Of a DNA stretch of 64,000 nucleotides, positions 1 through 64,000 are shown one piece after another. The stretch spans positions 4,480,001 through 4,544,000 of the forward strand of contig OZ251518.1 in the NCBI GenBank assembly GCA_965242965.1, given 5' to 3'. The notes beneath the pieces are model-generated. The model was given only the letters and a program-made list of their open reading frames with translations. It did no database searches and had not been told where the DNA came from. Position numbers and translations under genes: made by a program. The stretch comes from Candidatus Poribacteria bacterium. GTDB taxonomy: Bacteria > Poribacteria > WGA-4E > WGA-3G. The first letter of the stretch is position 1. Every line of letters starts with the position of its first letter.

Positions 1-1561
1 TTTCGCCCGCGAGAACCTTTTTTAGTCGTGCTGCCGTGACGGTTGCCACGTAGTCCATCTGTTCCACGAGAATCCATTGGCGGTTCATTTTGTGCGCAAC
101 CGCCGCCGTTGTGCCTGAACCTGCGAAAAAGTCTAGAATAATATCGCCGCTTTCTGTCAACCACTTGATAATCCGCATGAGAATCTCTTCGTTTTTTTCA
201 TGCGCAAACGGTGACTGACGGCCCGCAACGCTAATATCTGTCCAATTTTCGCTCAGCAACATCGTATCGGTTGCGGGAATGTAGTGCTCAGGGGTACCGT
301 TTTTGCTCAACCGAACCAATTCAAAATCGGCGTGATTCAAGATGCTATTTTCGCGGCGATACCGGTGATAAGCGTCGTCAATGTGCGCATCGGTGATGTC
401 CGCTTCGGCAATTCCTTGCGCCTGCAGATAGTCGATGAGCGTCCGATAGTTTTCAACGGCATCGTGTGTGCGCCGCTGCGCCCAACGCCACTGTCCTGTT
501 GCTGGCGTGATGCCGAAAAGTTCAAAGCGCATCGTCGGCCGGTCTGTGCCGCGCCAGTGGTTGTTCCACGAACTCGCACGGTTACCCTTCAATTTCTTAA
601 ACAGATTCGGGATTTTGATGTGACTCTCCTTGCTGTAAAAGAGAATCGTATCGTAGCCCGCGTTCAATTTATCGATGGCATCAAACTGCTTTTGAAGGCT
701 TTTTTGCCCTTTCTTCACGATAATTCCGTTCCGAAAGTTGGCGCGCCCAAACACCTCGTCGCAGAGACATTTGAGATAGGCTAACTCGCGATTGTCGATC
801 TGGATGAGGATAAACCCATCGGGACTCAGCAGTGCCTTTGCTACCTCCAACCGATTTTTCATGAAGGTGAGCCACGTGGAATGCGTAAAACTATCGTTAT
901 ACTGAAACGAGTCATTGTCTGTATTATACGGCGGATCGATGTAGACACACTTGACCTTGCCCCGGAACTGCAACTTCAAACTGTGCAATGCCAACAGATT
1001 ATTACCCTTAACGAGCAGGTTCTCCTGAATCGTGCCATCATCGGCGCGTTTGAGTGCAGCTACCGGCTGTTCGCCGGCGAGCGTGTGTCGCTGCCAATTC
1101 GTCATCACCTTCGGCGCGAGAAGTCGGTTAATCTCATCAGGCGCGAGGAGCTCGTTGAAGAATACCTCGGTGCGTTTTTCCTCTTCGCGCGTCTGGCCGC
1201 CTTCCAAGACGCAGTCCTTGTAGGGCCAGACGAGTGCGACTTCGCCGCGTTCCGGCAGAAACTTTTCGTCAATGTTCAACCCGATTTTATTGCGAAATCG
1301 GGTATATGCATTGGCGAGGAAGTTTTTATCGGAGAGATAGGTAATGAAGGCGTTATAGTTGAATACCCACCGCCCGTTAATTTCGTCAAAGAACTGTGCC
1401 TCAATCTCCTTGTCTGTCATTAACAGCGTGAGGAGGCCGGTGTCAAGTTGCCATGCGCAGTCTTTGATGGCGGCGGGGATGAGTTGGCCTGCGTTGTCAA
1501 CGAATCGCGCCTCTGTTTTGAGTAGGCGAATGAGTTTTTGGTTGAAGTTCTCTGTTGGCAT
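1..1561 (-). CDS. Type III restriction-modification DNA adenine methyltransferase (Mod subunit), 3' end runs off the window
   Basis: Manual translation: MPTENFNQKL..., catalytic VYIDPPYNT, SAM-binding ILDFFAGSGTT..AHKMNRQWI; GAAAGGA RBS upstream. Not in the ORF track because it is truncated. Confidence 0.85.
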   Translation of the reverse strand, partial: MPTENFNQKLIRLLKTEARFVDNAGQLIPAAIKDCAWQLDTGLLTLLMTDKEIEAQFFDEINGRWVFNYNAFITYLSDKNFLANAYTRFRNKIGLNIDEKFLPERGEVALVWPYKDCVLEGGQTREEEKRTEVFFNELLAPDEINRLLAPKVMTNWQRHTLAGEQPVAALKRADDGTIQENLLVKGNNLLALHSLKLQFRGKVKCVYIDPPYNTDNDSFQYNDSFTHSTWLTFMKNRLEVAKALLSPDGFILIQIDNRELAYLKCLCDEVFGRANFRNGIIVKKGQKSLQKQFDAIDKLNAGYDTILFYSKESHIKIPNLFKKLKGNRASSWNNHWRGTDRPTMRFELFGITPATGQWRWAQRRTHDAVENYRTLIDYLQAQGIAEADITDAHIDDAYHRYRRENSILNHADFELVRLSKNGTPEHYIPATDTMLLSENWTDISVAGRQSPFAHEKNEEILMRIIKWLTESGDIILDFFAGSGTTAAVAHKMNRQWILVEQMDYVATVTAARLKKVLAGE

Positions 1562-1593
1562 CGGTGGTTTCCTTTCGGCGTTTGCTATCAAGT

Positions 1594-1778
1594 GAGAGTG
1601 TTTCATATCTCGTTGTTGTCAAAATGGTTTCGTGATACCCCGAACGCTTGCGTTTCCCCTGTAGGAGAGACCTCCTGGTCTCGATGTTCCCGTAGCGCGG
1701 AGGACAGGCCCCCGCGCTACGGGGCAATCGAGACCCGAGGGCTCTCCTACCGAACACATCGAGATATGAAACACCCTC
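1594..1778. mobile_element. MITE-like element bounded by inverted repeats GAG(A/G)GTGTTTCATATCTCG, enclosing GTAG-REPs
   Basis: gagagtgtttcatatctcg at 1594 and cgagatatgaaacaccctc ending at 1778; REP palindromes inside. Confidence 0.65.
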
Positions 1779-1786
1779 ATATTACC

Positions 1787-2566
1787 TCACAGCCGAATAT
1801 CTATCTCAAATAGCTGCCAATGGACAATTTTCCAATCCGATTGTTCCCGTCGAAAATCGAATTGGCAGCGAGCCTCAATCTCGCGCAAATCGCGTTGTTC
1901 CCCTTTCTCTGCTGTCACGTCAAGCGACAGAACGACCGAGGCTTTCCGCGCGTGCGTCACGTCCGCCTGAACGTTTTTAAAGAGGAATTCCAGCGAAACG
2001 TATTCTTCAAAGAGTTGCGTTATCGCCGGGACAACGTCGTCATAATTTTCGGGGATAATGCCGGAAAGCACGCCGAAAAGCGTCGCCTCGTCATCGGCGG
2101 CGACGTAGGTTTCCGAGAAGAGTGCCTCGATATCCTCCAAGTTTTCGATGTCTAGCGATTCCAGCAGCGCAGAAAAAGCATCCAGAAATTCTTGGAGTTC
2201 CTCTGTTGTGTCGCGAAGCGGCATTAATTCAACGTTCAGCACTAAGCGTTCCTGTCCGAGCGCGAAGAACTGCTGATAGGGTTGGTAATCCGCGTCTTCC
2301 ACGATGAGGGTATAGGCATCGGCGTAAGGCATGCCTTGGAACGTGTAAACGCCGTCGATGCCGGTTTCCATGGACTGCTCTAGCAATGTGACGACTGCGC
2401 CGGGAATCGGGTTGTCAGTGCCTCCGTGTGTGATGGTGCCGGAGACGGTACCGTATTCAATGACAATCGGCGTGGCGGGTTGTTCCGCGGGCTCTTCTTC
2501 GTCTGCACCGCCGCATGCGAACAGGCATAAGAGTAAGAGGAGGGTAATGTTTTTGTGGCGTATCAT
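1787..2566 (-). CDS. Putative lipoprotein, carboxypeptidase-regulatory-like domain plus NTF2-like C-terminus
   Basis: Lipobox LFAC; GTVSGTIT..PIPGAVV..TGIDGVYTF; C-terminal ..DWKIVHW. Confidence 0.7.
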   Translation of the reverse strand: MIRHKNITLLLLLCLFACGGADEEEPAEQPATPIVIEYGTVSGTITHGGTDNPIPGAVVTLLEQSMETGIDGVYTFQGMPYADAYTLIVEDADYQPYQQFFALGQERLVLNVELMPLRDTTEELQEFLDAFSALLESLDIENLEDIEALFSETYVAADDEATLFGVLSGIIPENYDDVVPAITQLFEEYVSLEFLFKNVQADVTHARKASVVLSLDVTAEKGEQRDLREIEARCQFDFRREQSDWKIVHWQLFEIDIRL

Positions 2567-2699
2567 GAGGGGATTTCCTTTCGTCTGCGTCTTGGATTTG
2601 TAGGACTAACAGGTAATACGGACGCAGCACGAACCCGGTGTGCGCGGTTGCAAACCGCGCACACCGGTGACGAGTGATAGCATTCGCGGCCATATTGAA

Positions 2700-3596
2700 C
2701 TACTTCTTCACTTGCGCTTTTATGCGGCCGAAGATAAATTCGCAGGCACTATACTTTTTTCGGTTGTCAATATAACAACTGAGTTTGCGCAAATCCCTAC
2801 CGTCGATAATCCAATTCTTATCTAAATCCATTCCTCGGATCCTGTCGATAGAATCGCGCGGTTCCCAAGTAGCAAAAGCACGGTTGAGATACGCGCCATA
2901 GTTGTCAATGAGAAGCCGTAGATCGTTATTATCTACTCTCCCATTGTAGTCAACATCCCCATTAGAACGTTGATTCACTAACCGCGTGTTGAATACACGA
3001 ATCGAATTTGGCTCGGGGGACAAGTTAGGTTCGTAATAAAACTTGTCGGCACCGTTATCATAAAAAAGTTGAACTCTCACAAATTCAACCTTCGGATTCA
3101 CGCCAGGGGTCAGGATGCGGATGTTCCTGAACTTTAGCCTGACCAATGTCCCAGAAGGTCTTCGGTGAAAATTCCCTTTATCGAGATAAACGGTATCTAA
3201 TCCGTGCGTATGAATCAGGCGTTCCTGAAACCATACGCGATCGCGACGATTAAGGCCCGCCGTGAGATTTTTCTCATAAACTGCTGCTGAGAAAAAACCC
3301 TCACGAGGAATTGGCGCGACAGCCTCATCGAATATCAAGACTTGCGGCGAGTATCGGAAATCGATTTGAAAACCGACTATCCTTCTTCGTTCCACATCCT
3401 GATACGCATTGAGGATTTTGACGTTAATGAAGAATTCCTGAAACGATTTCTGCGGCATCACCGTTTGATAGTCCTCAAAGTAAACTACCGGGTCAGTGTG
3501 CTCCAGGACCCGGGGGTATTGTGCGTTAGACACACTCGCCAGAGTCATCACAAATAAAATGACTAAGGCAATCAAACCTGGTTGATAGAATTTCAT
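2700..3596 (-). CDS. Secreted protein with cohesin-like and dockerin/EF-hand-like domains
   Basis: Signal peptide MKFYQPGLIAL.. (AAGGTGG RBS); GFQIDFRYSPQVL..SGTLVRLKF; two Ca-loop motifs GDVDYNGRVDNNDL and DLDKNWIIDGRDL. Confidence 0.65.
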   Translation of the reverse strand: MKFYQPGLIALVILFVMTLASVSNAQYPRVLEHTDPVVYFEDYQTVMPQKSFQEFFINVKILNAYQDVERRRIVGFQIDFRYSPQVLIFDEAVAPIPREGFFSAAVYEKNLTAGLNRRDRVWFQERLIHTHGLDTVYLDKGNFHRRPSGTLVRLKFRNIRILTPGVNPKVEFVRVQLFYDNGADKFYYEPNLSPEPNSIRVFNTRLVNQRSNGDVDYNGRVDNNDLRLLIDNYGAYLNRAFATWEPRDSIDRIRGMDLDKNWIIDGRDLRKLSCYIDNRKKYSACEFIFGRIKAQVKK

Positions 3597-3878
3597 GCTA
3601 ACCACCTTTATGTTAGAGTCTGTGCCGACCGGGATGAGCCCGTGACGACACCTATTAATTTTTTCCGTTGCACTGCATGCTTGCAGATACCGCAATGCTT
3701 GACGGTGAATACACCTCAGCGTCGCAACAGTTCGCAAACTCGCCGGTGTTTTTTGAGTTGCGTGCTTCAACGCAAGTGAACGCAGCGCGCTTAATCATGA
3801 ACAGCAGTATTAGGATACCACAAAACGCCAAAAATGGGAAATAAAAAACGTTCGCGTAGCATTTTGTGGAACAACAGA

Positions 3879-3907
3879 ATGATACCACGTAAAAATCCTT
3901 TTGTCAA
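3879..3907 (-). promoter_or_regulatory. Sigma70-type promoter for the cohesin/dockerin gene
   Basis: TTGACA-17 bp-TATCAT with extended TG. Confidence 0.65.
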
Positions 3908-3926
3908 GGAAAATGCAGTTTTTAAT

Positions 3927-4470
3927 GAGGGTGTTTCATATTTTGATGCGTTCGGTAGGAGAGACCTCGGGGCTCGATGTTCCCGTAGTGCGGGGGGGGG
4001 CTCGGAGGTTTCCATACGCGCATCCGAGCGGGTTTCCCCAGCGATGGCTCAAGAACCGTTTTTTATCGTAGCGCGGGGGCCTGTCCCCCGTGGTGGCTCA
4101 AGTTTTTATCGTAGCGCGGGGGCCCTCGGATGCCATACGCGCATCCGAGCGGGTTTCCCCCGCGATCTCCATCGTGACGATGTGTGTTTCCACCTCTGTA
4201 GTTCGTGCTCGCCTGATCACAAATAGGTCAGGATCGGGCGATCCTGCCCTACAGGGGTGAAGAGGTCTGGTTGCAAAACGATCGCGAGGGACAGGCTCTC
4301 GCGCTACGGGCCGTGAGCGGTTATCTGAAAGAGAAAGGACAGGCCCTCGCACTTCGGGACGCGATCTCGGGATGAGAACGATTGTTGTCTCAACCGGGCG
4401 ATCGCGAGGGACAGGCCCTCGCGCTACGGGGCACGAGGCGGTTATCCGAACTACGGAATGCAAGGCGGTT
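3927..4470. repeat. Intergenic cluster: TIR end plus several GTAG-REP families
   Basis: gagggtgtttcata, gtaggagagacctc, gtagcgcgggggcctgtcccccg, and a ctgtag..ctacag dimer at 4196-4253. Confidence 0.85.
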
Positions 4471-4557
4471 ATCCGAAAGAGAAACGATTTTCCTTGACTT
4501 TGCAAAGGAGATGTGCTAACCTATTCTCCATAAATTATCATTACAAAGGTGCAGTGA

Positions 4558-5598
4558 ATGGAACAATGGATTGAACAATTGGTGACTGGATTAGCCAGCC
4601 CGTTCCTTTTCCTTATTATCGTCGTGACGCTTTACACGCTCGGAAAAGGCGCGGATTGGCTCGTTGATGAAGCAGTGGTGCTCTCCTCGCGCTGGGGCAT
4701 GGGGAAAGCTGTCATCGGCGCGACGATTGTTAGCATAGGGACGACAACACCGGAAGCCGCTGTCTCCGTGCTTTCCGCAATTCAGGGGAAACCGGGGCTA
4801 GCACTCGGAAACGCAGTAGGCTCAATTATTTGTGATACGGGGCTCATCCTCGGACTCGCATCGCTCATCGCGCCGCTGCAATTTAATAGACAGTTGGCTT
4901 CAAAACTATCGAACGTGCAGGTAGGTGCAGGGATTCTGTTGGTGGTAGGATGTTTCCCGTGGACATCGCCGGCGAAAGTTTTTAGTCAAGGCGGAACGCT
5001 GCCGCAACTCATCGGCTTTGTCTTTATCGTTTTGCTAGGGCTCTATGTTTGGCAGTCTATCCGCTGGGCAGCCTCAATAACCGATGAACCGAGTGAAAAT
5101 GGGGATGAACCAGAGGACGCATCCGCGAATTCCCTCGCCATCCTAGCGAAACTCATCGGCTCAATTGTGATTATCGTCATCTCGGCGCAAATTCTAATTC
5201 CGAGTGTGAGCGTTATCGCGCAAAGAATCGGGGTCCCGAAGCATATTATTTCCGCGACGCTGGTGGCGTTCGGCACATCGCTACCGGAACTCGTCACGGC
5301 GGTTACGGCGGTGCGGCGCGGGCACGGCGAACTCGCTGTCGGAAACATCATCGGCGCGGATATCCTGAACGTTCTCTTCGTCGCCGGTGTCTCTGCAGCA
5401 GCAACCCCAGGCGGTTTGCAGGCAGACGGACAGTTTTTCCAATTTCTCTTCCCGGCGATGCTGTTCATTCTCATCGTCTTCCGGTGCGGGATTTTCGTTT
5501 CGGGAAATCAGTTGAAACGTCCGTTCGGGATAGTGCTAGTCGGAACGTGGTTAGCCGTGACGATTCTGAGCTATATTTTGTCTATTGAGATGCATTAG
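4558..5598 (+). CDS. Ca2+/Na+ antiporter (CaCA, YrbG-like)
   Basis: Two alpha repeats GTTTPE..GNAVGS and GTSLPE..GNIIGA; many TM segments. Confidence 0.9.
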   Translation: MEQWIEQLVTGLASPFLFLIIVVTLYTLGKGADWLVDEAVVLSSRWGMGKAVIGATIVSIGTTTPEAAVSVLSAIQGKPGLALGNAVGSIICDTGLILGLASLIAPLQFNRQLASKLSNVQVGAGILLVVGCFPWTSPAKVFSQGGTLPQLIGFVFIVLLGLYVWQSIRWAASITDEPSENGDEPEDASANSLAILAKLIGSIVIIVISAQILIPSVSVIAQRIGVPKHIISATLVAFGTSLPELVTAVTAVRRGHGELAVGNIIGADILNVLFVAGVSAAATPGGLQADGQFFQFLFPAMLFILIVFRCGIFVSGNQLKRPFGIVLVGTWLAVTILSYILSIEMH

Positions 5599-5635
5599 TC
5601 AAAATTTTGACAAATTTGCGCGATTTTGCTATAGT
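5598..5635 (+). promoter_or_regulatory. Sigma70 promoter with a palindrome overlapping the -35
   Basis: TTGACA 5607-5612, 17 bp, TGcTATAGT; perfect palindrome GTCAAAATTTTGAC at 5598-5611. Confidence 0.65.
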
Positions 5636-5791
5636 GCATCTCACACGCAAACGTGGACTCTTTTCCGAATCTTTTAGACGGCGTTTCAATTATACACGTG
5701 GCATCTGTAGGGCAAATGAGTTTGACTCGTCAAGCTCAGCGTCCTGAAGACAGATTTGGTAGGATACGCTACAATGTTTGAGGAGGAAAAA

Positions 5792-6949
5792 ATGGATAAG
5801 AATCAGATACCGGCGGCGGAGACGCAGTATTATCGCGCCACCGCTTTTGCTGACGCTAAACCGGAACATGCAGCTCCCGGTGCTACGCCTGAACGGCTGG
5901 CACACCTGAAGGAGCACGGGTTTGTTATCATCAACGATTTTGTCAATAACCCTTGGATTCCGATTCTCCGAGATGCGGGCCGGCGGGTAACCGAGGCGTG
6001 CGCACCGGAGAACGGCTATAGCCAGATCGATTGCTCGAAAGGTTACGTCCACCGCACAGGCGGCGATGAACCGTGGGCGATTCGGGGGATTATCCATCCT
6101 GATTTCAAAGAACCGTGTTTCGCTGAATTCCACGGATGCCCCGATTTCCTCAACTTCGTCAGTTCGTGGTGCCATGGGCTCCAGCCGGAAGAACTCTCGC
6201 TGAGCGGCATGCTCTTGTGGTGCAACCCGCGGCATCGCGAGAATAAACTGGGCTGGCACCGAGACGTGACGTGGTGGGGGACCGGGAAGAGCTATTTCGC
6301 GCAACGCGAAGTCCGAGGCGAGGGACCCGAGGCGTATTCCGAGGAGGTCGAACGCATCCGCTGGAAGGAAATCCGAGAACGGAACGCGCAGTCGCTCACC
6401 GAACGAAACGGCGTGAGCATGTTTTTGGCATTAACCGATGACGAATGCCACGAACTCGTGCCGGGCAGCCACAATCGATGGCGCACACCGTTTGAGCACG
6501 ATGTGCTACTGCCAAAATCCATGAAGGACCAGGGGGTACCGCATACACCCAGTTGGGACGGCGAAGAACCGCTGCCGGGCCAGGTCGCGATTCGGCTCAA
6601 GGCAGGCGAGGCACTCATCCGCAACGGCGCAACTATCCACACCGGGCACACCGTGCCAAACCGGGAACGGAACACGCTCTCCATCGGCTGGTCCAAGTGG
6701 AAAGGCGAATCGGATGAGGAACCGTCTGTTGCGGATGTCCGGCACGCGTGGCAACTCGATCCTGCCGTGCGCGAGGCACTCCCTTATGACTGGATGCAGA
6801 TAGCGTGGGACCGCTGGGCGGCAACCCAGAAACTCGGCGATACGCTGGAAGACCGGTATACCGGGTTTGACATCAAGCACATCAAGGAGGGACAGGTGCT
6901 TGGTTGGCGCGGTGAGTTGGAGCGGCAAGCTGCTGCTAATGAGCTGTAG
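5792..6949 (+). CDS. Phytanoyl-CoA dioxygenase (PhyH) family Fe/2OG oxygenase
   Basis: GWHRD, LVPGSH, distal HTGH; GAGGAGG RBS before ATG 5792. Confidence 0.8.
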   Translation: MDKNQIPAAETQYYRATAFADAKPEHAAPGATPERLAHLKEHGFVIINDFVNNPWIPILRDAGRRVTEACAPENGYSQIDCSKGYVHRTGGDEPWAIRGIIHPDFKEPCFAEFHGCPDFLNFVSSWCHGLQPEELSLSGMLLWCNPRHRENKLGWHRDVTWWGTGKSYFAQREVRGEGPEAYSEEVERIRWKEIRERNAQSLTERNGVSMFLALTDDECHELVPGSHNRWRTPFEHDVLLPKSMKDQGVPHTPSWDGEEPLPGQVAIRLKAGEALIRNGATIHTGHTVPNRERNTLSIGWSKWKGESDEEPSVADVRHAWQLDPAVREALPYDWMQIAWDRWAATQKLGDTLEDRYTGFDIKHIKEGQVLGWRGELERQAAANEL

Positions 6950-7410
6950 GGCGAGGGCCTGTCCCTCGCCATGCTGTTCGTTAAATCGTAGGGCGAGGGC
7001 CTGTCCCTCGCCATGCCATCTGTTAAACCGTAGGGCGAGGGCCTGTCCCTCGCCATGCCATCTGTCAAACCGTAGCGCGGGGGCCTGTCCCCCGCGATCT
7101 CCATCGTCAAAAGGTGGCGTTTTAGGTCCTTTAGGACCTAAGAACCGTTTTTTCATCGTAGCGCGGGGGCCTGTCCCCCGCGAGCGTTGGATTGCGCGTG
7201 CACACATGATCGCGAGGGACAGGCCCTCGCGCTACAGGCCGCGGGGCGCGCTTGATTCATCGAGAGATCGCGAGGGACAGGCCCTCGCGCTACAGGCCGC
7301 GGGGCGCGCTTGATTCATCGAGAGATCGCGAGGGACAGGCCCTCGCGCTACAGGCCGCGGGATGGGCTTGATTCATCGGGCCTCGCCTTACGGGCCGCGG
7401 GGCGCGCTTG
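6946..7410. repeat. Tandem REP arrays (43-bp and 59-bp periods)
   Basis: gtagggcgagggcctgtccctcgccatgc x3; gatcgcgagggacaggccctcgcgctacaggccgcggg x3. Confidence 0.9.
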
Positions 7411-7411
7411 A

Positions 7412-8398
7412 TTAAAATGGCTCCGGCACTAACCGCACGAACGGCAATGACACCCTATCCAACGCTTCCCGAATTGCCGCGTCAAGTTCCCAACCGATGC
7501 CGCCGAGGGTATCGTCAAGCTGCGCGATGGTATCGCTGCCACTGATGGCAACGGTGACTTCAGGATGCGACAATACCCACGCCACGGCGAGTTGCGCCGG
7601 CGTTTTACCGAGTTCACTCGCGAACTGCTTCAGCGTAGAGATAACCTGTCCGGTCGCGCCGCTCATCCGCCGGTCGAATTCGTCGCGGTAGCGTGTCGCC
7701 CACAGCGTCCCCTCCGGCGGCGGTTCATCGGACGAATAGACACCGCTCAGTAAACCGACAGCGAGCGGACTATAAGCCATCACGCCTAACCCTTCCGCCT
7801 GCACTAAACCGAACATGTCGCTCTCCAGATCGCGATTCAGCAGATTATACATATTTTGAACGCACATATAGGATGCAGCGTGGCTCTTGTCGGAAATCCA
7901 GAGTGCCTTGCAGACCTGCCACGCTTGATGATTGCAACACCCGATATAGCGGACCTTGCCCGAACGCACCAGATCATCGAGCGCACGGATGGTTTCCTCC
8001 TGCGGTGTCCCGGCATCAAACGCATGGATGAGGTAAACGTCGATATAGTCTGTCTTGAGCCGCGCCAGGGAACGTTCTACCTCACGCAGAATGTGGTAAC
8101 GTGATAACCCGGCATCATTCGGGCCAGGGCCGATGTTGCTGAAAACTTTGGAGGTAATCACCACATCGTCCCGTTTGCCTCGGATGGCTTTGCCGAGGAT
8201 GACTTCTGAACGTCCGATGTTGGCTCTGTCGTCCATCGGTCCGTAGATATTAGCGCAATCAATGAGGTTGATGCCAGACTCAATAGCATGTTCAATGAGG
8301 CGTTGCGCAGCGCGTTCATCGCCTTGTCCTCTAAAACCCAATCCTAATGCGAGTGGACTGACTTTGAGTCCTGCTTTTCCGAAATTGATGTAGTCCAT
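7412..8398 (-). CDS. Aldo/keto reductase
   Basis: GLKVSPLALG, IDCANIYG, SLARLKTDYIDVYLIH, SGKVRYIG, YSPLAVGLL. Confidence 0.9.
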   Translation of the reverse strand: MDYINFGKAGLKVSPLALGLGFRGQGDERAAQRLIEHAIESGINLIDCANIYGPMDDRANIGRSEVILGKAIRGKRDDVVITSKVFSNIGPGPNDAGLSRYHILREVERSLARLKTDYIDVYLIHAFDAGTPQEETIRALDDLVRSGKVRYIGCCNHQAWQVCKALWISDKSHAASYMCVQNMYNLLNRDLESDMFGLVQAEGLGVMAYSPLAVGLLSGVYSSDEPPPEGTLWATRYRDEFDRRMSGATGQVISTLKQFASELGKTPAQLAVAWVLSHPEVTVAISGSDTIAQLDDTLGGIGWELDAAIREALDRVSLPFVRLVPEPF

Positions 8399-8416
8399 GA
8401 TGTTGTTCCTATCCCT

Positions 8417-8833
8417 AGTAGGAGAGACCGCCCGGTCTTGATGCAATAGCGGTAGGCGAGACCTCCTGGTCTCGATGGTTTTTCATATCGGGACAAGGAT
8501 GTCCCTCCTACCTAAAACGAAGCACACCCGTAGGAGAGACCTCCTGGTCTTGACAGTAGGAGAGACCTCCCGGTCTCGACAGCATTGCGCGGGACAGGCC
8601 CGCGCACTACGATTTAATGGCCGGCATTGCGCGGGACAGGCCCGCGCACTACGGGTTAACGGATGGCATTGCGCGGGACAGGCCCGCGCACTACGATTTA
8701 ATGGCCGGCATTGCGCGGGACAGGCCCGCGCACTACGGTTATATCGGTGCTTGGCGCGGGACAGGCCCGCGCACTACGCGCGCCATGCGTATCAAACGCG
8801 AACGGATAGAATTGGCATGAAAACCGCGCCTAC
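8417..8833. repeat. REP cluster including a tandem of gcattgcgcgggacaggcccgcgcactacg (about 5 copies)
   Basis: Direct inspection; also GTAGGAGAGACC and GGGACAAGGATGTCCC palindromes. Confidence 0.9.
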
Positions 8834-9807
8834 GACATCGCGTTGCAAACCTCCTGAATCACCTCATCCGTGCGGATGCCCTCGCCTTCACCTTCAAAGT
8901 TGAGGAGGATACGGTGCCGTAGCGCGGGCAGCAGCACGGCATCTACGTCCTCAAACGCGACGTTGTAGCGTTCGTCTAGCAGTGCCTTGATTTTCGCCGT
9001 TAAGGCGATCGCCTGCACACATCGGATGCCCGCGCCGAGGTGGACATAACGTTTGACGATATCCGGTGCATCCTCGGCATCGGGGTGCGTCATGCGGACA
9101 ATGCGGATGATGTGGCGTTCAACATGTTCCGCAATGAGGACCTGGCGCACGAGTCGGCGCATCTCATTGAGCGTCTCGGCATTCGTCACTTTCTCAACCT
9201 GAATCTCAACATCGGAGGTGGTGCGGCGCAAGATTTGAACGATTTCGTCCTCACTCGGAAATTCGACGAGCAGTTTGAAGAGAAACCGATCCAACTGCGC
9301 TTCCGGGAGCGGATAGGTGCCCTCCATTTCAAGCGGATTTTGTGTGGCAAGCACACAGAAAGGTTCTTGCAGTCGATGGCTCGCGCGTCCGACGGTGACG
9401 GTGCGTTCCTGCATCGCTTCAAGGAGCGCGGATTGCGTGCGCGGTGTCGCGCGGTTAATCTCATCGGCGAGGATGAGCTGCGAGAAAACAGGGCCCTCTT
9501 GGAATTCAAACTGCCTTCTGCCGTGTTCATCCTCAACGAGCAGTGTTGTGCCAGTGATGTCCGAGGGCATCATATCCGGCGTGAATTGGATGCGCTTGAA
9601 ACCCAGGTCCAGCGTTTCGCTGAGCGTAGAGATGAGTTGCGTTTTGCCTAAGCCGGGGATGCCTTCAAGCAAAGCGTGCCCATTGGCGAGGAGGCAGAGC
9701 AGGATGCCTTCAATAATCGCGTCTTGCCCGACGATACGCTTTTGCACCTCGGTCTTGACGTTATTGAAGGTCTCGCGGAAGATGAAGATTTGGGCTTCTA
9801 AATCCAT
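8830..9807 (-). CDS. MoxR family AAA+ ATPase
   Basis: GHALLEGIPGLGKT, RIQFTPDMMPSD, LADEINRATPRTQSALLEAMQE, TYPLPEAQLDRF. Confidence 0.93.
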   Translation of the reverse strand: MDLEAQIFIFRETFNNVKTEVQKRIVGQDAIIEGILLCLLANGHALLEGIPGLGKTQLISTLSETLDLGFKRIQFTPDMMPSDITGTTLLVEDEHGRRQFEFQEGPVFSQLILADEINRATPRTQSALLEAMQERTVTVGRASHRLQEPFCVLATQNPLEMEGTYPLPEAQLDRFLFKLLVEFPSEDEIVQILRRTTSDVEIQVEKVTNAETLNEMRRLVRQVLIAEHVERHIIRIVRMTHPDAEDAPDIVKRYVHLGAGIRCVQAIALTAKIKALLDERYNVAFEDVDAVLLPALRHRILLNFEGEGEGIRTDEVIQEVCNAMS

Positions 9808-9866
9808 GTTTTTATATTCCCGCAAGGCGTTCAAACAGAGAGGAGACAAATTAACCGCATTTGGTA

Positions 9867-10277
9867 TTAGGCGGTTGGTTCCCGTTTGAGCGAGGCCAAT
9901 TCCTCTTGCAGTACGGCGAGTTGCTGTTGTTGTGCATCAATCAACCGTTGTTGCGATGCAATTTTTGCGTCTTGCGCCGCGTCACGTTCGCGTTGTGCCG
10001 CCTCTTTCTCATCCACACCGCGTTGATTTTGACGCTCGCGATAGAGAGGCAGCCCGATAACCGCTATAATCAAGGCGATTTGTCCACCTAAGAGCGCGAC
10101 AATCAAATTTCCCTGAAAATTGAAATGAGCCGTGAACTGTCCTGTCACCCGCGTTTCGGATTCCTTGACAATTTCGCGAATCTTGCCTAAATCCTCAACG
10201 CCCAGCTCCGAAAAAACGGGCGCGCTCAAAAGCATAATCCCCGCAACAACGAATCCGACGAACCAATGCTTGTTCAT
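9867..10277 (-). CDS. Hypothetical membrane protein (signal peptide, TM helix, coiled coil)
   Basis: AGGAG RBS; hydrophobic N-terminus, central TM, Q/E-rich tail. Confidence 0.7.
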   Translation of the reverse strand: MNKHWFVGFVVAGIMLLSAPVFSELGVEDLGKIREIVKESETRVTGQFTAHFNFQGNLIVALLGGQIALIIAVIGLPLYRERQNQRGVDEKEAAQRERDAAQDAKIASQQRLIDAQQQQLAVLQEELASLKREPTA

Positions 10278-10292
10278 CAGGCGTTCTCCTGG

Positions 10293-10378
10293 TCCGTGCC
10301 TTAACCGCTTTTACAGTCGGTAGACAGGAAAATGCCCTTTGAAAACTCACAGCGGTGGCAAGTTTCCTGTCGCACGGA
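10293..10378 (-). ncRNA. Candidate structured cis-regulatory 5'UTR with pseudoknot
   Basis: UCCGUGC/GCACGGA, GACAGGAAA/UUUCCUGUC, UGCC/GGCA, loop ACCGCU complementary to AGCGGU; lies between TGgTATAAT (10390-10398) and the RBS. Confidence 0.5.
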
Positions 10379-10444
10379 TAGATAATTTTATTATACCATA
10401 TCAGATCCGGAAAAAACAAATTTATCCGCAATTCAGTGCTCCCC

Positions 10445-10703
10445 AGTAGGAGAGACCTCCCGGTCTCGACTCCCCAGTAGGAGAGACCTCCTGGTCTCGA
10501 TTTCTGCCTTGATATGCGTATCGGGACAAGGATGTCCCGCCTACCCGGTCCATCGGGACAAGGATGTCCCTCCTACCCGTATCAACACCTCGGTAGGCGA
10601 GACCTCCCGGTCTCGATGCATCCCAGGCTCGCTGCTTGCTGTGTGTATCGGGACAAGGATGTCCCTCCTACCCAGTCTATCGGGACAAGGATGTCCCTCC
10701 TAC
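10445..10703. repeat. REP cluster (GTAGGAGAGACCTCCTGGTCTCGA and GTAGGAGGGACATCCTTGTCCCGA families)
   Basis: Multiple copies in both orientations. Confidence 0.9.
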
Positions 10704-10745
10704 CCAAAACGAGGCCCCACTAACAAAATCGCGAAAGACAAAAAA

Positions 10746-11795
10746 TCACCAACTTTTACCAGAAACGTAAAGCGCGCGATTTTCCATCGGGAGGGAAACG
10801 CGCAAGCCGCCCAAGCGGTGCGATTCAATGATACCCATCAACATCTCTTGGCTGCGGCGCGCGAGATGAACAGGACCCTTCGTCTCCCGGTCTTCGTCAA
10901 GTGCCTCTGCGACATCCAAGATGCCCATGACGGTGCCAGTGGCGCGCGAGACTTCGGGAAACGGCACTTCCTCAAGGAAAGTCCCATCTTTCTTGCGAAA
11001 TTGGCATTCTCGGCTGTTGTTAAGGACACGAATCTTACCGCCGGTGCCGCAGACTTCAAACTCAGGGCCGGTGCCAGCCGTGTTATAGCCGTGCACGCCG
11101 TTCGCGAACCGGACATAGCCGCCCGTTATCGCGGGATCGATGTTCAGGCGATTGCCCTCCCAATCCGAGTCTTTACAGTTGATAGTCCCCTGCACGAAGT
11201 CTACGCCCGGGTCTCCCGCGAGGAACATGAGCATATCGGCGGCGTGCGTTAAGCCCCAGAGCGCGGAAGAGGCTCCGTATTGCGCGATGGTGCATTGGAC
11301 ATCGCCGATTTCACCGGCATCGACGAGTTCGCGCACTTTGCGGTAGAACGGCATGTAGCGGCGTTGCGTGCCGTAGTTGAACTTCACGCCGTGCTTTTCC
11401 ACGACATCTACCATCACATCCGCTTCTTCCATAGAGCAGCAGAGCGGTTTTTCGCAGTAGATGCCTTTGACGTTGTTCTCGGCGGCGAAGACAGTCATGT
11501 CGGCATGCGGCCCGGGGCGCGTGGCGATACAGACGATGTCAGGCTTTTCGACTTCGATCATCTGTTGGTAATCGGTATAGGCGCGCTCGGCACCGTAGCG
11601 TTGCCGGATCGATTCGGCTTTCTCTGGCACCATATCCGAAACGGCAACCAGGTCGGTTCTATCGCATGCGACAGCGGCGGCGGCGTGTGAGAAGGGCTGC
11701 CAGATGAAACTATCGGGACGGTTGGCGACTTCATCGTCAATAGTCGCTCCCATCCGTCCACATCCGATGAGACAGGTTTTGTAGGTGCGTGGCAT
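10746..11795 (-). CDS. Gfo/Idh/MocA family oxidoreductase
   Basis: IGCGRMG, IYCEKP, GTQRRY. Confidence 0.9.
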   Translation of the reverse strand: MPRTYKTCLIGCGRMGATIDDEVANRPDSFIWQPFSHAAAAVACDRTDLVAVSDMVPEKAESIRQRYGAERAYTDYQQMIEVEKPDIVCIATRPGPHADMTVFAAENNVKGIYCEKPLCCSMEEADVMVDVVEKHGVKFNYGTQRRYMPFYRKVRELVDAGEIGDVQCTIAQYGASSALWGLTHAADMLMFLAGDPGVDFVQGTINCKDSDWEGNRLNIDPAITGGYVRFANGVHGYNTAGTGPEFEVCGTGGKIRVLNNSRECQFRKKDGTFLEEVPFPEVSRATGTVMGILDVAEALDEDRETKGPVHLARRSQEMLMGIIESHRLGGLRVSLPMENRALYVSGKSW

Positions 11796-11879
11796 AGGTT
11801 TCCTCCTTGTCCGGCGGCGCGGTTGTCTTCACGCAGTATTGGCGCGCCTACCGGGTTATGACAGTTAATATATTGATTC

Positions 11880-12305
11880 GTAGGGCTTGGGCCCTCGCAT
11901 GCCCCACGCGCATGCGAGCGGGTTTCCCTCGCCAGGCACCGATCGCGGGGGACAGGCCCCCGCGCTACGGTATCCTGAGCGGCCCGTTTTACCGTAGGGC
12001 GAGGGCCTGTCCCTCGCCATGCCAACGATCGCGGGGGACAGGCCCCCGCGCTACGGTAACTCTGACCTTCTCCTTCACCGTAGGGCGAGGGCCTGTCCCT
12101 CGCCAGGCACCGATCGCGGGGGACAGGCCCCCGCGCTACGGTATCCTGAGCGGCCCGTTTTATCGTAGGGCGAGGGCCTGTCCCTCGCCAAGCCAACGAT
12201 CGCGGGGGAAACCCGCTCGGATGCGCGGATGGCATCCGAGGGCCCCCGCGCTACGGGAAAAAACGGCACCCTTCACCGTAGGGCGAGGGCCTGTCCCTCG
12301 CCAGC
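11880..12305. repeat. BIME-like alternating REP cluster
   Basis: Alternating gtagggcgagggcctgtccctcgcc and cgcgggggacaggcccccgcgctac units. Confidence 0.9.
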
Positions 12306-12319
12306 CAACCCCATTCACC

Positions 12320-13780
12320 TTAATCCCCGGTGTAGAGTTTACCGAAATAGGGACGAAAACCGGCAGGACCGGGGTAACCATCCCAGTAGTTCGGATTTTC
12401 TGGGAATTCGGCTTCGCCGCCGCTGCGTAGCCATGCCATGAGCGCGGCATCAGTACCACGGCGTTCAATTTCGTCCAAGGCAGCAGCATGCAACTTCGCG
12501 ACGACATCAGGATGCTCGTTCTGAACTTCCTCCAAGGCACCGCGCCTGATTAGCCGCGAGGTCTCCGGTTTCGTTGATACCTCTAAACTCCATTCGCCAT
12601 CAAAAGCGGTGAAGAGATTCATATTCGGGTTGTTTGAGGCGTTGCTCCATCTCTCAATGCTGCCGCCGGATAAGGCGAGCTGCCGTTCTCCCGATTTCCG
12701 TTCGCGCGCGGGCGTTAAAATGTCAAACCCATCAAGGTTTCCTTCGGGGGCTTTTTCGCCGAGGATGTTGAGGATTGTCGGGAAGAAATCCTGTGGTTGA
12801 ACGATGACGTTGCTTCTGCCAGCGTCTCCCTCCGGCAAGCGAATGAAGAGTGGGACATGCGCTTCTTGCTCGCGGACAGGCTGTCCTTTGCCAAAACGTC
12901 CACGCTCGCCGACGTTGGTACCGTGGTCCCCCGTTAAAATAACAGCGGTGTTTTTCTCTAATCCGGTGGATTTCAGTGCGGCTAAGAATTGCCCGAAGCC
13001 GTGGTCCATCCATGTCAACTTCGCGGCATATTGCGCTTTGATGTGCGCCTTCGCCTCGTCGGAGAGGTTCGGGTTGCCTCTGCCGCCGCCGAGTGTGCGA
13101 GGATCGACTCGGCCGTCGTAGCCGGGACTCTTGTCATATTTCTTCATGAACGCCAGCGGCGCGTCCCACGGTTCGTGCGGATCGAAGCAGTCCACCCACA
13201 GGAAGAAGTTCTCGCGATTGGCATTATCCTTGAGGAATTGCGCGACGGTGTTAAACAACTTCGCGCAATTCCAATCCTCTGGATTTTTGCGATTTCGGTT
13301 GGCGCGGGCGTAACTCCGCAGCATGCCAGATTCGGCTGCCTTATCGTCGATGCAATCAAACAGCGATTGCTTAACCCAGTTGTCTGGCCATTCAACGTTA
13401 TCGGTAATCCAATCCCTATCCACTTCCGCGCCTCGGACGAATGTCCAAGCGTGGAAGGGCCAGTCGAAGTTGTGTCCGCCATTCACGAGGTGCGGCGTGT
13501 CATGAATGAGTTGTGTTGCGTATCCGTTTTCTGCGAGCGTCCACGGTAACGTCAGGCGTTCGTGCCGGAGCGGTTTCCACGGGTGGAACGGCGCGCCGTA
13601 TTGCCCGGTGATGACATCGGTGCGGTAGGGGATAGTCGGGAAACTGGCACAGAAAGCGTTGTCAAATGCCCATGCGTTCGCTGCGAATGCGTCAATGTTC
13701 GGCGTTTCTATCCAGTCGTTGCCGTTCGCGCCGATGTAGTCGTAGCGGAGTGTATCAATAACAATATAGGCGAGGTTCAT
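12320..13780 (-). CDS. Sulfatase-like (alkaline phosphatase superfamily) hydrolase
   Basis: IDTLRYD, ETPNIDAFA, PTIPYR (Thr at the C/SxPxR position), FDPHEPW, TGDHG. Confidence 0.85.
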   Translation of the reverse strand: MNLAYIVIDTLRYDYIGANGNDWIETPNIDAFAANAWAFDNAFCASFPTIPYRTDVITGQYGAPFHPWKPLRHERLTLPWTLAENGYATQLIHDTPHLVNGGHNFDWPFHAWTFVRGAEVDRDWITDNVEWPDNWVKQSLFDCIDDKAAESGMLRSYARANRNRKNPEDWNCAKLFNTVAQFLKDNANRENFFLWVDCFDPHEPWDAPLAFMKKYDKSPGYDGRVDPRTLGGGRGNPNLSDEAKAHIKAQYAAKLTWMDHGFGQFLAALKSTGLEKNTAVILTGDHGTNVGERGRFGKGQPVREQEAHVPLFIRLPEGDAGRSNVIVQPQDFFPTILNILGEKAPEGNLDGFDILTPARERKSGERQLALSGGSIERWSNASNNPNMNLFTAFDGEWSLEVSTKPETSRLIRRGALEEVQNEHPDVVAKLHAAALDEIERRGTDAALMAWLRSGGEAEFPENPNYWDGYPGPAGFRPYFGKLYTGD

Positions 13781-13974
13781 TTCGGTTCTCCTTAATCAGA
13801 AGATCGCGGGGGACAGGCCCCCGCGCTACGGTATCCTGAGCGGCCCGTTTTACCGTAGGGCGAGGGCCTGTCCCTCGCCATGCAACGATCGCGGGGGAAA
13901 CCCGCTCGGATGCGCGTGTGGCATCCGAGGGCCCAAGCCCTACGATATCCAGAACGGCCCCTTTTAACGTAAAA

Positions 13975-14718
13975 CTACCATTTTGGAATCGCACCGAGCA
14001 ACAACTTCTGTTGCGGCGTGCCGTTATCTCGAAGTTTGGTAACGCGCGGGCCGTCAAACGGTTCACGGGATTTCATCCATGCATTCTGATAGCACATCAG
14101 ACAGACGCGTCGCCGTTGCGTTGAAGTATTGGCGGCACCGCGGTGCCACGTCCAGCCATCGAACATCACTGCTTGTCCCGGCGATACCAGCACCCGTTTC
14201 TCGTCAGGCAGTTGGACATGACTCGGCGGTGGCCGGAAAGGTGCTCTGTGGCTGCCGGGTTGAATTACCGTCGGTCCCGTATCATTTGTGATTTCGTCCA
14301 GATAGTAACCGCAATTAATCTGCGCGGGGAGACTGCCGTAGGGCGTGCCGTGCGGTGCGACGGGCCAGGGTCCATCGCGATGCCAATTCTGGTCTGGGGT
14401 ACCGGGCTCGGTGATGCGCGCCGTTGCGCTGTGCAACTGAACGCACGTGCCGAGAATCGCCTCCATGCGCTTCATCACGGGAGGGTTGTCCAGCAGCACG
14501 GCGAATCTGTCGTCTTCTTCAAGCAACTCGCCGATGAATTGGCTGTTGTCGCGTCTGGCGTAACTTTCGTCAAGTGCGGCGCGTAACTCCTCAATCTGTT
14601 CAGGCGTTACGGCGTTATCCACGATGAGATAGCCCCACTTGAGGAAGAAATTGACTTCCTGTTGCAGTTGATAGTCCAAGTCAACGTTGAGTTGCGATGG
14701 AACGGAAAAGTCGGCCAT
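13975..14718 (-). CDS. PhyH family dioxygenase
   Basis: QNWHRD, IQPGSH, WHRGAAN. Confidence 0.88.
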   Translation of the reverse strand: MADFSVPSQLNVDLDYQLQQEVNFFLKWGYLIVDNAVTPEQIEELRAALDESYARRDNSQFIGELLEEDDRFAVLLDNPPVMKRMEAILGTCVQLHSATARITEPGTPDQNWHRDGPWPVAPHGTPYGSLPAQINCGYYLDEITNDTGPTVIQPGSHRAPFRPPPSHVQLPDEKRVLVSPGQAVMFDGWTWHRGAANTSTQRRRVCLMCYQNAWMKSREPFDGPRVTKLRDNGTPQQKLLLGAIPKW

Positions 14719-14736
14719 GGGTTTTCCTCCACAAAG

Positions 14737-15034
14737 TAGGGCGAGGGCCTGTCCCTCGCCACCGTGAATGCAGGGAGTAGGAGAGACTCCTGGTCTCGAT
14801 GCTTGCTGTGGTTATCGGGACAAGGATGTCCCTCCTACCTGTAGGCGAGACCTCCCAGTCTCGATTTCCCGCGTTGCCTATCGGGACAAGGATGTCCCTC
14901 TACCCGTAGGCGAGACCTCCCAGTCTCGATTTCCCGCGTTGCCTATCGGGACAAGGATGTCCCTCTACCCGTAGGCGAGACCTCCCAGTCTCGATTTCCC
15001 GCGTTGCCTATCGGGACAAGGATGTCCCTCCTAC
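14737..15034. repeat. Tandem 65-bp units of two inverted REPs
   Basis: gtaggcgagacctcccagtctcgatttcccgcgttgcctatcgggacaaggatgtccctc x3. Confidence 0.9.
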
Positions 15035-15846
15035 TGGATTGCACCGCGGTCGGCGGTCGCCCATTCTTCCCACCGTTCTTCGTCAGGACGGAGGAACCCG
15101 GAGTTGCATCGCGGTTGCAACTGCTCATCCACACCGAGGAGCCGCATGAACCGATGGTTATTCGCCGCTTTCGCTTCGGCGAGCAACTTTTGCGTGTGCG
15201 GCCCGCTGTGATGGTCCGTGTGTTTCAGCCATGTTAGATTGTAATAGATACTAAAGAAATAGCGCAACTGCCCGGAAGTGTTCGGCGTGCCGGAATGCAC
15301 CAACCCGTTATGCGTCACCACGACATCGCCAGCCTTCATGTGAACGAGGGTTTCATCGGGATGCGGTTGCGCTCGTGCTGTATCTTCTATCGTCAGCGGT
15401 GCGCGGTGTGAACCGACTATGACGCGAAACGGTCCAAACTCATCCGTCAGCTCCTGCAGGTAAGAGATGGCGTTGATGGCGTTCGGCCGGTGATAGGCAT
15501 CGGTGTAAGGGACATGCGCCCACCGGTCGCGGTGCCACCCCGAGACTCGCCCCTCGGCCTTTTCGGGTTCAATGGAGGCAAATGCGGCGAGCGTCAGGTT
15601 ATCCAACTGCACGAAAGGCCCCATCACCTTCTCCACAAATTCAAGGATGTCGGGTTGCGTGACAGCGGGCCACATCAAATCGGGTGCGGCTTCCAGCATG
15701 TTTCCGAACCAGGTTTGCCCATCATTTTCGGCGGAGAGTTGCTGGTGCTTCTCGCGCCAGAGTTGCATCTGTGATGCGTCAAAAACCTGCTCAAAAATAG
15801 TGAAGCCGTTAGTTTTGTATTCCTCAAACCGTTCGTTTGTCGTCAT
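15031..15846 (-). CDS. PhyH family dioxygenase
   Basis: GWHRD, VIVGSH, VHSGTPN; ATG overlaps the upstream stop (ATGA). Confidence 0.88.
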   Translation of the reverse strand: MTTNERFEEYKTNGFTIFEQVFDASQMQLWREKHQQLSAENDGQTWFGNMLEAAPDLMWPAVTQPDILEFVEKVMGPFVQLDNLTLAAFASIEPEKAEGRVSGWHRDRWAHVPYTDAYHRPNAINAISYLQELTDEFGPFRVIVGSHRAPLTIEDTARAQPHPDETLVHMKAGDVVVTHNGLVHSGTPNTSGQLRYFFSIYYNLTWLKHTDHHSGPHTQKLLAEAKAANNHRFMRLLGVDEQLQPRCNSGFLRPDEERWEEWATADRGAIQ

Positions 15847-16796
15847 TGCCGTGTTCCTCCGAGGATATCCGTTGCGAGTTGCATCGTTTTCACCGCTTCG
15901 TCTAAATTCGCGGCAGGAAACGAAACGGGTGTATCGTTTTTGACGCAATCTAGGAAATACCTGTCTTGTTCAACGGTGCCGCCGGTGCCTGCGCCAGTCA
16001 ATTCGTGTTGTGTGCCATCGCAAAAAACGGTGCCGCGTGAGATGCCTTCCAAATAGGCGGAGATGTCTCTGCCGTGAATCTCATATCGTTCAAGGCGCGC
16101 ATCGGTGGTATAGTTGGCGATGAGTTGCGCGACGCAGCCGTTGTCAAACAAAATCAACGCGGCGTGGACATCTTTGAACGCCGAGATGGAGCGTCGAACG
16201 ACACTATACACTTCTTGCACGTCCGCTTCGGCGATGGCGCGCAAGGCATCGAGCGCGTGGATAGGCGTTTCCAAGAACATGTTGTCCATCAGGTGTTCCG
16301 GGAATTTGCCGGAATTGTCCAATCGGGTGATGCTCTTATGAAATTCGCCGACGAGTTGCGTGACGGGCCCGCGCGCTTTCACGAGTTGCTTCGCTTTGAG
16401 AATGATAGGATGAAAACGCCGATTCCAGCCTACCATGCCTTTCGCGCCGGTTCGCTTGGCGGTATCCCGCAAAGTGATTGTCTCCGCGACGCTCATCCCC
16501 GGCGGTTTTTCGAGCAACGTATTGACACCGCGCGCGAGGCAAGGGAGTGCGGCTTCGCCGTTCAGATGCGCCGGTGTAGCGACGAAGACTGCGTCCAATG
16601 TCTCGTTGTCCAGCAAGGCATCGATGGTTTCGTAGCGGTTCGCGATGTTGAATGCCTCGCCTGCGGCGTTGCGCGCGTCTTCAACCAGTTCGCAGATTGC
16701 AACGACGGTGGTATCTTCAAATTGCGAGAGAATCTTGAGATGGCCGCGCCCGCGGCCCCCGCAGCCGATAACTGCGACGCGTAAGGGGAATGCCAT
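15843..16796 (-). CDS. Gfo/Idh/MocA family oxidoreductase
   Basis: IGCGGRG, LLEKPPG, GWNRRF. Confidence 0.9.
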   Translation of the reverse strand: MAFPLRVAVIGCGGRGRGHLKILSQFEDTTVVAICELVEDARNAAGEAFNIANRYETIDALLDNETLDAVFVATPAHLNGEAALPCLARGVNTLLEKPPGMSVAETITLRDTAKRTGAKGMVGWNRRFHPIILKAKQLVKARGPVTQLVGEFHKSITRLDNSGKFPEHLMDNMFLETPIHALDALRAIAEADVQEVYSVVRRSISAFKDVHAALILFDNGCVAQLIANYTTDARLERYEIHGRDISAYLEGISRGTVFCDGTQHELTGAGTGGTVEQDRYFLDCVKNDTPVSFPAANLDEAVKTMQLATDILGGTRQ

Positions 16797-16832
16797 AATG
16801 TTTCTTGCTCCTCGGTTTCGCATTTTTTGATT

Positions 16833-16861
16833 AGTATAGCATGTTATTAAAAATGTGTCAA
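16833..16861 (-). promoter_or_regulatory. Sigma70 promoter of the Gfo-PhyH-PhyH-sulfatase-Gfo run
   Basis: TTGACA-17 bp-TATACT with extended TG. Confidence 0.7.
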
Positions 16862-16916
16862 CGAAAAAAAACGCGTGCGAGGAATTATTCCTCGCACGCG
16901 CGACGGAGTTTGAAAC

Positions 16917-17257
16917 GATCGCGGGGGACAGGCCCCCGCGCTACGGTGATCGAGAGCGGCCCGTTTTACCGTAGGGCGAGGGCCTGTCCCTCGCCATGCA
17001 ACGATCTCGGGGGACAGGCCCCCGCGCTACGGTAGCCAAAACCGTCCCTTCTGTAGGTCAAGAGCGCCTGCTCTTGACCCGATTGCGATCAGGCGATCGC
17101 AATCTACAGAGGGGGAGCTCGCCATGCCACGATCGCGAGGGACAGGCCCCCGCGCTACGGTAGCCAGAACGGCCCGTTTTATCGTAGGGCGAGGGCCTGT
17201 CCCTCGCCATGCTGCGGTAATCGAGAGATCGCGGGGGACAGGCCCCCGCGCTACGGT
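16917..17257. repeat. REP cluster
   Basis: A/B-type REPs plus a ctgtag..ctacag dimer at 17051-17109. Confidence 0.9.
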
Positions 17258-17267
17258 GACATTGAGT

Positions 17268-20200
17268 TTACTCCTGCTGCTTGACTTCACCGAACGTGGT
17301 CAGCATCCGATTAGATGCAGAAACAGGACCCGGCAACAACCGCGTCACTAACGTCTCTGGCTTCCCATCAAACGCAACTTCCTCAATCTGATAGTAATAC
17401 TCAATCCCCGGCTTCGCAGACGCATCCGTAAACGTATACGTTTGACGTTCACCTGTCGTGCCGGCACCGGCGATTAAGGCAGGATTCAAGAGCGTGAAAC
17501 CGCTCGCGCGCTTTTCGCTGCGACGCAGGTTAAAGCCCGCGTTGTCGACTTCTGACTCGGTTGTCCATGTCAGGACGACCTCGCCGGTTTCATTGCGTGT
17601 CATCGAGAAACGTGATAACTCTACCGGCAATGCACCGCCTTCACGATGCCCCGGTGTGCCGATGTCATCAGCATGGCCGTAATGGAGAGACTCATCAAAC
17701 GGCTTGATGCGCGATGCCAACACCCAACTCGCACGCTTTTGTCCCGGCAGCGCAACACCTTTATCATAACGCCGAATGACAGAACTCCGCGAACCTTCCT
17801 CAAAACTCAACGGTAATGCCCACGCCGGCGCATCGTCCGAACGCCGGTCGCTGTCCCTGTTACCGACTTCGTCTACCAGATTCCCGTTTCTATCGGAGAG
17901 TTGCAGGTAGAACCCCTCGGTACTTAAGAACGTATCGCGCGCCCACTTGATGCGCAGATTCTTTTCATGCAATGCGAGCAGATCGTAAATTCTGTCCGCC
18001 GGCAGATACGAATCCGACGATGCACGCGCCGGTCCCGCCACAATCAACACCGTCTGATTCGGTTGAATCACTTTTTCTCCTAATGTCAACGTGACAATCG
18101 GTCTGCCGATTAAATCCTCAGAATCCACATTCTGAATCTCCAACCTCCACCGATTGAGATTAATGGCATCCGTTTTGGAGTTGTTATACAACTCGATCCA
18201 CTGAGGCAGTGTGCCGCCACCGGAATCAAACATGATTTCGCTGAAGGTGATACTGCCTTTCGGCGTGGCAGACCCTGGTTTTACTGCACCATTCGGATAT
18301 CCCGGTGTGCCGGAAGTGGCAGCGGACTCTGTCACCTTTCTATCATAACCGATACCAGTGAACGCTGATTCTGCCCAGGCATCTCTATGATACCCAACGA
18401 TATCCGCTTTCGCGCGCTGCCAGACTTTGCCTGAGCCGAGGGCATCTTCGGTGTCACCACCAGGTGCCTGCAACACTTGCAAGGGCCAGACATGCGTATC
18501 ATAATCGCCAGTCTGCTCGCGGACAAATGCATCGGTGTCACTGCCGCCACCACCGGCGACATCAACGAACGCCTCGTTCAGACCGAGTTTCTCCCTCGCA
18601 TTCCGGAGAATTAACAGGAATTTCCCATCATCTGGCAGGGACAACCCCGATTTGATGAGATATTGGTGAGAAGAGCCTTTTGTCTCGACCTCGGCAGTCT
18701 CCACGTTATCACCACCGGCGAGCGCATTGCCTTCCGCCGTTGGATCGCTGTTCGTTATCAACAGCAGCCCATTCGCCTGCACACTTGCATCGGGGAACAC
18801 GATGAGCGACGTATCTTCCTTCTTACCATCCTGCACGATGCTGAGCTCCCACTCTTTCAAGGAGACTGCCGAACCCGTGACATTGCGAAGTTCCAGCCAA
18901 TCATCAGCATCGCCGCTTCCATTGCCGAGTTCGTTGAAAACAATAGGAGCCTCCGGCACCTCCGATGCAGCCGCCTTCGGTGCTGCTTCCTCGAAAATCG
19001 GGTAGACCGGCACCACCGGTGTATCCGAGACTATCGGTGAAACCTCCGGCAACGGCTCTACCACCGGCACCGTTTTTGGCGCAGTGCCAGATGCCGCCGC
19101 AGCCGCCTCTGTCCCAGACTGCCGCTCAGCCGGCGCACCGAGGGGGCCAGAAAGCAAACTCGTCTGTTCAGGAACCATTATCTTGACAGAGGGGACACGC
19201 ACTGCCTCTGCCACCGTGTCCGTTGCTGCTACCGTATACGCGAATGTCACTTTCGTCGAATTCGTGTCTTCTGAGGCAGTCCAGACAGCATGCCGCGCAT
19301 TCGCCGGCACCTCTTCGCCCAGATACAGCGTGAGATACGGCGGGTTGTCGCCTTCATAACGGAGATTCTCCCTGTCATACGTCACTTCCACTTCAATCTT
19401 ATCCCCGGCGGTATAGGCACCGGCGGGAGGCGCGACAATCTCCGGCGTTTCTATGACACGCAATGCGGTATCCACGGGCAACGGCAACCTATTGGATGCC
19501 AGACTCTCGTTGCCGGCGATGTCTTGTGTAGCACCCGCCGGCACACTGATGGACACATCTCCCCTAAAACCGAGAGCCGGGGTAATCGTCGCCTTGTAAA
19601 CCAGTGCCGAGGCAGAGTTCTGCACAATATTCGGGCCCCGATGATCGAGCCCAACATAGGCAATCTCAACATCCCAGTCAGCGGGGTTGACACCGGTGCC
19701 GGTGAGCATCACATCCTCGGCGGTAAAACTCGTGCCCACTTCGTCAGCGATGGCAGCCGGGCTACCGCCCCCCGGACCCGGAGGGATACTGTTGAAAAAG
19801 CGGAATTGCACCTCAAATGCCCCAGTTTGCACATCGCTTGCCGTGAAATCCGTGTGTCTCAAAAGCTCGCCATTCTTTATCAAGCCGGGAATCCACACCG
19901 TCGCCGGGATGGTATCCACGAGGTATTTGATGATGCCTTTTTTGTAAGCAGCAACGATCTCAGGCCGATTCTCCTCACGATAACTGGGATGCGGATTCGC
20001 GTGCGCAATACTCTCAAGAGCCGGCATGTCCGTAAAGAACGCCTCCAATTCCTTTTCAAGGGAGACGCAGGTGTCAAAGTCGTTTCCTGCCAGATCTCTT
20101 ATCCACCTCACCTCGTCTGTCTCAAGACGGACAGTATCAGGAGCCCGGCAAAAATTCTCGTGCGTATTCCGCCAAAAAGCGGCACTCCACACCTGCAGCC

Positions 20201-21338
20201 CACCGAAGGTATGCTGTCCTTCTGTCACGGGAAGCGAAAAAGTAAGGGAGTCTTCTCCCGAACCCTCTTTGTATTTCAGTTCCGCCTCGTAACCGTCCCC
20301 CTTGATATAAAAAGTCGGTTGCTTGGCAGGATCGGTGCTTACTTTTACCGGCTCGCTAAACCGCACGGTGATGGCGATCTCGTCGCCGGCTTTGTAATAG
20401 GCGGCTTCATGCGTCACCTCGTCTAATGCCACGGTCGACCAGCCGGGTGCCTCCACGTGAGGACATGCCTTGATGTAGTCATCGCCGAATAGTCCGTGAT
20501 TCTCCAAACACGTTTGGCGCACCTCGTGATAGCGGGATTTTCCGGACTGTCCGGCAGGCGGCGGGGCTATCGTCAGTCGATGCGTCTCCGTATCCGTCGC
20601 GATTGTCGGCGGAATGCTATCTATTGCAGGCAAACTCAATGTGCCCAACCACGTGAGCGTGCCTGGATCAACCCAATCGCCTCCTTCCTTAATACGCCCA
20701 TCTGGCAACGCTATTAGAGGGGTATCAGTGAGCCAACCGCTGTTTTCCGCTGTCTCCCCTGTCCCTATTCTGTAGGTGTAGAGCGCGGTGAACGCATCGA
20801 GGTTAGTCGTCGCTAGATCAAATCCGTGGTGATTCGGTCGGAGCGTGTAACCGCTGCCTCCGTTTGCCCAATCCAGGCGGATGTTTGTGTTCCACCGAAC
20901 CGCCGATACATTCTGCAACCGAACCGCAATCCCGATGATATCACCGGGCCCAAGGGCATCGTCAGAACCGACTTCCTCACCACCGATAGGATAACCGGTG
21001 GCTAAATCGATTTTAACGTATTTCACGTAGGGATCTCTTGAATTTCTCAAGTACGACTCTTCTGGCCCGAACATCCCTTCCCGCAGCGGGCCTGACCCGG
21101 CATATCTGTGTGGGGCACCGGTACGCAGTTGGTTGCGATTTCTCAACAGCATCGGCAATGCGTCCAAGTCTACGTCATCCCGACTGACGAAGTCAGAATC
21201 ATCAAGTTTGAAAATCTTAATCCACTCTATGCGGATATCCGCCTCGGCACCCTTCGGGATAGCGAGGACAGAAACACCGATGGCGAGGAGCAGGAAAACG
21301 AAAAACCTCGCCGATAAAAAAAGCGATTTCTTCATCAT
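17268..21338 (-). CDS. Large secreted surface protein (Ig-like repeats, two lamin-tail-like domains, ALPVELS module, conserved C-terminal tail)
   Basis: Signal peptide; YKAGDEIAITVRFSEPV..DLAGN and DIAGN Ig-like motifs; VFNEL..DWLELRN and FSEIMFD..QWIELYN; ALPVELSRF..WTTESEVDNAGFNL; ends MLTTFGEVK. Confidence 0.8.
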   Translation of the reverse strand: MMKKSLFLSARFFVFLLLAIGVSVLAIPKGAEADIRIEWIKIFKLDDSDFVSRDDVDLDALPMLLRNRNQLRTGAPHRYAGSGPLREGMFGPEESYLRNSRDPYVKYVKIDLATGYPIGGEEVGSDDALGPGDIIGIAVRLQNVSAVRWNTNIRLDWANGGSGYTLRPNHHGFDLATTNLDAFTALYTYRIGTGETAENSGWLTDTPLIALPDGRIKEGGDWVDPGTLTWLGTLSLPAIDSIPPTIATDTETHRLTIAPPPAGQSGKSRYHEVRQTCLENHGLFGDDYIKACPHVEAPGWSTVALDEVTHEAAYYKAGDEIAITVRFSEPVKVSTDPAKQPTFYIKGDGYEAELKYKEGSGEDSLTFSLPVTEGQHTFGGLQVWSAAFWRNTHENFCRAPDTVRLETDEVRWIRDLAGNDFDTCVSLEKELEAFFTDMPALESIAHANPHPSYREENRPEIVAAYKKGIIKYLVDTIPATVWIPGLIKNGELLRHTDFTASDVQTGAFEVQFRFFNSIPPGPGGGSPAAIADEVGTSFTAEDVMLTGTGVNPADWDVEIAYVGLDHRGPNIVQNSASALVYKATITPALGFRGDVSISVPAGATQDIAGNESLASNRLPLPVDTALRVIETPEIVAPPAGAYTAGDKIEVEVTYDRENLRYEGDNPPYLTLYLGEEVPANARHAVWTASEDTNSTKVTFAYTVAATDTVAEAVRVPSVKIMVPEQTSLLSGPLGAPAERQSGTEAAAAASGTAPKTVPVVEPLPEVSPIVSDTPVVPVYPIFEEAAPKAAASEVPEAPIVFNELGNGSGDADDWLELRNVTGSAVSLKEWELSIVQDGKKEDTSLIVFPDASVQANGLLLITNSDPTAEGNALAGGDNVETAEVETKGSSHQYLIKSGLSLPDDGKFLLILRNAREKLGLNEAFVDVAGGGGSDTDAFVREQTGDYDTHVWPLQVLQAPGGDTEDALGSGKVWQRAKADIVGYHRDAWAESAFTGIGYDRKVTESAATSGTPGYPNGAVKPGSATPKGSITFSEIMFDSGGGTLPQWIELYNNSKTDAINLNRWRLEIQNVDSEDLIGRPIVTLTLGEKVIQPNQTVLIVAGPARASSDSYLPADRIYDLLALHEKNLRIKWARDTFLSTEGFYLQLSDRNGNLVDEVGNRDSDRRSDDAPAWALPLSFEEGSRSSVIRRYDKGVALPGQKRASWVLASRIKPFDESLHYGHADDIGTPGHREGGALPVELSRFSMTRNETGEVVLTWTTESEVDNAGFNLRRSEKRASGFTLLNPALIAGAGTTGERQTYTFTDASAKPGIEYYYQIEEVAFDGKPETLVTRLLPGPVSASNRMLTTFGEVKQQE

Positions 21339-21393
21339 AAAATACTCTCCTGTATGAAATAGCGTGAATGGGAAAAAAGTAGCGTTCTCGGAG

Positions 21394-21433
21394 AAAACAG
21401 GGTAACCGCGGGCGGGTGCCCACGGTTATCCTG
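21394..21433 (-). terminator. Terminator/attenuator-like hairpin in the leader
   Basis: 15 of 16 bp stem CAGGAUAACCGUGGGC/GCCCGCGGUUACCCUG followed by UUUU. Confidence 0.55.
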
Positions 21434-21509
21434 CCCCTTAATACCCCTAGTGGGGAGTGAATTTTCCCCGGAACAACGCTGGTAACCGTTGCATCGGACG
21501 ATGCAACGC

Positions 21510-21562
21510 AAAAAGCCCCGTGGCAGGCGCGGACTCGCAAAGGCGAGCGCGTGCCACGAGGC
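21510..21562 (-). terminator. Terminator/attenuator-like hairpin in the leader
   Basis: GCCUCGUGGCA..UGCCACGGGGC stem followed by UUUUU. Confidence 0.55.
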
Positions 21563-21653
21563 GAAAGAAAATAGGCGCGTGCAAAGCACGCGGATTTTGG
21601 GTTGGAATTCAGATAATCTCCCCAGCTCGCCTTCCTGCTGAGAACGTCAGAGG

Positions 21654-21815
21654 TTAACGGGCATTTAGGACGGGGGGGGTAAATCTGATTATGTTCAGTG
21701 CAGTATCATCAACAGGACGCGCAAACGGAGACACGGCGCGCCGCCGGCGCGGCGGGCGCATCGGATGCAGACACTTCGGCGTATCCGCAGAAATGCAAGC
21801 GATTTGAGATGTCAT
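21654..21815 (-). CDS. Putative 53-aa leader peptide containing a C8 tract
   Basis: AAAAGGAG RBS; MTSQIACISADTPKCLHPMRPPRRRRAVSPFARPVDDTALNIIRFTPPVLNAR*; below the ORF-track cutoff. Confidence 0.55.
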   Translation of the reverse strand: MTSQIACISADTPKCLHPMRPPRRRRAVSPFARPVDDTALNIIRFTPPVLNAR

Positions 21816-21877
21816 GTTTCGCGCTCCTTTTCGTTGATGAGGGTTTACTATCGCACCAAATTTGTGTTAATGAATAT

Positions 21878-21906
21878 ATTATACCACATTTTCGCGCGTT
21901 TGTCAA
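21878..21906 (-). promoter_or_regulatory. Perfect-consensus sigma70 promoter
   Basis: TTGACA-17 bp-TATAAT with extended TG. Confidence 0.8.
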
Positions 21907-21963
21907 ATTAAAATGTGATTTTTAACAGATTTCCGCGTTTTTTGTCAAAAAACTTGACTTAAC

Positions 21964-22330
21964 CGTAGCGCGAGGGCCTGTCCCTCGCGAACGTTTGATT
22001 ACCGTAACTTGTAGGTTGCGATCGCCCGATCTTGACCCTGTTGCGATCAGGCGATCGCAACCTACAGAGGGGGAAACTCCATCGCGTCGACCTCACCGTA
22101 GGGCGAGGGCCTGTCCCTCGCGAACGTTCATCGCATCCCAGGCATGGCGGGGGACAGGCCCCCGCCCTACGGTGAAGAGAAGCCTGCTCCGACCACCGTA
22201 GGGCGAGGGCCTGTCCCTCGCGATCGCTCGATCACTGGAGCGTTTTCCCGATTCCCGTAGTGCGAGGGCCTGTCCCTCGCGAACTTTCATCGCGCCACGG
22301 GCACGGCGGGAGACAGGCCCCCGCCCTACG
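21964..22330. repeat. REP cluster
   Basis: A/B-type REPs and a GATCGCCTGATC-loop dimer. Confidence 0.9.
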
Positions 22331-22349
22331 GTAAAAGGGCGGCGTGCAT

Positions 22350-25300
22350 TCAATTCCGCGCTTCGGGAATAACCGTCAACATCACCCGAACCCCATCCCG
22401 CAAGACGACAACTTCAACCGATTCTCCGATTTTCACCGCATCCAAAGCGTAGGTGTAATCGTAGATATTGGCAATCTGTTGCCCGCCAAATTTGATAATC
22501 ACATCGCCGCCTTTTAACCCTGCTTTATCGGCGGGACCGCCGGCGCGGACACCGGAGAGTTTCACGCCGGCAGTATCGGTGCTATAATCGGGAATAGTGC
22601 CTAAGTAAGCGCGAAGCGTGTCGCGCGAACCGCCGCCCGACTGACTCCGCTCAACTTCAACGTATTCGGGACGTTCCGCCGCAGCCGCGATGTCTAAAAT
22701 CATGCTGTTTACCAACGCAACCACGCGCTCCATGCCTTCATAGTTGAGGTGCTCCACGTCATCGGTGGGACGGTGGTAATCCTCGTGGGCACCGGTGAAG
22801 AAATTCAGCACCGGCACTTTTTTCGGATAGAACGCCGTCACATCGGTTGGCAAATACGGATCCGCCTGCAAGGTCAGGTTGAAACCGACAGGGACATTCT
22901 GCTTCTCAATCAGCGCGGGCCAGGCATTCGATGAGCCAACGCCTTGTAGGATCAGGGTGTTCTCTTCCAGCCGTCCCACCATATCAAAATTGAGATACGC
23001 GGTGATCTGCTCCAACGGCACCACAGGATTTTCAGCGAAGTAAGAAGAGCCGATGATTCCGATTTCTTCCCCAGACCAGAGTGCGAAGATGATGCCTCTT
23101 GCACGTGTTTCGGGCGTTTTGCTGAGTCGCTCCGCCAATTCTAAAACGACAGCGGTGCCGGAGGCGTTGTCATCTGCACCGTTGTGAATCTGTCCTTCTT
23201 CGCCTTTCCGTGCGAGTGAACCTATTTCGCCGTAGCCGAGTCCGTCATAGTGCGCGCCGATGACGATGTATTCTGTATCAGGATGGGAGCCTGCTGCATC
23301 GGGACCGGGGGGCTCGCCTACAGCATCGAGACCGGAGGGCTCGCCTACAGCATCGAGACCAGAGGGCTCTCCTACGGGGAGTCGAGACCGGGAGGTCTCT
23401 CCTACGGGACTGACAGGCGGTAGCAACGCAATCACGTTCCGAGCGGTTTTCTTCACTTTTTCGACCGAAACGGTGATTTTGATAGTGACATCGGGCAGCG
23501 GAAATTGCCCGATAAAATGCGGATTCTCCACATCAAGTCCGGCTTGAACCTCTTTGAGTTGCTTTCCTGCGGGCGCGAACAGCGCGTTCGCCACGGTATC
23601 GCTGATGGAGGCGGCGACGATGCCGGAATCAGCGAGGCTGTTATCAAAATCCAGCGGAATCAGTTTGCCGGCATTGGGCGAATTCGGTCCGGCGACAACG
23701 AGGAACGCCTTCGCGCCGCGTTCCCGCGCCTGCATCGCCTTATAGCGGAGTCCGGCGTATCTATTGAGTTCCTGCCGACGTTCAGGTTCAACTTCTTCGG
23801 GGACATACCGGAGTGCGAGGACGATTTTGTCGGTGACATCAATGCCGGCGTAGGCATCGTAGCCGACTCCCATTTCACCGGGGACGGTGAGTCCGTATCC
23901 GACGAAAACGACTTCGCCTTCAACTACGCCGTTTCGCGAAAAAGAGAGCGGCATAAAGTCAGTTTCCACGCCAAATTCCAATGTTTCGTTTGTTTTTTGT
24001 GTGTGTCCCGCGTGCTGTCCGTCCTCTGTCGGCCGCGTGAGCCAGAAGCGATTTTCGTTTGGAATGAGTTTTCTGCCTGCGGTGAATTGGAATTTTTGAA
24101 AGTAGGCGGATTCAGAGGGCTCTCCCAATACCGCGGGATCGCGGGGGACAGGCCCCCGCGCTACGGTAGACGGCCGTTTCCCTTTCACCGTAGGGCGAGG
24201 GCCTGTCCCTCGCCATGCATCGGCAGAGTCAGAGGGCTCTTCTAAGACCGAGGGATCGCGGGGGACAGGCCCCCGCGCTACGGTAGACGGCTGTTTCCCT
24301 TTCACCGTAGGGCGAGGGCCTGTCCCTCGCCATGCCTCGGAATCCGAAGAATCTCCTACCGGTATCAGGCCCAACTCCTTAAACTGTTCGGCGATGTAAT
24401 TTGCCGCCTGTTTCGCGCCATCGGAGCCTGTCATCCTGCCTTCCAATGCATCGTCGGCAAGGAATTCAATATGCTTTCGGAGGCTGGTTTGCGTTCCGTT
24501 TGCTGGAGCGAGTTCATCATCCGGGACGTTCGTGTGCGCGCTTTCCGGTGCCGCCGCTAACGCCGATAATGCGGCTTGATGATTCCACGCCGCCAGATAG
24601 AGCTGCGAAACATCTTGGCTGTTGCGGTTTGATGTCCAGCACAGTGTGTTTCCATCAGGCGAGAAGACCGGGAGTCCATCGAACCCCTCTGTGTGCGTCA
24701 CGCGGATGGGTTCGTGCCGCCCGGCGGCATCCACCAAAAATAACTCAAAGTTGGAAAACCCGAACTTGTTGGAGGCGAAGATGACATACGCGCCGGAGGG
24801 ATGGAAATAGGGTGCCCATGACATGCTGTCAAAATCGGTGAGTCGTCTCACGCGCGAGCCGTCCGTGCGCATCGTGTAGATGTCGGATTTACTTCCATCG
24901 GGTGTGAAGTGCCGCCAGACGATGTGTTGCCCATCGGGTGTAAAAAAGGGACCGCCGTCGTAACCCGGCTTATCTGTCAACCGCTGCTGGTTTGAGCCAT
25001 CGGCGTTCATGATGTAAATTTCGCCGAAATAGGCAGGATCGACTTCGAGCTGCTTCAATTCCTTCGGTGACAACCCGCTTTTGGGATATGCATCGCGCAG
25101 GGAGCAGAAAACGATGCGCGTGCCATCAGGCGAGTAAGATGCCTCCGCATCGTAGCCGGGGGCATCTGTCAACTGCTCAAGCTTACTTCCATCGCGCTTG
25201 GCAGAGAAAATGTCCATCGCCTCATCGTAATCCCAACTATAGCGGCGTTCCTTTCCCGACGCGCGAAATTCCAGTTCCTCCGCCTGCTTAGCAGAGGCGA

Positions 25301-25625
25301 ATATATCGTGGTGCGTTGAGGCGTAAAGCACTTCATCGGTGCCGGGGCGAAAGAAGGCGCACGTCGTCTTCCCAACGCCGGTTGACACGCGGTGCGTATC
25401 GCCGCTCTTCAAATCCATGAGATAGATCTGGTAGAACGGGTTGTCGGGTTCACGTTCGCTCTGGAAGATGAGCGCGGTGCCGTTTTCGGAAAAGTATCCT
25501 TCTCCGGCGCGCTTGCCGCTGTAAGTTAATTGCCGCGTGTTGTCGAGGAATTGTGATTCTTCGGCAGCCGCGGAAATGGTGAAGCACAGCGCGCAAAGCA
25601 CGCCTATCCATGTTATGAAACGCAT
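22350..25625 (-). CDS. M28 family aminopeptidase with TolB-like PD40 propeller, PA and PDZ domains; carries two in-frame REP insertions
   Basis: SPDG repeats; GAHYD, GADDNASG, SGEE, NFDMVG, DYHRPTD; PDZ YLGTIPD..GPADKAGLKGGDVI. Confidence 0.88.
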   Translation of the reverse strand: MRFITWIGVLCALCFTISAAAEESQFLDNTRQLTYSGKRAGEGYFSENGTALIFQSEREPDNPFYQIYLMDLKSGDTHRVSTGVGKTTCAFFRPGTDEVLYASTHHDIFASAKQAEELEFRASGKERRYSWDYDEAMDIFSAKRDGSKLEQLTDAPGYDAEASYSPDGTRIVFCSLRDAYPKSGLSPKELKQLEVDPAYFGEIYIMNADGSNQQRLTDKPGYDGGPFFTPDGQHIVWRHFTPDGSKSDIYTMRTDGSRVRRLTDFDSMSWAPYFHPSGAYVIFASNKFGFSNFELFLVDAAGRHEPIRVTHTEGFDGLPVFSPDGNTLCWTSNRNSQDVSQLYLAAWNHQAALSALAAAPESAHTNVPDDELAPANGTQTSLRKHIEFLADDALEGRMTGSDGAKQAANYIAEQFKELGLIPVGDSSDSEAWRGTGPRPTVKGKQPSTVARGPVPRDPSVLEEPSDSADAWRGTGPRPTVKGKRPSTVARGPVPRDPAVLGEPSESAYFQKFQFTAGRKLIPNENRFWLTRPTEDGQHAGHTQKTNETLEFGVETDFMPLSFSRNGVVEGEVVFVGYGLTVPGEMGVGYDAYAGIDVTDKIVLALRYVPEEVEPERRQELNRYAGLRYKAMQARERGAKAFLVVAGPNSPNAGKLIPLDFDNSLADSGIVAASISDTVANALFAPAGKQLKEVQAGLDVENPHFIGQFPLPDVTIKITVSVEKVKKTARNVIALLPPVSPVGETSRSRLPVGEPSGLDAVGEPSGLDAVGEPPGPDAAGSHPDTEYIVIGAHYDGLGYGEIGSLARKGEEGQIHNGADDNASGTAVVLELAERLSKTPETRARGIIFALWSGEEIGIIGSSYFAENPVVPLEQITAYLNFDMVGRLEENTLILQGVGSSNAWPALIEKQNVPVGFNLTLQADPYLPTDVTAFYPKKVPVLNFFTGAHEDYHRPTDDVEHLNYEGMERVVALVNSMILDIAAAAERPEYVEVERSQSGGGSRDTLRAYLGTIPDYSTDTAGVKLSGVRAGGPADKAGLKGGDVIIKFGGQQIANIYDYTYALDAVKIGESVEVVVLRDGVRVMLTVIPEARN

Positions 25626-25683
25626 TTCAATTTTCTCCTATTGTGTGAGAGATCGCTACGGTGAAAAAAACGTGCCGATTCCC

Positions 25684-26065
25684 GTAGGGCGAGGGCCTGT
25701 CCCTCGCCAAGCCACGATCGCGGGGGAAACCCGCTCGCATGCGCGTATGGCATGCGAGGGCCCCCGCGCTACGGGAATTGAGCACCGCCTACTCCTGTAG
25801 GTCAAGATCGCCTGATCTTGACCTGTTTGCGATCAGGCGATCGCAATCTACAGAAGGGAAGCGCAAGGGCCTATCCCGCGCCAGGCTCTGGGGCACGGAA
25901 CGATCGCGGGGGACAGGCCCCGCGCTACGGTGAAAAAACGTGTCGATTACCGTAGGGCGAGGGCCTGTCCCTCGCCATGCCACGATCGCGGGGGACAGGC
26001 CCCCGCGCTACGGGCCAAGAGGCGTTCCCCTCACCGTAGCGCGAGGGCCTGTCCCTCGCGATCGC
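25684..26065. repeat. REP cluster
   Basis: A/B-type REPs; dimer at 25795-25853. Confidence 0.9.
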
Positions 26066-26085
26066 ACGCCGCACCAAGCTTTGCC

Positions 26086-26937
26086 CTACAAATACTGCGC
26101 CGCCATCTTTTTCAGGAACGCGAGGCCATCCGTGGCAAGACTCTCCGCACTCGGCGCGATATCACGCCAGATACAGGTTGCGGCGGCAATCTCTTTGACT
26201 GCCGGCGTAAACGACTCGATTACCAGCCATCTGTCGTAGTTCAGTTGCGCGAGCGCGCCGAATACGTCATCCCACGGGACTAAGCCGGTGCCGGGGGTAC
26301 CCCGGTCGTTTTCGCAGCAGTGGACATGATGCAACTGAGTGCCAGTGTCAAGAATGGCTTGCCCCTGGTTCTTTTCTTCGATGTTCATGTGGAAGGTATC
26401 CAGATGCACCTTGAAGTAAGGGCTGCCGACTGCTTCGGCGAGTTTGACGGCATCCTCGGCGATGTTCACAAAATAGGTCTCGAATCGGTTGAGCGGTTCA
26501 CTGGCGAGAGTTACGCCGTGCTTCCCCGCGAATTCAGCGACTTCCTGGAGTCCTTCGACGCACCAGTCCCATTCCTGCTGATTCCTACCTCTGCCGACGA
26601 GTTTCCCGACGGCACTATACATCGGTCCGACGTATGTATCGCCGCCGAGTTCAGCGATGATCTCGATGGCGCGTTTGAGGTAAGTTTTGCCGTTTTCGCG
26701 CACGGCCGGGTCTTCGTCGATTGGGTTCCGGTCGGGGCTCATGATATTGCATCCGATGACTTGCAATCCGGTTTCTTTGAGAGTGGTTTGCGTATGCGGG
26801 ATGTCTACCGTCTCGGGGTCAAAAATGGGAATTTCCACGCCATCAAATCCCATTTCGGCGACTTTCGGGATGAGTTCTACCGTTTCGCGATCAAACTTAT
26901 CTGCCCAGAGTAATAAATTGACACCAAATTTTGGCAT
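26086..26937 (-). CDS. D-tagatose/D-psicose 3-epimerase family (sugar phosphate isomerase/epimerase)
   Basis: GFDGVEIP, EPLNRFE, LDTFHMNIEE, ENDRGTPGTG, VIESF. Confidence 0.9.
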   Translation of the reverse strand: MPKFGVNLLLWADKFDRETVELIPKVAEMGFDGVEIPIFDPETVDIPHTQTTLKETGLQVIGCNIMSPDRNPIDEDPAVRENGKTYLKRAIEIIAELGGDTYVGPMYSAVGKLVGRGRNQQEWDWCVEGLQEVAEFAGKHGVTLASEPLNRFETYFVNIAEDAVKLAEAVGSPYFKVHLDTFHMNIEEKNQGQAILDTGTQLHHVHCCENDRGTPGTGLVPWDDVFGALAQLNYDRWLVIESFTPAVKEIAAATCIWRDIAPSAESLATDGLAFLKKMAAQYL

Positions 26938-27016
26938 TTTGTGTTGTTCTCCTGTAGAATTGAAGGTCTGTTTTTTAGTTTAGCAGAAAGTGCAATGTGT
27001 TGCAAGTTAAATGTTG

Positions 27017-27640
27017 GAGCAGGATATGGAGCAGGATATGAGCAGGATTTACAAGATTAGTCAAGATTGAGCAGGATTAGGAGCAGGAAACTGTAGTTCG
27101 GGAGCACCTGCTCCCGAAACGGCGCATGGCGAGGCTAACCCCTCTCTGGCCCGTAGCGCGGGGGCCTGTCCCCCGCGATCGTTCGATCTGCGCAAAAACC
27201 GCGCGCCGACCCAGGCCGTTTCCCCGATCGAGGCACGGCGAGGGACAGGCCCTCGCCCTACGGTAAACGGAGACGGCCTTGCATACCGTAGCGCGGGGGC
27301 CTGTCCCCCGCGATCGTCCGATCCGCGCGAAAAACGCACGCAGACTAACGCCGTTTCCCTCTCGATCGCGGCACGGCGAGGGACAGGCCCTCGCCCTACG
27401 GTGAAAGGAGACGGTCTTGCATACCGTAGCGCGGGGGCCTGTCCCCCGCGATCGTTCGATCTGCGCGAAAATCACCCGCCAACCAACGCCGTTTCTCGTT
27501 CCGATCGAGGCATGGCGAGGGACAGGCCCTCGCCCTACGGTCAGCGGCACGTTTTTTCTTCACCGTAGCGCGGGGGCCTGTCCCCCGCGAGCGTTCATGT
27601 GCCCGGTGGCATGGCGAGGGACAGGCCCTCGCCCTACGGT
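27017..27640. repeat. GAGCAGGAT tandem array followed by a BIME-like REP cluster
   Basis: gagcaggat x5 at 27017-27090, then alternating A/B REPs. Confidence 0.9.
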
Positions 27641-27682
27641 CAGCGGCACGATTTTTCAAAATGCCGCTGCCAAACCAATGCG

Positions 27683-28546
27683 CTAACGTGAGATAACGCC
27701 GTGTTCCTCAAGCCAACCTTTCAATGGGACATCCGCATCTTTCGGCGAGAAATGGCCATTGGCATTCGTGCCGCCGCCGAGCAGCTGTTGACGAATCGGG
27801 TCATTCCGGTCAAATATCTCCGGCGGGATAGTCATGTCATCTTTACTCCGCAGCCATCGGTATCCGTAGCCGTAGAAAAGCCCTTTGCGCGTGATGTCTG
27901 AATCGTTTTCGCTGCGCGCATGCCAGATACGCCGGTCGAAGAAAACGGCATCGCCGGGTTTGCAGCAGACCGGGATCGCGCCTTCGGGATGCGAACCGTC
28001 CTGCGGACGCTCTAAAGTATCCCACAGATGACTGCCCGGAATAATGTAGAAATTCCCGCGCCCGACTTCCGAACAATCGGAAAGCCAATAGACTACTTTG
28101 ATGGAGAGACGCGGCCGCGGCGAGCTCTCAATCTCGATGTTGACGCGCCCGCTATCCTGATGCCAGCCGAGCGATGCCGGTGTGCCGCGAAGTTCCTCCA
28201 AACGCGGCGGCGTGATAATCAGATGACTATGATACGAATAGATATTCCAGCCTAACGCGCCCCACACCTTCGGGAACGTCTTATACCAATCCAGAATGTT
28301 GACAAACATCTGGTCCTTCCCGAGGAAATTCGGGTAGAAGAAGTTCTTGTCCGGGGTCATCGGACTTTTAGTGTAGGGATCGTAGCCCGCGTCCAAATGT
28401 TGGTTGTAAATCCGATCAACGCGCGCCTCTAACCGCGCAACTAAATCTGGTGGTAAGGCGTTTTCGACGATGAAATACCCATCCTCGTTCAACCCGCGGT
28501 GCTGCTCATCGGTGAGCTGGTGTTGCAGATGGCGTTCGTCAAGCAT
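27683..28546 (-). CDS. PhyH family dioxygenase (EctD-like)
   Basis: GWHQD, IIPGSH, WHARSEN. Confidence 0.88.
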   Translation of the reverse strand: MLDERHLQHQLTDEQHRGLNEDGYFIVENALPPDLVARLEARVDRIYNQHLDAGYDPYTKSPMTPDKNFFYPNFLGKDQMFVNILDWYKTFPKVWGALGWNIYSYHSHLIITPPRLEELRGTPASLGWHQDSGRVNIEIESSPRPRLSIKVVYWLSDCSEVGRGNFYIIPGSHLWDTLERPQDGSHPEGAIPVCCKPGDAVFFDRRIWHARSENDSDITRKGLFYGYGYRWLRSKDDMTIPPEIFDRNDPIRQQLLGGGTNANGHFSPKDADVPLKGWLEEHGVISR

Positions 28547-28730
28547 AGATTTTTCCTCCTATGTAAGTGAGGGTGTTTCATAAATCCGTTTCGGTATTTA
28601 TCCTGCCTTGGAGGGCGGGCGAATACCGGAAGGTATCGGGCCCACCGCTGTAGTTCGGGATCGCCTGATCCCGAACGGGTCAAGATCGGGGGATCTTGAC
28701 CTACAGGGGTGATGCGTCAGGAGGTCTCTC

Positions 28731-29684
28731 CTACTGGGGGAGAGGGCCTTCGATTGCGTCAACGAGATGGATTGAGTGAATCACGTCGCGGAGGTCTGTG
28801 AGTGGCACTTTCTTGTTGCGCACGCAGTCGACAAAATGGCGATGCATCGTCAGCACGCCTTCGTAACTCGCCGTGTCACGCGAGTCAACGCCATCCACTT
28901 CCCAACCGCCCATGACGCTTCGGTTGTTGTCCTCGTAAATCTCAATTTCCTCAGGGATTTTCATATAGCAACCGATGCCGACTCCGTGCAATTCGGAGCG
29001 TAGCACGCGCCCACCCGATGCACGATTTCCGAAAAGCACGCCGGTGACGTTGTTATCAAATCGGACAAAGGCGGTGTAGAAGTTCCGCTGTTCTGCATCG
29101 AACGTATCGCGATGCGCAGTGACCTCCACCGGTTCGCCGCCTGCCATGTAGCGTAGCAGATCGACGACGTGGCAGACATCGTTCCAGAGGGTTGTCGTGA
29201 ATTCGCGATTCTGCCCCAGAATCTGCTTGTTGAACGTCGTCACCGCAAGCGAGACGGGGCCCTTTTCAGCGACGCGCCGCATCGCCTCGCGCGTCACGGC
29301 GGCATATCGCCGCTGAAACCCCACCATGCAGTAGACATCGTTGGCAATGGCGGCTTCCAGCAGTTGTTGGGTTTCGTCGCTTGTCGCGCCCGGCGGTTTT
29401 TCGATAAACAGATGCTTCCCGGCATTAAGGCAATCCAGCGCGGGTTGCAAAATCCACTTCTCGTTCATAACGCAGTAAACGATGTCCAATTCTTGCGTAT
29501 CCAACATCTTCCGGTGATCGGTGAACGTATGGGGGAATTCGTATTTTTGCGCGACTTGTGCCAATTTTGCTTCATCAAGTTCACACGCCGCGAGCATCGC
29601 AACGTCGTCTTCAAGTCGGTTGACACTCGGATAATGCGCGCCTTGGCTGCGTCCGCCTGCACCGATAAATCCTGCTTTCAACAT
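28731..29684 (-). CDS. Gfo/Idh/MocA family oxidoreductase
   Basis: IGAGGR, FIEKPPG, GFQRRY. Confidence 0.9.
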   Translation of the reverse strand: MLKAGFIGAGGRSQGAHYPSVNRLEDDVAMLAACELDEAKLAQVAQKYEFPHTFTDHRKMLDTQELDIVYCVMNEKWILQPALDCLNAGKHLFIEKPPGATSDETQQLLEAAIANDVYCMVGFQRRYAAVTREAMRRVAEKGPVSLAVTTFNKQILGQNREFTTTLWNDVCHVVDLLRYMAGGEPVEVTAHRDTFDAEQRNFYTAFVRFDNNVTGVLFGNRASGGRVLRSELHGVGIGCYMKIPEEIEIYEDNNRSVMGGWEVDGVDSRDTASYEGVLTMHRHFVDCVRNKKVPLTDLRDVIHSIHLVDAIEGPLPQ

Positions 29685-30082
29685 GGGGAAACTCCTTCGC
29701 AATCTCAACTATGATTTCATTTTACCATATTGCCGAAAATATTTTCAAGCGATTTTTTCAGGGTGTTTCATAACTCCGTTTCGGTAGTTATCCCTATTGG
29801 GAACGAATATCGAGCAAGCGATGTCCCCGTAGGAGAGACCTCCTGGTCTCGATTTTTCGTATCGGGACAGGGATGTCCCTCCTACCGGGAAAACATCAAG
29901 ACTCCCGCTGTCGTTTGCAAGCACCTGAGCACAACCCGTTCAGGAGCAGGTGCTCCTGAACTACAGGCGGCGCGCACCCGAGCCCTGTAGTTCGGGTGCG
30001 CCTGCACCCGATCGGGTCAAGAGAAGACACGCCTGCCCGAGAGAATAAGTCTAGTAGTTTGCAAGTGCTTGTTAAAAAAAAC

Positions 30083-30111
30083 TTGACAAACTTCGTTTTT
30101 TGTAATAGACT
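30083..30111 (+). promoter_or_regulatory. Sigma70 promoter
   Basis: TTGACA-17 bp-TAGACT. Confidence 0.6.
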
Positions 30112-30157
30112 GCATTGTAGAATCTGCACCCCGGTCTGTTTTTCATGGAGAAATTCT

Positions 30158-31822
30158 ATGACGACTCTACAAAAGAGCCTCATCGGCACCATCTTCCTCG
30201 GCATCTGTTTGGGATTGATGTGGCGCGCGGGACAAGGGATAGGGGACGCTAACCTCGTCTGGTATAGCGTAGTCCCGCCGTTGCTCGCTGTCACACTCGC
30301 TATTCTGACAACGCGCCTGATTTTAAGTTTGGGCATCGCTGTCGGGCTCGGGCTGGTGCTTGCTTGGATAAGACAAGACCGGACACCCTCTGGTTTCCTC
30401 GCGGAAGTAGTCTGGTTCGCTCGCGAGGTTAGCATCAAAAACGGCGATGCAATCGATCTCTTCAATATCTGGGTAATCCTGTTCGTTTTCCTGATTATGG
30501 CGACAATTTCTGTGGTGGTAGCATCGGGTGGCATTGCAGGCGTTGTGACGTGGCTGGCACGGTTTGCCAAGGGCCCGCGCTCAACGCAGGTGATTACCGC
30601 CGTTATGGGAATTGTCATTTTTATCGGTGACTATTCCAACGCCATGCTCGTCGGGCCGACGATGCGTCCCTTGACGGACCATCATCGGGTGAGTCGTGAA
30701 AAGTTGGCATACATCGTTGATTCGACGAGCGCGCCGATTGCGGGGCTCGCGTTTGTCAGCACATGGATAGGCTATGAAATCGGGCTTTTTAACGATGTCG
30801 CGAAATCGATCGGGATTGAACGCGATGGGTATTCGATGTTTTTTGATGCGCTCGGGTTTCGGTTTTACTGCATCCTGACGCTCATCTTTGTCATCGTCAA
30901 CGCAATCAGTGGGAGAGACTATGGGCCCATGCGGAAAGCAGAAACGCGGGCACGCGAGACAGGCGCAGTCGCTGAACCGAATGCCCAATTCCTGAAAGAC
31001 ACCTCATCGTCCAAACCCGCGTCACGTGCTGTCACACAGCCTTTTTCAGCGGTTTTGCCGCTGCTAACCCTTTTTACTCTGTTACTCGGTGGTTTCTGGA
31101 TAGATGGCGCGGGGACAGGTTCGCTCCTCTCCCTCACGGCGTGGCGCGACGCGCTATCAAATGCAGATAACGTCAAAGTCCTCGCCGTTGCCGCCGCCAG
31201 CGGGTTCTTCGTCGCGCTTGTCTGCGCAGTCGGGCTATCCAAAATGCGATTTTCGGATATAGGCACCGCCGTATGGACAGGCGTGAAGTCTAGCCTCACG
31301 CCGTTGAGTATCCTGCTGTTGGCCTGGGGATTAAAAGCGAGTTGCGACAGACTCATGACTGGTGATTTTCTCGCGGCGATGCTGCAGGATGTTGTCTCGC
31401 CGCTCTGGTTTCCTATCCTCGTCTTTGCGTGCGCCTCCGTGTGTTCCTTTGCTACCGGCACCAGCTGGGGCACTATGGCGATTCTCATCCCCACCGCGAT
31501 TCCCGTGGCATTCGCGCTTGACGGAGATGTCTACGGCTTGACTACCGTTATCTGTTTAGGTGCAGTGCTTGACGGGGCAATCTTCGGAGACCACTGCTCA
31601 CCGCTCTCGGATACGACAATCCTGAGTTCTATCGCGAGCAACTGCGCGCCGATACACCATGTCCGAACGCAACTGCCTTACGCGCTCACCGTTGCAGGTA
31701 TCGCCTTCGTATGTGGATACCTACCGGCGGCGTTGAACGTTTCTTCCGCTATCAGCATTGCAACTGGCACGGGGGTTATTGTGTTACTGTTTTATGGGTT
31801 GTCGCGGCTGCGTTCGTCTTAA
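30158..31822 (+). CDS. Na+/H+ antiporter NhaC family transporter (paralog 1)
   Basis: SVVPPLLA, VSREKLAYIVDSTSAP, FATGTSWGTM, GDHCSPLSDTT, HVRTQLPY. Confidence 0.9.
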   Translation: MTTLQKSLIGTIFLGICLGLMWRAGQGIGDANLVWYSVVPPLLAVTLAILTTRLILSLGIAVGLGLVLAWIRQDRTPSGFLAEVVWFAREVSIKNGDAIDLFNIWVILFVFLIMATISVVVASGGIAGVVTWLARFAKGPRSTQVITAVMGIVIFIGDYSNAMLVGPTMRPLTDHHRVSREKLAYIVDSTSAPIAGLAFVSTWIGYEIGLFNDVAKSIGIERDGYSMFFDALGFRFYCILTLIFVIVNAISGRDYGPMRKAETRARETGAVAEPNAQFLKDTSSSKPASRAVTQPFSAVLPLLTLFTLLLGGFWIDGAGTGSLLSLTAWRDALSNADNVKVLAVAAASGFFVALVCAVGLSKMRFSDIGTAVWTGVKSSLTPLSILLLAWGLKASCDRLMTGDFLAAMLQDVVSPLWFPILVFACASVCSFATGTSWGTMAILIPTAIPVAFALDGDVYGLTTVICLGAVLDGAIFGDHCSPLSDTTILSSIASNCAPIHHVRTQLPYALTVAGIAFVCGYLPAALNVSSAISIATGTGVIVLLFYGLSRLRSS

Positions 31823-31854
31823 TATTTGATATGAGGGAAGTGTCGGTAGGTGCT

Positions 31855-32131
31855 CTGTAGTTTGTGATCGCCTGATCACAAACGGGGCAAGATCAGGCGA
31901 TCTTGCCCTACAGAGTCTGGCGCGCGGACGCTGGCGAGGGACAGGCCCTCGCCCTACGGTGAAGTGCCGTTTTTTCCGTAGCGCGGGGGCCTGTCCCCCG
32001 CGATCGTTGGATTGCGCGAACGATATCGAGACCAGGAGGTCTCTCCTACCCGAAGGCAATCGAGACCAGGAGGTCTCTCCTACGGGGATGCATCGAAACC
32101 ATTTTGAAAACAACGAGTTAAGAAACACCCT
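31855..32131. repeat. REP cluster ending in a TIR-like end
   Basis: Dimer at 31855-31913, A/B/C REPs, aagaaacaccctc. Confidence 0.85.
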
Positions 32132-32155
32132 CATTTGATATAACGGAAAGGAATT

Positions 32156-33928
32156 ATGAGTTCTCGACTGAAAATCTTTATCAGTGCCTTCGTCTTTATC
32201 AGCATCACGATTGCCTGCATCATCGGCGCACAGCAAGTTGATGAGGCAGAAGGACTCGTGTGGTATAGCGTCATCCCGCCGCTGCTCGCCGTCACATTAG
32301 CCATCCTCACGGCACGATTTTTCTTGAGTCTCAGCGTCGCTGTCGGCGCGAGCATCGTGCTGAGTTGGGTGAAGCATTATCTGATGGCAGACGCGCCCAC
32401 TGCCTCGCTGATTTCCAATCTTTTCGGCGAAGCCGTCTGGTTTGTCGGGAAGGTGGCACTGGACATGGAAAACATCTGGATGGCGATTTTTGTCTTCCTG
32501 ATTTTGTCAATGATTTCGGTGGTGGTATCGTCCGGCGGCATGGGCGGCATTGTCATGTGGCTCTCTCGGTTCGCGACGGGGGCGCGTTCTACGCAAGTCG
32601 TCACCGCTTTGATAGGCGTGTTTGTCTTTATCGGCGATTATACAAGCGCGATGTTGACGGGACCGAGTATGCGTCCGATGACAGATAGGTTTCGCGTCAG
32701 CCGTGAAAAGTTGGCATACATCGTCGATTCTACGAGCGCGCCGATTACCGGGCTCGCCTTTGTCAGCACGTGGATAGGCGTAGAGGTAGGACTCTTCAGC
32801 GATATTTCCACCGAACTACAACTCGGACGCGATGGGTATTCCATGTTTTTTGATGCGCTCGGGTTTCGGTTTTACTGCATCCTGACGATTATCTTCGTCA
32901 TCATCAACGCAATCAGCGGCCGCGATTACGGTGCGATGCGCAAGGCATCAAACCGCGCGCGGGAGACAGGCGCGGTTGCCGCACCGAATGCCAAAATGCT
33001 CGGCGATCCTTCTTCTTTCACGAGCACGTCAAACGTCCACATGCAACCATTGTCCGCAATCTTACCACTCCTCACCTTGTTCACGATACTCTTGAGTGGG
33101 CTTTGGCTCACCGCCGTTTGGACGAGAGGTGAAGGAACAGGATTCATTTTTTCTCCTGCCGCGTGGCAAGCCGTGCTGGCGAACGTCAAAGCAGAGGGGA
33201 GAGAGCTCGGATTTATCCTCTCGCTTTCCGCATGGAGAAACGTGCTGACGACGCTGCAGACGGTGCAGATTCTACGGATGCTCGCCTGCGCAGCGTGCGG
33301 CTCACTCATCGTCGCAATTCTCTGCGCGCGCGGGTTATCAAAGCTACAATCTCTGGACATCCGCACCGCCGTTTTGGCGGGCCTCAAAGGGAGTCTTGTC
33401 CCCTTGGGAATTCTCGTCTTCGTCTGGGGTCTGAAAACCGGATGCAAGCGGTTGGAAACGGGACAATTCCTCGCGCTTATTCTTGAAGGGAAGGTGCCGG
33501 CATTGGTATTCCCAATGCTCGTTTTTGCAACAGGGGCTGCATGCTCTTTTGCTACCGGTTCCAGTTGGAGCACAATGGCGATTCTCATCCCCACCGCGAT
33601 TCCCGTGGCGTATGCGATGGATGGCAACACCTATGGGTTGACGACGCTGATATGTCTCGGTGCGACACTAGACGGTTCTATCTTCGGAGACCACTGCTCG
33701 CCGATTTCCGATACGACGGTTTTCAGCGCGATTGCCAGCAGCTGCGATCCGCTACACCACGTCCGAACGCAATTGCCTTATGCGATTACGGTTGCGTTCA
33801 TTGCGTTAGTGTGCGGCTATTTTCTCGCCGCGCTAGGCTTTTTCTCGCCGCTCTGCATTCTCATCGGCACAGGCGTGATTGCGCTGCTCTTTTTCGGTTT
33901 ATGTCGCCTGCGCGATGCGGCGGCATGA
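32156..33928 (+). CDS. Na+/H+ antiporter NhaC family transporter (paralog 2)
   Basis: Same motifs as the upstream paralog. Confidence 0.9.
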   Translation: MSSRLKIFISAFVFISITIACIIGAQQVDEAEGLVWYSVIPPLLAVTLAILTARFFLSLSVAVGASIVLSWVKHYLMADAPTASLISNLFGEAVWFVGKVALDMENIWMAIFVFLILSMISVVVSSGGMGGIVMWLSRFATGARSTQVVTALIGVFVFIGDYTSAMLTGPSMRPMTDRFRVSREKLAYIVDSTSAPITGLAFVSTWIGVEVGLFSDISTELQLGRDGYSMFFDALGFRFYCILTIIFVIINAISGRDYGAMRKASNRARETGAVAAPNAKMLGDPSSFTSTSNVHMQPLSAILPLLTLFTILLSGLWLTAVWTRGEGTGFIFSPAAWQAVLANVKAEGRELGFILSLSAWRNVLTTLQTVQILRMLACAACGSLIVAILCARGLSKLQSLDIRTAVLAGLKGSLVPLGILVFVWGLKTGCKRLETGQFLALILEGKVPALVFPMLVFATGAACSFATGSSWSTMAILIPTAIPVAYAMDGNTYGLTTLICLGATLDGSIFGDHCSPISDTTVFSAIASSCDPLHHVRTQLPYAITVAFIALVCGYFLAALGFFSPLCILIGTGVIALLFFGLCRLRDAAA

Positions 33929-33947
33929 GTCGTGCAGCCGTTTTCGC

Positions 33948-34847
33948 CTATGAATTCCTATCGGGAAACCGTAGGAACCGCTTCGCAGTGCCGCCCATGA
34001 TGTCGGCTAACTCCGATGCCGCGAGATTCGGCAGCAACTTTTCGATGACGGTAGTGAGCGCGCCGTATCCCGGGTCTTCCAAAATCCACGGAAAATCGGT
34101 TGCCCACATCAGCCGCCTCGCACCGAAGTCCTTCAGCAGGCTTCGGTGCCACCCTGCTAAGTCTTGATAGGGAAAATCGGCGTTGCTAAACGCATATTGC
34201 CCGGAGAGATGCACGGTGACGTTCTCGAATCGCGCCAACCGATAGGTGGTGTGCATCGCGAGGTTGTAGCCGGTTACCTGAATGCGCGGCCGTCCCTTCT
34301 CATCCCAACTGAATTTGCCTTTCCCGGGAGTCATGCCGAGGTGGTTAAGGACAACCCGCACCTGCGGAAATTCTTGAATCAGATAGGGCAGCAGGTGGGC
34401 ATCGATGGCACGCGGATAGAGCCACAACACGTAATCCCGCTCCGCGGCGCACTGCCAGATGGGATACGTTTTAAACTCGCGCACATTCATTTTCGCAAAA
34501 ATATCCCGCGGCCCGCCTAGTTCAGAGAGCCGAAACCCGATGATGCCGGGATGGCTCGCTAATTCTGTCATAAACGCTGCAGGCGAAGGATGTGCCGGTG
34601 GGATAAGCCCGATGCCTAAAAACCGCTCCGGGTAAGCGCGCAAGCAGTGCAGCAGATACCGATGCTGTGCTAGACTCGTTCCGCCTATCTGAACGAGCAC
34701 CGCCTGCGAGATCTGGTGTTGTTCCATTTCCGCCAGTAGTTTTTCGACCGGTTCCTCGCGTTCAGCGGGACAAACCGGTGTGGTTTCGCGCGGAAATTCG
34801 GGGGTGACTTTTGTAAATACGTGCAGATGCGCATCAATTCGAGTCAT
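33948..34847 (-). CDS. Amidohydrolase family protein (Amidohydro_2)
   Basis: IDAHLH, VVLNHLG, RLMWATDFP. Confidence 0.88.
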   Translation of the reverse strand: MTRIDAHLHVFTKVTPEFPRETTPVCPAEREEPVEKLLAEMEQHQISQAVLVQIGGTSLAQHRYLLHCLRAYPERFLGIGLIPPAHPSPAAFMTELASHPGIIGFRLSELGGPRDIFAKMNVREFKTYPIWQCAAERDYVLWLYPRAIDAHLLPYLIQEFPQVRVVLNHLGMTPGKGKFSWDEKGRPRIQVTGYNLAMHTTYRLARFENVTVHLSGQYAFSNADFPYQDLAGWHRSLLKDFGARRLMWATDFPWILEDPGYGALTTVIEKLLPNLAASELADIMGGTAKRFLRFPDRNS

Positions 34848-34888
34848 TTTAGTTGATTCCTCTTATTACGAAAAAAAACGGCACGTCA

Positions 34889-35446
34889 TCGTAGGCTTGG
34901 GCCCTCGCATGCCACACGCGCAGGCGAGCGGGTTTCCCTCGCCATCGTTTTGCTGTCAGACTGCCTCACCTCTGTAGTTCAGGATCGCCTAATCCTGAAC
35001 TGTTTGTGATCTGGCGATCACAAACTACAGAGAGGGCGCGCGAAAAAAAACGGCACGTCATCGTAGGGCTTGGGCCCTCGGATGCCACACGCGCATCCGA
35101 GCGGGTTTCCCTCGCCATGCACGCGCACTCCAACGTTCGCGGGGGACAGGCCCCCGCGCTACGGGAAAAAAACGGCACGTCATCGTAGGGCTTGGGCCCT
35201 CGGATGCCACACGCGCATCCGAGCGGGTTTCCCTCGCCATGCACGCGCACTCCAACGCTCGCGGGGGACAGGCCCCCGCGCTACGATGAAAAAAACGCCA
35301 CCCCTGCACCGTAGGGCGAGAGCCTGTCCCTCGCCATGCTCCGGTCTGTCAAACGCTCGCGGGGGACAGGCCCCCGCGCTACGGGAACATCGAGACTAGA
35401 GGTCTCTCCTACCGGGAAGAATTCGAGACCAGGAGGTCTCTCCTAC
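34889..35446. repeat. REP cluster with branched REP variants in tandem
   Basis: gtagggcttgggccctcggatgccacacgcgcatccgagcgggtttccctcgcc x2-3. Confidence 0.9.
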
Positions 35447-36156
35447 TGCAAACTGAACAACTGCCGTCGTGCAAGGGTGGTGCAATGCGCCGAGATAGCC
35501 GCGAACTGGTTTGGGCCGATGCGGCCCGGTGTGCGTTTCTCATAAATCAGGATAATCGATTTCCGCGGCACATCCGAATGGTTGTCCATAGACACATGCC
35601 ATCCGTAAGAGTTGAACATAATCGCCGTGCCGGCTTTACCGGGGAAAGTTTTGTGTCCCGGCATACTCTCTTGCCGCTGCGGGCGCGTATAAGGACCGGC
35701 GTTCGGCTTATGACTGCCAGGCACATAAGCAAATTCACCGCATCCCGATGGGACATCATTGACGTAGATTTGCACCTTAATATGCAGCGGGTTGCTCTGA
35801 GCAACATCCGGGTGCCATCCCGTGTAACTCACGGGCCACGGGGCCACCGTCCGGACTTGGGGTGCAAGCAGAATCAGTTCATCGTCTGTGAACTCCATCA
35901 ACGCGCCGTAATAGCTGGGATAGTCGACGATGTCAATGAAAACCGGGTCCTTCTCAAAAGGGTTTGGGATGTCGTAAAAGGTAGCGGCGGCTTCGCCAGC
36001 CTCAACCCTATCCAACCATTCCGCCTTGCCGGCATCAGCCCAGTAATCAAAGGCGGTTTGGAGTCGTTTCAAATCTTCGCCTTGAATTGCGTTTTCAAAG
36101 ACGAGGTATCCTTCGTTTTCCCATCGCGCTTTTTGCGCCGCATCCGGTCGAATCAT
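35443..36156 (-). CDS. PhyH family dioxygenase
   Basis: GWHPD, YVPGSH, WHVSMDN. Confidence 0.88.
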   Translation of the reverse strand: MIRPDAAQKARWENEGYLVFENAIQGEDLKRLQTAFDYWADAGKAEWLDRVEAGEAAATFYDIPNPFEKDPVFIDIVDYPSYYGALMEFTDDELILLAPQVRTVAPWPVSYTGWHPDVAQSNPLHIKVQIYVNDVPSGCGEFAYVPGSHKPNAGPYTRPQRQESMPGHKTFPGKAGTAIMFNSYGWHVSMDNHSDVPRKSIILIYEKRTPGRIGPNQFAAISAHCTTLARRQLFSLQ

Positions 36157-36166
36157 GATGTGCCTC

Positions 36167-37210
36167 CTATTTTATTTTACCTCTGCCTGCAATTCGCCAG
36201 AACGTCTCAACGTTGTCACCACGCACCCCGGCGAGTTCCTCGTGGAGGTTGCTCGTCATACCTTGGTGTAGCGGAATAACGGATAGCCGTTCGCCGACCT
36301 GAAACCGATGCGAACATCCGCTGACATCGATGTGTCCATGCTCAACCGACATGCCATAAATCTTCGCATGGGGATGCTCAATGATATGGCCGTAAGGGTT
36401 CGGCGGGTAACTGGTAAACGTCTTTTGTCCACCATCAACGATAATCCTATCGGGTGTCGGCGTGCTGACGACGGTGACGATGACGCGAAGCGCGCACCGC
36501 TGCGGATGCAACATCTCCGAATTGCCGATGCGTGTCATGCCTTCGTAGACATAGGAGCCGCTGCGCGTCTCGGTGCAGCCGAGTTCTTTAGAGGCTTTCT
36601 CCGCGCCTGTGCCGCCGCCGCTGATAACGTTGATAGGGATGCCATCGCGCGTCAGGAGGGAGACTGTCTCGTCAAGGAACGGTTTCGCGCGCGGACTGCT
36701 CGGGTAAGTCATCACCCCTTGAAAATCAATTCCCGGCATTGCGACAACCTTCCGCGCGAGAGACTGCGCCTTTTGCGGCGAATCGACACCGCAACGTCCA
36801 CCGCCGGTATCCAATTCAATCAGCACCGGCACGACGCATCTGTCTGCGGCTGCTTGCTGAGAGATACCCGTCGCTGTCTCTTCGGAATCGAGTGCCACCG
36901 TAATGCGAGCGCGCCTCAGCAAGAATGTCAAGCGTTTTAGTTTCTGCATTCCGATGATATTGTAGGGAATAAGGATGTCGTCAATATCTGCCGCCACCAT
37001 CGCCTCTGCCTCGCCGAGTTTTTGGCAGGTAATCCCTTGTGAGCCCGCTGCGATTTGCATGCGCGCGATATCGGGCACCTTATGCGTTTTGGAATGCACG
37101 CGGAGTGGAATGCCGAGTTGTTTGCAATGCGCCGCCATCTCGTTGATATTACGTTCCAGCACGTCCAAATCGACGACGAGTGCCGGGGTATCCAAGTCTG
37201 TGATGTGCAT
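36167..37210 (-). CDS. D-threonine aldolase/DSD1-like PLP-dependent enzyme (alanine racemase fold)
   Basis: LDTPALVVD, RVHSKTHK, CQKLGEAE, SGGGT, SVEHG. Confidence 0.88.
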   Translation of the reverse strand: MHITDLDTPALVVDLDVLERNINEMAAHCKQLGIPLRVHSKTHKVPDIARMQIAAGSQGITCQKLGEAEAMVAADIDDILIPYNIIGMQKLKRLTFLLRRARITVALDSEETATGISQQAAADRCVVPVLIELDTGGGRCGVDSPQKAQSLARKVVAMPGIDFQGVMTYPSSPRAKPFLDETVSLLTRDGIPINVISGGGTGAEKASKELGCTETRSGSYVYEGMTRIGNSEMLHPQRCALRVIVTVVSTPTPDRIIVDGGQKTFTSYPPNPYGHIIEHPHAKIYGMSVEHGHIDVSGCSHRFQVGERLSVIPLHQGMTSNLHEELAGVRGDNVETFWRIAGRGKIK

Positions 37211-37240
37211 CTCTTTTCTCCCCAGAGGATGTTTAGGGTT

Positions 37241-37269
37241 AGTTTAGCATTGGATGGGATTTTTGTCAA
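37241..37269 (-). promoter_or_regulatory. Sigma70 promoter
   Basis: TTGACA-17 bp-TAAACT with extended TG. Confidence 0.65.
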
Positions 37270-37276
37270 TTTTATT

Positions 37277-38066
37277 GAGCAGGATTTCCAGGATTGAGCA
37301 GGATTTACAAGATTATACGAGCAGGATTTACAAGATTATACGAGCAGGATTTACAAGATTTGGCAAGATTATTTTTTCTTGTAAATCTTGTGTAATCGTG
37401 ATAATTCTGCTCATGATGTGGCGAGGGTGTTTCATATCTCGGTGGCTTCCCTGTAGGAGAGACCTCCCGGTCTCGATGCACGCGATGTCTTCCCTGTAGG
37501 AGAGACCTCCTGGTCTCGATGTGCCCGTAGCGCGGGGGACAGGCCCCCGCGAGCTCCATCGTCAAGGGGTGGCGTTTTAGGTCCTTTAGGTCCTACATGT
37601 CTATAGAAACACGTGTCGTGCCGTTTTCAAGGTCCTTTAGGTCCTTAATAAAAAACGCGCCGCATGTCAAAACCTATTAAGGACCTAAAGGACCTTCGCG
37701 TTCTTCGCGTTCGCGCGTGCTATAGACATTAAGGTCCTACGGACCTAAGAACCGTTTTTTCATCGTAGGGCGGGGCCCTCGGATGCCATCCGCGCATCCG
37801 AGCGGGTTTCCCCCGCGAGCGTTGGAGTGCGCGGACGATGGCGAGGGACAGGCCCTCGCCCTACGATGAACGGGGGTTTTCTGCCGCCGCGGCACAAGGC
37901 GGTGCGCCGCCCTATTGCATCGAGACCAGGAGGTCTCTCCTACCCGGAAAATATCAAGATATGAAACACCCTCCATCATCTTGTAAATCTGGTATAATCT
38001 TGCAAATCCTGCTCATATTCTGGTATAATCTTGCAAATCCTGCTCATATTCTGCTCAAATCCTGCT
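37277..38066. mobile_element. Nested composite repeat: GAGCAGGATTTACAAGATT arrays > TIR shell > REPs > AGGTCC element
   Basis: Outer inverted arrays 37277-37370 and 37980-38066; TIRs at 37423 and ending 37973; core 37577-37749. Confidence 0.75.
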
Positions 38067-38084
38067 CAAAGAACGTAAATCGCC

Positions 38085-38114
38085 TTGACAATAATAGTGC
38101 AATCACGTTATAAT
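38085..38114 (+). promoter_or_regulatory. Sigma70 promoter
   Basis: TTGACA-18 bp-TATAAT. Confidence 0.7.
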
Positions 38115-38140
38115 GTTTTTTGAAAGGAATCATAACAACA

Positions 38141-40621
38141 ATGCGATTTACCTATTTTTGGCCCGCATGGGCAGTAGCACTCGGCATTCTCATCGCTATT
38201 GGCGTGACAACGTTCGTGTATCTGCGCATCGCTCGGCCGCTGCAACCGCGGCACACATTCTTACTGATTACACTGCGGATATGCGCCGTGGCGATGCTGC
38301 TCGGCTGCCTATTAGCACCTGTCACCATCGAAAAACGGGACATCACACCCCCGACGCATCTCGCCGTGTTAGTGGATACCTCGCAGAGCATGCAGTTGAC
38401 AGATGCAGGAAACGTGTCACGACTCAATCAAGTCAAGGAACTGCTATTTGGGGACAGCGATGGAGAAAACGCGACCCCTTTCCTTCACTCCCTTACTGAC
38501 AAGTTTGAGGTGCATGTCTATCCCTTTGGCACGGAACTTCACCCGATGGTGAGTCTGGAAGAGCAGGCGCAACGGTTCAAAACGGCAGATGCGCTCACCG
38601 ATATCGGGAATGCCATCAAGCAAGCAGATGCGGCGTGGAAGGGACAACAGCGCGCCGGTATCGTGCTTATCACCGATGGCGCGCATAACGCCGGGGCACT
38701 CCCTATGGAAGCACTCGTTGCGCTGCAAATCCCTGTCTATGCTATCGGCGTGGGTGCCGTGGAGCCGCCAAAGGATATCCAGATTCAGCTGATTGACACC
38801 ACCCCTGTCGCTTACACAGGACATGAACATCTTATCCGCGCCACCATTGCGCAAACCGGGTATACCGGCCAAACGACGCGGCTCGCGCTGCGAGAGGTGA
38901 AAAGTCAGCGGCTCGTCTCTTCAGCAACGCTGACGTTTGTAGAAGGTTCGCAACAGGTTGAATTCAGACTGACACCGGCGACAGTGGGAAATTTTCAGTA
39001 TACCCTCACATTGCCGACGCTTGAGGGCGAACTGACAGCGGAAAACAACGAAAAAACCTTCGCGCTCAAGGTAGTCAAGGCGAAGCTGAACGTCTTCTAT
39101 TTAGAGGGAAGACCGCGGTGGGAGTATACGTTCCTGAAACGCGCTTTGGAACGCGACCCGGATATTGAACTGACATCGGCACTTTTATCCAAGCGACCGG
39201 ATGCGGAATCGGTGCTAAATCGTTCTGGGGGGTATTATCCGGTGGTTTCTGGTGAGTCCGGGGCATGGCGAGGGACAGGCCCTCGCCCTACGGTGAAGGA
39301 GGCGGCAGCCGGGGCTCGGCGAGGGACAGGCCCTCGCCCTACGATGGGGGAGATAGAGGCTCGGCGAGGGACAGGCCCTCGCCCTACGGTGGATGAGGCG
39401 GCAGCCGGGGCTACGGCGGCGGTTATCCAGCGATTTCCTGAAACGCGCGAAGAACTCTCCAAATACGATGTGCTGATTTTCGGTGAACTAACGGCGGAAC
39501 ATCTGACCGCGGTGCAACAACGGCTCATCGTTGAGTTCGTGGAGACAGAGGGACGCGCGGTTATCTTTCTCCCGTCGCGGAACGCGCTTAGCAGGCATGG
39601 ACTCGGCACCACCGAACTCGCGCGGCTTTTGCCTGTCTCAATTCCTGTTACGGGCTGTGAGATGTCTGAAGCAGAGTTTAACGTGCAATTGACGCAAACC
39701 GGGACGTTTCATCCGATGCTGCAACTTTCTAGTGCAAACAAACTTGCGCTGAATCGGAACGCCGCGTTATGGCGCAATCTGCCTGCACTCTCGCGGCTTT
39801 TTCGCGGTTTTCAACTGAGAGGCGGCGCGTCTGTGCTTCTGGATAGCGGAAAAGGCGAACCGGTAATGATTTTTCAAAGGACAGGCTTGGGCAAAAGTCT
39901 CCTCTTCACAGCGGAGGGTTTATGGAATTGGGGTTTCGGCGTTTCAAACTTCAAGGATGCGCGGTATCTTACCCTCTATCCGCAGTTTTGGGCACAGGCA
40001 CTCCGATGGATGGGCACCACACACTCCGACGAAAATCGGCTATACCTCACGACAGATACATCGACTTACGCGACAGGCGACGCTGTCCAAGTAACTGCGC
40101 AGGTGTATTCTGAAACGTATCAGCCGCAAGCCGATGCAACGGTTCAGATTGAGGTGACACCGCCGGTGGGAGAACCGTTCCAGCTTCGGATGCGGACGGT
40201 TTATGGGGATATCAACGAACGCGAACGGGATACAGGAGAAAACGCTGAAGAGGGACGAGCAGGGGAAGAGAACCGATACACGGCGCAATTTGAGGTGTGG
40301 GAGAAAGGGAACTATCGCATCCGCGCCACGAGCGGGACTGGCAGCACAGATAGAACCGAAATCTACGTTCAACCGCAACTCGCCGAATTGGAGGCACCGC
40401 AGTTAAATGAGGCGTTACTCAAGCGGCTCGCATCGCGAACCGGGGGTGCCTATTTCGCCATCGCCGATGCAGCACAAGTGCCTGAAAACATCGCGATTAT
40501 CCAAGACCCGGTTTTTGTCGACACCGAACGCGATATCTGGGCGCATCCACTCGTCCTCATTCTCGTCGTTGGATTGCTCGGCACAGAGTGGTTATTACGC
40601 AAACGGAACGGACTGACATAA
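38141..40621 (+). CDS. Membrane protein with vWA and glutamine-amidotransferase-like domains; in-frame REP insertion
   Basis: VLVDTSQSM, LITDG, EGRPRWEYTFLKRAL, terminal EWLLRKRNG. Confidence 0.82.
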   Translation: MRFTYFWPAWAVALGILIAIGVTTFVYLRIARPLQPRHTFLLITLRICAVAMLLGCLLAPVTIEKRDITPPTHLAVLVDTSQSMQLTDAGNVSRLNQVKELLFGDSDGENATPFLHSLTDKFEVHVYPFGTELHPMVSLEEQAQRFKTADALTDIGNAIKQADAAWKGQQRAGIVLITDGAHNAGALPMEALVALQIPVYAIGVGAVEPPKDIQIQLIDTTPVAYTGHEHLIRATIAQTGYTGQTTRLALREVKSQRLVSSATLTFVEGSQQVEFRLTPATVGNFQYTLTLPTLEGELTAENNEKTFALKVVKAKLNVFYLEGRPRWEYTFLKRALERDPDIELTSALLSKRPDAESVLNRSGGYYPVVSGESGAWRGTGPRPTVKEAAAGARRGTGPRPTMGEIEARRGTGPRPTVDEAAAGATAAVIQRFPETREELSKYDVLIFGELTAEHLTAVQQRLIVEFVETEGRAVIFLPSRNALSRHGLGTTELARLLPVSIPVTGCEMSEAEFNVQLTQTGTFHPMLQLSSANKLALNRNAALWRNLPALSRLFRGFQLRGGASVLLDSGKGEPVMIFQRTGLGKSLLFTAEGLWNWGFGVSNFKDARYLTLYPQFWAQALRWMGTTHSDENRLYLTTDTSTYATGDAVQVTAQVYSETYQPQADATVQIEVTPPVGEPFQLRMRTVYGDINERERDTGENAEEGRAGEENRYTAQFEVWEKGNYRIRATSGTGSTDRTEIYVQPQLAELEAPQLNEALLKRLASRTGGAYFAIADAAQVPENIAIIQDPVFVDTERDIWAHPLVLILVVGLLGTEWLLRKRNGLT

Positions 40622-41287
40622 ATGCACAAATTCGTTTATTCTATCATGATTTGCGCGGCGGTTCTGCTCTTGCAGAGTAGTTTATCCAGTGACGAACGGT
40701 TCACTATCGCGCAAGTTCAATATAGCGGCGGCGGAGATTGGTATGGCGATGCCACCGTCATCGGCAATTGGTTGCGGCTTCTTCGCGCGCGCACCGACAT
40801 TGAAACCGCTGAAGAACGGGTGATTCTGAAACTTACCCACCATGGGCTTTACGAATACCCGATGCTCTATCTCGTGGGACACGGGACTATCCGGCTGACC
40901 GAAAGCGAGGTGGAGGCACTTCGGCACTATCTGACGCACGGCGGTTTCCTCTTCGTCAACGATGACTACGGGTTGGACGAAAGTTTTCGGCGTGAAATGC
41001 GGCGCGTGTTCCCACAGCAGGAACTGGCCCCCATCCCGAACGCGCATCCGATTTACCACTGCTTCTACGATTTGCCGGGGCTCCCGAAAATTCATGAGCA
41101 TGATGGAGAACCAGCACAAGGGTTCGGGCTCTTCCACAATGGGCGCATGGTAGTTTACTACGTTTACAGTTCGGATATCGGCGATGGGCTTGAGGATGCA
41201 GATGTGCATCCAGAGGATACGCCGGAAGTGCGCGAACTCGCCGCGAAAATGGCGGTGAACATCGCTGTCTATGTGTTGACACATTAG
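40622..41287 (+). CDS. DUF4159 domain protein
   Basis: YSGGGDWY, LRHYLTHGGFLFVNDDYG, HPIYHCFY, DIGDG. Confidence 0.85.
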   Translation: MHKFVYSIMICAAVLLLQSSLSSDERFTIAQVQYSGGGDWYGDATVIGNWLRLLRARTDIETAEERVILKLTHHGLYEYPMLYLVGHGTIRLTESEVEALRHYLTHGGFLFVNDDYGLDESFRREMRRVFPQQELAPIPNAHPIYHCFYDLPGLPKIHEHDGEPAQGFGLFHNGRMVVYYVYSSDIGDGLEDADVHPEDTPEVRELAAKMAVNIAVYVLTH

Positions 41288-41295
41288 GAGTCAAA

Positions 41296-44200
41296 ATGCA
41301 ACGTCAAAATGTGAATGAAGCATACCAAAAAATTATCGGCGCGCTCCGTACCGTAAGATGGACGTGGCGATGGCTTACCTTTTCTGAAGGCGTGCTGATG
41401 TGCATCGGCATCCTCGCATGCACGATGACAGGCGCGCTCGTCTGTTTTGCGTTACCCTTGCCACGCTGGTTACGCATCGCGATTATCCTCTTGGGTATCG
41501 GTATCGGCATCTGGACACTCGTCTGGTTCCTTCTCCGGCCGCTACGCCGCAAACTGACAGATGCTACGGTAGCAGCACACCTTGAGAAGACTGAGCCTGC
41601 ATTCCAGAGCCGCATTCTCAGCGCGGTGCAACTCAAGGGGACGTTAGCGGAAAACCAATTCGGATACGCGCCGGAGTTTGTCGAACAACTGATTTTTGAG
41701 ACGGCGCGCGAAGTAGAACGAATTCAACCCAAGCAGGTTTTCGCCAGCGAACATCGGCACATCAAACAGAATGCCGGCGTTGCCGGACTCGCAATGGGAA
41801 TCCTGCTCCTCACCCACTTTCTCTGGCTGCCTACGGCTTTCAAAGGGTTCGCGCAAACCTTCCAGGCTATCCCGAAAACGCCACAAGAAGTGTTGAACGT
41901 TCAGATTTCGGATGTGCATCCCGGCAATATCAACGTTGAGCCTGGCACAGATGTTACCATCACGGCGAATGTCAGTGGGCATCTTGGTGCGCCGGTCGCG
42001 CTCTATTATCGGATTGGGAGTCAATATCAAGAGCGGGAGGGTTCGTCTACGGTATTGCATCGAGACCGGGAGGGCTCGCCTACCGGGGGGAGTCGAGACC
42101 GGGAGGTGATGCATCGAGACCGGGAGGTCTCGCCTACTGAGACAAATCGAGACGGGACGGAATGGCATTCGCTGGAGATGCACCGCAGCTTGACCGAAAT
42201 TCTCTATAGCGCGACGATTGAAAATGTCGATAGAGCACTTCAATACTATATCACGTCGAAAGAGGTTGCGTCCGAAAAGTATCAGATCAGGGTGAACCGC
42301 GAGCCGGGCGTGAAGCAGTTCCAGATGCAGCTCAACTCTCCTGCTTATACGCAACTTCCGCCGCAAACGTTAGAGGCGAACGTCGGCGATATTTACGCGC
42401 TCTTCGGGACAGAAGTTGTTTTCACGGGGGACAGCAATAAACCGCTCGCCTCAGCATATTTGGATTTTGAGGAATCCGAAGATGTTTCGTTGGAAATTAC
42501 GGAATCTGGTGAGACAGGGGCCCGGCGAGGGACAGGCAATGGCACGGCTACGCGCATTGATGGCACTTTCATTGCGCGAAAGAGTGAAAATTACAGCATC
42601 CGTTTGATAGACGCGGAAAACGGGCTCACGAACCGCAACCCGATTCGTTATACCGTCAATGTTATCAAGGATGCCGCACCGGCCGTTGACATCATTGAAC
42701 CCGCCCGCGACAGCGTGCTAGACGATGCCATGTTCGTGGAACTCAAGGTAGAAGCGACAGACGACTACGGCATTCAAGCACTCCAACTCGTCTATCGGGT
42801 TGAGAGAGAGGACGCTGCAGAGGTGAACGTTCCGCTAAAGCAGTGGAAACCGCTGGCGGTGCAGCAATCCGTGTTTGTTACGTATACGTGGGATGTAGAC
42901 GCGGTTGGCATGTTTCCCGGTGAAACGCTTGCCTATTATGTGCAGGCACTTGATACCGATAATATATCGGGACCGAATGTTGGCAAATCGTTGACGTATA
43001 CGCTCCGCTTCCCGTCGCTCTCCGAAATGTATGACGAAATCTCCGCTGAACAGCAGACGGAGCAGCACGGCATTGAGGAACTCTTTGACGAACAGGCGGA
43101 AGCCGCCGGGTTGGTAGACACGCTCCTTGATAAAATCCGAAAGAGTCAGCGGCTCACGCTCAAGGACGAAAACCTGATGCAACAGGTGCTTGAGACGCAG
43201 GAGCAGATCGAAGAAGCCGCGATGTCGCTCGTTGAAGATATGAAGAAGACAGCGGCGGATATGGAGAAAAACCAACTCTTTGACACGGAAACACTCCAGA
43301 AATATCAGGAATTGCAGGAATTGATGGAGCAGGCACTCTCGGAAGAGCATAAGGAACTTTTGCGGAAGTTATCGGAAGCGTTGGCTACGCAAGAATTGAC
43401 GGAGCAAGAAAAGGCACTGATGGAGGCGAATCTGAATCAGGAGCAGTTCCTGCAACAGTTGGAACGCGCCAAATCGCTTTATGAACAGCTCCTCCTGCAA
43501 CAGGAGCTTGAAGCTGCCGTGAAGCAGGCGGCGGCTCTCGCTGAACAACAGAAGGAACTGATGGATACACTGACGGCGATTGAAGAAGGGGCAAACGCGC
43601 CACAAGAGGGACAACCTACGGATACGCCGCAATCCCTGGCGCAAAAAGAAGACCGGGTGGGTTCGGAGGTTTCTCAACTTCAGGAAAAATTAGATAGCCT
43701 CGGTGAGGAGATGGGCAAGTTGGCGGAGAAACAGGAGAGTGATGCAATGGGTACCCCGCCGCAAATCGGGCGGCTCGCCGACGAAATCGAGCGGCTTAAT
43801 CAGTTCGCGCGAGAGCATCAACTCACCGAAACACTCCAAGACACGAGCGCGAATTTGCGCAGCGGACAAAACCAGCAGGCTCTTCAATCGGGACGAGAGG
43901 CAGAACAAACGTTGACAGAGCTCGCGCAAGGTCTGGATAATGCCTTAGAATTCATGGAAGGTGCGAATGCCGATGCCGCGCAAGCGGCGATGCGCCAAGC
44001 TGTCACCAGCGCGCTGCATCTCTCGCATCTCCACGAGAAAGTCCTTGAGGAGACGCAGGCGTTGTCGTCAGCCACTACCACAGAAAATCCCGTTGATGGC
44101 GAAATTAAGCAGATGCAGCAACTCGCCGCGGAGGAATTGAGTGCATCGGAGGGACTTGAGCGACTTGCGACGCAGCTGTGGGAGTTAGGCACGCGGCAGA

Positions 44201-44955
44201 TGGAAGTAGAACCGGAGATTGTATGGCGGCTCAACGCTTCAAACGACGCGCTGTCTCGTGCGGCGCGCGCGTTAGAGGATAGGCAGCCGGGGCTCGCCGT
44301 GCCTATCCAACGCGCTGCACTCGCTGATATGAACACGGCGATTTTCCAGTTGCTTAATGCCATGGCACAGATGAACCAACAGATGGGTGCAAGCGGTTTG
44401 GAAAACATGATGGAGCAGTTGCAGCAACTCGCGCAAGGCCAAGAACAACTGAACCAGATGGCGCAGAATCTGAACCAGCAGATGCGGCAACAGGGGCAAA
44501 CGCCGGGGCTTCAGGAGATGCTCAGGCAGCTCGCCGGGCAGCAGCAACTCATCCGTGAGGCAACCGAACGCCTCGCAGAGATGGCAGAACAGATGGCGGA
44601 AATGCTCGGCAGCCTCAAGGATGTCGCCGAAGATATGACAGAAGTTGAGAAATCCCTTCAACAGGGTGAAATCAACCGACAGGTTCTTGATAGACAGGAG
44701 CAAATTCTGACGCGGATGCTGGATAGCCTTAAATCGTTGCAGAAGCGCGATGTCGGCAAACAGCGGAAAGCACAGGTGGCGAAGAATCCGTCGACACCTG
44801 CACAGGAGGTGCCGCCGTTGCATCCTGACTTGCTCGAAATCGTGCGGAAGTTAGAGACTGCACCGAACGCAACCGAGGTAGAAAATATCCCGTTTCAATA
44901 TCGGGAACAACTTCGGCAGTATTTCAAGCGGCTTTCACAGCGTTCAGACAACTAG
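41296..44955 (+). CDS. DUF4175-like membrane-anchored coiled-coil protein; in-frame REP insertions
   Basis: N-terminal TMs, ATDDYG, Q/E-rich coiled coil, C-terminal IPFQYREQLRQYFKRL. Confidence 0.8.
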   Translation: MQRQNVNEAYQKIIGALRTVRWTWRWLTFSEGVLMCIGILACTMTGALVCFALPLPRWLRIAIILLGIGIGIWTLVWFLLRPLRRKLTDATVAAHLEKTEPAFQSRILSAVQLKGTLAENQFGYAPEFVEQLIFETAREVERIQPKQVFASEHRHIKQNAGVAGLAMGILLLTHFLWLPTAFKGFAQTFQAIPKTPQEVLNVQISDVHPGNINVEPGTDVTITANVSGHLGAPVALYYRIGSQYQEREGSSTVLHRDREGSPTGGSRDREVMHRDREVSPTETNRDGTEWHSLEMHRSLTEILYSATIENVDRALQYYITSKEVASEKYQIRVNREPGVKQFQMQLNSPAYTQLPPQTLEANVGDIYALFGTEVVFTGDSNKPLASAYLDFEESEDVSLEITESGETGARRGTGNGTATRIDGTFIARKSENYSIRLIDAENGLTNRNPIRYTVNVIKDAAPAVDIIEPARDSVLDDAMFVELKVEATDDYGIQALQLVYRVEREDAAEVNVPLKQWKPLAVQQSVFVTYTWDVDAVGMFPGETLAYYVQALDTDNISGPNVGKSLTYTLRFPSLSEMYDEISAEQQTEQHGIEELFDEQAEAAGLVDTLLDKIRKSQRLTLKDENLMQQVLETQEQIEEAAMSLVEDMKKTAADMEKNQLFDTETLQKYQELQELMEQALSEEHKELLRKLSEALATQELTEQEKALMEANLNQEQFLQQLERAKSLYEQLLLQQELEAAVKQAAALAEQQKELMDTLTAIEEGANAPQEGQPTDTPQSLAQKEDRVGSEVSQLQEKLDSLGEEMGKLAEKQESDAMGTPPQIGRLADEIERLNQFAREHQLTETLQDTSANLRSGQNQQALQSGREAEQTLTELAQGLDNALEFMEGANADAAQAAMRQAVTSALHLSHLHEKVLEETQALSSATTTENPVDGEIKQMQQLAAEELSASEGLERLATQLWELGTRQMEVEPEIVWRLNASNDALSRAARALEDRQPGLAVPIQRAALADMNTAIFQLLNAMAQMNQQMGASGLENMMEQLQQLAQGQEQLNQMAQNLNQQMRQQGQTPGLQEMLRQLAGQQQLIREATERLAEMAEQMAEMLGSLKDVAEDMTEVEKSLQQGEINRQVLDRQEQILTRMLDSLKSLQKRDVGKQRKAQVAKNPSTPAQEVPPLHPDLLEIVRKLETAPNATEVENIPFQYREQLRQYFKRLSQRSDN

Positions 44956-44957
44956 AG

Positions 44958-45480
44958 GCTTGGCGAGGGACAGGCCCTCGCCCTACGGTAAGAGAAGCCG
45001 TTCCGGCTACCGTAGCGCGGGGGCCTGTCCCCCGCGATCGTTTCAGGCCCCGGCGCGCGGGGGCCCTCGCAGGTTTCCACACGCGCGTCCGAGCGGGTTT
45101 CCCTTGCCATGCAACTGATGAGAGATGTCCGCTTAAGGTCCGTAGGACCTTAATGTCTATAGTCCTTCGCGATGCGAAGACTCTTAAGGTCTGTAGGACC
45201 TTAATGTGCAGCCGCACCGCGTGGCTCGCATGTTATTAAGGACCTAACGGACCTTGACAAGGGGCCGACACGTATTTCTATAGACATGCAGGACCTAAAG
45301 GACCTGAAGAGACGTTCTTTTCAAAAGAGATTTCGCCGCCGCGAGGGAGAGAATCCTGCAAATCCTATAATCTTGTAAATCCTGATTCAGACACCTAGAG
45401 GCATCGCGGGGGACAGGCCCCCGCGCTACGGGAACGGGACGGTTTATTCATGTTCGCGGGGGACAGGCCCCCGCGCTACG
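44958..45480. repeat. REP cluster containing the ~175-bp AGGTCC element (45133-45307) and an AATCCTG array
   Basis: ttaaggtccgtaggaccttaatgtctatag..ctatagacatgcaggacctaaaggacct. Confidence 0.85.
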
Positions 45481-45496
45481 GTATCATGATATTTTC

Positions 45497-45525
45497 TTGC
45501 CATTTGCGACACATTATGGTATCAT
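45497..45525 (+). promoter_or_regulatory. Promoter of the PIN gene (probably leaderless mRNA)
   Basis: TTGCCA-17 bp-TGgTATCAT, with ATG 6 nt downstream. Confidence 0.6.
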
Positions 45526-45531
45526 GATGAC

Positions 45532-46263
45532 ATGTTAAGTTATGCACAGACTCCGTGGGTCTATCTCGATCCGACGGTTATCAGTTATTACGTGGCGGAT
45601 TCAAGCAAGAATCCACAACTCGCTTTGTGGCAATTGGAGAGCCGCCGTTTTTGGAACGATTTCCAGCATCGATTCACGTTTGTAGTTTCCGAGACGGTTA
45701 TTGGTGAAATCAGCGCAGGTGATGCGATGCAAGCGAGGAAGCGGCTCGCTGCAGTCGCACATCTCCCCATATTGCCGACGACATTAGCGGCTGATGCGCT
45801 CGCGCAGCAACTGCTCACCGCGCGTGCGGTGCCAGCAAAATCGGAACCGGATGCTCAACACATTGCCATCGCCACGGCGCATGGCGTTGATTACCTCGTT
45901 TCGTGGAATCACAAGCATCTCGTGAATGAAAACCAACTCAGGCAAATTCATCGCGTATGCGAGGGTGCCGGGTTTCAGCCCATCACCATCTGCACGCCGA
46001 CAACCTTAATGGAGGGACATGTCATGAAAGAAAAATTCGTTGGGAAGTGTTATCTCCCCGGTTTCGATCCGGCGACTTACACGGATCCGGTGCTCGAAGA
46101 ATGTTACCGAATGAAGCAGGAGTTCAACGCGCAGTTCAAGAACCTTGAGGAACTCCAAGCGTATTTAATCGCGCGAGAAATAGAAAATCGGGAGAAGGGA
46201 TATAAATATGTCCCGATTCCGCCGCATTTGGAGCGGTATCCTCATCAGGAGGACGTAGACTAA
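45532..46263 (+). CDS. PIN-domain (VapC-like) protein with a C-terminal extension
   Basis: VYLDPTVISY, SETVIGEI, DAQHIAIA..DYLVSWN.KHL, ICTP. Confidence 0.85.
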   Translation: MLSYAQTPWVYLDPTVISYYVADSSKNPQLALWQLESRRFWNDFQHRFTFVVSETVIGEISAGDAMQARKRLAAVAHLPILPTTLAADALAQQLLTARAVPAKSEPDAQHIAIATAHGVDYLVSWNHKHLVNENQLRQIHRVCEGAGFQPITICTPTTLMEGHVMKEKFVGKCYLPGFDPATYTDPVLEECYRMKQEFNAQFKNLEELQAYLIAREIENREKGYKYVPIPPHLERYPHQEDVD

Positions 46264-46270
46264 CCGTGAG

Positions 46271-46730
46271 AGATCGCGGGGGACAGGCCCCCGCGCTACG
46301 GTGAAAAAAAACGCCGCCCCTTTACGTAGGGCGAGGGCCTGTCCCTCGCCATGCCTAGATCTACCGAACGCTCGCGGGGGACAGGCCCCCGCGCTACGGT
46401 AACCGGACATCTTCTTGACAGAACGGCCCCCTTCCTCGTAGGGCGAGGGCCTGTCCCTCGCCGTGCTGCGATCTATCAAACAACTCTTTTAGGTCCGTAG
46501 GACCTGAATGTCTATAGAAAAACGTGCCGCACCCTAGCAAGGTCCGTAGGACCTTAATAGTGCATCGAGACCAGGAGGTCTCTCCTACGGGACGATCGCG
46601 GGGGACAGGCCCCCGCGCTACAGTAACCGGACATTTTCTTCACAAAACGGTCCCCTTCACCGTAGGGCGAGGGCCTGTCCCTCGCCATGCCGCGGTCCAC
46701 CGAAAACTCGCGGGGGACAGGCCCCCGCGA
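46271..46730. repeat. REP cluster with a partial AGGTCC element
   Basis: A/B/C REPs; aggtccgtaggacct x2 at 46488-46557. Confidence 0.88.
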
Positions 46731-46796
46731 GGCGTTACCGTGATATTTTCTTTACATTCGCCGAAACTTATAGTATAATAATTACCAGAAAACTTG

Positions 46797-46862
46797 GAAG
46801 CAGATGCCCAACACATTGCCATTGCCATGGTGCATGGCGTTGATTACCTTGTTTCCCTGAAT
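46797..46862 (+). pseudogene. Remnant of a second PIN gene
   Basis: EADAQHIAIAMVHGVDYLVS, paralogous to 45844-45905. Confidence 0.75.
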
Positions 46863-46882
46863 GCCAATAGAGGAGATAAAAC

Positions 46883-48547
46883 ATGCGTATCCATTACGCG
46901 CTATCTATCATCGCGCTCTTCATCTTTTGCATCACAATTTGCGCGCCCGCGTTTGCGCTCACCGATGCCGAAATTGAGGCGACGCTACATCGGATGTCCG
47001 TAGACGAAAAAGTCGGACAACTCCTCCTCGTCGGTATTGGCGGCAAACGGGTGAGCCAAGTCGCGAAGGCGCATATTACCAAACGCTTTGCCGGCGGCAT
47101 TATCCTCTTTGGACGGAACATAACGGATGCACAGCAGGTGGCGAGTTTAACGACTGAACTCCAACAGGTAGCACAACAAACGCCGAATGCAATCCCGCTG
47201 TTCATCGCGATGGACCAGGAGGGTGGGATTGTCGCGCGCTTGAAAAAGGGGGTGAGCGTCTTCCCCGGCAACCTCGCTTTAGGCGCGACGCGCTCAGAAC
47301 ACCTCGCCGAAAAAGCAGGGGAAATCACGGCACTGGAGTTATCCGCTGTCGGCGTGAATATCAACTTCGCGCCGGTGATGGACATTAACACTAACCCGCG
47401 CAATCCTGTCATCGGCGTGCGTGCCTACGGGGAGTCAGCGGAACTTGTCTCGCAATTGGGCACCGCTTATATCCGCGGTTTACAAGGGAACGGGATTCTT
47501 GCCACCGCTAAACACTTTCCGGGACACGGCGATACGCACGTCGATTCGCACAAAAAACTGCCCACCGTCGGACACGACAAGAAACGGATGGACGCGGTTG
47601 AACTTGCACCGTTTCGGGAGGCAATTAAGGCGAAGGTCGCGGCGATAATGTCGGCGCATATTCTCTATCCCGCGCTCGATGCAGATACACCGGCGACGCT
47701 GTCACATCGCATTTTGACGGGACTGCTCCGCGAACAACTCGGATTTGCAGGACTTATCATTACCGATGACCTGGAGATGCAAGCCATCGATGCGCATTAC
47801 CAGACTGGCAACGCCGCTGTCATGGCAATCCGAGCCGGTGCAGACTTGGTGATGGTGCCGTGGACGCTGAAAAAACAGCAGCAGGCATATAACGCGCTCC
47901 GGAACGCGGTGAAACGCGGAAACATTTCACACACTCGTCTCGATGCATCGGTGCGGCGGATTTTGAAGGCGAAAGGGGATTTCGGGATGTTCGCGCGAAA
48001 ACAGGGCAGTTCGGTGCTTGATTCGGTGCTTGATGGGGTTGGCAGTCCACAGCATCGAGAGATTGCGCAAACCATCGCGACGCGGGCGATAACTGTCGTC
48101 AAAGACAGCGATGGCATACTGCCATTAAGTAGCGCAACTCGCAAACCGATTACGCTCATCACTGCCTCGCGCATTTTTGCGAATGCATTCCTGAAATCGC
48201 ATACCGATACGGCGCATATTACGCATGTCAAAATTCCAAAACAACTTGACGTTGCAAAACTGCTGCCGCAATTGACGCGACAGCAAGCCGCTGTCGTTGT
48301 TGCCGGGATTACCAACGCGCGGCAGGCAGCACTGATTCATCAACTTTCACAAAACAGTTCAACCCCTATCGTCGTGGTTTCGCTTGCATCGCCGTATCTG
48401 TTGGGACGCTGTCCTGACGTTGCCGCCGCAATCGCCGCCTACGATGGGAACTACTCTTCCTCGCTCGCCGCCGTGGAAGTCATACTCGGAAAACAGCAAG
48501 CGACAGGGAAGTTGCCGGTTACGATTCCGCCTCGCGTGCCAGAATAG
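46883..48547 (+). CDS. nagZ: Beta-N-acetylhexosaminidase, GH3
   Basis: DQEGG, FAPVMD, KHFPGHGDTHVDSH, ITDDLEM; signal peptide. Confidence 0.88.
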   Translation: MRIHYALSIIALFIFCITICAPAFALTDAEIEATLHRMSVDEKVGQLLLVGIGGKRVSQVAKAHITKRFAGGIILFGRNITDAQQVASLTTELQQVAQQTPNAIPLFIAMDQEGGIVARLKKGVSVFPGNLALGATRSEHLAEKAGEITALELSAVGVNINFAPVMDINTNPRNPVIGVRAYGESAELVSQLGTAYIRGLQGNGILATAKHFPGHGDTHVDSHKKLPTVGHDKKRMDAVELAPFREAIKAKVAAIMSAHILYPALDADTPATLSHRILTGLLREQLGFAGLIITDDLEMQAIDAHYQTGNAAVMAIRAGADLVMVPWTLKKQQQAYNALRNAVKRGNISHTRLDASVRRILKAKGDFGMFARKQGSSVLDSVLDGVGSPQHREIAQTIATRAITVVKDSDGILPLSSATRKPITLITASRIFANAFLKSHTDTAHITHVKIPKQLDVAKLLPQLTRQQAAVVVAGITNARQAALIHQLSQNSSTPIVVVSLASPYLLGRCPDVAAAIAAYDGNYSSSLAAVEVILGKQQATGKLPVTIPPRVPE

Positions 48548-48717
48548 GCGCGGTTTCAAACCGCGCTTCTCAGTAGGAGAGACCTCCTGGTCTCGATGCA
48601 ATACCTCCTGGTCTCGATGCAATACCGGGCCCTCCTACGACATCGTTTGTCAGATTAGAAGGCGAAGGAAACTTGTCTCCCACCGAACCGCAACCGAAGA
48701 AAAGAAGGGAACTAAAA

Positions 48718-49743
48718 ATGACACGAAACACATCAGTCAGCATCACCGACGATGCATTCTATATTAACGGAGAAATTACGTATCCGGGGCGTTCCTACGA
48801 GGGGCACAAGGTTGAAGGGTTGCTGATGAACACCCGCATGGTGCAAGGCATCTTTGACGATAGGAACCCGGAAACGCTCCACCGCTGGGAGTATCCAGAC
48901 ACCGGCAAGTGGGATGCCGAACGGAATACCCGCGAATTTCTCGCCGCCATGCCTGAATGGCGCGCACACGGTATCCTAGCATTCACTATCAACTTGCAAG
49001 GCGGAAGCCCGGAGGGGTATTCTAAAGCGCAACCGTGGCACAACTCGGGGATTGAATCCGATGGCAGCCTCAATCCGGATTACCTCTCGCGGCTGGAGAG
49101 AATTATCGCGCGCGCCGATGAGCTCGGCATGGTTGTCATTCTCGGCTACTTCTATTTTGGGCAAGACCATCGGCTCACCGACGAGACGGCTGTCATCCGT
49201 GCTACTGACAACGCAACGCACTGGCTTTTTGAGCAGGGGTATACCAATGTTATCGTTGAGGTGAACAACGAATGCAACGTCCGCTATTCGCATGAGATTT
49301 TGCAACCGGAACGGGTGCATGAACTCATTGAACGCGTCAAAGCGACGACGCGCGATGGCAAAAGGTTCCTCGTCGGCACCAGTTATGGCGGCGGGAGGGT
49401 GCCGTTTGAAAACGTCGTCCGTGCATCCGATTTCCTGCTCGTCCATGGCAACGGTGTGAAGGATCCGAATCGCATCGTTGAGATGGTGCGGCAGACGCGC
49501 GAAGTGCCCGGTTACCGCCCGATGCCCATCCTCTTCAACGAGGATGATCATTTCGATTTTGACAAACCGCTTAACAACTGCGTTGCTGCTGTTAGTCAAT
49601 ACGCCTCTTGGGGTTACTTTGACCCGGGCGAAAACGACTATCACCACGGGTATCAGTCTGTGCCGGTGCAGTGGCAAATCAACACGCCGCGCAAGCGCGC
49701 CTTTTTTAACAAAGTCCGTGACATCACCGGCGTAAGCCGATAG
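48718..49743 (+). CDS. Putative glycoside hydrolase-like TIM-barrel protein
   Basis: MVQGIFDD, VEVNNEC, PILFNEDD (two candidate catalytic Glu). Confidence 0.6.
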   Translation: MTRNTSVSITDDAFYINGEITYPGRSYEGHKVEGLLMNTRMVQGIFDDRNPETLHRWEYPDTGKWDAERNTREFLAAMPEWRAHGILAFTINLQGGSPEGYSKAQPWHNSGIESDGSLNPDYLSRLERIIARADELGMVVILGYFYFGQDHRLTDETAVIRATDNATHWLFEQGYTNVIVEVNNECNVRYSHEILQPERVHELIERVKATTRDGKRFLVGTSYGGGRVPFENVVRASDFLLVHGNGVKDPNRIVEMVRQTREVPGYRPMPILFNEDDHFDFDKPLNNCVAAVSQYASWGYFDPGENDYHHGYQSVPVQWQINTPRKRAFFNKVRDITGVSR

Positions 49744-49793
49744 CCGCGGTTTCTACCCGCGCCCACACTTAATAACAAAAGGAAAACCACGAT

Positions 49794-50567
49794 ATGCCTC
49801 AAATTCCGCCAATTTATCTTGCGATTGCAATTGCCGTTGTCGTGATGCTCGCTACCAGCATTCGCATCCTCAAAGAATACGAACGCGCCGTCATCTTCCG
49901 CCTCGGCCGGTTGACAGGCACGCGAGGGCCCGGGCTCGTCCTCTTGATTCCGTTTTGGATTGAACGGATGCAGCGCATCAGCCTCCGCGTCATCGTCAAC
50001 GATGTCACCCCGCAAGATGTCATTACCAAAGACAACGTCTCCGTTAGCGTCAACGCCGTGCTGACATTCAGAGTCGTTGGAGCTGACCGGGCTGTGATAG
50101 AGGTGGAGGACTTCGGGTTCGCCATCTCTCAAGTTGCGCAAACGACACTCCGTAGTGTGCTCGGACGCGCTGAACTCGATGACCTGCTCTCTGAACGCGA
50201 AAAACTCAATCAAGACTTGGAAGCAATCATCAAAGAGCACTGTGAACCGTGGGGAGTTGAGGTGCTTGCTATGGAGATTAAGCACGTCGATTTGCCGGCA
50301 GAGATGCAGCGCGCCATGGCGAAGCAGGCGGAAGCAGAACGCGAACGCCGCGCAAAAGTCACGCATGCACAGGGAGAATTGGAATCGGCACAGGCATTAA
50401 CTGGCGCAGCCCAAGTCTTGAGCGAATCGCCGACAGCCTTGCAACTCCGCTTCCTGCAGGCATTGGTAGAGGTGAGTGCGGAGAAAAACTCTACCGTCGT
50501 CTTCCCCATTCCGATCGATCTGCTGAGTCCGTTTTTGAACAAGGAGACAGAAAAGGAGAAGTGGTAA
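49794..50567 (+). CDS. SPFH/stomatin (slipin) family protein
   Basis: [48 protein letters not shown]. Confidence 0.93.
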
Positions 50568-50850
50568 GTTTGTCAAGGCGGATGGCTCGCTCTTTCCCCG
50601 GTAAGAGTCTCGATTTCTTTGTCGATTTTTGCTGTCGGCGCGCTGTCCTGGTCTCGATGCGAGCGATGGCCCGGTAGGCGAGACCTCCTGGTCTCGATTT
50701 CTTCCTCCCGGTCTCGATGTGGTTTCGTATCGGGACAAGGATGTCCCTCCTACCGGGAAGGCATCGGGCCCACCGCTGTCGTTTGCAAGTGCCTGAACTA
50801 CAGGGGTGCATCGAGACCAGGAGGTCTCTCCTACGGTTGACAAACTGCGC

Positions 50851-51906
50851 CTACCAATCCTCATCGTAAAACGGGGTGCTAGGATAGCTGTAGACGTTCC
50901 CCTCATAATTACGCATTTGGATTTCATCGTCGTCAAAGGTGACAACCGGGTCTGGGATAAGGGCGATTTTTCCACCGCCGCCCGGTGCATCGACGACATA
51001 GTGCGGCACGCCGAGCCCGGAGATATGTCCACGCAGTGCCGCGACAATCTCTAACCCGGTCTTCACCGCTGTGCGGAAATGATCTGTGCCGACAACCAGG
51101 TCTGCCTGATAGATATAGTAAGGCTTCACCCGGATACGCAGCAACTTCTTCATGAGCTCCACCATCACCGCTGGTTCATCGTTGACACCTTTGAGGAGCA
51201 CCGTCTGGTTGCCGAGTGGGATGCCGGCATCTGCCAGCATGCCGCACGCTTTCTCGGTTTCCGGTGTAATCTCGCGCGGATGGTTGAAGTGCGTGTTGAT
51301 GTAAAACGGGTGATTCGCCTTCAAAATCGCGCACAACGCCGGGGTTATCCGCTGAGGCAGCGTCACTGGTACGCGCGAACCGATCCGGATAATCTCCAGA
51401 TGTTTTATGGCGCGAAGCCCGCTGACGATGTAGTCAATCTTCTTATCCGTTAACATGAGCGGATCCCCCCCGGAGATAATGACATCGCGAATCTCCGGAT
51501 GTGCCTGAATATAGGCGAGCCCTGTCTCAATGTTGTTCTCGGAAATCGAGTGCGGGTCACCGACTTTCCGCTTGCGCGTGCAAAATCGGCAGTAGATCGG
51601 GCACATATAGTTGACGTAGAAGAGCGCCCGGTCCGGATAGCGATGCGTGACGTTCGGCACCTCGCTATCGTCTTCTTCGTGCAACGGGTCCTCCACACCG
51701 GTGCTGATGAGTTCACGCCGGTCTGGGACAACCTGCTTCCAGATCGCGTCCCCTGGTTCTTCAATCAGGCTGAGATAGTAGGGGTTAATACGGATGGGGA
51801 ATTCCTTGTGAACGCGCCGCATTTCTTCAACATCGACATCAAAGACAGCGGCGAGTTTTTCGGGAGTGTTCACTGTATCCCGAACGAGTTGTTTCCATTC
51901 TTCCAT
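50851..51906 (-). CDS. KamA family radical SAM protein (lysine 2,3-aminomutase-like)
   Basis: HRYPDR, CPIYCRFCTRKR, SGGDPL, HFNHPRE, DAPGGGGK. Confidence 0.9.
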   Translation of the reverse strand: MEEWKQLVRDTVNTPEKLAAVFDVDVEEMRRVHKEFPIRINPYYLSLIEEPGDAIWKQVVPDRRELISTGVEDPLHEEDDSEVPNVTHRYPDRALFYVNYMCPIYCRFCTRKRKVGDPHSISENNIETGLAYIQAHPEIRDVIISGGDPLMLTDKKIDYIVSGLRAIKHLEIIRIGSRVPVTLPQRITPALCAILKANHPFYINTHFNHPREITPETEKACGMLADAGIPLGNQTVLLKGVNDEPAVMVELMKKLLRIRVKPYYIYQADLVVGTDHFRTAVKTGLEIVAALRGHISGLGVPHYVVDAPGGGGKIALIPDPVVTFDDDEIQMRNYEGNVYSYPSTPFYDEDW

Positions 51907-51972
51907 TGCGTTGTTTCCTCCTGTTGGGGTGCGCGGCGGCAAACCGCGCACCCCAAATTAGGTTGAGTGGTG

Positions 51973-52506
51973 TTACGGGGAAGCCGAGTAATTTTCCAAC
52001 GTTACTTTGCGCATGACATCGCCTTGGCGTAGCGCATCCACGACATCCATCCCCTTGATGACTCTTCCAAACGTGGTGTAGTCCCCATTGAGATGGACAT
52101 ACCGCGTCGCATCGGTTCCCAGACAGATGTAAAATTGACTGCCTGCGGAATTAGGGTTACGCGTGCGTGCCATCGCGAGCACGCCTTTTTCGTGCGGCGG
52201 CATCTTCTCGCGGAGGCCCGGGTCTTGAAATTCACCTGGAATTGTCCAACCGGGTCCGCCGCGGCCAGTGCCTTCCGGATCACCGCCTTGGATGACGAAG
52301 CCGGGGACGTATCGATGAAACTTCAAGCCGTTGTAGAATTCCGCCTCAATCAGTTTGGCGAAATTCGCGACCGTGGCAGGGGCGGCTTCCGGATAAAGTT
52401 CAATAACAATGTTGCCTTTATCGGTTTCAAGCGTTACAGTAGGTAGCCGTTCGCCGTGGCACGAAAAAAGCGTCAGCGCGAAGGCACCTAAGATTCCAAT
52501 TCGCAT
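51973..52506 (-). CDS. Cyclophilin-type peptidyl-prolyl isomerase (lipoprotein)
   Basis: FHRYVPGFVIQGGDP, MARTRNPNSAGSQFYI; lipobox LFSC. Confidence 0.92.
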   Translation of the reverse strand: MRIGILGAFALTLFSCHGERLPTVTLETDKGNIVIELYPEAAPATVANFAKLIEAEFYNGLKFHRYVPGFVIQGGDPEGTGRGGPGWTIPGEFQDPGLREKMPPHEKGVLAMARTRNPNSAGSQFYICLGTDATRYVHLNGDYTTFGRVIKGMDVVDALRQGDVMRKVTLENYSASP

Positions 52507-52612
52507 TGTCTTTACGTTTGCTCCATTTTTAGAACTGCGCAGGTTTCCCCAGAGCGCGCCTACCGGCGGCGTAAATAAGGGATTTGCGGCTGTCTTGTTT
52601 AAACTGATATGC

Positions 52613-52641
52613 ATTATACATTTATTTCGGCAGAAAGTCAA
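52613..52641 (-). promoter_or_regulatory. Sigma70 promoter
   Basis: TTGACT-17 bp-TATAAT. Confidence 0.65.
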
Positions 52642-52686
52642 GAAAATTTTTGGAATCCCTGAGATGGGCTTGTCAGGACAGGTAAC

Positions 52687-53177
52687 TGAGGGTGTTTCAT
52701 ATTTCGATGTGTTCGGTAGGAAAGACCTCGGGGCTCGATTTCCGGTAGGAGAGACCTCCCGGTCTCGATGTTCCCGTAGCGCGGGGGCCCTCGGATGCCA
52801 TCCGCGCATCCGAGCGGGTTTCCCCCGCGAGCGTTGGATTGCGCGGAGGCTGGCGAGGGACAGGCCCTCGCCCTACGGTGAACGGGGACGATTTCTTACT
52901 TGTTACCGTAGCGCGGGGGCCTGTCCCCCGAGATCTCTCAACCTCTGCGGAAAACGCCAGCAGCCCAGAGCCCACGGATGTTTGCTGCTCAGACCGGTGC
53001 ACGGCGAGGGACAGGCCCTCGCCCTACGGTGAAAGCGGCACTCAAGCATAGCGAGGGAAACCCTCTCGCATGCGCGTGTGGCATGCGAGGGCCCTCGCCC
53101 TACGTGAAGGAGCGGCGTTTTTTTACCGTAGCAGGGACATGTCACCGCTACGTTGGGCGATTTATGAAACACCCTCA
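52687..53177. mobile_element. MITE-like TIR shell enclosing a REP cluster
   Basis: tgagggtgtttcata..tatgaaacaccctca; left part closely matches 3927-4040. Confidence 0.65.
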
Positions 53178-53409
53178 GATAACTCTGTCTGGCTACCGTT
53201 CCGAGAGGACGAGTGTGGCTATGGACAAGAGGAAATCGAGACCAGGAGGTCTCGCCTACGGGTTCAGAGAGAACACAGACGGCTATGGACATTCGTCCTT
53301 ACAAACGGCGGAACAAGGAATCGAAAACTAATCAAATCTGGGTGCACGGCAAATTTGCCTTGACATCTTTCTTTAGATGTGGTATTCTATATAAACGGAG
53401 GTGAGCGCG

Positions 53410-54510
53410 GTGCAGAATATCCCGACAGAAAATCAGCGGGAACGCGAGTTGGTGGCGGCGTTAAAGCTGCTCTCGCCGGGGACTTCGCTGAGGGAAGGTA
53501 TTGATTATATTATCCAAGGCAAAACGGGCGGCTTGATTGTCGTTGGCGATACGCCGGCGATTCTGAATCTGGTAGAAGGCGGCTTCCGCATCAACTCGCG
53601 GTATACACCGATGCGGTTGTATGAATTGGCGAAAATGGACGGTGCCATCATTCTGTCTGAAGATATGAAGCGGATTGTCCGCGCCAATGTGACGCTGCGG
53701 CTCAACCCCTCTATTGACTCTGGCGAAACGGGGCTCCGGCATCGCGCTGGGGATAAGTTCGCGAAGCAGACGGGACATATCGTCCTCGCCGTGTCACAAA
53801 GTCGGAATACGTTGTCCCTCTATCTCCGGAATCAGCGTTACATTTTCCGGGAGCGGCCGAGTCTGATTTCGGGCGCGAACCAGGCGATGCTTGCGCTGAC
53901 GCAGTATGTCAAGGCGATGCAAAACGCCATGGCAATACTGAATTGGGTGGAATTAAGAGGTGATACCACGCTGGCGGATGTCGTCACAGCCATCCAATTG
54001 TGTGAACGCGTGCGCCGCACCGAATACGAGTTGAACCGATACCGCATTGAATTAGGCACGCATGCGCAGTCACTGCAACTCATTCCATCGGAATTGACTG
54101 CCGAGATTGAGCGCGGGCTCCTGGTGATTAAGGACTACTATCACGAAAGTCTGCCGGATGCGTATCAGGCTTATGAAAAGATTCTGCGGCTTGATGCGAA
54201 CAGCCTCGCGAGCCGGGGCACTATCAGCACAGCCTTGGGATACCCGCCTGATGCCGGTAACGCCGCAGAAGTGCTGGAGCCGCGCGGGTATCGGGTAATG
54301 AGTCTGATTCCGCGCACCCCGCTCAGCGTTATTGAAAACATCGTTCAGCGGTTCAAAAGGTTGGAGGCTATCGCCAATGCCACCGTCGCTGAGTTGGAGA
54401 CGGTTGAAGGTGTCTGCAAGGCGAGAGCCACGGCGATTAAGGAGGCACTTGTCGATATGAAAACGGCGGCTGTCCAACCTGAAATCGTGGCGTTATCTGT
54501 GTTTGAATAG
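53410..54510 (+). CDS. disA: DNA integrity scanning diadenylate cyclase DisA
   Basis: PGTSLREG, ELAKMDGA, ETGLRHR, C-terminal HhH; GGAGGTG RBS suggests a GTG start at 53410; promoter at 53360-53388. Confidence 0.9.
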   Translation: MQNIPTENQRERELVAALKLLSPGTSLREGIDYIIQGKTGGLIVVGDTPAILNLVEGGFRINSRYTPMRLYELAKMDGAIILSEDMKRIVRANVTLRLNPSIDSGETGLRHRAGDKFAKQTGHIVLAVSQSRNTLSLYLRNQRYIFRERPSLISGANQAMLALTQYVKAMQNAMAILNWVELRGDTTLADVVTAIQLCERVRRTEYELNRYRIELGTHAQSLQLIPSELTAEIERGLLVIKDYYHESLPDAYQAYEKILRLDANSLASRGTISTALGYPPDAGNAAEVLEPRGYRVMSLIPRTPLSVIENIVQRFKRLEAIANATVAELETVEGVCKARATAIKEALVDMKTAAVQPEIVALSVFE

Positions 54511-54570
54511 CAACGGCGTGGTTGCGCTAAAATAGAAACCAAAACTTAACCGAAAAAAAGGAGCCACAAA

Positions 54571-55917
54571 ATGAGACAATTCATCGCTTTCGCGCGCGAA
54601 GTGTTGTTCAAAGTGAACGTGCGCGCGCTCAACCGTATGAAAACACCGTTAGCGGCGTTCCTTGCCATCTCGCTATGTGTTGCAGGATGCGGCGGGCAAC
54701 TCGGAACCCTCAAACCGCCGGAAGTTGAAAGCGCGCTTGCACAGGCGGAATCGGCGATTGAAAAAGCACGTGATGCAGACGCGCGCACGCTCGCACCCGG
54801 TGCATTTGAATCGGCGGAGACACACCTCGCCGACGCGAAGATTGCCCTCAAGGAAAAGCGTGGTGCCGATGCACTGCGCCTCGCGTATCAAGCCGCTTCT
54901 GATGCCAAAGTCGCGCGCAAAGTGGCAGTTGACACTGATAAGAACGCGGCACTGAACGCACGCATCCTTGAGAAGGAAGCGAACGCGAAAAGACTCCGTG
55001 AAACCCTCAACACGAAAGAGCAGGAGTTGGCGAAGGCAGAGGCGCGGATAGAACGGCTCAGCATTGAGGAGAGACAGCTGAAACGTCAAATCAGCAGGGT
55101 GGAGAAAGAGAAACGTGAACTGAGGACTAAACGGGAGAGTTACGGAAAACAGGTTGCAACTCTCCGAGAAACCTTGGAATCGATTCACGAGCGTTCAAAG
55201 CGCGCGGAAACCGAACTCCGGAACTACGGCAAAGAAATTGCCGAGTTGCGTCGCAAACTGGAAGTTGCCGACAGGATGATTCGGGAGGAAGGCCATCAGA
55301 AACGTGCAGCTATTGCGGAAGCCGAATCTCTTCGGAAGCAACTGCGCGAGCAGGCGAAAATCTATACCGATAAACTGGCGGCGGCGAATCAGCGCAGCAC
55401 GGCGGCAAAGCATGAGGATTACCTCAAGCAGAAGGTGGCGGAGGCGCGTGCGTTCGTCCAGAGTCAGCAGCATCAGCCTGTTAAAACCGGGCGCACCTCG
55501 CTTTCTTCGGAGCAGATTGCCGCGGGTAAGGCGGCACTTAACAGGTGGAACAACGCGTGGGATAGCAAAAACCTCACCGCGCATCTCTCCTTTTACGCGC
55601 CGAACGTCATCGCCGATAAAGTTGTTATTCGTGAGAGCAAGGAGCATCGCACGAAAATCGAACGTGGGCAGCTTGAAGCCGCCCTTCGCGCAATGAGCGA
55701 ACACCCTTGGCGCAAAATTAAGGGAAGCACCGAAGTTGAAGGCGAAAGCGTCATCGGCATTTACCAATTGAGCCGACTCGTCGTCCCCGCGGAAGACGAA
55801 GATGCCACGGCACTCTACAATATCTGGAAGCGCGAAGTCTGGATGCACCAAGTCGGTGAGGCGTGGAAAGTCCATCACGAACTCTGGCAGATTTACGAGA
55901 ACGTGCCAAATTTCTAA
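54571..55917 (+). CDS. Lipoprotein: DUF4398-like, coiled coil, NTF2-like domain
   Basis: Lipobox VAGC; ALAQAESAIEKAR; WNNAWDSKNLTAHLSFY..WKV. Confidence 0.65.
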   Translation: MRQFIAFAREVLFKVNVRALNRMKTPLAAFLAISLCVAGCGGQLGTLKPPEVESALAQAESAIEKARDADARTLAPGAFESAETHLADAKIALKEKRGADALRLAYQAASDAKVARKVAVDTDKNAALNARILEKEANAKRLRETLNTKEQELAKAEARIERLSIEERQLKRQISRVEKEKRELRTKRESYGKQVATLRETLESIHERSKRAETELRNYGKEIAELRRKLEVADRMIREEGHQKRAAIAEAESLRKQLREQAKIYTDKLAAANQRSTAAKHEDYLKQKVAEARAFVQSQQHQPVKTGRTSLSSEQIAAGKAALNRWNNAWDSKNLTAHLSFYAPNVIADKVVIRESKEHRTKIERGQLEAALRAMSEHPWRKIKGSTEVEGESVIGIYQLSRLVVPAEDEDATALYNIWKREVWMHQVGEAWKVHHELWQIYENVPNF

Positions 55918-56058
55918 AAATTCAAGGCAGACACACGCTGGTGGACGCGGTTTTTAACCGCGCCTACCCGCACAGTAAGTCTTGGATTGTAAGGGTGGAT
56001 TGTTATATCCACCCGACAATGGCCTGTTTATAGGGGCCTGTTTATAGGAGATGAGTTT

Positions 56059-57489
56059 ATGAACGGTTCCCAAAACCCGAACCCAAATCCGAGCCCAAAG
56101 CAACCCGCTATCCCGCGTAACCTGATATGGGGTGGGGCAATCGCGGGTATCGTCATCGTCCTCATTGCATTCGTTGTGATGTTCATGAGTTCCAGTGAAA
56201 CGCCGGAGGCTTTTTTGGCGCGCTGGAAAAGCACGCTTGAGTCCGGTAACCTGAAGAAGTATGAGGGGCTGTGGCTGCCGAACGCGCGGCGGAAGTATGC
56301 GCAAGACTATAAACGGACAGCAGAACTGCTCACGGCGGACAGTCAAGCGCGCTTTGAGGTGAATCTCAGCCGTGCCCCTTCGCCGCGCCGCGTGCCGCGC
56401 TACCCGAACCGCTCGCAGATTGAGGGCATCCCGTTAGTGGTGCATTTCCCCGGCGAACCCCAACAGCAAGTGCGGAACCTGACTATTGAACGGAAAGGCA
56501 TCATCCAGAAACGGTGGAAGATTGTCAAGGATGAGATAGTCGGACAAGAGTTTGCCACCGTGGATACCACGCCGCAAATTGAGGATACTTCGGAGCCTAC
56601 GGCAACGCCGCCGAACAGCCCGGTTGTGCCGTTAGTCCAAGCGTGGAAAAACGCGCTGGCATCGCAAGATGTCAAGAAGTATACCAAACTCTGGGATAAA
56701 TCGGCGCAGAAAAAGCAGAAGGCGAACTTCCAAAATGCCAAAAGAGCGATGTCTCAAGCACCGAGTGTTGACTTGTCGCAGGCTACCTACGTCGCCGTGC
56801 CGGGACAGAAGGACAGACACATCGTCTCGGATATTGGTGTGACGTTGTATGATGGCGGCACGCCGATTGAAACACACTCCCGCACCCTCACAATCGAGAA
56901 AAAGGGGTTTATCTGGAAAAAGTGGAAATTGATAAACGATGAAATCGGCGGCGAGTCGACGAATCCTGAACCTGTCGTGCAATACGAAGAACCGACGACA
57001 GACACCGTCTCCGGTGAAGAATCCGGCGGGACGTTTGCCGGGAACGCACCGTTGGATACGCAACTGAAAGTGCGTCAGGTGCTTGGAAAATGGCAGTCCG
57101 CGTGGGAGGGGAAGAACCTCGATACCTACATGTCTACTTACGCTGCGCGGGCGCAAATCACGCGCGTCACTGTAAGCGGCGGTGGGAAGGGCAAAACTAC
57201 CTATCTTACCAAAGCGCAACTCCGTGCGAAAATGCAACGCCTCAACCAAATGTATGCCGAAATCCAAGTGACGATTTCTAACTTGCAGATTAACGGCGAC
57301 AGAGCGGTGGCAGATGTCACCTTCTTGCAAAAATTCAAGGGAACGCCTGCATCAGGCACACGTCCCGCTTATTCCGATTACGGCACCAAAAAACTGAATT
57401 TAATGGTAGATCCAGCCGATGGGCATTGGAAAATCTACGCCGAATCGTGGAATTACTACGAGGACGTTCCGGAATTCCCGAAGATGTAA
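56059..57489 (+). CDS. Membrane-anchored protein with three NTF2-like repeats
   Basis: TM helix; three WK/WQ..Y..L/Y repeats each ending WKI/WKL. Confidence 0.65.
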   Translation: MNGSQNPNPNPSPKQPAIPRNLIWGGAIAGIVIVLIAFVVMFMSSSETPEAFLARWKSTLESGNLKKYEGLWLPNARRKYAQDYKRTAELLTADSQARFEVNLSRAPSPRRVPRYPNRSQIEGIPLVVHFPGEPQQQVRNLTIERKGIIQKRWKIVKDEIVGQEFATVDTTPQIEDTSEPTATPPNSPVVPLVQAWKNALASQDVKKYTKLWDKSAQKKQKANFQNAKRAMSQAPSVDLSQATYVAVPGQKDRHIVSDIGVTLYDGGTPIETHSRTLTIEKKGFIWKKWKLINDEIGGESTNPEPVVQYEEPTTDTVSGEESGGTFAGNAPLDTQLKVRQVLGKWQSAWEGKNLDTYMSTYAARAQITRVTVSGGGKGKTTYLTKAQLRAKMQRLNQMYAEIQVTISNLQINGDRAVADVTFLQKFKGTPASGTRPAYSDYGTKKLNLMVDPADGHWKIYAESWNYYEDVPEFPKM

Positions 57490-57547
57490 CGTTGTTCTAT
57501 CATTCATAATCGTAGGGGTGGGGGATATTCCTCGCTAGGCATGCACC

Positions 57548-57964
57548 ATGCACACCGAATACCGAACGAAACGGAAAATAGAGTTCGTTGATACCGACAT
57601 GGCAGGCATCGTCCATTTCACGCGATTTTTTGTGTTCATGGAAACAGCGGAACATGAATTCTTGCGAAGCCTCGGTACCAGTGTCGCAACCGAATGGAAT
57701 GGTGACAAAATCGGATGGCCGCGGCTCGCCGCTTCGTGTGAGTATCTCCATCCGCTGCGGTTTGAAGATGAAGTGGATATCCATTTGTCGGTTTCCAAAA
57801 AAAGCGAGAAATCGCTCACGTATCAATTCCGTTTTATGCATCAGGGAGCCGATGTAGCGCGCGGGACGGTGACGACAGTTTGCTGCGTCTGTAATCCGGG
57901 TGAAAAGTTGCGCGCTATTCCTATGCCTGATTTTATTGCGAATCAGATTCATCCGGTGTCTTAG
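57548..57964 (+). CDS. Acyl-CoA thioesterase (YbgC/4HBT family)
   Basis: DTDMAGIVHF, CEYLHPLRFED. Confidence 0.9.
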   Translation: MHTEYRTKRKIEFVDTDMAGIVHFTRFFVFMETAEHEFLRSLGTSVATEWNGDKIGWPRLAASCEYLHPLRFEDEVDIHLSVSKKSEKSLTYQFRFMHQGADVARGTVTTVCCVCNPGEKLRAIPMPDFIANQIHPVS

Positions 57965-58129
57965 GTTGTTCAATGTTCCCGTAGCGCGGGGGCCCTACGA
58001 TGAAGGGGGGGCTTTCTGCCGCCGCGGCCTCGGAAGGCGCGCCGCCCTATTGCATCGAGACCAGGAGGTCTCGCCTACCGGGAAGAAATCGAGACAGAGA
58101 GGGCTCTCCTATCGGGAAGGCATTGATAT

Positions 58130-58789
58130 ATGAAACACCCTCACTTAAAAGTTTCTAACGTGCATAAGAGTTTCTGCGATGTCCAAGTTCTGCGCGGCAT
58201 TTCGTTTTCAGTTAGCGCGGGCGAGTCTGTGGCCATTACCGGTCCTTCTGGTTCCGGCAAAAGCACGTTGCTCCATCTCATCGGCACGCTAGCGGCACCC
58301 TCCAGCGGCCGCGTTGCAATTAACAACGTCAATCCGTTTGATTTATCAGAGCGCGAGTTGGCTCGGTATCGGAACGCGGTGATCGGTTTCGTGTTCCAGG
58401 AACATCATCTGCTGCCGCAATATTCCGTGCTTGAAAATGTGCTGGTGCCGACGCTTGCGTTTAAAGAGAAATCCGATGCCACACCGCGGGCCCAGGAGCT
58501 GCTCCAGCGCGTTGGACTAACGCATCGGCTGACGCATCGGCCGGGGGAACTTTCTGGTGGGGAACGTCAACGCGTCGCCATCGCGCGCGCGCTCATCAAC
58601 CGGCCGGGCCTTCTCCTCTGTGATGAGCCCACCGGCAATTTGGATAACGCTACTGCCGAGACTATCATCAATCTGCTGTTTGAGATGCATCGCGTGGAAC
58701 AGAATATCTTAATCGTCGTCACGCACAACCTTGAGTTTGCATCTCGCTTTCAACATCACCTGAAACTCGCCGAAGGTGCCCTCGCCTGA
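58130..58789 (+). CDS. ABC transporter ATP-binding protein (LolD/MacB-like)
   Basis: GPSGSGKS, LSGGERQRVA, CDEPTGNLD, VTH. Confidence 0.92.
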   Translation: MKHPHLKVSNVHKSFCDVQVLRGISFSVSAGESVAITGPSGSGKSTLLHLIGTLAAPSSGRVAINNVNPFDLSERELARYRNAVIGFVFQEHHLLPQYSVLENVLVPTLAFKEKSDATPRAQELLQRVGLTHRLTHRPGELSGGERQRVAIARALINRPGLLLCDEPTGNLDNATAETIINLLFEMHRVEQNILIVVTHNLEFASRFQHHLKLAEGALA

Positions 58790-58820
58790 ACCTGAAATTG
58801 ACTTGGCGCGAAACGAAAGA

Positions 58821-61800
58821 ATGCTGAAGAACTTAAAACATTTTTGGCAAATACATCTCACGGTTGCACTCTGCACCGCGGTAGCGACAGGCGTGCTGAC
58901 AGGCGCGTTGCTCGTCGGCGACTCCGTGCGCGGCAGTCTCAAAGCCTTGACATTGGAACGTCTCGGCCCGATTGAGCACGCGCTTATCGCCGACAGGTTT
59001 TTCTCACCTGCGTTGCTGCGGCGACAAAATATGGTGCCGGCGATTCTGTTGAACGGAGTGGTTGTCGCACCGGAAAAGCAGACGCGCGTCTCAAAGGTAA
59101 ACGTTCTTGGCGTTAACGATGCTTTCTTCCAGTTTTGGGAAGGCGAGACAGTTCCTAGTGCTACGGGGGCCGAGGGGACGAGGCAGATTGTCATTAACGA
59201 GGCATTGCATCGCGAATTGAATGTGCAAGTCGGCGACGCGCTCCTCGTCAATTTCCCGCAGGCGGTGGACATCCATCCGGAGTTTCTCTTCGGGCAACGC
59301 GATGCATCCGAGACTATCCAGAGCCTCCGGCTCACCGTCAGTGAGATTATCCCAACGCAAAATGCAGGCAGATTCAGCCTTTGGCCGCACCAAAGCCTCC
59401 CTTTGAACGCGTTCATTTCTCTCCCGTTCCTACAAAAGGCACTCGGGCAGGAGGGAAAAGTGAACGCCTTATTTACGGCTGAACCGATGCCGATTTCACC
59501 AAGCGAACTCGCATTTACCTTAGATGCACTCGGTTTGAAAATCCGCGAACATGAAACCCACTTTGAACTCCAAAGTGAGCAATACCTGCTCAAACCGTCG
59601 TTATCGGACATCGCACTGTCAGTTGCAACAGAACTGTCTGTTGCAACTGAAAACGGCATCCCTGTGCTACCAACGCTGTCCTACCTCGCGAATACTATCA
59701 CCGCGAACGGCAAAACTATTCCCTATTCTACCATCGTCGCGCTGCCTATTGACGAGGAGGCGTTTGGGGTTACGCTTGCCGAAGACGAAATTATCCTGAA
59801 TACGTGGGCGGCAGATGAACTCGAGGTTGAAATCGGGCACGGGGTTGACATTACCTATTACCGCATCAGCGCGGACGAAGAATACATTACTGAAACGGCG
59901 CATTTCCGTCTGAAGGCAATTACGCCGATTCAGGGGCTCGCCGCAGACCAGGGTATCATTCCCGATTTTCCCGGCATTCACGATACGGCGGATATCTCCG
60001 AATGGGAGTCCCCTTTTCCAATCGATTACTCGCGCATTCGGGCACAGGACGAGGCGTATTGGGACGAATACCGCGCGACACCGAAGGCATTTATCACGCT
60101 TGCCACCGGCAAACGGTTGTGGAAAAACCGATTCGGGGACATCACCTCGCTTCGGATGAAAACTGCGCCCGCGACGCGCACACAATTTGAAACCGCGCTA
60201 CTGGAAAAAATTCAACCGGAACAGGTTGGGTTTCAATTCTTGTCGCTCCGCGCCGATGGACTTCAAGCGGCATCAGGCACGACAGATTTTGGGATGCTGT
60301 TCAGTGGTTTGAGTATCTTGATTATTTTTTCGGTTGCCTACTTGATCGATATGCTCTTTCGCATCGGCGTGGAACAACGCTCGCGTGAAGCCGGGCTCCT
60401 CCGTGCAGTCGGGTATCCACTTGCCAAAATTCGCCTTCGGTTCCTCGCCGAGGCGGGTATCCTTGCCGGTGTCGGCACGCTTATCGGCTGCGTTTTTGCC
60501 ATCGGCTACGCGCAATTGATGCTGTTTGGCCTGAAGAATTGGTGGTTACCCGCCATCGGCACGCCTTTTGTGGAACTCCATGTCCGCGCAGCGAGTCTGC
60601 TCATCGGTATGCTTATCACGTTAGGCGTTGTGCTGTTCTCTATTCAATTCACGATTTTTAGACTGGGGAAGTCTCCCCCCGCTTTGCTGCTTGCAGGCGC
60701 ATCAGATTTTGCGGAGGCAGGCCCGCAACCGAAAACCGCGGCAATGATAGCCAAAGGTAAAAAAGTCACGCGAATCTTCTTCATTTCTACTTTCTGCCTA
60801 ATCATTTTGGCAGTTATCATGGGTGACTATTTTAAGGATTGGGAAATTACCAAACTTTGGGAGGATTGGATAGATAATCCCATTTCCAAATTGCTGGCAT
60901 CCGCTATCGGGACCATCGGTGTAGGGTGGCTCGCGTTTGAGACATGGCTCATCTCGCAAAAGGTGCCGAAACACTTCACGCGCCGCCGATTTGCGTTTAA
61001 AAACGCTGCACGGCACCCCGCCCAAAGCAACGGTTGCGTGATGATGATGAGTTTCGCGTGTTGCATCATCGTCGCGGTGGGGGTGAATCGGCAGGAGGCA
61101 CCGCCACAGACACCCTACGCCTTCGTTGCTGAGGCAGTCCTCCCGCTGCATCACAATCTCAATACCGAAGACGGACGCTTTGAACTCGGTTTTTCTGATA
61201 AAGACTCTCAACTTCTCAGCCAGTCGGAGGTGGTGCCTTTCCGCATGCTGCCCGGCGAAGATGTCAGTTGTCTCAACCTCTACCAACCGCAGAAACCGCA
61301 GATTTTGGGCATTTCGGATGCCTTATTGGACGAAGAGCCGTGGCAAAAGATTCTCCGGCCCGGAGATGCAGTTATTGCCCTCGCCGATGAAAACTCGGTG
61401 CGCTGGGTTTTGCATCTCGAACCGGAAGATAATCTGGTAGTCAAAGACGAATTCGGCAATCCGCTCAGCCTACATCTCCACACGATGCAGAACAGTTTGT
61501 TCCAAAGCCAACTGATTATCTCAGAATCGAATTTCATGAAGTTTTTCCCGAGCCAGAGTGGGTACCGCTATTTTTTAATCAAAACGCCGCCCGAATTGCG
61601 AGAAGCGACAGCACAAGTGCTTGAGAAAACGTTAGGTGACTACGGCTTTGACGTGACATCGGCATCCGCGCGCTTGGCAAGTTATCGGAACGTTGCAAAC
61701 ACCTATATCTCCACGTTTCAGAGTTTAGGCGGGCTCGGTGTTATCCTCGGCACCTTCGGGTTGGCTCTGGTACTGTTCAGAAACGCGCTTGAACGCCGTG

Positions 61801-62081
61801 GCGAATTGGCGACGCTTCGTGCGTTCGGGTTCCGCCGCGCGCTGTTGTCACGGATGTTGTTCCTTGAGAGCACTTTTCTCCTCGCTGTCGGGATGCTCAT
61901 CGGCATCGTCGCCGGGCTCGTCTCGCCACTCGCTGAACGCGGTTCGCTACCGGCATTTCCGTGGGTATCGCTCACAATTACCTTGCTTTCAATTTTCATT
62001 TTTGGTATAATTGCAAATGCAATTGCGGTTGCGGTGGCCCTCCGAAGTCCACTTCTTGCAACCCTCAAAAAGGAACTGTAG
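58821..62081 (+). CDS. ABC transporter permease (FtsX/MacB-like, duplicated)
   Basis: EQRSREAGLLRAVG and ERRGELATLRAFG. Confidence 0.88.
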   Translation: MLKNLKHFWQIHLTVALCTAVATGVLTGALLVGDSVRGSLKALTLERLGPIEHALIADRFFSPALLRRQNMVPAILLNGVVVAPEKQTRVSKVNVLGVNDAFFQFWEGETVPSATGAEGTRQIVINEALHRELNVQVGDALLVNFPQAVDIHPEFLFGQRDASETIQSLRLTVSEIIPTQNAGRFSLWPHQSLPLNAFISLPFLQKALGQEGKVNALFTAEPMPISPSELAFTLDALGLKIREHETHFELQSEQYLLKPSLSDIALSVATELSVATENGIPVLPTLSYLANTITANGKTIPYSTIVALPIDEEAFGVTLAEDEIILNTWAADELEVEIGHGVDITYYRISADEEYITETAHFRLKAITPIQGLAADQGIIPDFPGIHDTADISEWESPFPIDYSRIRAQDEAYWDEYRATPKAFITLATGKRLWKNRFGDITSLRMKTAPATRTQFETALLEKIQPEQVGFQFLSLRADGLQAASGTTDFGMLFSGLSILIIFSVAYLIDMLFRIGVEQRSREAGLLRAVGYPLAKIRLRFLAEAGILAGVGTLIGCVFAIGYAQLMLFGLKNWWLPAIGTPFVELHVRAASLLIGMLITLGVVLFSIQFTIFRLGKSPPALLLAGASDFAEAGPQPKTAAMIAKGKKVTRIFFISTFCLIILAVIMGDYFKDWEITKLWEDWIDNPISKLLASAIGTIGVGWLAFETWLISQKVPKHFTRRRFAFKNAARHPAQSNGCVMMMSFACCIIVAVGVNRQEAPPQTPYAFVAEAVLPLHHNLNTEDGRFELGFSDKDSQLLSQSEVVPFRMLPGEDVSCLNLYQPQKPQILGISDALLDEEPWQKILRPGDAVIALADENSVRWVLHLEPEDNLVVKDEFGNPLSLHLHTMQNSLFQSQLIISESNFMKFFPSQSGYRYFLIKTPPELREATAQVLEKTLGDYGFDVTSASARLASYRNVANTYISTFQSLGGLGVILGTFGLALVLFRNALERRGELATLRAFGFRRALLSRMLFLESTFLLAVGMLIGIVAGLVSPLAERGSLPAFPWVSLTITLLSIFIFGIIANAIAVAVALRSPLLATLKKEL

Positions 62082-62672
62082 GTGGAAAAACCGATGCATC
62101 GACGTTACCGAATACTCGCAATCATCCTCGTGTTTGCAACACTCTTCGGTTGTTCCGAGGATCCGGAGGATACTACGCCAACCGCGCGCTCACACGTGGA
62201 GAAAGGGTGGCGTTTTTATCAGGCAGGCGACTATGCGCAGGCACTGCTCAGTTTTGAGCGCGCCCTCAACTTCAATGAGGAATTTGCCGATGCGCATAAT
62301 GGGGTAGGCTGGAGTCACCTGAGTCTGTCGTTAGCTATCCCCGTCGCGCAGGAGGCATTCCAAAACGCCGTTCGGCTTGATGCCTCCAATGCGGATGCCT
62401 GGGTAGGCCTCGCAAACCTGCTCTATTTGCGGCAGAAGGATACATCTGATTTCAGGGCGGCACTCCGTGCAGTGGATAACGCCATGAACGCCGATGCACA
62501 CTACCTCTATCGCCACGACTATGACTCTCCCGCCGGGCTTCATGCGCTCACGGCGGCGTGTTACTACTACCTCGGCGAGACGCTGAACGCAAGACAAGCG
62601 ATGGAGAAGGCACTCAGCGTTGATTCAGAAAACAGCAGCGCGCGCGCACTTGACGCGCTCCTGCAAAAATAA
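62082..62672 (+). CDS. TPR-repeat lipoprotein
   Basis: Lipobox LFGC; TPR-like helices. Confidence 0.75.
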   Translation: MEKPMHRRYRILAIILVFATLFGCSEDPEDTTPTARSHVEKGWRFYQAGDYAQALLSFERALNFNEEFADAHNGVGWSHLSLSLAIPVAQEAFQNAVRLDASNADAWVGLANLLYLRQKDTSDFRAALRAVDNAMNADAHYLYRHDYDSPAGLHALTAACYYYLGETLNARQAMEKALSVDSENSSARALDALLQK

Positions 62673-62690
62673 TAAAAATAGGAGAAGGAA

Positions 62691-63590
62691 ATGGCTCAAA
62701 ACGTTTTAACGGCAACAGAATTAACTCACTTCACACCCGCGCATCGTGGAAAAGTGCGCGACCTGTATGAACTCGGGGATGAACTCCTCATTATATCTAC
62801 GGACAGGCTTTCGGCGTTCGATGTCGTTTTGCCGAACGGCATCCCCGACAAAGGCAGAGTGCTTACCGGATTGTCCAAATTCTGGTTCGATTACACCGAA
62901 TCTGTCGTCGAAAACCACCTTATCGCAACGGAGGTAGCGGATTACCCGGAGGCACTGCACGTTGACGCGGAAGTCTTAGCCGGGCGTTCCATGCTCGTCC
63001 GGAAAGCGGAACGGATTGACGTTGAGTGCGTCGTGCGCGGCTACCTCGCCGGTTCAGGATGGGCATCGTATCAGAAAACGGGGGAGATTTGCGGACAAAA
63101 ACTCCCCGCAGGCCTTCGAGAATCAGAACGCCTTCCGGAGCTCCTCTTCACACCGACGACGAAGGCGGAGCACGGCGAACACGACGAACCTATCTCTATT
63201 GAACACATGCGCGATGAAATAGGTTCGGAACTCACCGACAGGTTAATCGATGCCAGTTTCGCGCTTTTTAACGCCGCCAGCCAGCACGCCGAAAACACCG
63301 GTATCATCCTCTGTGATACCAAGTTTGAATTCGGACAACTTAACGGCGACTTGATTCTCATTGACGAGGTATTCACGCCGGATTCCTCGCGTTTTTGGCC
63401 TGCCGATTTATATGAACCCGGCAAGCCGCAGCAGAGTTTTGACAAACAGTTTGTCCGGGATTACCTCTCCGAAATCGGCTGGAATAAGCAGCCGCCTGCA
63501 CCGGAACTTCCGCCCGATGTCATCGCTAAAACCAGTGAGAAGTATCGGGAGGCATATCGTCTCATCGTTGGCGAGGAACTTCCTGCATAA
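62691..63590 (+). CDS. purC: SAICAR synthase
   Basis: GKVRDLY, TDRLSAFD, ECVVRGYLAGSG, DTKFEFG, TPDSSRFW, DKQFVRD. Confidence 0.96.
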   Translation: MAQNVLTATELTHFTPAHRGKVRDLYELGDELLIISTDRLSAFDVVLPNGIPDKGRVLTGLSKFWFDYTESVVENHLIATEVADYPEALHVDAEVLAGRSMLVRKAERIDVECVVRGYLAGSGWASYQKTGEICGQKLPAGLRESERLPELLFTPTTKAEHGEHDEPISIEHMRDEIGSELTDRLIDASFALFNAASQHAENTGIILCDTKFEFGQLNGDLILIDEVFTPDSSRFWPADLYEPGKPQQSFDKQFVRDYLSEIGWNKQPPAPELPPDVIAKTSEKYREAYRLIVGEELPA

Positions 63591-64000
63591 TGGCTACCCC
63601 ACTTGACGGAATCAAGGTGCTCGATCTCACCCGTGTCCTCGCCGGCCCGTATGCGACGATGCTTCTCTGCGACTTGGGAGCCGAGGTAATTAAAATTGAA
63701 CAGCCGGGAACCGGAGACGAATCTCGGAACTTCGGTCCGTTCAAAAACGGGTTTAGCCTCTATTTCATGAGTGTGAACCGTGGGAAGCGAAGCATCACGC
63801 TCAATCTGAAGACGCAGCGCGGGCGCGAGATATTCATGCAGCTCCTCAAGCAGTGCGATGTTGTGGTGGAGAATTTCCGTCCGGGGACGATGCAGAAACT
63901 CGGTTTGGATTACGACACGCTCAAAACGTCGCATCCATCGCTCATTTATGCGGCGTGCTCCGGGTTTGGCCAAACCGGTCCGCACGCACAGCAGGGTGCC
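63590..64000 (+). CDS. CaiB/BaiF family III CoA transferase, runs off the window
   Basis: MATPLDGIKVLDLTRVLAGP..DLGAEVIKIE..NRGKRS..ENFRPG. Confidence 0.9.
   Translation, partial: MATPLDGIKVLDLTRVLAGPYATMLLCDLGAEVIKIEQPGTGDESRNFGPFKNGFSLYFMSVNRGKRSITLNLKTQRGREIFMQLLKQCDVVVENFRPGTMQKLGLDYDTLKTSHPSLIYAACSGFGQTGPHAQQGA

What the first reader, a model, noticed from the sequence alone, without database searches (positions are those of the whole stretch)
24110..24345. REP palindromes translated in frame inside an apparently intact M28 peptidase (insertion 1)
Seen: two tandem 117-bp (39-codon) units, each carrying the same inverted REP pair that fills the intergenic regions, lie inside the ORF without breaking frame. 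They give about 80 aa (WRGTGPRPTVKG..TVARGPVPRD x2) between LGLIPVGD and YFQKF. The metal-ligand motifs remain intact. Known: protein-coding palindromic insertions are described for Rickettsia palindromic elements (RPEs). Inference: an independent RPE-like phenomenon driven by GTAG-REPs that remodels protein loops in this lineage.
Basis: partly seen in the sequence, partly recalled or inferred. Interest (0 to 1): 0.8.

Follow-up and report, generated by a model that had tools for sequence, protein, structure and literature searches.

The report
REP repeats translated inside a peptidase
Short palindromic "junk" repeats that litter this sponge-associated bacterium's genome have landed in frame inside an intact zinc peptidase gene, where they appear to be read as floppy surface loops; this kind of event is already known from other bacteria.

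Summary
Window 24105-24338 holds two tandem 117-nt units (93% alike). Each is a head-to-head pair of GTAG-type REP palindromes, read in frame inside a 1091-aa PD40 / PA / M28 / PDZ peptidase of a Candidatus Poribacteria genome.

- **Lineage-specific:** at most 3 of 100 diverse homologues have any residue at the insert. Orthologues from other genera carry no REP there.
- **Variable:** 15 related proteins from other assemblies carry 2-7 REPs at the same site, always in frame.
- **Gene is functional:** dN/dS is 0.17 within the genus, and the metal ligands are intact.
- **Structure:** a confident fold (pLDDT 84) leaves only two disordered loops. One is this insert; the other is a second insert (23283-23405) made of a different GTAG REP family.
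- **Genome-wide:** about 4,200-4,400 copies sit in 1,782 clusters. Thirty-nine clusters lie in frame inside 38 likely genes, including an IleRS-like tRNA synthetase, and the TAG-containing frame is never used.
- **Distribution:** among 41 related genomes the family occurs essentially only in this genus.

In-frame GTAG REPs were already described in other phyla (Di Nocera 2013), alongside the Rickettsia RPEs. This is therefore a new, unusually rich member of a known kind. The most likely reading is tolerated selfish DNA in permissive loops.

The parts
22350..25625 (-). Intact ORF of 1091 aa: signal-peptide-like N-terminus (judged by eye), PD40 beta-propeller, PA domain, M28 catalytic domain, PDZ domain.
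   Evidence: One search lists the ORF. Pfam gives Peptidase_M28 E 4e-39, PD40 E 1e-30, PDZ_2 E 3e-10, and PA at 21.5 bits, below its 23.9 cut-off. Homologues are named M28 family peptidase [Candidatus Poribacteria bacterium].
24108..24344 (-). Insert 1, protein residues 428-506. This is the lineage-specific segment made of REP sequence and translated in frame.
   Evidence: At most 3 of 100 diverse homologues have a residue here. The model shows coil with pLDDT 31-46. No family-1 REP is present in 14 of 30 aligned orthologues.
24105..24221 (.). Tandem unit 1 (117 nt = 39 codons).
24222..24338 (.). Tandem unit 2 (117 nt, 93% identical to unit 1).
24144..24167 (-). Family-1 REP, variant A (GTAGCGCGGGGGCCTGTCCCCCGCG). 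Sense in the mRNA; encodes VARGPVPRD.
24261..24284 (-). Second copy of REP variant A. Sense in the mRNA.
24187..24210 (+). Family-1 REP, variant B (GTAGGGCGAGGGCCTGTCCCTCGCC). Antisense in the mRNA; encodes WRGTGPRPT.
24304..24327 (+). Second copy of REP variant B. Antisense in the mRNA.
24216..24244 (-). Tail spacer between the two doublets (encodes EEPSDSADA). It resembles a degenerate family-2 REP. Weaker look-alikes lie at about 24333-24362 and 24115-24125.
   Evidence: Local alignment against shuffles: mid spacer reached by 3-4 of 2000 shuffles, left flank by 20 of 2000, right spacer by 69 of 2000.
23283..23405 (-). Insert 2, protein residues about 742-781. Four head-to-tail sense copies (27-nt period) of a second GTAG REP family (GTAGGAGAGACCTCC[CT]GGTCTCGAT), encoding PVGETSRSRL / PVGEPSGLDA repeats.
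   Evidence: At most 6 of 100 homologues have a residue here. Coil with pLDDT 41-51. Present only in P0001-P0012, with variable length.
22710..23288 (-). Main part of the M28 catalytic domain (residues 780-972), holding the candidate ligand positions H792, D794, D818, D819, E853, E854, D881 and H951.
24345..24500 (-). N-terminal helices of the catalytic domain (residues about 376-427), immediately upstream of insert 1.
   Evidence: The model has helices 7-20, 23-28 and 33-48 at pLDDT 97-98.
23580..23918 (-). PA (protease-associated) domain, residues 570-682.
   Evidence: The fold matches PA-domain M28 aminopeptidases 2ek8, 8acr and 6hc6.
22371..22577 (-). PDZ domain, residues 1017-1085.

Best explanation
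**What it is.** Insert 1 is a small array of GTAG-type REP palindromes: two head-to-head doublets, that is REPIN-like hairpins. The array came to lie in a permissive surface loop of the catalytic domain of a periplasmic or secreted PA-M28 aminopeptidase.

**Why it survives (inferred).** Five of the six reading frames of this REP are stop-free. They encode Gly/Pro/Arg-rich hydrophilic peptides. An array whose length is a multiple of three is therefore read through as a disordered loop and does not disrupt the fold.

**How it changes.** The array grows, shrinks and rearranges quickly. The mechanism is inferred to be slippage or recombination between the repeats, and possibly new REP insertions beside existing ones. 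Selection removes every version that breaks the frame, brings the TAG of the GTAG head into frame, or hits a structured part.

**Bottom line.** The peptide itself is most likely neutral or slightly costly passenger sequence, not a new functional module.

**Shown versus inferred.**
- Shown: REP origin, lineage specificity, frame conservation across variable copy numbers, purifying selection on the host gene, predicted disorder, and the genome-wide pattern.
- Inferred: translation, the mechanism of insertion and expansion, and neutrality.
For: **REP identity and abundance**
- There are 4173 GTAG-headed copies. The consensus is CCGTAG[C/G]GCG[G/A]GGGCCTGTCCC[C/T]CGC[G/C]AT.
- The stem-loop energy is -16 to -17.5 kcal/mol.
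- There are 735 head-to-head pairs with a modal 25-nt gap, the same gap as in the insert.

**Lineage specificity**
- At most 3 of 100 diverse homologues have a residue at insert 1.
- In the 30-sequence ortholog alignment, 16 carry family-1 REPs at site 1 and 14 do not. That includes all 11 distant orthologues.
- Ten loci from other genera have 45-57 aa there, with no REP.
- The REP family has 4365, 1075 and 622 copies in the three genomes of this genus, 2 in one other genome, and 0 in the remaining 37.

**Real and in frame elsewhere**
- Fifteen related proteins from other assemblies carry 2-7 REPs (35-146 aa) at the same site, with no frame break.
- Contigs of other runs cross both junctions.

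**Host gene is functional**
- dN/dS is 0.165-0.176 within the genus and 0.04-0.08 to other genera.
- An ortholog was found in 24 of 24 same-family genomes.
- The catalytic positions are invariant.

**Loop location**
- The model has mean pLDDT 84.3 and pTM 0.82. Its only internal low-confidence coil segments are the two REP inserts.
- The fold matches PA-M28 aminopeptidases (2ek8, E 1.3e-27).

**Selection filter**
- Among 76 REPs inside 38 likely genes, frame use is 40 / 17 / 12 / 5 / 2, and 0 for the frame containing TAG.
- Only 39 of 1782 clusters lie inside genes.
- Thirty-one of 36 host ORFs scanned have Pfam domains.
- The insert in the IleRS-like synthetase is absent from 6 orthologues of other genera.
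Against: - There is no direct evidence of translation. No RNA run was listed, and no proteome is available.
- The mRNA of the insert folds into two very stable hairpins (-152.8 kcal/mol, z -9.9). These might hinder ribosomes or have a function of their own as RNA or DNA.
- The array has persisted across a clade with dS about 0.6, and the frame bias towards VARGPVPR is strong. Both could also mean that the peptide is useful.
- Frame counts are inflated by tandem copies and by 7 paralogous genes, so they are not independent events.
- No transposase flanked by this REP family was found, so the insertion mechanism is open.
- No contig bridges the whole insert, so the copy number is not independently checked.
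- Disorder is a prediction. The model's coordinates could not be inspected, so the distance to the active site is unknown.
Confidence: 0.85

Rival explanations
1. The in-frame REP arrays have been co-opted. They would serve as flexible tethers or length-variable exposed loops of a secreted enzyme, for example tuning substrate access or interaction with the host matrix. Their copy-number changes would act like an in-frame contingency locus.
For: - The array is retained at the same loop in 16 of 19 proteins of the clade.
- Copy number varies widely between very close relatives, 2-7 REPs at branch lengths under 0.02.
- Two different REP families sit in two loops of one exported protein.
- There is a strong bias to one peptide frame.
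Against: - Similar inserts sit in cytosolic housekeeping enzymes: an IleRS-like synthetase, PfkB kinases, an aminotransferase and UvrD.
- One subclade lacks family-1 REPs at the site and keeps an equally conserved gene.
- The insert is predicted disordered, with no conserved non-REP residues.
- Frame bias is also expected from simple tolerance of hydrophilic Gly/Pro-rich peptides.
Confidence: 0.1
2. The gene is not read through the repeats. It would be either a recent pseudogene, or the REP hairpins would be removed or bypassed at the RNA or ribosome level, so that the REP peptides never exist.
For: The very stable hairpins in the mRNA. There is no expression data.
Against: - dN/dS of 0.17 and below.
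- It is the only strong match to this peptidase listed for this genome, from a family found in 24 of 24 same-family genomes.
- All 16 REP-bearing versions keep the frame despite different REP numbers, orientations and spacers.
- The TAG-containing frame is used 0 of 76 times. Such constraints would not exist if the repeats were removed before decoding.
Confidence: 0.03
3. Assembly artefact: REP arrays were wrongly placed or collapsed inside the gene by the assembler.
For: REPs are highly repetitive, and short-read contigs break inside them. No contig bridges the insert.
Against: - Contigs from runs of three studies run from unique coding sequence into the REP on one side, and from two studies on the other.
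- Fifteen proteins from other assemblies, including contigs of 5.0-5.7 Mb, have REPs at the same codon position.
- The same-genus genome G002 has its own version.
Confidence: 0.02

Closest known systems
Intragenic GTAG/CGTC REPs (Di Nocera, De Gregorio, Rocco 2013, BMC Genomics 14:522, PMC3733652; abstract, section 15 and found passages read)
   Same: - GTAG-headed short palindromes, mostly intergenic and often in inverted dimers.
- A minority lies wholly inside ORFs of known proteins.
- More than half of those inserts are dimers or groups. Clusters encoding 43-82 aa are reported.
- tRNA synthetases and UvrD-type helicases are among the hosts.
- The authors also argue for neutral inserts in modular proteins.
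   Different: - A different phylum (Candidatus Poribacteria) and an unrelated REP sequence.
- Very high load: about 4,200-4,400 copies of one family, plus at least two further GTAG families.
- Here the same loop is followed across related genomes and shows rapid copy-number change.
- Two REP families sit in one gene.
- That paper's list of hosts (Additional file 3) was not seen.
Rickettsia palindromic elements (RPEs; Ogata et al. 2000, recalled; cited as refs 13 and 14 in PMC3733652)
   Same: Palindromic repeats inserted in frame in functional protein genes, tolerated as extra surface segments. This is the classic case of selfish DNA in coding sequence.
   Different: - RPE-1 is longer and unrelated in sequence.
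- RPE-4 and RPE-6 are CGTC-type REPs according to PMC3733652.
- The Rickettsia genomes are reduced and obligately intracellular. Here the genome is 5.7 Mb.
- Tandem arrays with changing copy number are prominent here.
REPINs and RAYT transposases (Bertels and Rainey 2011, PMC3116915; search listing and abstract only)
   Same: Two inverted REPs with a short spacer form a long hairpin. There are thousands of copies, vertically inherited within a lineage. The genome holds a RAYT-like Y1 transposase gene.
   Different: - The one intact RAYT-like gene is flanked by a third GTAG family, not by the family in the peptidase.
- REPINs are described as extragenic.
- Mobilisation was not tested.
PA-domain M28 aminopeptidases (PDB 2ek8 Aneurinibacillus AM-1, 8acr PaAP, 6hc6 BSAP)
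   Same: The fold of residues 370-1000 matches (Foldseek E 1e-27 to 1e-22). The conserved H/D/E/D/H positions are present.
   Different: - The solved enzymes lack the PD40 propeller and the PDZ domain.
- At most 3 of 100 diverse sequence homologues (insert 1) and 6 of 100 (insert 2) have any residue at the insert positions. This was not checked residue by residue in the solved structures.

Membership tests
GTAG-type REP (repetitive extragenic palindrome) | GTAG tetranucleotide at one end of the repeat. | tested here: met
   All 4173 copies were collected with a GTAG head. The consensus is CCGTAG[C/G]GCG....
GTAG-type REP (repetitive extragenic palindrome) | Short (20-40 nt) imperfect palindrome able to form a stem-loop. 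| tested here: met
   An 8-bp stem with a 5-nt loop, at -17.5 and -16.4 kcal/mol for the two variants.
GTAG-type REP (repetitive extragenic palindrome) | High copy number, predominantly intergenic. | tested here: met
   4534 cores sit in 1782 clusters. Only 39 clusters lie inside likely genes with at least 70 codons on each side. Gene calls are my own coding-score proxy, not an annotation.
REPIN / RAYT system | Two REPs in inverted orientation with a short spacer, forming one long hairpin. | tested here: met
   735 head-to-head pairs with a modal gap of 25 nt. The insert RNA folds as two long hairpins, z -9.9.
REPIN / RAYT system | A cognate RAYT (Y1 tyrosine transposase) gene flanked by the same REPs. 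| tested here: not met
   PF01797 gives two hits in the genome. One is broken by 2 TGA. The other is flanked on both sides by a different family, GTAGTTCGGGAGC.... No family-1 REP lies within about 1.5 kb of either.
Rickettsia palindromic elements (RPE) | Sequence membership in an RPE family (RPE-1 to RPE-8, Rickettsia). | not tested
   No RPE sequence was compared. The head tetranucleotide is GTAG, whereas RPE-4 and RPE-6 are CGTC-type according to PMC3733652. The organism is a Poribacteria genome. This is a resemblance in behaviour only.
Rickettsia palindromic elements (RPE) | In-frame insertion in genes that stay functional. | tested here: met
   Frame is kept in 16 REP-bearing orthologues. 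dN/dS is 0.17. Catalytic positions are intact. Function itself was not assayed.
Peptidase family M28 | Match to the family profile above its curated cut-off. | tested here: met
   PF04389 at 134.7 bits against a cut-off of 21.3.
Peptidase family M28 | Co-catalytic zinc ligands (His, Asp, Glu, Asp, His) and the catalytic Glu. The assignment of roles is recalled from the Aeromonas aminopeptidase. | tested here: met
   H792, D818, E853/E854 and D881 are invariant in 101 of 101 sequences. H951 is kept in 98 of 101. The fold matches 2ek8, 8acr and 6hc6.

The most novel reading that the evidence does not exclude
REPs in this genus would act as a layered, self-seeding generator of protein-loop length variation. 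A first REP that lands in a permissive loop becomes a landing pad for further REPs of other families. The resulting in-frame arrays then expand and contract between strains. Exposed loops of exported proteins, and inter-domain linkers of multi-copy restriction-modification enzymes, would become hypervariable in the way contingency loci are, with selection using that variation.

Hints:
- The 'REP1-free' allele of the sister genome is itself a degenerate family-2 REP (20 of 26 nt; 0 of 2000 shuffles reach the score).
- The spacers of the array look family-2-derived.
- Seven paralogous Type ISP enzymes carry different REP arrangements at one and the same linker.
Probability: 0.12. Interest if true: 0.65.

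Novelty: new member of a known kind. Interest (0 to 1): 0.4.

Why it matters
This extends in-frame palindromic 'selfish DNA' to a new phylum of sponge-associated bacteria. It is an unusually rich natural data set:
- thousands of REPs
- about 38 host genes
- at least three GTAG families
- many related assemblies with different copy numbers at the same codon

That makes several questions measurable:
- which protein sites tolerate 10-150 extra disordered residues
- which reading frames of a repeat are tolerated
- how fast such arrays turn over

There are also two practical points. These arrays break short-read assemblies inside genes. They also create spurious ORFs and odd low-complexity segments that annotators should recognise.

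Tried and rejected
- **First structure job** (full 1091 aa, 30 close orthologues). It gave mean pLDDT 48.9, with the whole PA-M28 part below 50. It was not used. It was replaced by residues 370-1000 with 100 diverse homologues.
- **PDB sequence search**. It aligned only the C-terminal half of the catalytic domain, so it could not place the insert.
- **Database search with the 79-aa insert alone**. It gave 11 hits among 153 candidates. Ten are the same peptidase and one is a Type ISP enzyme. Short REP peptides do not reach significance in a database of that size, so this says nothing about how widespread REP-bearing proteins are.
- **RNA evidence.** No RNA holder was listed.
- **Bridging contigs.** No contig bridges the whole insert, as expected for short contigs in a repeat.
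- **Target-site duplication.** I considered whether the insert was flanked by one, because of the similar PSxSxA pieces on both sides. The pieces are better explained as degenerate family-2 REPs. That rests on 26-31-nt alignments and stays tentative.
- **Single origin at site 1.** The tree needs 2 changes, but one origin is not ruled out by well-supported branches. G002 has its first REP in another frame and lacks the family-2-like layer. Independent insertion and remodelling therefore cannot be told apart.
- **Literature.** 'Poribacteria' plus 'palindromic' gave 31 papers. The 15 listed concern CRISPR or unrelated topics by title and abstract start. I found no description of REPs in Poribacteria in that one search.
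Full report
**1. The observation**

The window lies at 4480001-4544000 of a 5.66-Mb contig of a two-contig genome with 54% G+C. The ORF 22350-25625 on the minus strand encodes 1091 aa. Pfam finds PD40 propeller repeats, a PA domain (just under its cut-off), Peptidase_M28 (E 4e-39) and a PDZ domain.

Inside the ORF, 24105-24221 and 24222-24338 are two direct 117-nt copies, 93% identical. Each is built from two inverted arms of 47-54 nt.

The core 24-mer occurs 58 times in the window with up to 3 mismatches, against 0 in 100 shuffles. The 11-nt core occurs 4534 times on the chromosome and once on the 38-kb contig.

Read in the gene's frame, the units give SSDSEA-WRGTGPRPT-VKGKQPS-TVARGPVPRD-PSVLEEPSDSADA-WRGTGPRPT-VKGKRPS-TVARGPVPRD-PAVLGEPSESA. 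This lies between LIPVGD and YFQKF.

**2. What the repeat is**

I collected 4173 copies with a GTAG head. Their consensus is CCGTAG[C/G]GCG[G/A]GGGCCTGTCCC[C/T]CGC[G/C]AT, and conservation stops a few bases beyond the palindrome.

There are two main variants, A and B. Both fold into an 8-bp stem with a 5-nt loop, at -17.5 and -16.4 kcal/mol.

Neighbouring copies form 735 head-to-head pairs with a modal gap of 25 nt. The gap in the peptidase insert is also 25 nt. These are the features of GTAG-type REPs arranged as REPIN-like doublets.

As mRNA, the insert folds into two long hairpins (-152.8 kcal/mol, z -9.9).

The tail-to-tail distance in the peptidase (92 nt) is longer than the usual 60 or 72 nt. 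The extra sequence, and the flank to the left of the array, resemble a degenerate copy of a second GTAG REP family. The mid spacer score was reached by 3-4 of 2000 shuffles, the left flank by 20 and the right spacer by 69.

**3. Is it an insertion?**

Homologues are named M28 family peptidase of Candidatus Poribacteria. Most of the 120 listed are about 980-995 aa long.

In an alignment of 30 orthologues:
- The 11 distant ones carry no REP at this point; 10 go straight from ...KP(V/I)GDE to SYFQ, and one (P0080) has an unrelated ~20-residue insert there.
- Sixteen closer relatives carry REP-derived peptides there.
- Three (P0015, P0016, P0018) do not.

I also aligned residues 370-1000 with 100 diverse representatives (34-55% identity), drawn from 22,531 hits. 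At most 3 of the 100 have any residue at protein positions 428-506.

At the DNA level the three genomes of the genus differ:
- **G002** has REP B, then REP A, then REP A. Its first REP is in a different reading frame (LARDRPSPY).
- **G001** has no family-1 REP (PVGASSGSDAYFQ).
- **Ten loci from other genera** have 45-57 aa with no REP.

The G001 allele is not simply empty. Twenty of 26 nt match the family-2 REP, a score reached by 0 of 2000 shuffles. The ten other-genus orthologues show nothing comparable; the best is 53 of 2000 in one of 20 tests.

The family-1 REP is confined to this genus among the 41 genomes searched. Counts are 4365, 1075 and 622 copies in the genus, 2 in one other genome, and 0 in 37. 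G001 is fragmented and 86% complete, so its count is a lower bound.

**4. Is the gene alive, and is the insert read?**

- An ortholog was found in 24 of 24 genomes of the same family.
- Pairwise dN/dS of the aligned parts is 0.165-0.176 within the genus and 0.04-0.08 to other genera.
- The candidate M28 ligand and catalytic positions (H792, D794, D818, D819, E853, E854, D881) are invariant in 101 of 101 sequences. H951 is kept in 98 of 101.
- All 16 REP-bearing versions keep the frame, although they differ in REP number (2-7; 35-146 aa), orientation and spacers.
- Genome-wide, the one REP frame that puts TAG in frame is used 0 of 76 times.

These constraints are expected only if ribosomes read through the repeats. 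Translation is therefore strongly inferred, but it was not observed. No RNA run was listed.

Contigs from runs of three studies run from unique coding sequence into the REPs at the low-coordinate junction (23740-24162 or 23392-24162). Contigs from two studies do so at the other junction (24311-24436). None bridges the array.

**5. Where the insert sits in the protein**

The second has mean pLDDT 84.3 and pTM 0.82, with 461 of 631 residues at 90 or above. Its only internal segments below 50 are model residues 65-132 and 375-408, which are the two REP inserts. Both are coil.

- **Insert 1** lies between the N-terminal helices of the catalytic domain and the first long strand.
- **Insert 2** lies just before the strand that carries H792.

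The fold matches PA-domain M28 aminopeptidases: 2ek8 at E 1.3e-27, plus PaAP 8acr and BSAP 6hc6. I could not inspect coordinates. 'Surface loop' therefore rests on predicted disorder and on the gap in homologues. The distance to the active site is unknown.

**6. The second insert in the same gene**

Window 23283-23405 holds four head-to-tail sense copies, with a 27-nt period, of a second GTAG family: GTAGGAGAGACCTCC[CT]GGTCTCGAT. That family has about 1,290-1,390 copies, depending on the pattern used. The copies encode PVGETSRSRL, PVGEPSGLDA and similar.

This insert is present only in the 12 closest proteins, with variable length. At most 6 of 100 diverse homologues have a residue there.

Relatives show two further in-frame repeat sites that our gene lacks.

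**7. The genome-wide picture**

I trained a simple codon log-odds score on 490 long REP-free ORFs. With it, 39 of 1782 REP clusters lie in an open frame that has at least 70 codons and a coding score of at least 6 on both sides. They fall in 38 ORFs. At a threshold of 10 the number is 30 clusters.

Thirty-six of the 38 ORFs were scanned. The peptidase itself and a 7081-aa ORF were left out. Thirty-one have Pfam families at E 1e-5 or better. They include:
- a class I tRNA synthetase
- a class A penicillin-binding protein
- a UvrD helicase fused to an exonuclease
- PALP, aminotransferase, PfkB, DAGK and YjeF enzymes
- TamB
- seven paralogous Type ISP restriction-modification enzymes

The synthetase looks like IleRS by my reading of its motifs. 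Its insert (STAARGTGPRTHY) has a degenerate counterpart in G002 and is absent from 6 orthologues of other genera.

Frame use among the 76 REPs in these ORFs is as follows:

| Frame | Peptide | Count |
|---|---|---|
| sense-0 | VARGPVPR | 40 |
| antisense | RGTGPRxT | 17 |
| antisense | xRDRPxxY | 12 |
| antisense | GGQAPALR | 5 |
| sense-1 | SAGACPPR | 2 |
| TAG-containing frame | (stop) | 0 |

These counts include tandem copies and paralogues, so they overstate the number of independent events.

**8. Mechanism**

Two points are shown. REPs are strongly under-represented inside genes. Those that remain are in frame, stop-free and, where tested, in loops or between domains.

The rest is inferred. 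Insertions or expansions occur at random or next to existing REPs. Selection keeps the harmless ones. Arrays then change length by slippage or recombination.

The transposase question is open. Pfam Y1_Tnp gives two hits. One is broken. The other is a RAYT-like gene flanked on both sides by arrays of a third GTAG family, GTAGTTCGGGAGC.... No family-1 REP lies within about 1.5 kb of either.

**9. Comparison with what is known**

Di Nocera and co-workers (PMC3733652; abstract, section 15 and passages read) reported the following:
- GTAG and CGTC REPs lying inside ORFs of known proteins in several species.
- The most GTAG cases in Opitutus terrae, and the most CGTC cases in Rickettsia conorii.
- More than half of the inserts as dimers or groups.
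- Clusters encoding 43-82 aa in Thauera and R. conorii.
- tRNA synthetases and UvrD helicases among the hosts.

The Rickettsia RPEs are the classic case (recalled; cited there). REPINs and RAYTs are described by Bertels and Rainey (PMC3116915; listing and abstract only).

The present case therefore belongs to a known kind. The following are new as far as my one search shows:
- the phylum
- the load
- the co-occurrence of two families in one gene
- the documented copy-number turnover at one codon position
- the hint that one REP seeds the next

**10. Verdict**

Novelty is modest: a new member of a known kind. Interest is 0.4.

Noticed in passing
window 23283-23405: A second in-frame REP array sits in the same peptidase gene. 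It is made of four head-to-tail copies of a different GTAG family (GTAGGAGAGACCTCC[CT]GGTCTCGAT, about 1,290-1,390 copies genome-wide). It lies just before the strand carrying the first metal-ligand histidine.
   Followed up: yes
window 38120-40621 (+), repeats at 39258-39418: Another long ORF (833 aa, weak VWA_2 match) carries three in-frame family-1 REPs (RGTGPRPT x3) with a 51-nt period. Both flanks score as coding.
   Followed up: partly
G000 chromosome: L036, L037, L038, L043, L049, L055, L058: Seven paralogous ORFs of about 1040-1160 aa are Type ISP-like restriction-modification enzymes (coupler, N6-methylase, Type_ISP_C). All carry family-1 REPs at the same linker, between VGVSINFFVK and ARIFY(Y/F)RTDD. 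Number, orientation and frame differ between them. Some have a second REP site near the N-terminus.
   Followed up: partly
G000 chromosome 2046469-2049822 (L050, L069): A class I tRNA synthetase (IleRS-like by my reading) carries a single in-frame REP (STAARGTGPRTHY). The same-genus genome G002 has a degenerate version. Six orthologues from other genera have none.
   Followed up: yes
G000 chromosome 3147583-3147918 (L032): A RAYT-like Y1 transposase gene is flanked on both sides by arrays of a third GTAG REP family (GTAGTTCGGGAGCRCCTGCTCCCGAA). A second Y1_Tnp match at 3125391-3125627 is broken by two TGA codons. Neither is flanked by the family found in the peptidase.
   Followed up: partly
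window 10646-10706 and 14813-15030: Tandem repeats contain yet another palindrome (GGGACAAGGATGTCCC next to CCTAC). This is possibly a fourth GTAG-type family.
   Followed up: no
G000 contig C2 (38,183 nt): The small contig holds only 1 REP core. About 30 would be expected at chromosomal density (4534 in 5.66 Mb). It may be a plasmid, a phage or a foreign or mis-binned contig.
   Followed up: no
alignment A1, relatives P0013, P0015, P0016, P0018: Relatives carry two further in-frame repeat expansions that our gene lacks. One is GDARLESAPT-type repeats after WLTRQT (up to 74 aa). The other is a PVGGSSGPDIE... segment inside the M28 domain.
   Followed up: no
L003 (G001), site corresponding to window about 24100-24350: The allele without family-1 REPs encodes PVGASSGSDAYFQ. 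Twenty of 26 nt match the family-2 REP (0 of 2000 shuffles reach that score). This suggests the loop was first colonised by a family-2 REP.
   Followed up: partly
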